A stretch of 31,212 nt of DNA from a virus. Taxonomy: Duplodnaviria; Caudoviricetes. The translations under genes were made by a program, and so were the position numbers. Below the pieces are notes generated by a model, which made no database searches, was not told where the DNA came from, and was given only the letters and a program-made list of their open reading frames with translations. The stretch's first letter is position 1, and the number at the start of each line of letters is the position of its first letter. This document shows, piece by piece, positions 1 to 31,212 of the stretch. The stretch is from the IMG/VR virus record IMGVR_UViG_3300020045_003717, positions 1-31,212 of that record; one strand, written 5' to 3'.

Positions 1-2
1 AA

Positions 3-407
3 GAAGTCAAATCAGTTACTAAGACGTTACGAAACTTTAAAGACTGGGAAAGTGTAAAAAATGTTTTTGAAACGTGCTTTAAAATTGATGCGTTAACTTT
101 TTGGAACGGTTCGATAGTAGATTATTTTCAGGCTAAGAATTACATAGTAAAAACCTTTAACGATTTACTTGAACGTGAACAAAAATTATTACAAAGTATC
201 TCAAAGGATTCTGTTTTATGGGAAGCTGCCGGAGGTAAACGATTAGATAAATTTAGCGATGTATTACCCCTTAATCAATTAGGGAAAATATACGGGATTT
301 ATCCTTTTGAATTAAAAGACTATTTGTATGAAGAAATTTTATTGCTTCTTACAATTGAGACGGTGCAAAATCAGGTTGAAAATAAATTTAACGAACTAAA
401 AAAATAA
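3..407 (+). CDS. 5'-truncated phage hypothetical protein (possible tail assembly chaperone)
   Basis: Open frame from position 3 (EVKSVTKTLRNFKDW...WEAAGGKRLDKF...NELKK*); its TAA at 405-407 overlaps the ATG at 407. Not in the ORF track. Function is inferred from context only. Confidence 0.75.
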   Translation, partial: EVKSVTKTLRNFKDWESVKNVFETCFKIDALTFWNGSIVDYFQAKNYIVKTFNDLLEREQKLLQSISKDSVLWEAAGGKRLDKFSDVLPLNQLGKIYGIYPFELKDYLYEEILLLLTIETVQNQVENKFNELKK

Positions 408-853
408 TGGATTTAGTCAGAGTTTTAGAAACGTATTGCGCGGCAAATAACATTGAGTTTATGTATGGCAGTAAAAGTCATTTAAACTTATTAGAAAGCG
501 AGATCACCGGCGAGAAAGTACACTTGTTATTATTCCCGGTTAGACGATCAACAGAAACAAACGATTACAGCACCGCAATAAAAGCGAATGTTTATAAAGG
601 CAATTTCTTTTTAGTGGTTGCGTCAAATTTAGACCAGCATTATTTCAACGAGAAAGAACAACCACAAGCAACAAGTAAATATACAACCAATATTGAACCG
701 TTAATTACTAAATGGCAAGCGTTGGAAAATTATTTGCTTGGATGCGGTCAGGAATTAGAAGTATCTCAATGGGAAAACATAGACGCTATTGACGTACTTG
801 ACGCGAATAAGGATGGTTTATGGTGTACTTATTCAATTAAACAAGATGTATGA
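407..853 (+). CDS. Putative tail completion/terminator-like protein
   Basis: 148 aa, translationally coupled, in the tail module; function from size and position only. Confidence 0.45.
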   Translation: MDLVRVLETYCAANNIEFMYGSKSHLNLLESEITGEKVHLLLFPVRRSTETNDYSTAIKANVYKGNFFLVVASNLDQHYFNEKEQPQATSKYTTNIEPLITKWQALENYLLGCGQELEVSQWENIDAIDVLDANKDGLWCTYSIKQDV

Positions 854-912
854 TAAGTATCATAGTTATAATATTAATTATACTAACGATAGCACACTTT
901 GAAAACAAATGA
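850..912 (+). CDS. 20-aa hydrophobic micro-protein MISIIVIILIILTIAHFENK
   Basis: ATGA overlap with the upstream stop (850-853) and with the downstream start (909-912); fills the gap exactly. Confidence 0.55.
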   Translation: MISIIVIILIILTIAHFENK

Positions 913-1373
913 GTAAAGAAATCCTATCAACAGAATTTGAGTTCCTTAAAGCTGATTTAATCGAGGCTTACGATGCTAAAGGGATGCGTTCGAGCGGTGC
1001 TTGGGCGGATGCATTGGAAGTGGAATCAGAAATAAACCGAGTTGTGTTATGGGGTTTAGAATACTCGCAACAACTTGAAACAGGAAGGCAACCGGGAAAG
1101 CAACCGCCGACAAGCGTTATTGAAAAATGGATTTATGACAAAGGGATTGCAAACCAAATACAAGGCGAGATAACTGTTAGCAGTTTGGCTTTTTTGATAG
1201 CGCGTAAGATTGGGCGCGAAGGTTGGAAGCGTGAGGAATACGGAGGTGTTGAATTGATAAGCGAAATAGTGACAGAGCAAAGATTACAAAAGATAATAGA
1301 CCAAGTTGGTGAAGTGAAATTGATAGAATATAGTACGGAAATATTTAACCTAATAAATGAAATGGCAGTATGA
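909..1373 (+). CDS. Virion morphogenesis / HK97 gp10-like tail-neck component
   Basis: Motif ETGRxPGKxPP...IEKWI..KGI...LAFLIARKIGREG typical of phage neck/tail-completion proteins. Confidence 0.55.
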   Translation: MSKEILSTEFEFLKADLIEAYDAKGMRSSGAWADALEVESEINRVVLWGLEYSQQLETGRQPGKQPPTSVIEKWIYDKGIANQIQGEITVSSLAFLIARKIGREGWKREEYGGVELISEIVTEQRLQKIIDQVGEVKLIEYSTEIFNLINEMAV

Positions 1374-2491
1374 TAAATTTTAGCACAAGTGTAGCTGAGG
1401 ACAAGTGGTTATTTAGCGAAAATAACAAAATATTTGAGTTCAAAAGCGATTCAATTAAAACGCCCTTATACTGTGACGTTACATTCTTGACAACTTCAAT
1501 AAAATTATATCCACATCCAAGCGGTTCATTTTGGGTAAACCTTAAAACCTATCTGTCAGTTCAGTTAAACAGCTATGCGGATAACTTAGACTTTTCAACC
1601 ATTAATGAATTAGGCGTTAACACGTTTGTATTTGACTGGTCAAGGGTTTTTATTAATGAAACAATCACTTTTACAATCACTTTTACAGACTTAACGACTG
1701 AATCCGCAACCAAAACACCTAAAATATTATTAGGCGGTGAAGATTTAAGAGCGTATAAACGAGGTGAAACGATTAAAGACCTTGTAAATCCAATACTTTC
1801 ACCACTAAAAAAAGGAACACAAAACCGTTTTTATCTTAAATATTGGGATGGTTATCCATTTGACTTTACTTATGCGAGTGCTGAGGCGCAAACAATCACC
1901 AATAATACCACCTTAAACGTTACACCGACAATCACAATGCCAGCAACAGTTAATAGAATTGTGCTGAGTGACGGTGATTTCGATATATCAGACGCAAACT
2001 TCTTGCCTATTGTAATCGGTTATAATGAACTGCAATTTATTAACAGTACTTTCTTAGACCTTTGGAAAATTGAAAGCGGTTGCGGGGTTTATTTGAAGTT
2101 CTTAAACAATTCGGGAGGCTTTAACTATTGGTTATTTAACGAACAGCACGAAAGTAAACTGACAAGCAAAAGTATAGGCACAATCAATAATGATTTTTTT
2201 AATATAGAAAATACTTATAGTCCTGAAATAAGTTTAGGCCGTACATCAAATGAAGTATTGACAATCGGAGTTGACAGTCTAAACGCTGACGATATAAACG
2301 TATTATCTCAGATTGCTTCAAGTCCTAAAATCTATTTGTTTACAGGGCAAAGATTTTCAAGGAGTTCATTTAATGATTGGATTGAAATAGAACTTGAAAA
2401 CAAAGAAATAGTTTTAAGAGATTTCAAAGGACACGTGCCAAATATCACATTGACAATTAAACTACCAGAACAACAAAACGTAAGACTATGA
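1370..2491 (+). CDS. Minor tail / baseplate (distal-tail-like) protein
   Basis: 373 aa beta-rich; YLKFLNxxGGFNYWLF motif recognisable from Bacteroidota phage tail proteins; ATGA-coupled. Confidence 0.6.
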   Translation: MINFSTSVAEDKWLFSENNKIFEFKSDSIKTPLYCDVTFLTTSIKLYPHPSGSFWVNLKTYLSVQLNSYADNLDFSTINELGVNTFVFDWSRVFINETITFTITFTDLTTESATKTPKILLGGEDLRAYKRGETIKDLVNPILSPLKKGTQNRFYLKYWDGYPFDFTYASAEAQTITNNTTLNVTPTITMPATVNRIVLSDGDFDISDANFLPIVIGYNELQFINSTFLDLWKIESGCGVYLKFLNNSGGFNYWLFNEQHESKLTSKSIGTINNDFFNIENTYSPEISLGRTSNEVLTIGVDSLNADDINVLSQIASSPKIYLFTGQRFSRSSFNDWIEIELENKEIVLRDFKGHVPNITLTIKLPEQQNVRL

Positions 2492-4371
2492 TATTATACA
2501 TCAATAATGTTAAAATAGATTTACCGGACGGATTCACTATTGCACGCACAAAGCAAGTGAATGAGATTGGGCGTTTGGATAACAGACAAAGTAATTTGAC
2601 GCATAAAATTAAACTACCTAAAACCAAAAACAATATTATAGCGTTTAGATATTTAGGCGAGCAAGGCAGTACATCGTTAATCCCTTACCAAAGAAATACA
2701 GCGCAACTCTATAATGAGGTTGGCGAGTGTGAAATTTATAACGGCTGGGCAGTTGTTGAAAATACAAACGATTATTATGAAGTAGTAATTTATGACGGCT
2801 ATGTTGAATTTTCAAAAGAGATTGAGAATAAAAATTTAACCGACTTAGGAATCTCAGAATTAAACCATACCAAAACTTTAACCAATGTTCAAAATAGTTG
2901 GTTGCCTGGAAGTAATTATAAATACATTTTAGCAGATTACAACGGTAAGGTATTTTATACAAACGCAACCGTTGAAACATTGAATATTGATTATTTAGTC
3001 CCAAGCGTAAGTGTAGCGTATTTGTGGAATAAGATTGCAACATTTTTCGGTTATACATTTAGCGGCTCAGTATTTTCATTACCAGAGTTTACAAGTTTGT
3101 ATATGACCTTTCCAAAAGGTTTAAGCAATTCCGCATTAGTGCCGGAACTGTTTTACACTTCAACAGGATTCAATACCTTAAGCGAATTTGAAACAAACGC
3201 ATATTTATCACACGTTGCACCCGTAACAACTTTAGGGAGTTTCTTACCTAATAACAGCGGACTGACAATTGATAGAACAGGCGCGTATTTATTCAATACA
3301 ACCGGAACTATTTTAGCTGAGTTAGAAGATCAATATGGAACGCTTTATTATGATATGGTAATGAGCGCATACATCGTTATTAATCCGGCCAATACTACAA
3401 GCGAACCAATAGTAATGACCTCTCTTTATGACAATACCTTGCTTCAATTAGATAGCGGCGATGTTATTTATTTGTATGTAAGTTATGGAGGCGGTCAATA
3501 TGTAAGCATCCAAAATTTAGATTTAACAGATTTAAATGTTACTTATTCATTTGTCGAAGGTGATGTGATAGATTTTGAATCGGCTTTAATTGACTTCAAA
3601 GTAAAAGATTTTATAAATGAAATCCTTTGGCGGTTTGGCCTTACCCCTTTTAAGAATAAATACAATAAATCAATAGAGTTTTTAACCTTTAACGAGTGGT
3701 TTAATAATACTGAATACGTTGATTTGACCGATAGATTTGTAAGAACTATAAATGAAAACTATCAGTATTCAAATTATGCTCAAAATAATCTATTGAAATT
3801 CAAATACAATGACGATGAAAGCGACCATAAAGACGGCGCAATCACTATTGATAATGTGAATTTAGATGAGACCGTAAGTATAATCAACTCTAAAATTTAC
3901 GCGCCAAACAAAGAACGCTCAACTATTTTTACTGAGTTGTTTAATGTTTACCCTTTGTGGGATAAAGAAGCAAATGAGAAAGACGGTGCAATTGAGGTTA
4001 AGTACAAATCAAAAGACAAACGATTCTATTTTTTAAAGTCAATAGATAAAGTTTATACAAGTTTTGCAATCGGTAGTGAATCTCTATCGGATGCAACAAC
4101 CATTACAAACATCCCGGTTGAATCATTTACACAAATGTCGTTTGGTGATGTGGTGCAAAATTATTACATCCCAATTTATAACGTGCTGAATGAGTTTAAA
4201 ATTATGACCGTTGAGTTACGTTTAGATGACAGCTTCATTGCAAATTTAGATTTGAGAAAGCGGGTTTACATCAAACAGTTAGCGAGTTGGTTTGTGATAA
4301 ATAAAATACCAAACTATTTAAGAAAAGGAATTTACAAAATTGAACTAATCCAAGTGAAAAATAATGGCTAA
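2488..4371 (+). CDS. Tail tip / baseplate hub-like protein
   Basis: 627 aa; N-terminal LYINNxKIDL...KIKLPKTKNN motif; directly upstream of the tape measure gene. Confidence 0.65.
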   Translation: MILYINNVKIDLPDGFTIARTKQVNEIGRLDNRQSNLTHKIKLPKTKNNIIAFRYLGEQGSTSLIPYQRNTAQLYNEVGECEIYNGWAVVENTNDYYEVVIYDGYVEFSKEIENKNLTDLGISELNHTKTLTNVQNSWLPGSNYKYILADYNGKVFYTNATVETLNIDYLVPSVSVAYLWNKIATFFGYTFSGSVFSLPEFTSLYMTFPKGLSNSALVPELFYTSTGFNTLSEFETNAYLSHVAPVTTLGSFLPNNSGLTIDRTGAYLFNTTGTILAELEDQYGTLYYDMVMSAYIVINPANTTSEPIVMTSLYDNTLLQLDSGDVIYLYVSYGGGQYVSIQNLDLTDLNVTYSFVEGDVIDFESALIDFKVKDFINEILWRFGLTPFKNKYNKSIEFLTFNEWFNNTEYVDLTDRFVRTINENYQYSNYAQNNLLKFKYNDDESDHKDGAITIDNVNLDETVSIINSKIYAPNKERSTIFTELFNVYPLWDKEANEKDGAIEVKYKSKDKRFYFLKSIDKVYTSFAIGSESLSDATTITNIPVESFTQMSFGDVVQNYYIPIYNVLNEFKIMTVELRLDDSFIANLDLRKRVYIKQLASWFVINKIPNYLRKGIYKIELIQVKNNG

Positions 4372-7075
4372 AATAAAGATTGCAGAATTAGAGATAGACG
4401 ACAAAGCGTTGATTAAATCAACAAGCGATGTGAAGAAAGCAATTGACGAACTGAAAGCGGCGCAGAAAAGTTTGACGGCTGAGGGCGACACAAACTCAAA
4501 AGCCTATGTTAAAAACGCCGCCGATTTAAAGGTTTTAAATTCCGCCTATTCCGGTAACATTAAAGCACTTGCAGAAAGGACACAAGCAACCGTTGACGCA
4601 ACAAACAGAAACGAGTTAATGTCGTTAGCGTTGAATGAAGAAGTAATGTCAATTCAAATGGCACGAGATCAAAACAAGATACTCAATAAGATACGAAATG
4701 AAACCAATACGCTAACGGCGGAGGGTCGCGCTGAAATAGAACTGTTAAACAAGAAATTAGATTCAAATAACGAGTACATAAAAGAGAATGCAGATGCGTA
4801 TTTAAAGCAAAAAATAAATATTGGGAATTACAAAGAATCAATAATTGATGCTTTAAGTGCTCTAAATCCATTAAATACAAGTATGGGAGGGTTTTCTGAG
4901 AGAGCAAAAGATGCTGGGGGTGCGGGAAATTTATTTAAAACTACTTTAGGTGGAGTTATTTCGGGTATCTGGGGAATGATTAAAGCAAGTTTAGCCTTTA
5001 TAGCAACCCCAATAGGCGCGGTTATAGCGGCGGTAGCGGCGGTTTTCTTTACTTTATACAGCGTATTCAAGAACTTTCAACCGATATTAGATAAAGTTGA
5101 ACAAGGATTCGCCGCTTTAGGTGCGGTTTTAAATGTAATCAAGACCACAATTGTAGCGGTTGCAACCGGCGCAAAAGATTTAGGCTCTATATTCTCAGGG
5201 TTGGGCGGTGAAATGAAGAAAGCGGCGGCTGAGGCGGTGGCATTTACAAAGGCGCAACAAGATTTAGACGATGCTTTAGAGAAACAAGAGATTACATCCG
5301 CAAGAAATAGGGCGGAAATCGAACGATTAAACACGTTGGCAAAGGATAGAACCAAAACAGACGAAGAAAGAATCGCATTATTAAAGAAAGCTGAGGATAT
5401 TGAAACGGCAGACTACAACCAAAGGTTAAAAAATGCCAAAGAAGAAGAAAGAATCACGCTTCAAAAAATTAAAAGCGCGGCTAAATTAAACGATGCTGAA
5501 TACGCTCAGTTGGTTAAAAGTGGATTTGATTATAAAGAAACGGCAGAGGGCAAAGGTATGGCCGCCGATGAACTGTTTACCAAACTAAAAGAGAATCAGG
5601 TTAAGTTGGCCGGATTAGACCAACAGTACAATGTGAATCTTGAAAAAGGTATCAACAAACAAAACAAGTTGATTGAGGATGCAGCGGCTGAAAGAGAAAA
5701 GGCACAAGCGTTGGCAATCGAAAACGCAAGTAAAGCACTTGACTTAGCGATTGAAAAGAATCAAACTGAATTAGATTTATTTATAGCACAACAAGGGTAT
5801 AAAAAAATGTCATTGAATGATGAGTTGACATTCTCAAAATCTATAATGGAAAAAGAACTTGCAAACTTAAATTTTCTGTATAAGAAAAAACAAGTGAGTG
5901 AGTTGGAATACCAAACGCAAAAACTTGAAATACTAAACGCATTTGCACAAACACAAGCGGAAATTGCAGTCGAGGCGGCTGGTATTGAATTACAAAACCA
6001 TATAGATAAAAACAAGACTTTACTTGAAAATAATAAATTCCTTTCAGACGATTTATACTTACAAGAAGTTGCGAGGTTAGATGCTTTAAAACAAGCTGAG
6101 GACGAATTTCAATTAGCTAAATTAACTGAGGGCGTTATTAATTTGCAAGAATATGACGCGGCTATTACTGCAATTGACGCTGAAAACTTAAAGAAGAAAC
6201 AAGATTTAGAAACCCAACGAAAAGACGCTGAAAAAGAGCGTAAACTAATTGACCTTGAAAACGAACGCGTTTTAGCTGATGAAAGTTTTATCGCTGAGGC
6301 AGAAATAAGAAGCGCACAATTAGAAGAAAAGCGATTACAAGAGGTTGAAAATGCTGAAAAGACTGGGGCGGATATTGATTTAATAAACCAAAAATATGCT
6401 AAGGCTCAAAAGGATATAGATAAAAGTGTTGCGGATTATAAGTTAAGTCAATATAAAGAAACTTTTAAAATGATAGCTGGTTTATTTGGCCAACAAACAT
6501 TGATAGGAAAAGCGGCGGCAATCGCGGAAGTAGGTATAACCACTTATCAAACAGCAAGTAAATTGTTTCATATAGGCTCGGTAGAAGCGGCTTTAGCAGC
6601 AGCTAGCGCAGCTTCTTTAAATCCAATTGGCGCAGCGCAACATACCGTAGCCGCTGTAATAGCAAAAATTCAAGGCGGTTTAACTATCGCGTCAGGTGCG
6701 GCAACGGCGGCTAAAATAGCGGGCGTTAAATTTGAAAAAGGCGGTATTCAGGAAATAGGCGGTAAAAGTCACTCACAAGGCGGCACTAAATTTTATGGTG
6801 AAGATGGCACAATGTTCGAGGCTCAAAGCGGCGAAGGTATCGGAATATTAAACCGTTCCGCTTATGCTGGGTTTATGGATTTTAACAATTCATTTAACGG
6901 CGGTCAATCAGGTAACGGCAAGTTTGCGGGCGGTGGAATCATAACACAAGGCGTTAGACCAAACAACGATAACATCGCGCAAGCATTACAACAATTGAAT
7001 ATAATGGTAGCAGTTGAGGACATTAACAGAGGTCAAGGCAGTTACGCAAAAGTTATTGAAGGTGCTAACAGTTAA
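4364..7075 (+). CDS. Tail tape measure protein
   Basis: 903 aa, Ala/Lys/Glu-rich coiled coil, hydrophobic segment (PIGAVIAAVAAVFFTLY), C-terminal FEKGG...GGKSHSQGG motif. Confidence 0.8.
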   Translation: MAKIKIAELEIDDKALIKSTSDVKKAIDELKAAQKSLTAEGDTNSKAYVKNAADLKVLNSAYSGNIKALAERTQATVDATNRNELMSLALNEEVMSIQMARDQNKILNKIRNETNTLTAEGRAEIELLNKKLDSNNEYIKENADAYLKQKINIGNYKESIIDALSALNPLNTSMGGFSERAKDAGGAGNLFKTTLGGVISGIWGMIKASLAFIATPIGAVIAAVAAVFFTLYSVFKNFQPILDKVEQGFAALGAVLNVIKTTIVAVATGAKDLGSIFSGLGGEMKKAAAEAVAFTKAQQDLDDALEKQEITSARNRAEIERLNTLAKDRTKTDEERIALLKKAEDIETADYNQRLKNAKEEERITLQKIKSAAKLNDAEYAQLVKSGFDYKETAEGKGMAADELFTKLKENQVKLAGLDQQYNVNLEKGINKQNKLIEDAAAEREKAQALAIENASKALDLAIEKNQTELDLFIAQQGYKKMSLNDELTFSKSIMEKELANLNFLYKKKQVSELEYQTQKLEILNAFAQTQAEIAVEAAGIELQNHIDKNKTLLENNKFLSDDLYLQEVARLDALKQAEDEFQLAKLTEGVINLQEYDAAITAIDAENLKKKQDLETQRKDAEKERKLIDLENERVLADESFIAEAEIRSAQLEEKRLQEVENAEKTGADIDLINQKYAKAQKDIDKSVADYKLSQYKETFKMIAGLFGQQTLIGKAAAIAEVGITTYQTASKLFHIGSVEAALAAASAASLNPIGAAQHTVAAVIAKIQGGLTIASGAATAAKIAGVKFEKGGIQEIGGKSHSQGGTKFYGEDGTMFEAQSGEGIGILNRSAYAGFMDFNNSFNGGQSGNGKFAGGGIITQGVRPNNDNIAQALQQLNIMVAVEDINRGQGSYAKVIEGANS

Positions 7076-7307
7076 ATTTATTTTAGAAGGTTGGCAAAAC
7101 TACATGGATAAATCAGAGGTGGTTGAAAGTGTAGCGAAAAAACGTGCAAAGATTTGTTCCGGGTGTGAACATATAAGGCACGGTAAAATATTAGCTTTTA
7201 TCAAAGACGATCTAAAAGAAATTGAAGGGTGTTATTGCAATATCTGTAAATGTCCTTCAAGCGCACTATTGCGAAGTACTAAACCCTGTGAACTAAATAA
7301 ATGGTAG
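7062..7307 (+). CDS. Small Cys-rich putative zinc-binding protein
   Basis: RAKICSGC...CNICKCP...PCELNKW. The in-frame GTG at 7062 is preferred over the track start at 7014 because it overlaps the tape measure gene less. Confidence 0.65.
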   Translation: MLTVKFILEGWQNYMDKSEVVESVAKKRAKICSGCEHIRHGKILAFIKDDLKEIEGCYCNICKCPSSALLRSTKPCELNKW

Positions 7308-7561
7308 AAACAATTATTGAAACAGAATCCCGCTATGAACAACTGTTAAAAATTGATTTATTAATGTTGGTAAGACGCGGATTTGTTCCCGTGCATTTGA
7401 TGGATTGGAAACAAATTTACGAGACTTATTTAAGAGAGTTACAAGACGCTAAAAAAAACAAGACAGTTGGTAGTGTCGGTGTAGCACAACAAGCAACAGC
7501 AGACGAGTTTAAACTATCGCTGAGGCATATTCAGAATGTTATCAATTATATGACGAATTAA
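7301..7561 (+). CDS. Hypothetical protein with C-terminal HTH-like segment (possible late regulator)
   Basis: QATADEFKLSLRHIQNVI resembles a helix-turn-helix; lies just before the head promoter. Confidence 0.5.
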   Translation: MVETIIETESRYEQLLKIDLLMLVRRGFVPVHLMDWKQIYETYLRELQDAKKNKTVGSVGVAQQATADEFKLSLRHIQNVINYMTN

Positions 7562-7724
7562 TCATATCGTTTAATTCTTTTTCAAACTTTTTATACTCTA
7601 AAGACTGTTCATAGTGGGCGGTCTTTTCTTTTGCTTGGTATTTTGCACGAATATTCCGTCCAATCCTAACAATATTTAAGATAATAGACAATATAAAAAC
7701 ACCAACAAAAAACAATCCTATCAT
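7542..7724 (-). CDS. 60-aa membrane-anchored protein, moron-like
   Basis: N-terminal TM segment (IGLFFVGVFILSIILNIV); opposite strand to the late operon; has its own consensus promoter. Confidence 0.65.
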   Translation of the reverse strand: MIGLFFVGVFILSIILNIVRIGRNIRAKYQAKEKTAHYEQSLEYKKFEKELNDMINSSYN

Positions 7725-7755
7725 TTTATGCAGTAATCAGTTCATATTCAACCAT

Positions 7756-7785
7756 CAAATGTACGATAACTTTGATACATATCAA
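7756..7785 (-). promoter_or_regulatory. Bacteroidota housekeeping-sigma promoter for the 60-aa gene
   Basis: Minus strand reads TTG (7785-7783)-N19-TACATTTG (7763-7756), matching the -33/-7 consensus. Confidence 0.7.
7767..7774 (+). promoter_or_regulatory. -7 element for the head operon
   Basis: TAACTTTG ending 17 nt before the protease ATG; no TTG at the -33 position, so possibly activator-dependent. Confidence 0.55.
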
Positions 7786-7791
7786 TGAATT

Positions 7792-8859
7792 ATGGAGGGA
7801 AATATTTATATAAATGGTTTAATTGGCACGACTTACGATAATAACGGTGTTATTACCGAAAAAGGTGTTGAATTAATTGATATAATTACTCAGGTTAAGG
7901 CTCAAAAAGAGGTAACATCTTTCAATGTATTTATTAATTCACCTGGAGGTGTTGTAGATACAGGATTCGACATTTACAATTACTTAAAATCTTTACAAAT
8001 TCCTATTAATACTATCGGTCAAGGGATGGTTGCTTCAATCGCAACGGTCATTTATATGGCTGGAATGAATAGAATCCTTAAACCAAACACTGAATTTATG
8101 ATACACCTTCCAAGCGGTGGTGTTGAGGGTACATCTGAGGATATAGAATGGTATTTAAGCTACATAAAAGATACTCAAAAGAGAATCATAAAATTTTATG
8201 CAGAAAATACAGGATTAAATGAAGAGGCTTTATTGCCTTTACTTAAAAATGAAACCTTTTTAAGCGTACAACAAGCGTATGAATTAGGATTCTCAAATAC
8301 GCAACCTATTATGGTTGCACCAGTAGCGTATTTTAATTTAAACAACAATGATATGAAACTAAGTGATGATGACAAATCTTGGGTTGAAAAGCAATTCAAG
8401 ACAATTCTAAACACTTTTAAATCTAAAGCTAAAATGCTCTTGGTTCAGGATGCTAACGGTGTGGAGATTGACTTCACCGACTTAGAAGATGGGCAAGAGA
8501 TTGTAGTTGATTTAAAAGCAACTGTGGACGGCGCGCCTGCAGAAGGTGAGTTTGTAATGCCAAGCGGTGAAACGTATGTTTTCGCTGGCGGTGTGCTTAC
8601 AGAAATTAAAGCCGTTGAAGGTGATGATACCACCGCTTTACAAGAAGAAATTGCACAATTGAAAGAGCAATTAGCAGCGCAAACAACCGCAAAGTTAGAC
8701 GCGGAAAATGAAACTGTTGCACAAAAAGCAATTGTTGCAAAATTTGAAAAAGAAGTAAAAGATTTTAAGGCTCAAATCACATCAAAATTTGATTTGGACG
8801 GAAAGAAAGACAATGAAGGAGAAGTAGTATTAACCAAAAGAACATTTTTAAAAGTATAA
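7792..8859 (+). CDS. ClpP-like prohead maturation protease fused to C-terminal scaffold-like region
   Basis: INSPGG, ASIATVI (catalytic Ser) and MIHLP (His) motifs; acidic coiled-coil C-terminus; precedes the capsid gene. Confidence 0.9.
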   Translation: MEGNIYINGLIGTTYDNNGVITEKGVELIDIITQVKAQKEVTSFNVFINSPGGVVDTGFDIYNYLKSLQIPINTIGQGMVASIATVIYMAGMNRILKPNTEFMIHLPSGGVEGTSEDIEWYLSYIKDTQKRIIKFYAENTGLNEEALLPLLKNETFLSVQQAYELGFSNTQPIMVAPVAYFNLNNNDMKLSDDDKSWVEKQFKTILNTFKSKAKMLLVQDANGVEIDFTDLEDGQEIVVDLKATVDGAPAEGEFVMPSGETYVFAGGVLTEIKAVEGDDTTALQEEIAQLKEQLAAQTTAKLDAENETVAQKAIVAKFEKEVKDFKAQITSKFDLDGKKDNEGEVVLTKRTFLKV

Positions 8860-8862
8860 CGT

Positions 8863-9915
8863 ATGGCAAGTTTAATTGATGTAGCATTAATGACTCTAAA
8901 CTTAGAGGAGTCCAAAGAGGTCGGAGCATTGATCTTAGAAAAAGCGTTTGTTGAAGGTGAGTTATCATCTGAACACGCAATCGAAACCGGTATTGAACAC
9001 AATACCCAAATCCCTTTTGCTGGGAAAATCTCTGACAGTTTGAAAGCGTCAACAGGATGTACTCCAAACGCCGGAACTGGTGTTGCTTTTTCTGAAAAAG
9101 TATGGAGTCCAAAACTATATGACACACGTTGGGAACATTGCGCTGGTGATGCAAACAAACTATTCAAGTTGTTCCAAAAAGCACAAAGAATGAATCCTGA
9201 TTTTTATAACAGAATTTCAAGTCCTGAAATGGGAGTTATCTATTCTTTGATTGAACAAATGTTGAAAGACACTTTGCCAAACAAAATTTGGTTTAGTGAT
9301 ACAGCCGCCGCCGATATTGCTGGTTTAGGCGTATTTAAAAACGGAACTGATGTTGATTTATACAATGTAATTGACGGTTTATTCAAACAAATCTTTGCAG
9401 ACTTAAACGTTGTTCACGTTCCTATCACAGCTAACGCCGGTGCAACTTACGCTTTACAAGCATTAGGAACTGACGCTGCTCTTGGAATATTTACTGCAAT
9501 GGTAAACGGTGCTGACAGCAGATTGTTAGAAGATGGAACGGCTCAAATTTTAGCCACAAGATCACTTGTTGATAATTACAGAAACACGCTAAGAACAAAA
9601 ACCTTAGGTGCTGGATTTATTGAAATCGTTGAAGGTGGAAAACCTCAATTATATTTTGATGGTTATAAAGTGGTTACAAAATCACAATGGGATAGAACCA
9701 TAAAATCAGTTCAAGATAACGGTACAACTTGGAATTTACCTCATAGAGCAATCTTTACAACTCCTGAGAACATTCCGGTAGGTACATTGTCAAGTGATGA
9801 CTTTGGTAAATTGGATTCATTCTATGACCAATACAGAAAATCAAACGTGATTGATGTTGTTTTCTCTTTGGATGCTAAACATTTAGAATCTTATATGACA
9901 GTAGCCGCTTACTAA
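8863..9915 (+). CDS. Major capsid protein
   Basis: 350 aa directly after the protease/scaffold and followed by a terminator hairpin; size and position typical of an HK97-fold capsid. Confidence 0.8.
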   Translation: MASLIDVALMTLNLEESKEVGALILEKAFVEGELSSEHAIETGIEHNTQIPFAGKISDSLKASTGCTPNAGTGVAFSEKVWSPKLYDTRWEHCAGDANKLFKLFQKAQRMNPDFYNRISSPEMGVIYSLIEQMLKDTLPNKIWFSDTAAADIAGLGVFKNGTDVDLYNVIDGLFKQIFADLNVVHVPITANAGATYALQALGTDAALGIFTAMVNGADSRLLEDGTAQILATRSLVDNYRNTLRTKTLGAGFIEIVEGGKPQLYFDGYKVVTKSQWDRTIKSVQDNGTTWNLPHRAIFTTPENIPVGTLSSDDFGKLDSFYDQYRKSNVIDVVFSLDAKHLESYMTVAAY

Positions 9916-9929
9916 GCGGTTACTTTCTT
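9901..9929 (+). terminator. Intrinsic terminator / stabilising hairpin at the end of the capsid gene
   Basis: GTAGCCGCTT-ACT-AAGCGGTTAC followed by TTTCTT, overlapping the stop codon. Confidence 0.65.
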
Positions 9930-9949
9930 AACCTTAAAAAATTATAGAT

Positions 9950-10543
9950 ATGGCATGTGAAGGCTTAATGAATGCAGACATTTTATTTGATTGTGATAAT
10001 AGTTCGGTTGCTGGTTTAGAAGTTGATGTAATACTTGTTAATTCAAGTGACATTAATGTAACCGCACTGACTTATAGTCCAACAAATAAATTAGTGATGA
10101 CTAACTTTCAATTGATGCCGGGCAAAGTTGGATTTACGTTTCAAGGCGTGAAACAAGTAAACTCGTCAGCTTGGGAATTGGTAAAAAAAGAAATGGGACC
10201 AGATAAGAAAAAACACATATTTAACGGTGTTATTTTGAATCTGTCAGCCGCTAACAAATTGCAATTAGAGCAAATGAGTGAGGGCGGAAAATATGTTGCA
10301 ATCGTAGAAAGAAAATGGAAAGGCGCGTTAAGTGCTGACGCTTTCGAAGTGTACGGTATCAACTCAGGATTAGAATTAAACGTAGCGACTTACAACTCGA
10401 AAGAGAATGACGGTACTGCTACAATCGAATTGTCATCAACTGACGGTTACGAAGAATCTAAAATCCCGTTGACACTTTTACATACTGATTATGCAACAAC
10501 AAAAACAGCAATGGATAACAAGTTCGTCCAAGCAGCAATATAG
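9950..10543 (+). CDS. Major tail (tube) protein-like structural protein
   Basis: 197 aa beginning MAC...DC..AG, with YVAIVE and FEVYG...GL motifs typical of Bacteroidota phage tube proteins. Confidence 0.65.
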   Translation: MACEGLMNADILFDCDNSSVAGLEVDVILVNSSDINVTALTYSPTNKLVMTNFQLMPGKVGFTFQGVKQVNSSAWELVKKEMGPDKKKHIFNGVILNLSAANKLQLEQMSEGGKYVAIVERKWKGALSADAFEVYGINSGLELNVATYNSKENDGTATIELSSTDGYEESKIPLTLLHTDYATTKTAMDNKFVQAAI

Positions 10544-10982
10544 TTGGGAAAATTATAGTATAGAAAACATCATTGGAGGCAAAACCGCCGATGGTGTTTC
10601 ATACTTAAAATTATTCTTAACAGACTATTCCAAATTATTTTCCACAAAAGTAAATCCGGGATGCAAAAACTGTTTGCAAAGCTATTTACAAAAGTATAAA
10701 TCTAAAAAATACGAAATGCAAAACGACTGCGAATACAGACTACAAGCAAGATATAACGGAATCCCTTTAAAATTTGGCTCAAACATTTTCATCAACAATT
10801 CAAATATTACCAATGAATTTGCTGAGCAATTAATGGAACGTTATACAAAACTTTACGAGGCTAAAGGCGAGACTTTTAACCCGTCTACAATATTTGAGAA
10901 ATACCCAATTAAAGAAGTAAACGAAATTGAAGTTATCTCAGAAGAAATACAAGTAAAAAAAACCCGCAAATCTAAAAAATAA
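10491..10982 (+). CDS. Hypothetical protein with CxxC motif
   Basis: NPGCKNCL; TAATG-coupled to the portal gene; start uncertain (53-nt overlap with the upstream gene). Confidence 0.6.
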   Translation: MQQQKQQWITSSSKQQYSWENYSIENIIGGKTADGVSYLKLFLTDYSKLFSTKVNPGCKNCLQSYLQKYKSKKYEMQNDCEYRLQARYNGIPLKFGSNIFINNSNITNEFAEQLMERYTKLYEAKGETFNPSTIFEKYPIKEVNEIEVISEEIQVKKTRKSKK

Positions 10983-12346
10983 TGAATGTAAGCATTATTG
11001 ATCTTGCAAAGCGACTTATCAAATGGGAAAGTAAATTAGACATTTACTCAAACGGCGTTGATAACGCTTATCCTGAGAGAATCGACAGACTTATAAACAA
11101 CAGCGTAACAGCTAAAACAGCGTCTAATATAATGGTTCAATACCTTTTAGGTAAGGGATTTGGCGAGGCTGACAATATAAGATTAGGCGGTGTTAAGTTA
11201 ATTGATTTCGCTGAGGATATAGCGCAAGACATAATCGACAACAGAGGGGTTTTTATACACATTAATTACGATTTAAATTATCAATTCAGTTCATTTAAAG
11301 TCTTGCCGTTTGGATGGTGTAGGATAGGGAAAAAGGATAGCAGAAAATACAACGGCAAGATTTTAATTAAAAGCGATTGGACTGATAAAAAAGAAGAACC
11401 GCAAATAATCAATGTTTACAATCCAAAAGAAGAAGTTGTAAAGGCTCAAATTAAAGCGGCGGGCGGTATGGAAAAATACAATGGTCAGGTTTTCTTTTAC
11501 AATTTAGAATCTAAATACTATTACCCATTATCCCGTATTGATTCTGTTATGAATGATTGTGATAGTGAGGCGCAAAGTGCCGTTTATAAAAACCAATTAT
11601 TAAGAAAGGGATTTTTCGGAAAAACTTTAGTAGTTACAAGGCCATTAATTGATAGTACAATTGCTCAAACAATTTTAAACGAGCAAAGCCAGTCAATTAT
11701 AAACCCGCTTTACAGACAAGCGGAAAGCGAGGCTAAACAAACAAAAGAAACGATTGAAAGTTTTATAGGTGCTAATAATGCTGGAGGCGCAATGTTGCTC
11801 GAAATGGAATTTGCGGGTGATAAATTTGAGGATGCTATATTGATAAAGAATATTGAAAGCAACATTGAACCAGACTTATTTAAAAACGTTGAAACAAGCG
11901 TAAGGGAAAACATCCTAATAGCCTTTAATAATTTGCCAGTTGGTTTAATTAGGGCAAGTGATGGCATCTTCTCAAACAGCGGAACGGCAATCGCCGAAAT
12001 GAAAAAAATGTATTGGGAAAATACAAGCAAAGAGCGCAACATTTTAGAAACAATTGTAAACGATTTAATGAAAGGATTTGCCGGGTATAAAGGTGAATAT
12101 CTATCTATTTTACCATTGATGCAAAAAGAAGTTAGCAATGATGACGCAAACGCTCAAAAATTAGCAGCGCAAGCCGCATTAAAAGGAAGTGTTGGAGGTG
12201 TTCAAGGATTGTTAGCGATACAAGCGAGTATATCTCAAGGCTTAACAGATTATGAAAGCGCAATTACAATCATCTCTGAAATATTTGGAATCCCTGACGA
12301 GTTGGCGCGTCAAATGTTAGGCACACCAAAAGTTAAACAGTACTAA
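10982..12346 (+). CDS. Portal protein
   Basis: 454 aa; NGVDNAYP, YYPL, GANNAG and IL.AF..LP..L motifs characteristic of portals. Confidence 0.75.
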   Translation: MNVSIIDLAKRLIKWESKLDIYSNGVDNAYPERIDRLINNSVTAKTASNIMVQYLLGKGFGEADNIRLGGVKLIDFAEDIAQDIIDNRGVFIHINYDLNYQFSSFKVLPFGWCRIGKKDSRKYNGKILIKSDWTDKKEEPQIINVYNPKEEVVKAQIKAAGGMEKYNGQVFFYNLESKYYYPLSRIDSVMNDCDSEAQSAVYKNQLLRKGFFGKTLVVTRPLIDSTIAQTILNEQSQSIINPLYRQAESEAKQTKETIESFIGANNAGGAMLLEMEFAGDKFEDAILIKNIESNIEPDLFKNVETSVRENILIAFNNLPVGLIRASDGIFSNSGTAIAEMKKMYWENTSKERNILETIVNDLMKGFAGYKGEYLSILPLMQKEVSNDDANAQKLAAQAALKGSVGGVQGLLAIQASISQGLTDYESAITIISEIFGIPDELARQMLGTPKVKQY

Positions 12347-12360
12347 AACCCTTATTGAAA

Positions 12361-12861
12361 ATGGAAGCGTGGATAACACTATCGGGAATACAGCTTTATA
12401 AACAAGTTAGCAATAGCGTTTACAAAGACAAGTTAAATCAGATTATACTTGAAACACAATTCGAGGATATACAGCCTTTACTTGGTGAAACTTTCTTTTA
12501 TACGATAGATTCAAACATTGAAAATTACAACGATTTATTGAATGGTAGTTCATATACATACAACGGCGTTACATACGTTAACGTAGGCTTAAAAGCAGTA
12601 TTGGCAAATTACATTTACGCACGTTTGGCAATGTTTGGAGATGTAATAGATAATCCTTTTGGAATGACTACAAAGTTAAACGTAAACGAAAGCAAACCAA
12701 TAGACTTAGCAACCAAAAAAACGTTCTATAATTCAAATAGGCAGTACGCTTATAACCTTTGGTTAAACGTGGAAAAGTTTATAGTTAGAACCAATTTAGT
12801 AGGGTATAATTCAGGATGCACAACCAAGCCTAACACTTTTAAAATATCTAAAATAGGATGA
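12361..12861 (+). CDS. Head-tail adaptor-like protein (DUF6712-like)
   Basis: QFEDIQPLLGETF...GLKAVLANYIYAR motif; follows the portal. ATG at 12361 preferred to TTG at 12355. Confidence 0.6.
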   Translation: MEAWITLSGIQLYKQVSNSVYKDKLNQIILETQFEDIQPLLGETFFYTIDSNIENYNDLLNGSSYTYNGVTYVNVGLKAVLANYIYARLAMFGDVIDNPFGMTTKLNVNESKPIDLATKKTFYNSNRQYAYNLWLNVEKFIVRTNLVGYNSGCTTKPNTFKISKIG

Positions 12862-14552
12862 TTATAATTAACAATATAGACGGTGCTTATTTTGAGTTTA
12901 ATGGTATTCGATATTTTAAGAATTTCACCTCAGTAGTCGCCGGAAGTAAACTAAGAATCTTAAACGTTTACGATTCTAAAATAGAATTGTTGGCGTTGGT
13001 TAATTACGACCAAATCATTTTAAACGGTGATGTTTACGCAAACGTAGCGAGTTTACAATCCGCTTTACTTCCTGTTATTTATGCAGTTAATACGACAGTT
13101 ATAAACGGAATTATTAGCCAGACAGAAGAATATGTTGACGCTTCATATATTTGGATTCCGGGTACTTATTCATACAACGTAACAGTTAGATCGTTTTATA
13201 AAAACGGAATTTTACACGACACAATTATCAACACAACTGTTACGGCGGATGCTGCTGATTTAGTAGATAGGATTGACGCAATAGTTGTAAATGATAATGA
13301 TACAATTACAATTATAAAAGGGATTCCGGCGTTGGCAGAAATCGACAATGACACTCAATTATTAATTACGTTATTTACAGTTACCTCAGGAACTACCGAG
13401 CCAGTTGGAGTTAGTGAAGTGCTTTGGTATAATGAAAACTTACAAGAAGCTGGAGGCGAAAAAAACAGCGTAGCAAATAACCCTCCTTTTGTAACTTTAG
13501 CAAGTACCGAACAAGCAAGCGTAGGTACAAAATCAATAAAAATAGTTAGTAGAAATAGCGCAACATTAACTTCAACTACAAAATATTTAGGTTCAAATTT
13601 ATCCAATGTCTTAATTGATGTTTACTTACTCAATTCAACTAATAATCAATTAAGATTTCAGTTATGGGTAAACAACACTTTAAGAGTAGGTGAAATTTAT
13701 GTAAGTCACGGTACATTTAATTTTAATGCTTATTTAATTAACCAATGGCAAACAATTACAATACCGGGTTTAGCCTTTAGAAATGGGGTTACTTGGGGTA
13801 ATTATGAATATGATTTTTTATTTTTAGGAAATTATAAAAGTGGAACAACCTTATATTTTGATAATATAAGATTTCAACAAGGATTAAATGAAGTAATTAC
13901 AACACCTACAAACTACGAACTTTTAGCCAACAAACAAAACAGTTTAGCTACCGATGGCACAGGTGTAAAGTACCCAACAGTTGACGCTGTTAATGCAGGG
14001 TTTGCCACAAAATTAGATAATAGCGATGCTTTAACAGCCGTTTCACCAACTAATAAACTGATAACAGAAAGTGATGTTGCGGGTTTGGGTGGTGGTGATA
14101 TGTTGGCTTCAACTTACAATCCAATAATAGCAGCCAACACCGCAAAAGTAAGTTATACAGATGCCGCTTTAGTAAGTACTATAAATTCCAATTATAAAAA
14201 AGTCGAAATAGGTTACGCCTGCTCAAATGAAACAAGCGATTTAACATTAGGTGATTTAATTTCAATTAGGATGCCGTTTGCAATGACATTAAGCGAGGTC
14301 CGTATATCATTAAACAACGCGCCAACAATCACAAAAGTAATAGTCGATGTAAAAGAAAGTGGTGTTTCTATTTTTAGCACGTTACCGAGTATTGATACAA
14401 GCGAATTAACAAGTGTAACAGCAATTGTACCCGCGGTAATTAGCGATGTTAATTTAGCCGACGATGCTTTATTAACAGTAAGCACCACACAATTAGGAAG
14501 TGGTGATATAGGTAAAGGTTTAAAAATATTATTTAAAGGAGTAAGAACATAA
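12858..14552 (+). CDS. Multidomain virion/tail fibre protein with central carbohydrate-binding-like domain
   Basis: 564 aa; DRIDAIVV motif, WQTITIP...LYFDNIRF (CBM-like) and a C-terminal RMPFAMTL...GKGLKI domain seen in phage fibres. Confidence 0.6.
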   Translation: MIIINNIDGAYFEFNGIRYFKNFTSVVAGSKLRILNVYDSKIELLALVNYDQIILNGDVYANVASLQSALLPVIYAVNTTVINGIISQTEEYVDASYIWIPGTYSYNVTVRSFYKNGILHDTIINTTVTADAADLVDRIDAIVVNDNDTITIIKGIPALAEIDNDTQLLITLFTVTSGTTEPVGVSEVLWYNENLQEAGGEKNSVANNPPFVTLASTEQASVGTKSIKIVSRNSATLTSTTKYLGSNLSNVLIDVYLLNSTNNQLRFQLWVNNTLRVGEIYVSHGTFNFNAYLINQWQTITIPGLAFRNGVTWGNYEYDFLFLGNYKSGTTLYFDNIRFQQGLNEVITTPTNYELLANKQNSLATDGTGVKYPTVDAVNAGFATKLDNSDALTAVSPTNKLITESDVAGLGGGDMLASTYNPIIAANTAKVSYTDAALVSTINSNYKKVEIGYACSNETSDLTLGDLISIRMPFAMTLSEVRISLNNAPTITKVIVDVKESGVSIFSTLPSIDTSELTSVTAIVPAVISDVNLADDALLTVSTTQLGSGDIGKGLKILFKGVRT

Positions 14553-14582
14553 TAATTAATAACAAATTAAAAATAAATAACA

Positions 14583-15143
14583 ATGAGTGTACCAGCAGTT
14601 TTAATTAGAAAATCTACTAAACAAATTATCAAACACGCCGATTATCCAAAGGCTGATTTAACGCCTTTTACCGTTGGCGAAATAGATCCGGATTATGAAT
14701 GGTTGATAAAACACATTCCTTTTGCAGAACCTGATCACGATTCACGTATTTACATAATGGAAGATGTTATGCCGGATTTAAACTTTTTGGTAGATTTTCA
14801 AGAGCATCCTTCTTATCCGGGAATAAGAGAATACCGTATGACTTTCAACCCAATTAAAAGACCTAACGAAAGCATTATTTTAGAAATTGAAAATGCTGAA
14901 AAACAAGCGAACGGTTTAATTTTTAGTGAAGTTGTACACGTTAAAGAGTTTGCTTTGATGATGAACAGTATTTATAAAGATGCAAATAACTTGACTTTAA
15001 ATGCCGATGAACAGGCTAAAATTGACAGATTAAGCGTAGTTAATGTGAAGTTTTTGCAAAATCAAGATACAAAAAATATTAAAATTCAACAAGTTACCGA
15101 TGGCTTAGAACCTAATATTGATGAGGGATGGCTCAACGAATAA
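14583..15143 (+). CDS. Hypothetical protein (possible fibre chaperone)
   Basis: 186 aa between two fibre-like genes. Confidence 0.55.
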   Translation: MSVPAVLIRKSTKQIIKHADYPKADLTPFTVGEIDPDYEWLIKHIPFAEPDHDSRIYIMEDVMPDLNFLVDFQEHPSYPGIREYRMTFNPIKRPNESIILEIENAEKQANGLIFSEVVHVKEFALMMNSIYKDANNLTLNADEQAKIDRLSVVNVKFLQNQDTKNIKIQQVTDGLEPNIDEGWLNE

Positions 15144-16840
15144 TTAACCCATTATTTAACGTATATAAAAAATATAGACAGATGCAATTTGTAAACCCAT
15201 ATAGATTTGGAATACCTGAAGTAGTTTATGTAAACAACACTTTTATCGGTGGGGTTGCAAGCGCAATAAACACGCCTGCACAATTGGCTACAAAATTAGC
15301 AATTGATGTAAGTAGAATTACAAATTTTAGTATTGTAGGGAATGATATAGAGTGTAAAATAACGGGAAGTTATGTAATTCCAAATAACGCGTTTTACTTA
15401 AACGAGGACATAACAGAATATAGAGATATAGATAATTTAGTTACTAATTTAGGTTCAGATACTTTCTATACAACCATAAATTCAAGATTAAAAATTCTTC
15501 AATTTAATGGTATTGTTAATTTAACAAATATAAATATTACATACAATTCTCCAATAAGAGAAATATATTTAGAAAATTGCGTTTTTTTAGCAAATCAATC
15601 TTTATGGGGTGCTTCCCAAAAAAATAAAACATATATCTATATACCAAAATGCACATCTTTAGGCACGACGGCAGGTGATAATAATATATTTACCAATTCA
15701 TTATTAACTGGAAGTATTATTATTTGTCATCCTTCTTTAGCTACAAATAATGCGGGCGGGGTAGATGGTGATATTTCAAATGCTATCGCACAAGGCGCAA
15801 CCATAAGATACAAAACGAGTACGATTATACCTAATGCAGTGACTGATTTAACAGCTTCTAATATTTATCAAAATGCGGTGCAGTTTACTTTTACAGCACC
15901 AATAGGAAGTACAAACGCTATTGATTTTTATGAACTCTATAAAGATGGAGTTTATGTTAAAAGAATCGTAAGCGGTGAAACAGTTAATGGATTTAACGCG
16001 TCAACTGCTTATAATTTTACAGTAATAGCGCGGGATATATTTTATAATGGTTCGTTAGCAAGTAATGTAGTATCTGTAACAACTGCTTATAATACTAATA
16101 AAGTTGAAGCCGAAACCTATATTACAGCTACTGCAAATGTAGATTCTGCACAAATAGCAGCCATTAATAACCTTACATTAACGCTGAAAAATAACGGTAT
16201 TTTCTTTAAACTAAAATCATTGAACATCAAAGTTGGGGGAACGGCCGCTACACATAAATTTAACCTGATTGATGCAAGGGATTTGGACGCTGCTTATAGG
16301 TACACGTATGCAGGTACTTGGACGCACAGCGCACAAGGGGCGAAACCAACAGCTACTTTTGCAAATACATATCTAAATTTAACCACTTTAGGTTTGGGCG
16401 GTAATTTTTCTTTTGGGTATTACCTAACAGTTGCTAATACTGCATTCGGCGATAAACACGGTTTTGGTGCATATTCAAGCGCTTCATCTTGGGCGGGTAG
16501 TGTGCATTATAGTACTACTGAATTATGGGCAAGGGCTTATTCCGCAAGTTTTCCAATAACGATAACTTCACCAAATAACGGTTTTTTTGCTATGTCGGTA
16601 ATTGGTAGGGAAAACACAGTATATCATAAAAACTTAAAACTTCATAAATCAGTAGTTGGCTCATTAATTCCAACTGTTAATTTTTATGAAGGCGCATTAA
16701 ACTTAAATGGTAGTAATTACGGCGGGATAAACGGTACTTATGGCACATCATTTTTTGGTATTGGATTAACAGATGCTGAAATAGCAAACTTACAAGCTGC
16801 AATAATAACTTTTGAAACAGCTTTAGGTAGAAATGTATAA
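15128..16840 (+). CDS. Receptor-binding/adhesin-like protein: BspA-like LRR region, FN3 domain, C-terminal lectin-like domain
   Basis: IPNNAF, IYLENC and IYIPKCTSLG LRR-type repeats; FN3 signature PNAVTDL...FTAP...YELY...YNFTVIARD. Alternative start ATG at 15182 (MQFVNPYRFG). Confidence 0.65.
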   Translation: MAQRIINPLFNVYKKYRQMQFVNPYRFGIPEVVYVNNTFIGGVASAINTPAQLATKLAIDVSRITNFSIVGNDIECKITGSYVIPNNAFYLNEDITEYRDIDNLVTNLGSDTFYTTINSRLKILQFNGIVNLTNINITYNSPIREIYLENCVFLANQSLWGASQKNKTYIYIPKCTSLGTTAGDNNIFTNSLLTGSIIICHPSLATNNAGGVDGDISNAIAQGATIRYKTSTIIPNAVTDLTASNIYQNAVQFTFTAPIGSTNAIDFYELYKDGVYVKRIVSGETVNGFNASTAYNFTVIARDIFYNGSLASNVVSVTTAYNTNKVEAETYITATANVDSAQIAAINNLTLTLKNNGIFFKLKSLNIKVGGTAATHKFNLIDARDLDAAYRYTYAGTWTHSAQGAKPTATFANTYLNLTTLGLGGNFSFGYYLTVANTAFGDKHGFGAYSSASSWAGSVHYSTTELWARAYSASFPITITSPNNGFFAMSVIGRENTVYHKNLKLHKSVVGSLIPTVNFYEGALNLNGSNYGGINGTYGTSFFGIGLTDAEIANLQAAIITFETALGRNV

Positions 16841-16979
16841 AAAACATAAAAATATAAGCCATACACCCACACTTTAAACGAAAAATAGTTATGAAACTAA
16901 TAAAATCACTGTTCTTTTCCATCATCTACGTTGCAGATGATAGGTTTAGCTTTTTAGAAAATGTAAAATCAATATAAAA

Positions 16980-17168
16980 ATGAGCAAACAAGAATTTATA
17001 GACAAATACCTAAATAAAACTATTAGTAAAAAATTAACTGTTTTTTTGATTGCCTGCTATTTCACACAAACAAGCAAAATTACAGGTTCAGAATGGATAA
17101 TAATTGCAACGGCTTATATATCAATAGTAGCATTTTCAGAAACAGTATTGAAACTTAAAGATAAATAA
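16980..17168 (+). CDS. Putative holin
   Basis: 62 aa, two hydrophobic segments, charged termini, upstream of the endolysin. Confidence 0.55.
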   Translation: MSKQEFIDKYLNKTISKKLTVFLIACYFTQTSKITGSEWIIIATAYISIVAFSETVLKLKDK

Positions 17169-17195
17169 TTAATAATCCCTAAAAATTGCTATACA

Positions 17196-17636
17196 ATGGA
17201 GAATGAAAATAAAAAAGAAATTGACAAAATAAGGTCAGAATTTCAAACACATAAAACGGAAATTGACAAGAAGTTAGAAAACTTTATGGTTGAAATTCGC
17301 AATATAGTAAAACCTCCATTTACAGTAAAAGAATTAATTAGTTATTTCATAGCATTTTTAGTTGTTTACGGATCAGCAATTTTCTACATAAGTAGAGTGG
17401 AAAGCAACGGTGACAACACGCGAAAAGATTTGGATAAACAAGAAGTTGAAAACAAAGAATTTCGTAAGGAAATTTCAGAAAAAACAGATAAAATTTTAGA
17501 AATAGTTGGGGAGACGAAAACGGCAGTTGCGGTGTTACAAGGTAAAAAAGTTGAAGTTATTATAAAAGAACCAACACTAAAAGAACAGGTTGAAAAGAAC
17601 AAACAAATAGTTAGGGATTTTGCAAGTAATGAATAG
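17196..17636 (+). CDS. Single-TM coiled-coil membrane protein of the lysis cassette (holin/antiholin-like)
   Basis: TM LISYFIAFLVVYGSAIFYI flanked by charged helices; immediately before the endolysin. Confidence 0.5.
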   Translation: MENENKKEIDKIRSEFQTHKTEIDKKLENFMVEIRNIVKPPFTVKELISYFIAFLVVYGSAIFYISRVESNGDNTRKDLDKQEVENKEFRKEISEKTDKILEIVGETKTAVAVLQGKKVEVIIKEPTLKEQVEKNKQIVRDFASNE

Positions 17637-17639
17637 ATT

Positions 17640-18140
17640 ATGACACTAAACTTTAAAATAGCGTTTAAGGAAATTATAGGTATTGAAGGCGGTTATGTAA
17701 ACAACCCGAACGACAAGGGTGGCGAAACAAAATACGGAATTTCAAAACGTGCCTATCCAAATTTAGACATCAAAAATTTAACCCTACAAAAAGCAGAAGA
17801 TATTTATTATAACGATTATTGGCTGGCTTTAAAATTAGACTATGTAAAGGATTTAAAAGTATCATTGGAATTATTTGATACAGCCGTTAATATGGGTGTT
17901 AAAACAGCGTCTAAAATGTTTCAAGAAGCCTTAAACCTTGTAAACAGAAACGGAAAAACATTTGCTGATTTGGTAGTTGATGGGAATATTGGCGTTAAAA
18001 CCATATTAGCTTATGATAAAGTTGACAAATCTATTTTACTGAAAGTTTTAAACGGATTGCAATTTAAAAGATATGTTGATATTGTAACAAAAAACCCAAC
18101 ACAAGAAGAATTTTTTAACGGCTGGATGAAAAGGGTGTAA
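17640..18140 (+). CDS. Endolysin, glycoside hydrolase family 108 with C-terminal peptidoglycan-binding domain
   Basis: EGGYVNNPNDKGGETKYGI, FDTAVNMG, DGNIGVKT and FFNGWMKRV motifs. Confidence 0.93.
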   Translation: MTLNFKIAFKEIIGIEGGYVNNPNDKGGETKYGISKRAYPNLDIKNLTLQKAEDIYYNDYWLALKLDYVKDLKVSLELFDTAVNMGVKTASKMFQEALNLVNRNGKTFADLVVDGNIGVKTILAYDKVDKSILLKVLNGLQFKRYVDIVTKNPTQEEFFNGWMKRV

Positions 18141-18185
18141 TCACCAAAATTATATATAAATCAGTGATTATAATCACTAAATCTT

Positions 18186-18746
18186 ATGAAAAAAATACTA
18201 TTAATCTTAATCGCTATTTTACTTTCCACTTCTTGCGGAACTAAAAAGAAACAACTTGAAAAAACAAGGCTCGAAATTGAAGCGAAATATAAATTAGACA
18301 GTATTGCGTTTTCAAAAATTATCTCAGAAAAAAATAAAGTAGAAGAAATCACAGCCAATGAAACCGAAAAAGAAGAAAGTATTGAATACAACGGTAAAAA
18401 AGGTGATAGTCTAAAAGTTATTAAAATAGGCGAAAACGGTAAAATACTTTCAGGAACTATTTATACAGGAACAGGAAAGGCTATAATTAATAATAAAAAT
18501 AAATCAAGCAATAAAAAAACCAATCAAAAAGAGGATTTAAAAGAAGTTACCGACAGTAAAGTTTCTGTAAAAAAAGATGAAACAAAAAAAGCAAATACAG
18601 AAATTAAAAAAAAGGAAGTCAAAACAAGCGGATTCACATTTACAACGTGGTTATGGATTATTGGTATTATTTCAGTTGTTGCCGGATGTTGGTATCTTAA
18701 TAAACGATTTAATTTAATATCAAAATTATGGACGAGATTAAACTAA
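18186..18746 (+). CDS. Putative unimolecular spanin (lipoprotein with C-terminal TM)
   Basis: Signal peptide with lipobox LSTS-C17, C-terminal TM WLWIIGIISVVAGCWYL; directly after the endolysin. Confidence 0.75.
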   Translation: MKKILLILIAILLSTSCGTKKKQLEKTRLEIEAKYKLDSIAFSKIISEKNKVEEITANETEKEESIEYNGKKGDSLKVIKIGENGKILSGTIYTGTGKAIINNKNKSSNKKTNQKEDLKEVTDSKVSVKKDETKKANTEIKKKEVKTSGFTFTTWLWIIGIISVVAGCWYLNKRFNLISKLWTRLN

Positions 18747-18865
18747 GAAACGCCGCTAATTTTGTAAGAAGTGAATTGCAAAATGAATTGCACCCGAAAT
18801 TAACCAAACAATTAGACTACGGTAAAATTATTTTACTTCAAAAATTGCTAAATATATTAACCTAA
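18728..18865 (+). CDS. 45-aa hypothetical protein MDEIKLRNAANF...LLNILT
   Basis: Read manually; fills the gap between the spanin and the phosphoesterase. Confidence 0.5.
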   Translation: MDEIKLRNAANFVRSELQNELHPKLTKQLDYGKIILLQKLLNILT

Positions 18866-18874
18866 AACCCAAAT

Positions 18875-20155
18875 ATGAAATTAGACTATCAAGATTATAT
18901 CGATGAAGCCTTAGAATTATATTTAAATGACAAAGAAATACAAGGAAATTTAACACAAGTTGCAAAATATTTACATCATACTAACGGACTTGAAACTAAA
19001 ATACAGGAGGATAATTTCCGTAAACAATTATCGGTTTTAATTAATCGTAAAATTGCAGACAAAGAAATTATAGTTGAAAACGTTAAACTTGCAAAATCAA
19101 AACAAAAAGGACAAGACGTTAATAGAATTGAGCGCAAAAGTTTTCGAGAGTATGCAAGGGTTGAAAATGCAATTACAGAATACGCAAAAGAACTTTCAAG
19201 CCAAAATAAACAATACGGTGAATTTCTAAAAACATTAAATATTAATCCGCTTATTGCTAATTTAACAAAGCGTGGTGTTGGCGTTATTCAGATCACAGAT
19301 TTACACGGTAATGAATTAGTAGATTTACCGCATAACAAATATGATTTTAATATACTTTCTAAAAGATTAAAACTCTACATAAATAAATGTATCAAAAAAT
19401 TTAGAGACGAAAACGTTGCTAAAGTTGCTATTTTGTTTACCGGGGATTTATTAAACTCAGATAGACGACTTGACGAAATGTTAAACCAGGCGACCAATCG
19501 AAGCAAAGCAAGTTTATTAATGCAACATTTATTAACTCAGGCAATTTTAGAAGTTAGAAACGCAGGATTTGATGTTACAATAGTTTCTGTTTTAGGAAAT
19601 GAAAGCCGAGTTGGCAAAGAAATGACATTTTCAAATGAGGGTTTGTCAGATAATTACGACTTTAATATAATTGCAAGCATTAAACAAAAATTTGAGTTTG
19701 CTGATATTATGGGTATTAATTGGGGAACTATTGATAAGGTGGAAGAAGTTGTTGAAATTGACGGTTTAAATTGGCTTATATCGCACGACTTAAGTAAATT
19801 CACAGATAACCAACAAAAGAATCAAAGCGCGATAGGCCGTTATTCTTTGCAGGGAATGAAAATTGATTTTATGATAGCTGGCCATATTCATGCGACTAAC
19901 GTAATGGGTAACTCAGCAAGATCAAGTTCAATGACTGGGTCAAACTCTTATAATGAAATTGCTTTAAACTTAGCAGGCAAAGCACAACATAATTGCTACA
20001 TAGCACAAGATGGACGGATTGAAACAACTGTAATTGATTTACAGAATGTTGACGGAATCGAGGGATATAATATGATTAAGGAACTTGAGGCTTATAATAC
20101 TAAAAGCGTTGAGAAAATTTATAGAGGTGAAACTATCTTTAAAGTAGTGATTTAA
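18875..20155 (+). CDS. Calcineurin-like metallophosphoesterase with N-terminal helical/HTH-like extension
   Basis: Motifs TDLH, TGDLL, LGNE, SHD and GHIH in canonical order. Confidence 0.85.
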   Translation: MKLDYQDYIDEALELYLNDKEIQGNLTQVAKYLHHTNGLETKIQEDNFRKQLSVLINRKIADKEIIVENVKLAKSKQKGQDVNRIERKSFREYARVENAITEYAKELSSQNKQYGEFLKTLNINPLIANLTKRGVGVIQITDLHGNELVDLPHNKYDFNILSKRLKLYINKCIKKFRDENVAKVAILFTGDLLNSDRRLDEMLNQATNRSKASLLMQHLLTQAILEVRNAGFDVTIVSVLGNESRVGKEMTFSNEGLSDNYDFNIIASIKQKFEFADIMGINWGTIDKVEEVVEIDGLNWLISHDLSKFTDNQQKNQSAIGRYSLQGMKIDFMIAGHIHATNVMGNSARSSSMTGSNSYNEIALNLAGKAQHNCYIAQDGRIETTVIDLQNVDGIEGYNMIKELEAYNTKSVEKIYRGETIFKVVI

Positions 20156-20172
20156 CCTTTTTTTGTCCGCTT

Positions 20173-20390
20173 ACTTTCCCCTATCTTTTCCCCCGTAATA
20201 AAAAAACCGCTGATTTACAGCGGTTTACAACGTTAAAAGCGGAGAGACAGGGACTTTTTCTAATGTAACACGCATAACGATTATCTGTACTTTTATGAGT
20301 ATTTACAAGGGTTTGTGACTTTCTATGTTACACAAACATACATTAAAAACGCATTTAAATACTATTTTACTTTCCCCTTAACTTTCCCCT
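20173..20390. other. attP: core plus integrase arm-type repeats
   Basis: Core GCGGAGAGACAGGGA (20239-20253) is the reverse complement of a tRNA-Ser-type 3' end TCCCTGTCTCTCCGC. ACTTTCCCCT occurs at 20173, 20369 and 20381 with variant CTTTTCCCCC at 20185, forming two pairs each spaced 12 bp. Directly upstream of the integrase. Confidence 0.85.
20200..20226 (-). terminator. Intrinsic terminator downstream of the tRNA 3' fragment
   Basis: AAACCGCTG-ATTTA-CAGCGGTTT with an A-tract on the left, giving a U-tract on the minus strand. Confidence 0.8.
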
Positions 20391-20393
20391 CAC

Positions 20394-20401
20394 TATATTT
20401 G
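20394..20401 (+). promoter_or_regulatory. -7 promoter element for the integrase
   Basis: TATATTTG ending 17 nt before ATG 20419; abuts the arm repeats. Confidence 0.65.
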
Positions 20402-20418
20402 TGGTAAAAATTATCATT

Positions 20419-21654
20419 ATGTATTTTTATCTCAAAGAACCTAATTATTTGGTGCGCAAATCTACAATTATTTATTTAATATTTTATTGCAAAAATGACA
20501 AAAAAAACTTTAAATATTCGACAGGGCAAAAAATCGAGGTCGAGGATTGGGATTTTCCAAATAGGATGCCGATAACTAAACGTGGCTCAGGTGGTATTAT
20601 TTTAAGGCATATAAGCAACGTTTTAAACTCTTACGCTAAATTACTCGAAGATACAATAAAAGAGCGCGAGACGGTCAATAAACCGCTTACTCAGCAATAT
20701 TTAAAAGATACATTTGATAAAGTTTACAAACATAAAAAAGTAACAGAAATCACTAACAATGTAGTTATAGGCTTGCAAGATTTTATCGATGCGAAAAACT
20801 TAAGCGAAAACCAAAGCGATAATTGGAACGAAAAATATAAAAACCTTAAAGCAAAATTAGAATTTTTTGAATTGCACAAAGGTTTTAAAATTACATTCAA
20901 TGATTTTAATGCAGACCTACTCAACGAATATTGCGGATTTTTAAGAACGATAAAGAATGATAGGTTTTCACCGCATAATGACAACACTTTGCACCGTAAC
21001 GTTAATTTTTTGATAACCTTCTTTATTTGGGCTAAAGGCAAATACCATAATAACGAACCTTTAAAGAATCCCGTAAAAAAATACCAGCCGGATGATGTTC
21101 ATTTGACAAGTTTAGAAGTTGAAAAACTTGAAAACATAATTTTAGAAACTCGACATTTACAGAAAGTTCGCGATATATTTTTAATAGGCGTTTATTCTGG
21201 GCAAAGATTCAGCGATTATTCAGTATTTGAAAAGTCAGATTTACAAGGAAATATGATAATTAAACGTGCTGAGAAAACAGAATACGAAAGTTTTATACCA
21301 TTGCACCCTAAATTAAAAGCGTTACTTGATAAATATGATTGGAAAATACCAACAATAAGCAGCCAAAAGTTTAACGTAGCTATTCAGGATATATGTCTTA
21401 AATGCGAAATGACAGAAAGCATAAAAGAGACGATATACGCCGGCAATAAAAAAGAAGTTAAGTATAGTCCAAAATATAAAATGGTTGCGTCACATACAGC
21501 GCGAAGGACTTTTATAACGTTATCAAGCGAAAAGGGGCTGCCCGATCACATTATTATGAAAGTTACTGGTATTAGAGACCCGAAAACTTTGCAGAAATAT
21601 AAAAAGACATCAAACCAAAGTGTGACGGATGCCGTTAGTAAAATTTGGGGTTAA
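20419..21654 (+). CDS. int: Tyrosine integrase (arm-binding, SAM-like and catalytic domains)
   Basis: FKYSTG arm-binding motif, SGQRFSD (R), SHTARRTF (HxxR), LQKY (Y). ATG 20419 chosen because GTG 20401 overlaps the -7 box. Confidence 0.95.
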   Translation: MYFYLKEPNYLVRKSTIIYLIFYCKNDKKNFKYSTGQKIEVEDWDFPNRMPITKRGSGGIILRHISNVLNSYAKLLEDTIKERETVNKPLTQQYLKDTFDKVYKHKKVTEITNNVVIGLQDFIDAKNLSENQSDNWNEKYKNLKAKLEFFELHKGFKITFNDFNADLLNEYCGFLRTIKNDRFSPHNDNTLHRNVNFLITFFIWAKGKYHNNEPLKNPVKKYQPDDVHLTSLEVEKLENIILETRHLQKVRDIFLIGVYSGQRFSDYSVFEKSDLQGNMIIKRAEKTEYESFIPLHPKLKALLDKYDWKIPTISSQKFNVAIQDICLKCEMTESIKETIYAGNKKEVKYSPKYKMVASHTARRTFITLSSEKGLPDHIIMKVTGIRDPKTLQKYKKTSNQSVTDAVSKIWG

Positions 21655-21788
21655 TTGCACGTTTATAGCTTAATTCAAACGTTTGCGCCGTAAATGGTAA
21701 CGCTTACAAAGTTGTATATAATTTATTAATTATTAGGCAAATGTTTTTTATATTTGAGCTTCAAAAAAGTTACAAACCCCTATAATAA

Positions 21789-21902
21789 ATGATGAAAAAT
21801 TTACGAATATTGTCAAAAAAAGACATTGAAATTGAAAAAGAATTTAATAGATTAAAAATTATTACAAATCAACTACTTCTTAAAAAATCCAAATCATCCT
21901 GA
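21789..21902 (+). CDS. 37-aa basic peptide overlapping the repressor 3' end in antisense
   Basis: MMKNLRILSKKDIEIEKEFNRLKIITNQLLLKKSKSS; preceded by TATATTTG (21749-21756) and an A-rich start context. Confidence 0.35.
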   Translation: MMKNLRILSKKDIEIEKEFNRLKIITNQLLLKKSKSS

Positions 21903-22237
21903 ATTTCATATTTATATTTGATTGTTTTTTTAATTAAAAATATCGAGTTAGGGTCTTTTTGAGACTCTAACTCTTTAATTCTATCAAGCACTTTAGCGAG
22001 TAAAACCTCTAATTCTGCAATTTGATTTTCATTATTGCTATTTTCTGCGCTTATATTATACGCATTAGATGCGTTTTTTAACAAATTCTTAACAAAAAAA
22101 GCGGTTGTTTCTGGTATTTGTCTTTCGTTTTTTTCCCAATATTGTAACGTCCGGAGCTTAATACCGACTTTTTCCGCCAGTTCCGTTTGATTTAACCCTA
22201 AAGTTTTTCTAATTTCTTTTAATTCTTCACCGCTCAT
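21869..22237 (-). CDS. XRE-family HTH repressor (CI-like, no peptidase S24 domain)
   Basis: LKEIRKTLGLNQTELAEKVGIKLRTLQYWEKNERQIP; short coiled-coil C-terminus; divergent from the early operon. Confidence 0.88.
   Translation of the reverse strand: MSGEELKEIRKTLGLNQTELAEKVGIKLRTLQYWEKNERQIPETTAFFVKNLLKNASNAYNISAENSNNENQIAELEVLLAKVLDRIKELESQKDPNSIFLIKKTIKYKYEIQDDLDFLRSS
22060..22074. promoter_or_regulatory. Putative distal operator inside the repressor gene
   Basis: ACGCAT-TAG-ATGCGT is a perfect inverted repeat with the same format as the intergenic operators. Confidence 0.5.
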
Positions 22238-22270
22238 TTTCAACTACTTATGTTTTATTTTAAAAATATT

Positions 22271-22315
22271 ATGCATTTTATGCTTAATTATTTTGTTTAT
22301 ATGCATTAAATGCAT
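22271..22315. promoter_or_regulatory. Two putative repressor operators
   Basis: ATGCAT-TTT-ATGCTT (22271-22285) and ATGCAT-TAA-ATGCAT (22301-22315), 30 bp apart; the second lies in the spacer of the lytic promoter. Confidence 0.7.
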
Positions 22316-22322
22316 ACATTTG
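22292..22322 (+). promoter_or_regulatory. Early lytic promoter (pR-like)
   Basis: TTTG (22292-22295)-N19-TACATTTG (22315-22322). Confidence 0.8.
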
Positions 22323-22342
22323 TATATGTCTAATGTACAAAA

Positions 22343-22373
22343 CAAATCTAATATAAAAAATGATTACAGCAAA
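22343..22373 (-). promoter_or_regulatory. Repressor (lysogenic) promoter, face-to-face with pR
   Basis: Minus strand TTTG (22373-22370)-N19-TAGATTTG (22350-22343). Confidence 0.7.
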
Positions 22374-22668
22374 AAAAATTTCAGCAGAGTTAAAATTGGA
22401 AGTTTTAACAGCTATCGGAAAACAAAATTTTGAGTTTGAACAAAACTTTGAAGGTGACATATTATCGTCATCAAATGATAAAAGAGAAATTGAAAGTGAA
22501 AATCTTACTATCACTATTGAATTGTGCGAAAATGTAAGATGGTCTTCATTCAGAGATTACGAATTTGAAGAACTACAATTAACTGATCTAATTATTACAG
22601 ACGAAAACGGTGACGAATATCAAGACGAATTTACAGACGAAGAAATCTTAAACGCTATAAATTATTAA
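22360..22668 (+). CDS. Highly acidic 102-aa early protein
   Basis: 26 D/E versus 8 K/R by manual count; first gene after pR. Confidence 0.75.
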   Translation: MITAKKISAELKLEVLTAIGKQNFEFEQNFEGDILSSSNDKREIESENLTITIELCENVRWSSFRDYEFEELQLTDLIITDENGDEYQDEFTDEEILNAINY

Positions 22669-22670
22669 TT

Positions 22671-22853
22671 ATGAAAAAACTAACCAAAATAACCATAGGC
22701 GGAAAAGAACCCGCCTTATGCTCAGAAGGCAGAATTGAGGTTAAAGTATTGGATTATGACACTTATTTTGATTTACCCCTTTTAGATACAGCCGTTAAAG
22801 CAGAAACATTAAGAAGATTAAAAGCAATGTTTAAACCCCAAAACAGAAATTAA
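22671..22853 (+). CDS. Hypothetical protein
   Basis: 60 aa, tightly packed in the early operon. Confidence 0.65.
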   Translation: MKKLTKITIGGKEPALCSEGRIEVKVLDYDTYFDLPLLDTAVKAETLRRLKAMFKPQNRN

Positions 22854-23099
22854 ATGACTGGAGAATTAGAAGAGTTAAGAGCAGAATTAGTAAAAATTAG
22901 TAACGATGCCCCAAAGAATAGCCATAACGAAGTGGCTGACAATTTAGAAATATCACTTAATAGTTTGGCAAAAATTAGAGCCGGCGAAAGATTAACGGTT
23001 GATAACAGCGAAAACCGAGAAAAGATAAAGGACATAATATCTGAATACTTAGGAATTATCAGATGCGAACTACAAAAACTATCAGAATATGACACCTAG
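22854..23099 (+). CDS. Cro-like HTH protein
   Basis: SHNEVADNLEISLNSLAKIRAG fits an HTH pattern. Confidence 0.55.
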   Translation: MTGELEELRAELVKISNDAPKNSHNEVADNLEISLNSLAKIRAGERLTVDNSENREKIKDIISEYLGIIRCELQKLSEYDT

Positions 23100-23157
23100 C
23101 TAACTAATAGAATCTCAAATTAAAGCACTAACGATTTACGATGCAAATAATACTTGC

Positions 23158-23301
23158 ATGACAATTACCGAGTGCGCGAAGTTTTTAAATGTTCAGCGTA
23201 GAACCGTAGGAAGAATGATTGAGCGCAAAGAAATTAAAGCAAAGTATTTAAGCAATATGACTTTAATCCCAAAAATTCAATTTTTAGAAATATTAATATG
23301 A
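23158..23301 (+). CDS. Excisionase-like HTH_17 (MerR-like) protein
   Basis: MTITECAKFLNVQRRTVGRMIERKEIKA...LIPK; not in the ORF track. An upstream in-frame ATG at 23089 is cut by TAA at 23101-23103. Confidence 0.7.
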   Translation: MTITECAKFLNVQRRTVGRMIERKEIKAKYLSNMTLIPKIQFLEILI

Positions 23302-23402
23302 AAGAAGAAAAAACAATTATTCAGAAAATTGAAAAAGCCTGTTACTATATAATGGCCGGATTAATTTTCTTAATGATAATAGGAAGTGTAAATATTAAAT
23401 AA
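23298..23402 (+). CDS. 34-aa single-TM peptide
   Basis: MKEEKTIIQKIEKACYYIMAGLIFLMIIGSVNIK; ATGA-coupled to the Xis-like gene. Confidence 0.55.
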   Translation: MKEEKTIIQKIEKACYYIMAGLIFLMIIGSVNIK

Positions 23403-23420
23403 CAATTAAATAAAAAAAAG

Positions 23421-24014
23421 ATGAAAAATTTAGCATTAGCATTAGTAAAGGCTCAAAGCGAAATGAGCAACCCAACAAAAGGAAACACAAATCCTTTTTT
23501 CAAATCTAAATACGCCGATTTAAACGCGGTTCGTGAGGCGGTTATCCCGGTATTAAACGCAAACGGTATTAGTGTGTTACAACCTATAAAACACATTGAT
23601 GGTAAAAACTTTGTTGTAACGATTCTTTTACACGAAAGCGGTGAAATGATGGAAAGTTTTACAGAGATCGTTTATAACAAACAGAATGACGCTCAGGCGC
23701 AAGGTAGTGGAATTACTTACGCGCGCCGTTATGGTTTACAATCTTTTGTATGCGTTGGAGCTGATGACGATGACGGAAACAAAGCGAGCGTGAAGCCGGT
23801 AGAATCACCAAAAGCACAAAACGAAGCAATCACTAAAAATGTAGCGGCTATTCCTTCTCAAGTTTTAAACGAGATCACTAAGAAAATTGCTCAATCCACT
23901 ACACAAAAAGATTTAGCGGATTTATACAAAACTGAAATATCTAATATTAATCAGTTTCCAAGTTTAAAAGGAATGTTCACAAACAAAAAAATCTCATTAA
24001 ATGGAAACACTTAG
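23421..24014 (+). CDS. erf: ERF-family single-strand annealing protein
   Basis: NPFFKSKYADL and QAQGSGITYARRYGL...GADDDDGN signature. Confidence 0.93.
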   Translation: MKNLALALVKAQSEMSNPTKGNTNPFFKSKYADLNAVREAVIPVLNANGISVLQPIKHIDGKNFVVTILLHESGEMMESFTEIVYNKQNDAQAQGSGITYARRYGLQSFVCVGADDDDGNKASVKPVESPKAQNEAITKNVAAIPSQVLNEITKKIAQSTTQKDLADLYKTEISNINQFPSLKGMFTNKKISLNGNT

Positions 24015-24759
24015 TATTAATAAAACCGGAGGGATTGGCGCAAGCGAAGTTGGTAAACTTTTTACAAAGGAAGGTTTAAAAGGAAAAACAGCGCAAACAT
24101 TAGCTTATGAAAAAGCCTCAGAAATTATAAACGGTTACAAAAAAAGTTTTACAACTATCGCAATGCAACACGGTATTTTTAGCGAAGAAGAAGCTTTTAT
24201 AAATGTTGTGTTACCATTTTATCCTAATGCAAGTTATCAAAGTTCAGATTCAATTTTAATAAAAGAAGGTATTTGGGTTACTCCTGATGTAGTTGATGAT
24301 TACGAGGGTATTACAATAGATATTAAATGTCCTTATTCACCATTTACTTATTGGAATAATGTAAAAAAAATGCCGGACACTTATTTAAGTCAAAACCAAA
24401 TGCAAATGATAGGAACTGGCCACAAAAAAGGCGCAATCTGTTTGTATTTAACAAGTACAAATATTGACGAATGGGGAAATAAAATTGAGTTTGATATACC
24501 GTTATCTGAAAGACATTTATTTATTCCTATTGAAGCGCAACCGGAATATCAAAAAGAGATTATAGAACGCATAGACGCATTTTTTCCGATAAGGGATATA
24601 ATATACTCCCACTTAATAAAAGCGCGTGAGGTTTCAGATTATGAGTTTTTTCAACTATGCGGAACTAAGAAAATTACACGCTTTAAAGACAAATCTAATT
24701 TATTGACGTGGGAAAATAAAATAATCAAAAACGGTAATGAATTTTACACGGTAGAATAA
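24001..24759 (+). CDS. YqaJ/lambda-exonuclease-like nuclease
   Basis: IGASEV, AMQHG..SE, TPD, DIKCP and QNQMQM motifs; adjacent to ERF. Confidence 0.88.
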   Translation: METLSINKTGGIGASEVGKLFTKEGLKGKTAQTLAYEKASEIINGYKKSFTTIAMQHGIFSEEEAFINVVLPFYPNASYQSSDSILIKEGIWVTPDVVDDYEGITIDIKCPYSPFTYWNNVKKMPDTYLSQNQMQMIGTGHKKGAICLYLTSTNIDEWGNKIEFDIPLSERHLFIPIEAQPEYQKEIIERIDAFFPIRDIIYSHLIKAREVSDYEFFQLCGTKKITRFKDKSNLLTWENKIIKNGNEFYTVE

Positions 24760-24820
24760 AATTAAGTGTGCCGCGTTTCCACTCGATCAAAAAACGCAAA
24801 ACAACAATCGTTGGAATGAG

Positions 24821-24849
24821 AAAAAAGGGAGTTTAACCCTCCCTTTTTT
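24821..24849. terminator. Bidirectional intrinsic terminator
   Basis: AAAAAAGGGAG-TTTAACC-CTCCCTTTTTT. Confidence 0.85.
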
Positions 24850-24872
24850 AACAAAATTAAAAATATAAAATA

Positions 24873-25061
24873 ATGGAAACACCAGTATTAAACGCTCAAA
24901 AACAAATAGAAGCATTTTTCTATATCTCAGATTTATTGTCAGAAATGACAGATGAGGCTTTAAGAAACGATGATATTGAATTATCGGAAAAAATCAAAAA
25001 AGAAAACAAAAAAGTTTTAAGTAAAATAAGTGTATTAATGAATAACAAAAACCAAAATTAA
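24873..25061 (+). CDS. Hypothetical protein
   Basis: 62 aa, A-rich start context. Confidence 0.65.
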   Translation: METPVLNAQKQIEAFFYISDLLSEMTDEALRNDDIELSEKIKKENKKVLSKISVLMNNKNQN

Positions 25062-25063
25062 AA

Positions 25064-25249
25064 ATGGAATCAAAAAATTTGTATCAAATCGATTTAGAGA
25101 TTGAAAATTTGATTTATGTCTTTGCGGAAACTCCTGCCGAAGCCTTAGAAATCGTATTTCAAAATCCAACATTAAAACACACCGACTACGAAAGTGTAAC
25201 GGTTGTACTTATTTGTCAATCAAATGAAATTGTAAACTATAAAAATTAA
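25064..25249 (+). CDS. Hypothetical protein
   Basis: 61 aa, operon-packed; YVFAETPAEAL motif. Confidence 0.65.
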   Translation: MESKNLYQIDLEIENLIYVFAETPAEALEIVFQNPTLKHTDYESVTVVLICQSNEIVNYKN

Positions 25250-25253
25250 GAAA

Positions 25254-25547
25254 ATGGAAGTAATAGGAAAAATTAAAAAAATTGAAGAAACTAAAACTTT
25301 TGGCGCAAGCGGTTTTAGAAAAAGAGAAGCCGTAATTGAAACAAATGACCAGTATCCTCAGCCTTTATTGGTTGAATTTGCACAAGACAAATGCGATTTG
25401 TTAGATAGTTACATTGTAGGTCAAGACGTTAAAGTTTCAATTAATTTACGAGGGAAAGAATGGATTAATCCAGAAGGTGAAGCAAAGTATTTTAATACGA
25501 TTCAAGGTTGGAGAGTAGAATTGTTTGACAACGATAATCAATTCTAA
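25254..25547 (+). CDS. DUF3127 family OB-fold (SSB-like) protein
   Basis: MEVIGKIK...GFRKRE...QYPQ...EFAQDKCDLLD...INLRGKEW...YFNTIQGWR. Confidence 0.9.
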   Translation: MEVIGKIKKIEETKTFGASGFRKREAVIETNDQYPQPLLVEFAQDKCDLLDSYIVGQDVKVSINLRGKEWINPEGEAKYFNTIQGWRVELFDNDNQF

Positions 25548-25550
25548 ATT

Positions 25551-26231
25551 ATGATAGAGCCAAAGACAAAGAGGTGCAAAGGTATCAACAAAGCACACGG
25601 ATTTAACGGATGTGGGAAACTGACATTGTTCAGAAAAAACGGCCTTTGCCCTTCTTGCTTGGCGGATTGGGTAGATACAACGGAAAACGGCAAAACGTTC
25701 TTAAAATCAATTCAAATCAAAGGAATGAAGCGAATTGAAGCCAACGATAAAAAAGCAAAAACAGCCGAAAAAACAGCCGTAGTTAAAAAGTCAAAATATG
25801 AAGCCGACCTGCAAACAGAAATTAATAAAATTGCCCGGTTAATAGATCACGATAAAGGTTGCGTTTCCTGCAATCACGGTCACGAAAACAAATGGACACG
25901 ACAAGCGCACGGCGGACACCGATTAAGCGTAGGAAGCAATAGAACGCTCAGATTCAATTTAGATAATATTCACAAGCAATGTGTCATCTGTAATAAAAAT
26001 TTAGGCGGAAACCCGCTTGAATATTACAAAGGACTTACCGCAAGATACGGAAATATTTATGCTGAATACGTTGAATCACTACCGAGTATTTACAAAAAAT
26101 TAGATTCAACTATTGACGATGTAATTGACTGGATTAAAACCGCCCGATTCATTGTTAGAGAAATTGAAAAAGGCAAAGATTTTACACGAAAAGAAGTTAA
26201 TCAAATGTTAGGAATTTATAAACAAAATTAA
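25551..26231 (+). CDS. ninG: NinG/Rap-like recombination endonuclease (HNH/Zn)
   Basis: CVSC...HGGHRLSVGSN..LRFNLDNIHKQCVICN...GN..EY. Confidence 0.85.
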   Translation: MIEPKTKRCKGINKAHGFNGCGKLTLFRKNGLCPSCLADWVDTTENGKTFLKSIQIKGMKRIEANDKKAKTAEKTAVVKKSKYEADLQTEINKIARLIDHDKGCVSCNHGHENKWTRQAHGGHRLSVGSNRTLRFNLDNIHKQCVICNKNLGGNPLEYYKGLTARYGNIYAEYVESLPSIYKKLDSTIDDVIDWIKTARFIVREIEKGKDFTRKEVNQMLGIYKQN

Positions 26232-26256
26232 TCAATAAAACAAAAATAAAACAACT

Positions 26257-26691
26257 ATGAACAATTTAGCTATTCAAAACAGAAACGAATGTTTTTTCAA
26301 CAATGCGGAAACGCTTGGAGCAAGAAAAAAAACGGTCTACAAAATTATCGAAAGTTACGGCAAATTAACCGCTCAGGAAATTAAAGAAAAAATGGTTTTA
26401 GGAGTGAATCAAATCAGTGGACGACTGACTGAATTATCAGATTTATACCTAATCAAAGAATCCGGTTCAAAATTTAACGAAAAATCAGAAAGACCTAACA
26501 CACTTTGGGCGATCACAACTCTAGACGAGAGAATTGATATGGTTAACTCAGCGTTCGTTGAATTAAGAAATGAACGCGATATACTAATAAATGATTTAAA
26601 CCTCTTAAACCTATCTCAAATCACGCGAGAGCACACATTGAAACGCGTAAAAGCTATTGATAAACAAATTTTTAACCTTGAAAACATATAA
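26257..26691 (+). CDS. Winged-HTH protein
   Basis: LTAQEIKE...NQISGRLTELSDLYLIKESG. Confidence 0.65.
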   Translation: MNNLAIQNRNECFFNNAETLGARKKTVYKIIESYGKLTAQEIKEKMVLGVNQISGRLTELSDLYLIKESGSKFNEKSERPNTLWAITTLDERIDMVNSAFVELRNERDILINDLNLLNLSQITREHTLKRVKAIDKQIFNLENI

Positions 26692-26700
26692 GACCCCGAT

Positions 26701-26964
26701 ATGACAAACGCAATAGGTACAATTACTCAAATATATCAACCCATAACGACCCCAAAAGGAACTCCAATACAAGAGATAAGCCTTCTCAAAAACGACCAAA
26801 CAACTATTTATCTGCAAGCACACCGACACTTGGATATTTTAAACGATATAGAAGTGAACGATGAAGTACTTGTTTCCTATGAAACTTTCGGTAAAGAGAT
26901 AAAAAAAGAAGCGTCTATAATTCACTTCAATACGTTGGTAATTAAAAAAATCAACAAGTTATGA
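26701..26964 (+). CDS. Small OB-fold protein (DUF3127-like)
   Basis: GTITQIY...LNDIEVNDEVLVSY...HFNTL parallels the DUF3127 pattern. Confidence 0.5.
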   Translation: MTNAIGTITQIYQPITTPKGTPIQEISLLKNDQTTIYLQAHRHLDILNDIEVNDEVLVSYETFGKEIKKEASIIHFNTLVIKKINKL

Positions 26965-27344
26965 ATTTAGATATTGAAACAATCCAAAGTATAGTTTGCA
27001 ATCATTACGGAATTACGCCTAAAACGCTTTTTAAGGCATCAAGGAAGCGCGAAATAATAGAAGTTAGGCATATATTCCATTACCTCGCTAAAAAGTACAC
27101 ACGGCAGACTTATAAAAAAATAGGCGGTTACTCAAACAGAAACTACGCAACAGTTATGCACTCAGTAAATCATATTAACGATATGAAATTTACTGATAAA
27201 AATTTTGAATTGGTAGTTGAAGAAATTGAAATTTATGTAAATGAGTTATCTGATATTTTAAAAAACCACAAAGTTAATTCCCGGAAAAACCCTAACGAAA
27301 TGGCAAGCGAAATTTTAAGCAATCAAATAACCTCAGTTATTTAG
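26961..27344 (+). CDS. Stand-alone DnaA C-terminal (domain IV) HTH protein
   Basis: IETIQSIVCNHYGI...SRKREIIEVRHIFHYLAKKYT...IGG...RNYATVMHSV. Confidence 0.85.
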   Translation: MNLDIETIQSIVCNHYGITPKTLFKASRKREIIEVRHIFHYLAKKYTRQTYKKIGGYSNRNYATVMHSVNHINDMKFTDKNFELVVEEIEIYVNELSDILKNHKVNSRKNPNEMASEILSNQITSVI

Positions 27345-27346
27345 TT

Positions 27347-27994
27347 ATGGCGGTTGATAAAAAGTCATTTGTACTTTATTCAGACTTAATTTTTACGGTC
27401 AGTCAATTACCAAACGACAAAGCCGGTGAACTATTCAAACATATTTTAATGTATGTGAATGATGAGAATCCCGTAACGAATGATCTTATTATCAATATTT
27501 CATTTGAACCGATTAAACAGCAATTAAAACGCGATTTAGTCAAGTATGAATGTAAAAAAGTTCAATGGAGTGAAGCTGGGAAACGTTCAGCGGAATTAAA
27601 AGCGTTGAAGAAAGAAGAAATAAATCAACGAACGTTAACGAACGTTGAAAGTCGTTCAACGGATTCAACTGTTAATGATAATGTTAATGTAAGTGTTAAT
27701 GTTATTAAAAAGAATATAGAAGAGCGTAAATCGGATTTTAAAAAATCCTTCACTCCTTTTTTAGAAAATTATAACAAAATTGATTTAAACGAATTTTTCC
27801 TTTACTGGACCGAACACTCTATAAACGACAAAAAAATGAGATTTGAAAAAGAAAAAAGTTTTGGAATTGAACGCCGACTCGCAACGTGGATGAAAAACAA
27901 AGAAAAATTTGCAGTAAAAGACGGAAAAGAAAAAAAACAAACCGGCGCACAAGCCTTTAAAGATTTAGTTTATGGAACAGCTACAAGTTTATAG
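27347..27994 (+). CDS. Replication initiator (DUF6291-like N-terminus, lambda-O-like role)
   Basis: KKSFVLYSD...AGELFKHIL.YVNDENP; low-complexity linker with DNA repeats; C-terminal FFLYWTE...KMRFE...RRLATW. Confidence 0.75.
   Translation: MAVDKKSFVLYSDLIFTVSQLPNDKAGELFKHILMYVNDENPVTNDLIINISFEPIKQQLKRDLVKYECKKVQWSEAGKRSAELKALKKEEINQRTLTNVESRSTDSTVNDNVNVSVNVIKKNIEERKSDFKKSFTPFLENYNKIDLNEFFLYWTEHSINDKKMRFEKEKSFGIERRLATWMKNKEKFAVKDGKEKKQTGAQAFKDLVYGTATSL
27584..27701. repeat. Iteron-like repeats, probable replication origin
   Basis: AACGAACGTT tandem (27627, 27637); CGTTGAA (27603, 27643) with inverted TTCAACG (27655); TGTTAATG three times at 12-bp period (27670, 27682, 27694). Confidence 0.6.
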
Positions 27995-28718
27995 CAAGCC
28001 GGAACTGGTTTTAATTTCTGAAAAAATGAAATTAAGAGACTATACGCATGAGCAAAGAATGTCACAAACGGCTAATTTAGTTTACAAACTTTTAAATCTC
28101 TTAGGCGTTAACGATGGAAAAACTGAGCACCACGTAGAACTCGCAAGACACATCTCAGATTTTTACGGTCATTTCACTTTTGAACAAATTGAAAAAGCCT
28201 TTGGATTATTCATTGTGGGGAAATTTAAAACAAGACCCTTTCAACAATTAAACGCTGTAGTGTTTGGATTGGTAATGCAAGAATTTGACGAATATCAAAA
28301 AGAGCAGACGAAAGTTTACCGGTTAAACATTCAAGAATTTAAAAACAAAGCAATCCCAATGGAAGCAAAAGATAAAGACGAATTAATGAGGGTTGCGATT
28401 GATAACGCGATTCAAGAATTTAAAAAAACAGGACAAATTGAATTAGCAAGTAGTAAATATGATTGGTTAGACAGTCAAAACAAACTACAAGGCATACGTT
28501 CAACTCCTGAATGGGAAAAGCTAAAGCGAACTAAATATAATTCAGTACAAGCGAGATTAAAGGTTCATTATGAAAATTTAAAATCAGGCAGCCGCGATGA
28601 AAAAATAGAAGTTAAAAACACCTTAAAAGAAATTCAAGAAAATAAAAGCGGAAAAGTGATCTCACAATGTAAACTTGAATTATTAGAAGATTATTTCAGT
28701 CAACAAATTAAGCTATGA
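27972..28718 (+). CDS. Hypothetical replication protein (helicase-loader position)
   Basis: 248 aa directly after the initiator; no Walker A motif seen. Confidence 0.5.
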   Translation: MEQLQVYSKPELVLISEKMKLRDYTHEQRMSQTANLVYKLLNLLGVNDGKTEHHVELARHISDFYGHFTFEQIEKAFGLFIVGKFKTRPFQQLNAVVFGLVMQEFDEYQKEQTKVYRLNIQEFKNKAIPMEAKDKDELMRVAIDNAIQEFKKTGQIELASSKYDWLDSQNKLQGIRSTPEWEKLKRTKYNSVQARLKVHYENLKSGSRDEKIEVKNTLKEIQENKSGKVISQCKLELLEDYFSQQIKL

Positions 28719-29035
28719 AAACAAAAAAATGCACAAAATGCGGAGAAGAAAAAGCACTGAGCGAATACGGAAAACACAAAGACGGAAAACACGGTCTTAG
28801 GGCTTATTGTAAACAATGTCGTTCAGAAATAGCAAAAGAAGAGCGTAAAAATAATCAAAAAATAATATACAAATTTATGTCAAATCACAAAGGCCAATTA
28901 CCAACAGATTACTCAAGGATATTTTTAGAAAAGCAAGAAGCGATGAGCTGGTATGAAAAAAACGGTAAGGGATGCGAAGAAAAATGTAACAGAAAATTAT
29001 ACTTAGCTGAATTAACCATACAAAAACAAGCGTAA
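28715..29035 (+). CDS. Zinc-finger protein
   Basis: KKCTKCGEEK...DG...YCKQC. Confidence 0.7.
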   Translation: MKTKKCTKCGEEKALSEYGKHKDGKHGLRAYCKQCRSEIAKEERKNNQKIIYKFMSNHKGQLPTDYSRIFLEKQEAMSWYEKNGKGCEEKCNRKLYLAELTIQKQA

Positions 29036-29037
29036 AT

Positions 29038-29103
29038 ATGGCTTTACAAATAGCAATAGCCTCAGGATTAATAATGATAATAATAATTTTAAAACTTAAA
29101 TAA
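29038..29103 (+). CDS. 21-aa hydrophobic peptide MALQIAIASGLIMIIIILKLK
   Basis: Starts 2 nt after the upstream stop; TAATG-coupled to the next ORF. Confidence 0.5.
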   Translation: MALQIAIASGLIMIIIILKLK

Positions 29104-29246
29104 TGACAAAACACAGATTTACAGACGAACAAGGCAACGGAATAATCGTTGAAGCCGAAAACAAAGAAAAATCAATAGTGATATTGGAGAGATTGGGAAT
29201 TAATCCGGAAAGTCTTGAATATTCTCAGCCAGTAAATAGCCTTTAA
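29103..29246 (+). CDS. 47-aa hypothetical protein MTKHRFTDEQGNGIIVEAE...
   Basis: Read manually; coupled start. Confidence 0.55.
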   Translation: MTKHRFTDEQGNGIIVEAENKEKSIVILERLGINPESLEYSQPVNSL

Positions 29247-29260
29247 ATTATACAAATGAA

Positions 29261-29464
29261 CTATCTTAAAACCCACTCTTTATTAAGTGCCTTAGCGATA
29301 GCCTCCAGCTTAGAAAGGGTTGGGTTTCCTTTACCTTGTTCTAACATTGAGACCTCACGCTGGCTTAATTTAACGCCGGTTTCTTTTAGAACCATATCAG
29401 CTAATTCAATTTGGGTAATATCAAGAACCCTTCGCGCCTGTCTAATCTCTTTACCTATTTCCAT
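29261..29464 (-). CDS. Second XRE-family HTH regulator
   Basis: IGKEIRQARRVLDITQIELA...SQREVSMLEQGKGNPTLSKL. ATG 29464 preferred because a minus-strand -7 box TATATTTG occupies 29508-29501. Confidence 0.85.
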   Translation of the reverse strand: MEIGKEIRQARRVLDITQIELADMVLKETGVKLSQREVSMLEQGKGNPTLSKLEAIAKALNKEWVLR

Positions 29465-29500
29465 TGGGTCAAATTTATAAAAAAAAGTGTTTTCCATATG

Positions 29501-29601
29501 CAAATATAATACTTATTACATTAATTATTACATAGTAAGAATAAAATATTTAAAATAAATTATATTTTATGTTGTTTATGTTATATTATGTTGTACATTT
29601 A
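29501..29601. promoter_or_regulatory. Divergent promoter region of the accessory operon with repeats
   Basis: Plus strand TTG (29572-29574)-N19-TACATTTA (29594-29601); minus strand TATATTTG (29508-29501); TTATGTT three times (29567, 29576, 29586); TTATTACAT twice (29513, 29525). Confidence 0.6.
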
Positions 29602-29726
29602 CAGAAAATATTAATAAAGCACCGGGAGAGAAACTCAAATAATAAAGTTTATTCATAAATAAAAATTATTATGTAAAATCTAAACAAGACTGCTTCCGGT
29701 TTTTTAACAACTTAAAAAATAAAATT

Positions 29727-29849
29727 ATGAAAACGTTAAAAATTCAATTAGAGATCAACCTTCAAAAAGTATTTATTATTTCCGTAGTGGTTTTAATTAT
29801 CGCAGTTACATTGTTCAATGCCTGTACAGTAGGCTTTCAACCGTCCTAA
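29727..29849 (+). CDS. 40-aa membrane peptide
   Basis: MKTLKIQLEINLQKVFIISVVVLIIAVTLFNACTVGFQPS; A-rich start. Confidence 0.55.
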   Translation: MKTLKIQLEINLQKVFIISVVVLIIAVTLFNACTVGFQPS

Positions 29850-29851
29850 TT

Positions 29852-29965
29852 ATGCGGACAGTTAAAATAATACTCGCATTATCTTTGTTTGCGTTTATCG
29901 TTTTTGAAGTTATAATGGTTTCAAACTCTATTTTAAATGCAATACAGATAAGTATAAATTTTTAA
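29852..29965 (+). CDS. 37-aa membrane peptide
   Basis: MRTVKIILALSLFAFIVFEVIMVSNSILNAIQISINF; 2 nt after the previous stop. Confidence 0.5.
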   Translation: MRTVKIILALSLFAFIVFEVIMVSNSILNAIQISINF

Positions 29966-29977
29966 TAAAAAGAATAC

Positions 29978-30202
29978 ATGACACCAGTAGAATTATTAGA
30001 AGAAATCAAAAAAGACTATTTAGCCAAATTTGAAAACGATCCTGCGATTAATAGGGTTTGCACAGTAATGATTAATGAGTTTAAAGCACGAATTTTAAAA
30101 TTTGATTTGCCTGTTGTTGTAAAATCAGTTAAAGAAAACACAAAAAAACCTTTAACGAATGGGAGTAATGAAGATAGTATAAAAGCATTTTGGAAACCTT
30201 AA
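29978..30202 (+). CDS. Hypothetical protein spanning a GTT core site (LPVVV)
   Basis: 74 aa; core GTTGTAAAA at 30116 is in frame. Confidence 0.7.
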   Translation: MTPVELLEEIKKDYLAKFENDPAINRVCTVMINEFKARILKFDLPVVVKSVKENTKKPLTNGSNEDSIKAFWKP

Positions 30203-30274
30203 AATCGGCTTTAATGTTTTACAATGGAACAAGGTAAGATTAGTGCGAATTAATAAAAACTAAATTTAATAGAT

Positions 30275-30517
30275 ATGGAAGATTTAATTGAAAGACTAGA
30301 GGCTATAAACAAAACACTTTATAGTAAGTTCGGAAGCGAAAGTTATACCGAAAGATGTTTAATACAAGACGTAAAAACCGAAATGCAAGCATTAATTTTA
30401 CCCGTTGTTGTACGGCAAAGCGAACAGTTAGCGGCGTTTGTAGAATGGCATAATGAAAATTACCCAGAAAATTACATTACAAATAGTAGAATAGGATTGT
30501 ACAACATTAGCCAATAA
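30275..30517 (+). CDS. Hypothetical protein starting inside an attC-like loop and spanning a core site (LPVVV)
   Basis: 80 aa; core GTTGTACG at 30407 is in frame; stop lies 3 nt before the inverse core. Confidence 0.7.
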   Translation: MEDLIERLEAINKTLYSKFGSESYTERCLIQDVKTEMQALILPVVVRQSEQLAAFVEWHNENYPENYITNSRIGLYNISQ

Positions 30518-30614
30518 TTGCGTACAACTTACAAGTGCAACCTTTTGTATTTTTTTTAAAAGCGTAGGCAAACTGTGAAACAGAATAGAATTTTAATTTA
30601 AAACAATAAATATT

Positions 30615-30989
30615 ATGCAAACACAAATTTTAATAGGATTGTTCTTTTGCCATTTTTTGGCAGATTACACTCATTTATCAACTTCTTTTATGCTAAACGC
30701 AAAGAGATTAGGAAAACCATTTTACCCAATATTTTTACACGCAACAATACACGCTGTAATAATGCTTTTATTCTTAAATATTGTTTTTGGTATTAATGGA
30801 AATTTATTAATTTATTTATTTCTCATTCAAATAATATCACATTTTTTAATTGATGTTTGGAAAGGTATAATGAATGGTTGGTTTCCTGAATTACAAAACC
30901 CTGCAAATAAATGGCATTGGATTGTTTTTGGATTTGACCAATATTTACACGCATTAATTATAATCACAATGTCTTTTTTAGCGGTGTAG
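30615..30989 (+). CDS. DUF3307 family His-rich membrane protein
   Basis: HFLADY, HATIH, HFLID and GFDQYLH motifs with TM helices. Confidence 0.85.
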   Translation: MQTQILIGLFFCHFLADYTHLSTSFMLNAKRLGKPFYPIFLHATIHAVIMLLFLNIVFGINGNLLIYLFLIQIISHFLIDVWKGIMNGWFPELQNPANKWHWIVFGFDQYLHALIIITMSFLAV

Positions 30990-31177
30990 ATGGCTTAAAA
31001 AACAATATAAAGGCTGCGCGGTGTTGCTGTTTGTTTTGGGTGGATGGAAACAAATTGTAATTGTTGGCGATTCATCGCCCAATATAAACTGCAACGGTGA
31101 AGAATATGAAAAGATGGCATTAATATATAGAATTTTCATATTTTTTTGATAGTAAACTTAAGATTAATAAACGGAAT

Positions 31178-31212
31178 ATGAACGACAATGTAGCCATTTT
31201 TTTATATGCGTT
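31178..31212 (+). CDS. Start of a 3'-truncated ORF (MNDNVAIFLYA...) inside the last attC-like loop
   Basis: ATG with A-rich context; open to the window end; only 11 codons visible. Confidence 0.35.
   Translation, partial: MNDNVAIFLYA

Follow-up and report, generated by a model that had tools for sequence, protein, structure and literature searches.

The window analyzed here, i.e., the whole stretch of 31,212 nucleotides of a virus of the Caudoviricetes (IMGVR_UViG_3300020045_003717), ends in a series of paired motifs that run through small genes. The question raised by this locus is whether these motifs form an array of mobile cassettes like those of integrons and, if so, how modules are exchanged in a phage that does not encode an integron integrase (IntI).

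The contig holds part of a temperate phage genome, with head genes and genes for an endolysin, an integrase, Erf, an exonuclease, SSB, NinG and a repressor-like protein. A second helix-turn-helix-like ORF lies directly after the integrase gene (21900-22240, minus strand). A sister contig, L001, is 88-93% identical to the window over the main backbone blocks. In L001, the array extends from just after the equivalent of position 29979 up to the small terminase gene; thus, the window contains only the first 1.2 kb of the array. The arrayed cargo of this aquatic phage consists of small early genes. The host is presumably a member of the Bacteroidota, since the same type of site occurs there.

Grammar of the array

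In the array, A segments (AAC, 7 nt, arm, loop, arm, 4 nt, GTT) alternate with self-complementary B segments (GTT to AAC). Their order in the window is B1, A1, B2, A2, B3, A3, and the five complete segments from B1 to B3 abut. The features are as follows:

20401-21654: phage-type integrase, 417 aa
23421-24014: gene for the Erf-like annealing protein
24001-24759: exonuclease gene
29261-29503: repressor-like, helix-turn-helix-like gene
29978-30202, plus strand: gene 1, 74 aa; front half located in a remnant site that lacks the left arm, back half in B1; the GTT core is codon 47
30116-30225, plus strand: B1; core 30116-30124, inverse core 30217-30225, ending in AAT
30225-30527, plus strand: putative mobile unit 1 (A1 with B2, cut at AA/C); boundary rule taken from the breakpoints in relatives
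30226-30406, plus strand: A1; 7-nt spacer, arm 30233-30246, arm 30389-30402, 4-nt spacer
30275-30517, plus strand: gene 2, 80 aa; chimeric, with its junction at the GTT core (codon 45)
30407-30528, plus strand: B2; core 30407-30414, inverse core 30521-30528
30528-31094, plus strand: putative mobile unit 2 (A2 with B3), an inside-out cassette with its gene in the arm loop
30529-31022, plus strand: A2, interior of a giant site; 495 nt from AAC to GTT; arms 30536-30557 and 30997-31018
30615-30989, plus strand: gene for a DUF3307 membrane protein (PF11750), whole between the A2 arms
31023-31095, plus strand: B3, a 73-nt hairpin without a gene of its own
31096-31212, plus strand: A3; arms 31104-31118 and 31193-31207; closing GTT past the contig end

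All 12 core, inverse-core and arm strings listed in the original prediction were found in place, and the four mismatches in arm pairs 1 and 3, which pair without bulges, are indeed all G-T on the plus strand. Other parts of that description need refinement. The spacers of about 7 and 4 nt have exactly these lengths at sites 1 and 2, whereas those of site 3 measure 8 and 5 nt in the same register. The inverse cores are located as described, but the first one ends in AAT rather than AAC. In arm pair 2, pairing extends over 10 nt and resumes over an A/T run, but is poor in between. The third site has its core, inverse core and arms but is incomplete, since the contig stops at 31212, where its GTT would begin. 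A left arm for the first core (30116) was not found; no candidate scored above 16.

Chance pairing in AT-rich DNA would be in line with the single A-like matches, scoring 13-22.5, that occur throughout the genome. However, the chain B1-A1-B2-A2-B3 scores 104, a value that none of 600 dinucleotide shuffles reaches (mean 33, maximum 73), whilst 98 real windows of the same genome score at most 71.5 and the array region's own minus strand 43.5. Since the descriptor was written after the finding had been seen, these scores overstate the significance. L001 offers an independent check, as its array and genes are different but follow the same alternating grammar. Furthermore, a scan of viral sequences with the start of A2 returned chance matches, and just 3 of these 107 showed even a weak site. 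The chain score, the L001 array and the events in Lillamyvirus described below refute chance, which we consider next to impossible; the pattern is real. The window scoring 71.5, at 21600, looked like AT-rich noise.

Scans of phages and chromosomes, as suggested in the original prediction, revealed the same sites in other phages and in Bacteroidota chromosomes. A search of the array region against cultured phages gave no match, and in viral contigs the B3 pattern was matched by the L001 contig only. A metagenome scan for the B3 hairpin (122 loci) gave no B3 relative among the AT-rich loci listed. Its chance matches included unrelated short tandem palindromic repeats containing GTAGGCGATTCATCGCC (L056, L097-L100, L116).

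Exchange at AAC and at GTT

Nine genomes of cultured Flavobacterium phages of the genus Lillamyvirus, isolates of which were sequenced by Nilsson et al. (2020; PMC7077304), were compared over ~8 kb each. They show seven differences, i.e., three indels, one swap, two losses and one relocation. All seven involve an A segment with its downstream B segment and break in shared sequence that contains TAAC on the coding strand, and none breaks at GTT. In the relocation, a 439-bp unit located at 5642-6080 in lillamy9-1 is found at 2037-2475 in lillamy9-7, where it is 100% identical and sits at the armless last AAC, at the downstream end of the array. The cleanest events are found in phages with short, gene-free A segments. 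As all seven events lie at TAAC, the earlier proposal that units bounded at AA/C are gained, lost and moved is supported in these cultured relatives. The same holds for the proposed orientation, opposite to that of classical cassettes: units break at AAC on the coding strand, with the site in front of the gene. The breakpoints sit within 5-12 nt of shared sequence, which leaves the exact cut base unfixed and allows for microhomology-driven events. Judged from these breakpoints in sequence data, the coding strand would be the one that is cut.

The Lillamyvirus events also bear on the idea that the pairing is mRNA structure controlling translation or stability of the early genes. The arms flank leaders, and the pairs in the window and L001 include 14 G-T against 1 A-C, a bias that is partly built into the scoring and that would fit G-U pairs. 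As the plus strand is also the message, this bias cannot separate folded DNA from mRNA, and it is absent in lillamy9-1 (13 G-T and 14 A-C). Such a role leaves the invariant AAC and GTT triplets, the fixed spacers and the DNA breaks at TAAC unexplained, and as the sole cause it is largely refuted by the exact relocation of the 439-bp unit. We regard it as very unlikely, although the RNA might play a secondary part.

Scans for single segments extend these observations. One A family, chosen regardless of its neighbors, was found at 67 loci (65 without duplicates), 41 of which have a full site. These 41 loci show 40 different upstream ends, whilst the same downstream leader follows in 37 of 40 and a different B segment in the other three. 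In a scan for one B end (76 loci, from which 21 were dropped as chance matches or duplicates and to which 10 others were added), shared B segments (10 pairs) are identical through the C of AAC, and beyond it, identity falls to 0.1-0.6.

For the window's own units, the evidence is limited to neighbor changes in contigs of other phages, from freshwater and runoff runs. Among the loose ends listed (24 of 68, with short sides), seven join window segments to other neighbors at AAC (30217-30224, 30526): a different A segment begins directly after 30224, behind B1; other B ends precede A1 at 30217-30223; and a different B end is joined at 30526, ahead of A2. These changes hint at exchange of the window's own segments at AAC. 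B3, the only segment of the array shared with L001, has different A neighbors there on both sides and a compensatory change from C-G to T-A in the core; its upstream partners are three, i.e., those in the window, in L001 and in contigs of two runs. Contigs starting at 30117, which might be taken for exchange at G/TT, owe their start to a variant at 30147 and were left uncounted. The idea of an additional cut, separating the right arm from the 4-nt spacer, was ruled out, as the spacer stays with the A segment when the next B changes.

GTT appears in these data as a further point of exchange. At 30116 and 30407, the cores supply in-frame valine codons (codon 47 of gene 1 and codon 45 of gene 2), and the A1 loop consists of a leader plus the first 44 codons of gene 2. 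Among 22 relatives of gene 2, 14 share only the front half, eight only the back half and none both, and 12 have valine at the junction codon. Similarly, among relatives of gene 1, P0003 combines the front of gene 1 with a different back, whereas P0004 shares the back (97%), preceded by a front whose last residues are those encoded by A1 in gene 2. Since the genes cross GTT in frame and have relatives that share one half, GTT is a second exchange point, used less often than AAC. Exchange at GTT is rare where genes lie wholly in B segments, but it has been frequent enough in the lineage of the window to yield chimeric proteins. Consequently, the units proposed earlier retain their AA/C boundaries but are not all fixed whole-gene units, as genes 1 and 2 are chimeric, the front being encoded by an A segment and the back by a B segment. 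Some joins change the frame, as seen in one relative of gene 2 (P0017), which reads through the junction in another register (NYSRCY). A search of viral contigs gave no relative of gene 2, and a word-index search returned gene 2 itself only. Two routes could account for exchange at GTT: the opposite strand may occasionally be cut at G/TT, or the short conserved frame may undergo homologous recombination.

Homologous recombination could also be invoked for the array as a whole. Short homology arms would then allow the Erf-like annealing protein and the exonuclease, both encoded by the phage, to swap modules, and the folding would be a leftover. Indeed, in some contigs the A1/B2 frame is retained around different cargo (joints at 30244-30280 to 30375-30391), and the chimeras switch near the conserved frame. 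Such frames with replaced cargo suggest that some of the GTT exchange proceeds via this route, which likely contributes to cargo swaps as well. However, neighboring units have only 5-12 nt in common, yet all seven breaks lie at TAAC; one unit re-entered intact elsewhere; and pairing is kept by compensatory change rather than by sequence identity. Hence, as an explanation of the entire array, homologous recombination is unlikely.

Two side observations concern B segments. Many unrelated genes, in B segments of 272-641 nt, share one start and end frame (L142-L217), showing that cargo is replaced inside a kept frame, which bears on the birth of cassettes. Additionally, two B segments (L143, 2095-2516; L186, 1342-1763) combine the core of one sub-family with the inverse core of another and are, thus, hybrids formed by recombination inside B.

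Sites that enclose genes

The window's two complete sites measure 182 and 495 nt and have coding sequence inside, and two A segments of L001 measure 554 nt, with a whole YopX gene, and 603 nt. Sites longer than 200 nt make up three of seven in the window and L001 together, vs. none of 149 well-linked sites in other phages and bacterial genomes. Each of the three holds a whole ORF, although one has a doubtful downstream B segment. All three (495, 554 and 603 nt) are followed by a gene-free B segment of 72-73 nt. These hairpins form a family that closes the largest gene-holding sites (L001 15509-15584 and 13507-13579; window 31023-31095) and are possibly structured elements of their own. A2 and the YopX site of L001 have both spacers (window 30529-30535 and 31019-31022; L001 12954-12960 and 13503-13506) and B3 in common, whilst their arms and genes are unrelated. 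Furthermore, a short stop-codon motif, GTGTAGATGGCT, recurs at the ends of cargo genes in giant A segments (window 30985-30998; L001 about 14717 and 15425), which suggests a fixed inner frame in which genes are swapped.

Do such large sites fold? As linear DNA, the predicted stem of site 1 does not form (z 0.65), and A2 with B3 is no more stable than its shuffles (z -0.9); with such weak linear folding, giant sites may excise poorly. When the plus strand is folded as a circle, the predicted stem probabilities are 0.85-0.96 for unit 1 and 0.77-0.83 for unit 2. Both stems are predicted at 0.64-1.0 in seven of eight units, the remaining one (L001 u4) having weak stems (0.33-0.44 at 37°C). In all eight, the plus strand has a lower predicted energy as a circle than the minus strand.

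The giant sites might instead be inactive, i.e., decaying cassette remnants from host arrays, the loops of which were entered by genes through illegitimate events. The weak linear folding, the AAT at inverse core 1, the left arm missing at the first core and the lack of an array recombinase in the phage are all in line with decay. So is the position of the DUF3307 gene, which normally lies in B: in its closest relatives (L004, L010, L019), the gene is in a B segment between short A segments, whereas in the window it lies inside A. Nevertheless, the giant sites of L001 have intact pairing around different genes, the sites are predicted to fold well as circles, and both A2 and B3 are joined to other partners precisely at AAC. 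Decay is, therefore, an improbable explanation.

Candidate recombinase and relation to known systems

As predicted originally, the phage has no IntI, since its integrase (20401-21654) does not match TIGR02249. The phage's own integrase was considered as an enzyme of the array-linked type discussed below, but it does not align with those enzymes. The alternative raised earlier, a recombinase supplied by the host, gains a candidate beside bacterial arrays; this candidate is Xer-like, without the IntI insertion, and hence not IntI. A scan for the site motif in bacterial genomes gave 123 loci, 80 of which were examined; 36 have a real site, nearly all of them in Bacteroidota. A tyrosine recombinase is encoded near the site at eight of these 36 loci vs. 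none of the other 44, whilst in 28 of the 36 there is no recombinase within the DNA examined. In all eight, it is Xer-like and lies downstream of the array on the opposite strand. In integrons, the entry of the array carries an attI site and a Pc promoter. In three of the eight loci, an armless AAC, like the one that received the moved unit in lillamy9-7, lies 71-405 nt from the recombinase gene; the equivalent array end of the window is beyond the contig. All eight enzymes score below the 265-bit cut-off of TIGR02249, with split matches. Their best or second-best match is NF040815, and they align to XerA without a gap. One of them, aligned to VchIntI4, is ~42 residues shorter where IntI has its insertion. 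Given their proximity to the sites, these enzymes may act on them and may be borrowed by the phage.

In our view, the cassettes of the array are likely recombined site-specifically, as single strands, by an Xer-like enzyme of the host. The A/B grammar, the unit-specific pairing and the exact gain, loss and relocation of A with its downstream B at TAAC are observed, whereas the chemistry and the strand folding are deduced from them. Modules would be exchanged between related phages at folding AAC-to-GTT sites, probably by an Xer-like tyrosine recombinase that is encoded by the host and, in the manner of integron integrases, acts on single strands. In the coding strand, the AAC of one B segment would pair with the GTT of the next across the arms of the A segment. 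A cut at AA/C would free a circle with the site first and the gene after it, and this circle could re-enter at another AAC, often the last one of an array, after which replication would resolve the product. In the lineage of the window, the A loop may have grown to take up a leader with half a gene, or a whole gene, and be closed by a gene-free B segment of 72-73 nt. A bolder version can be put forward only tentatively: a second, mirror-image integron system may exist in Bacteroidota and their phages, in which an Xer-like enzyme is able to cut one or the other strand of the same folded site. AA/C would then move whole genes, whilst in-frame G/TT would re-join the fronts and backs of proteins, making the array a combinatorial generator of proteins, and whole genes could ride inside a site.

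If correct, this would explain how the small-gene regions of aquatic Bacteroidota phages become hypervariable and would open a route for trading genes with host chromosomes. Single-strand cassette recombination would then work without the IntI insertion and at sites several times the size of known attC sites, which would probably escape attC search tools. With cores in frame, recombination could assemble new proteins, a possibility relevant to the question of how cassettes arise. That cassette cargo can matter is exemplified by the methyltransferase of sniff9-1 (gp017; record 6210-7052), which lies in a two-unit insert, a19-B20-a20-B21 (L405-L413), that the sniff and snork phages carry but lillamy and morran lack. 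This methyltransferase was linked to plating on host LMO6, where titers were ~10^4-fold lower without it among the rows listed (Nilsson et al., 2020; PMC7077304); the link is a correlation. The words integron and cassette are absent from the main text of that paper.

How does the array relate to known systems? Like integron attC sites, its sites have AAC/GTT R boxes, unit-specific cores and inverse cores, an unpaired central spacer and paired R and L boxes, and they keep structure rather than sequence. In attC sites, extrahelical bases of the L box select the strand; arm pairs 1 and 3 of the window are free of bulges. As in integron arrays, small genes are lost and reordered as whole units at the R box. 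Xer enzymes act on double-stranded dif sites. The array-linked host enzymes resemble XerA/XerC/XerD-like tyrosine recombinases (NF040815; PDB 5hxy, 4a8e) in lacking the IntI-specific insertion, and unlike Xer they adjoin arrays of hairpin cassettes. Bacteroidota are listed, without detail, among the integron-bearing phyla (PMC8618304).

Phage genomes, including that of Polaribacter phage P12002L, have been reported to contain CALINs (Qi et al., 2023; PMC9892861), i.e., clusters of attC-like sites without an integrase, often with methyltransferase cargo. The oligonucleotide P12002L_attC1 has the 7/4 geometry of the window and was the one of six sites that was not recombined by IntI1 (PMC9892861). 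In the parts of that paper considered here, phage sites are treated as ordinary IntI substrates, with no mention of units in mirror orientation, genes enclosed by sites, chimeric genes or an enzyme other than IntI. A search of the open-access literature did not find a description of this cassette system. A CALIN comprises two or more attC-type sites with no integron integrase nearby; the window has two complete sites and no IntI, but its sites differ from attC in orientation and length. An integron cassette consists of a gene followed by its own attC, with crossover at G/TT of the bottom strand, whereas the phage unit is a site plus downstream gene that breaks at AAC, and exchange at G/TT is a minor route (3 of 40) that fuses genes in frame. 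The spacers measure 7 and 3-4 nt vs. five to six per arm in attC, and the sites span 180-600 nt and hold genes, whereas known attC sites measure 57-141 bp (Nivina et al., 2016; PMC5027507), with loops of 20-100 nt (Cury et al., 10.1101/030866). Thus, the array works like integron cassettes but stands apart from them in orientation, site size and integrase.
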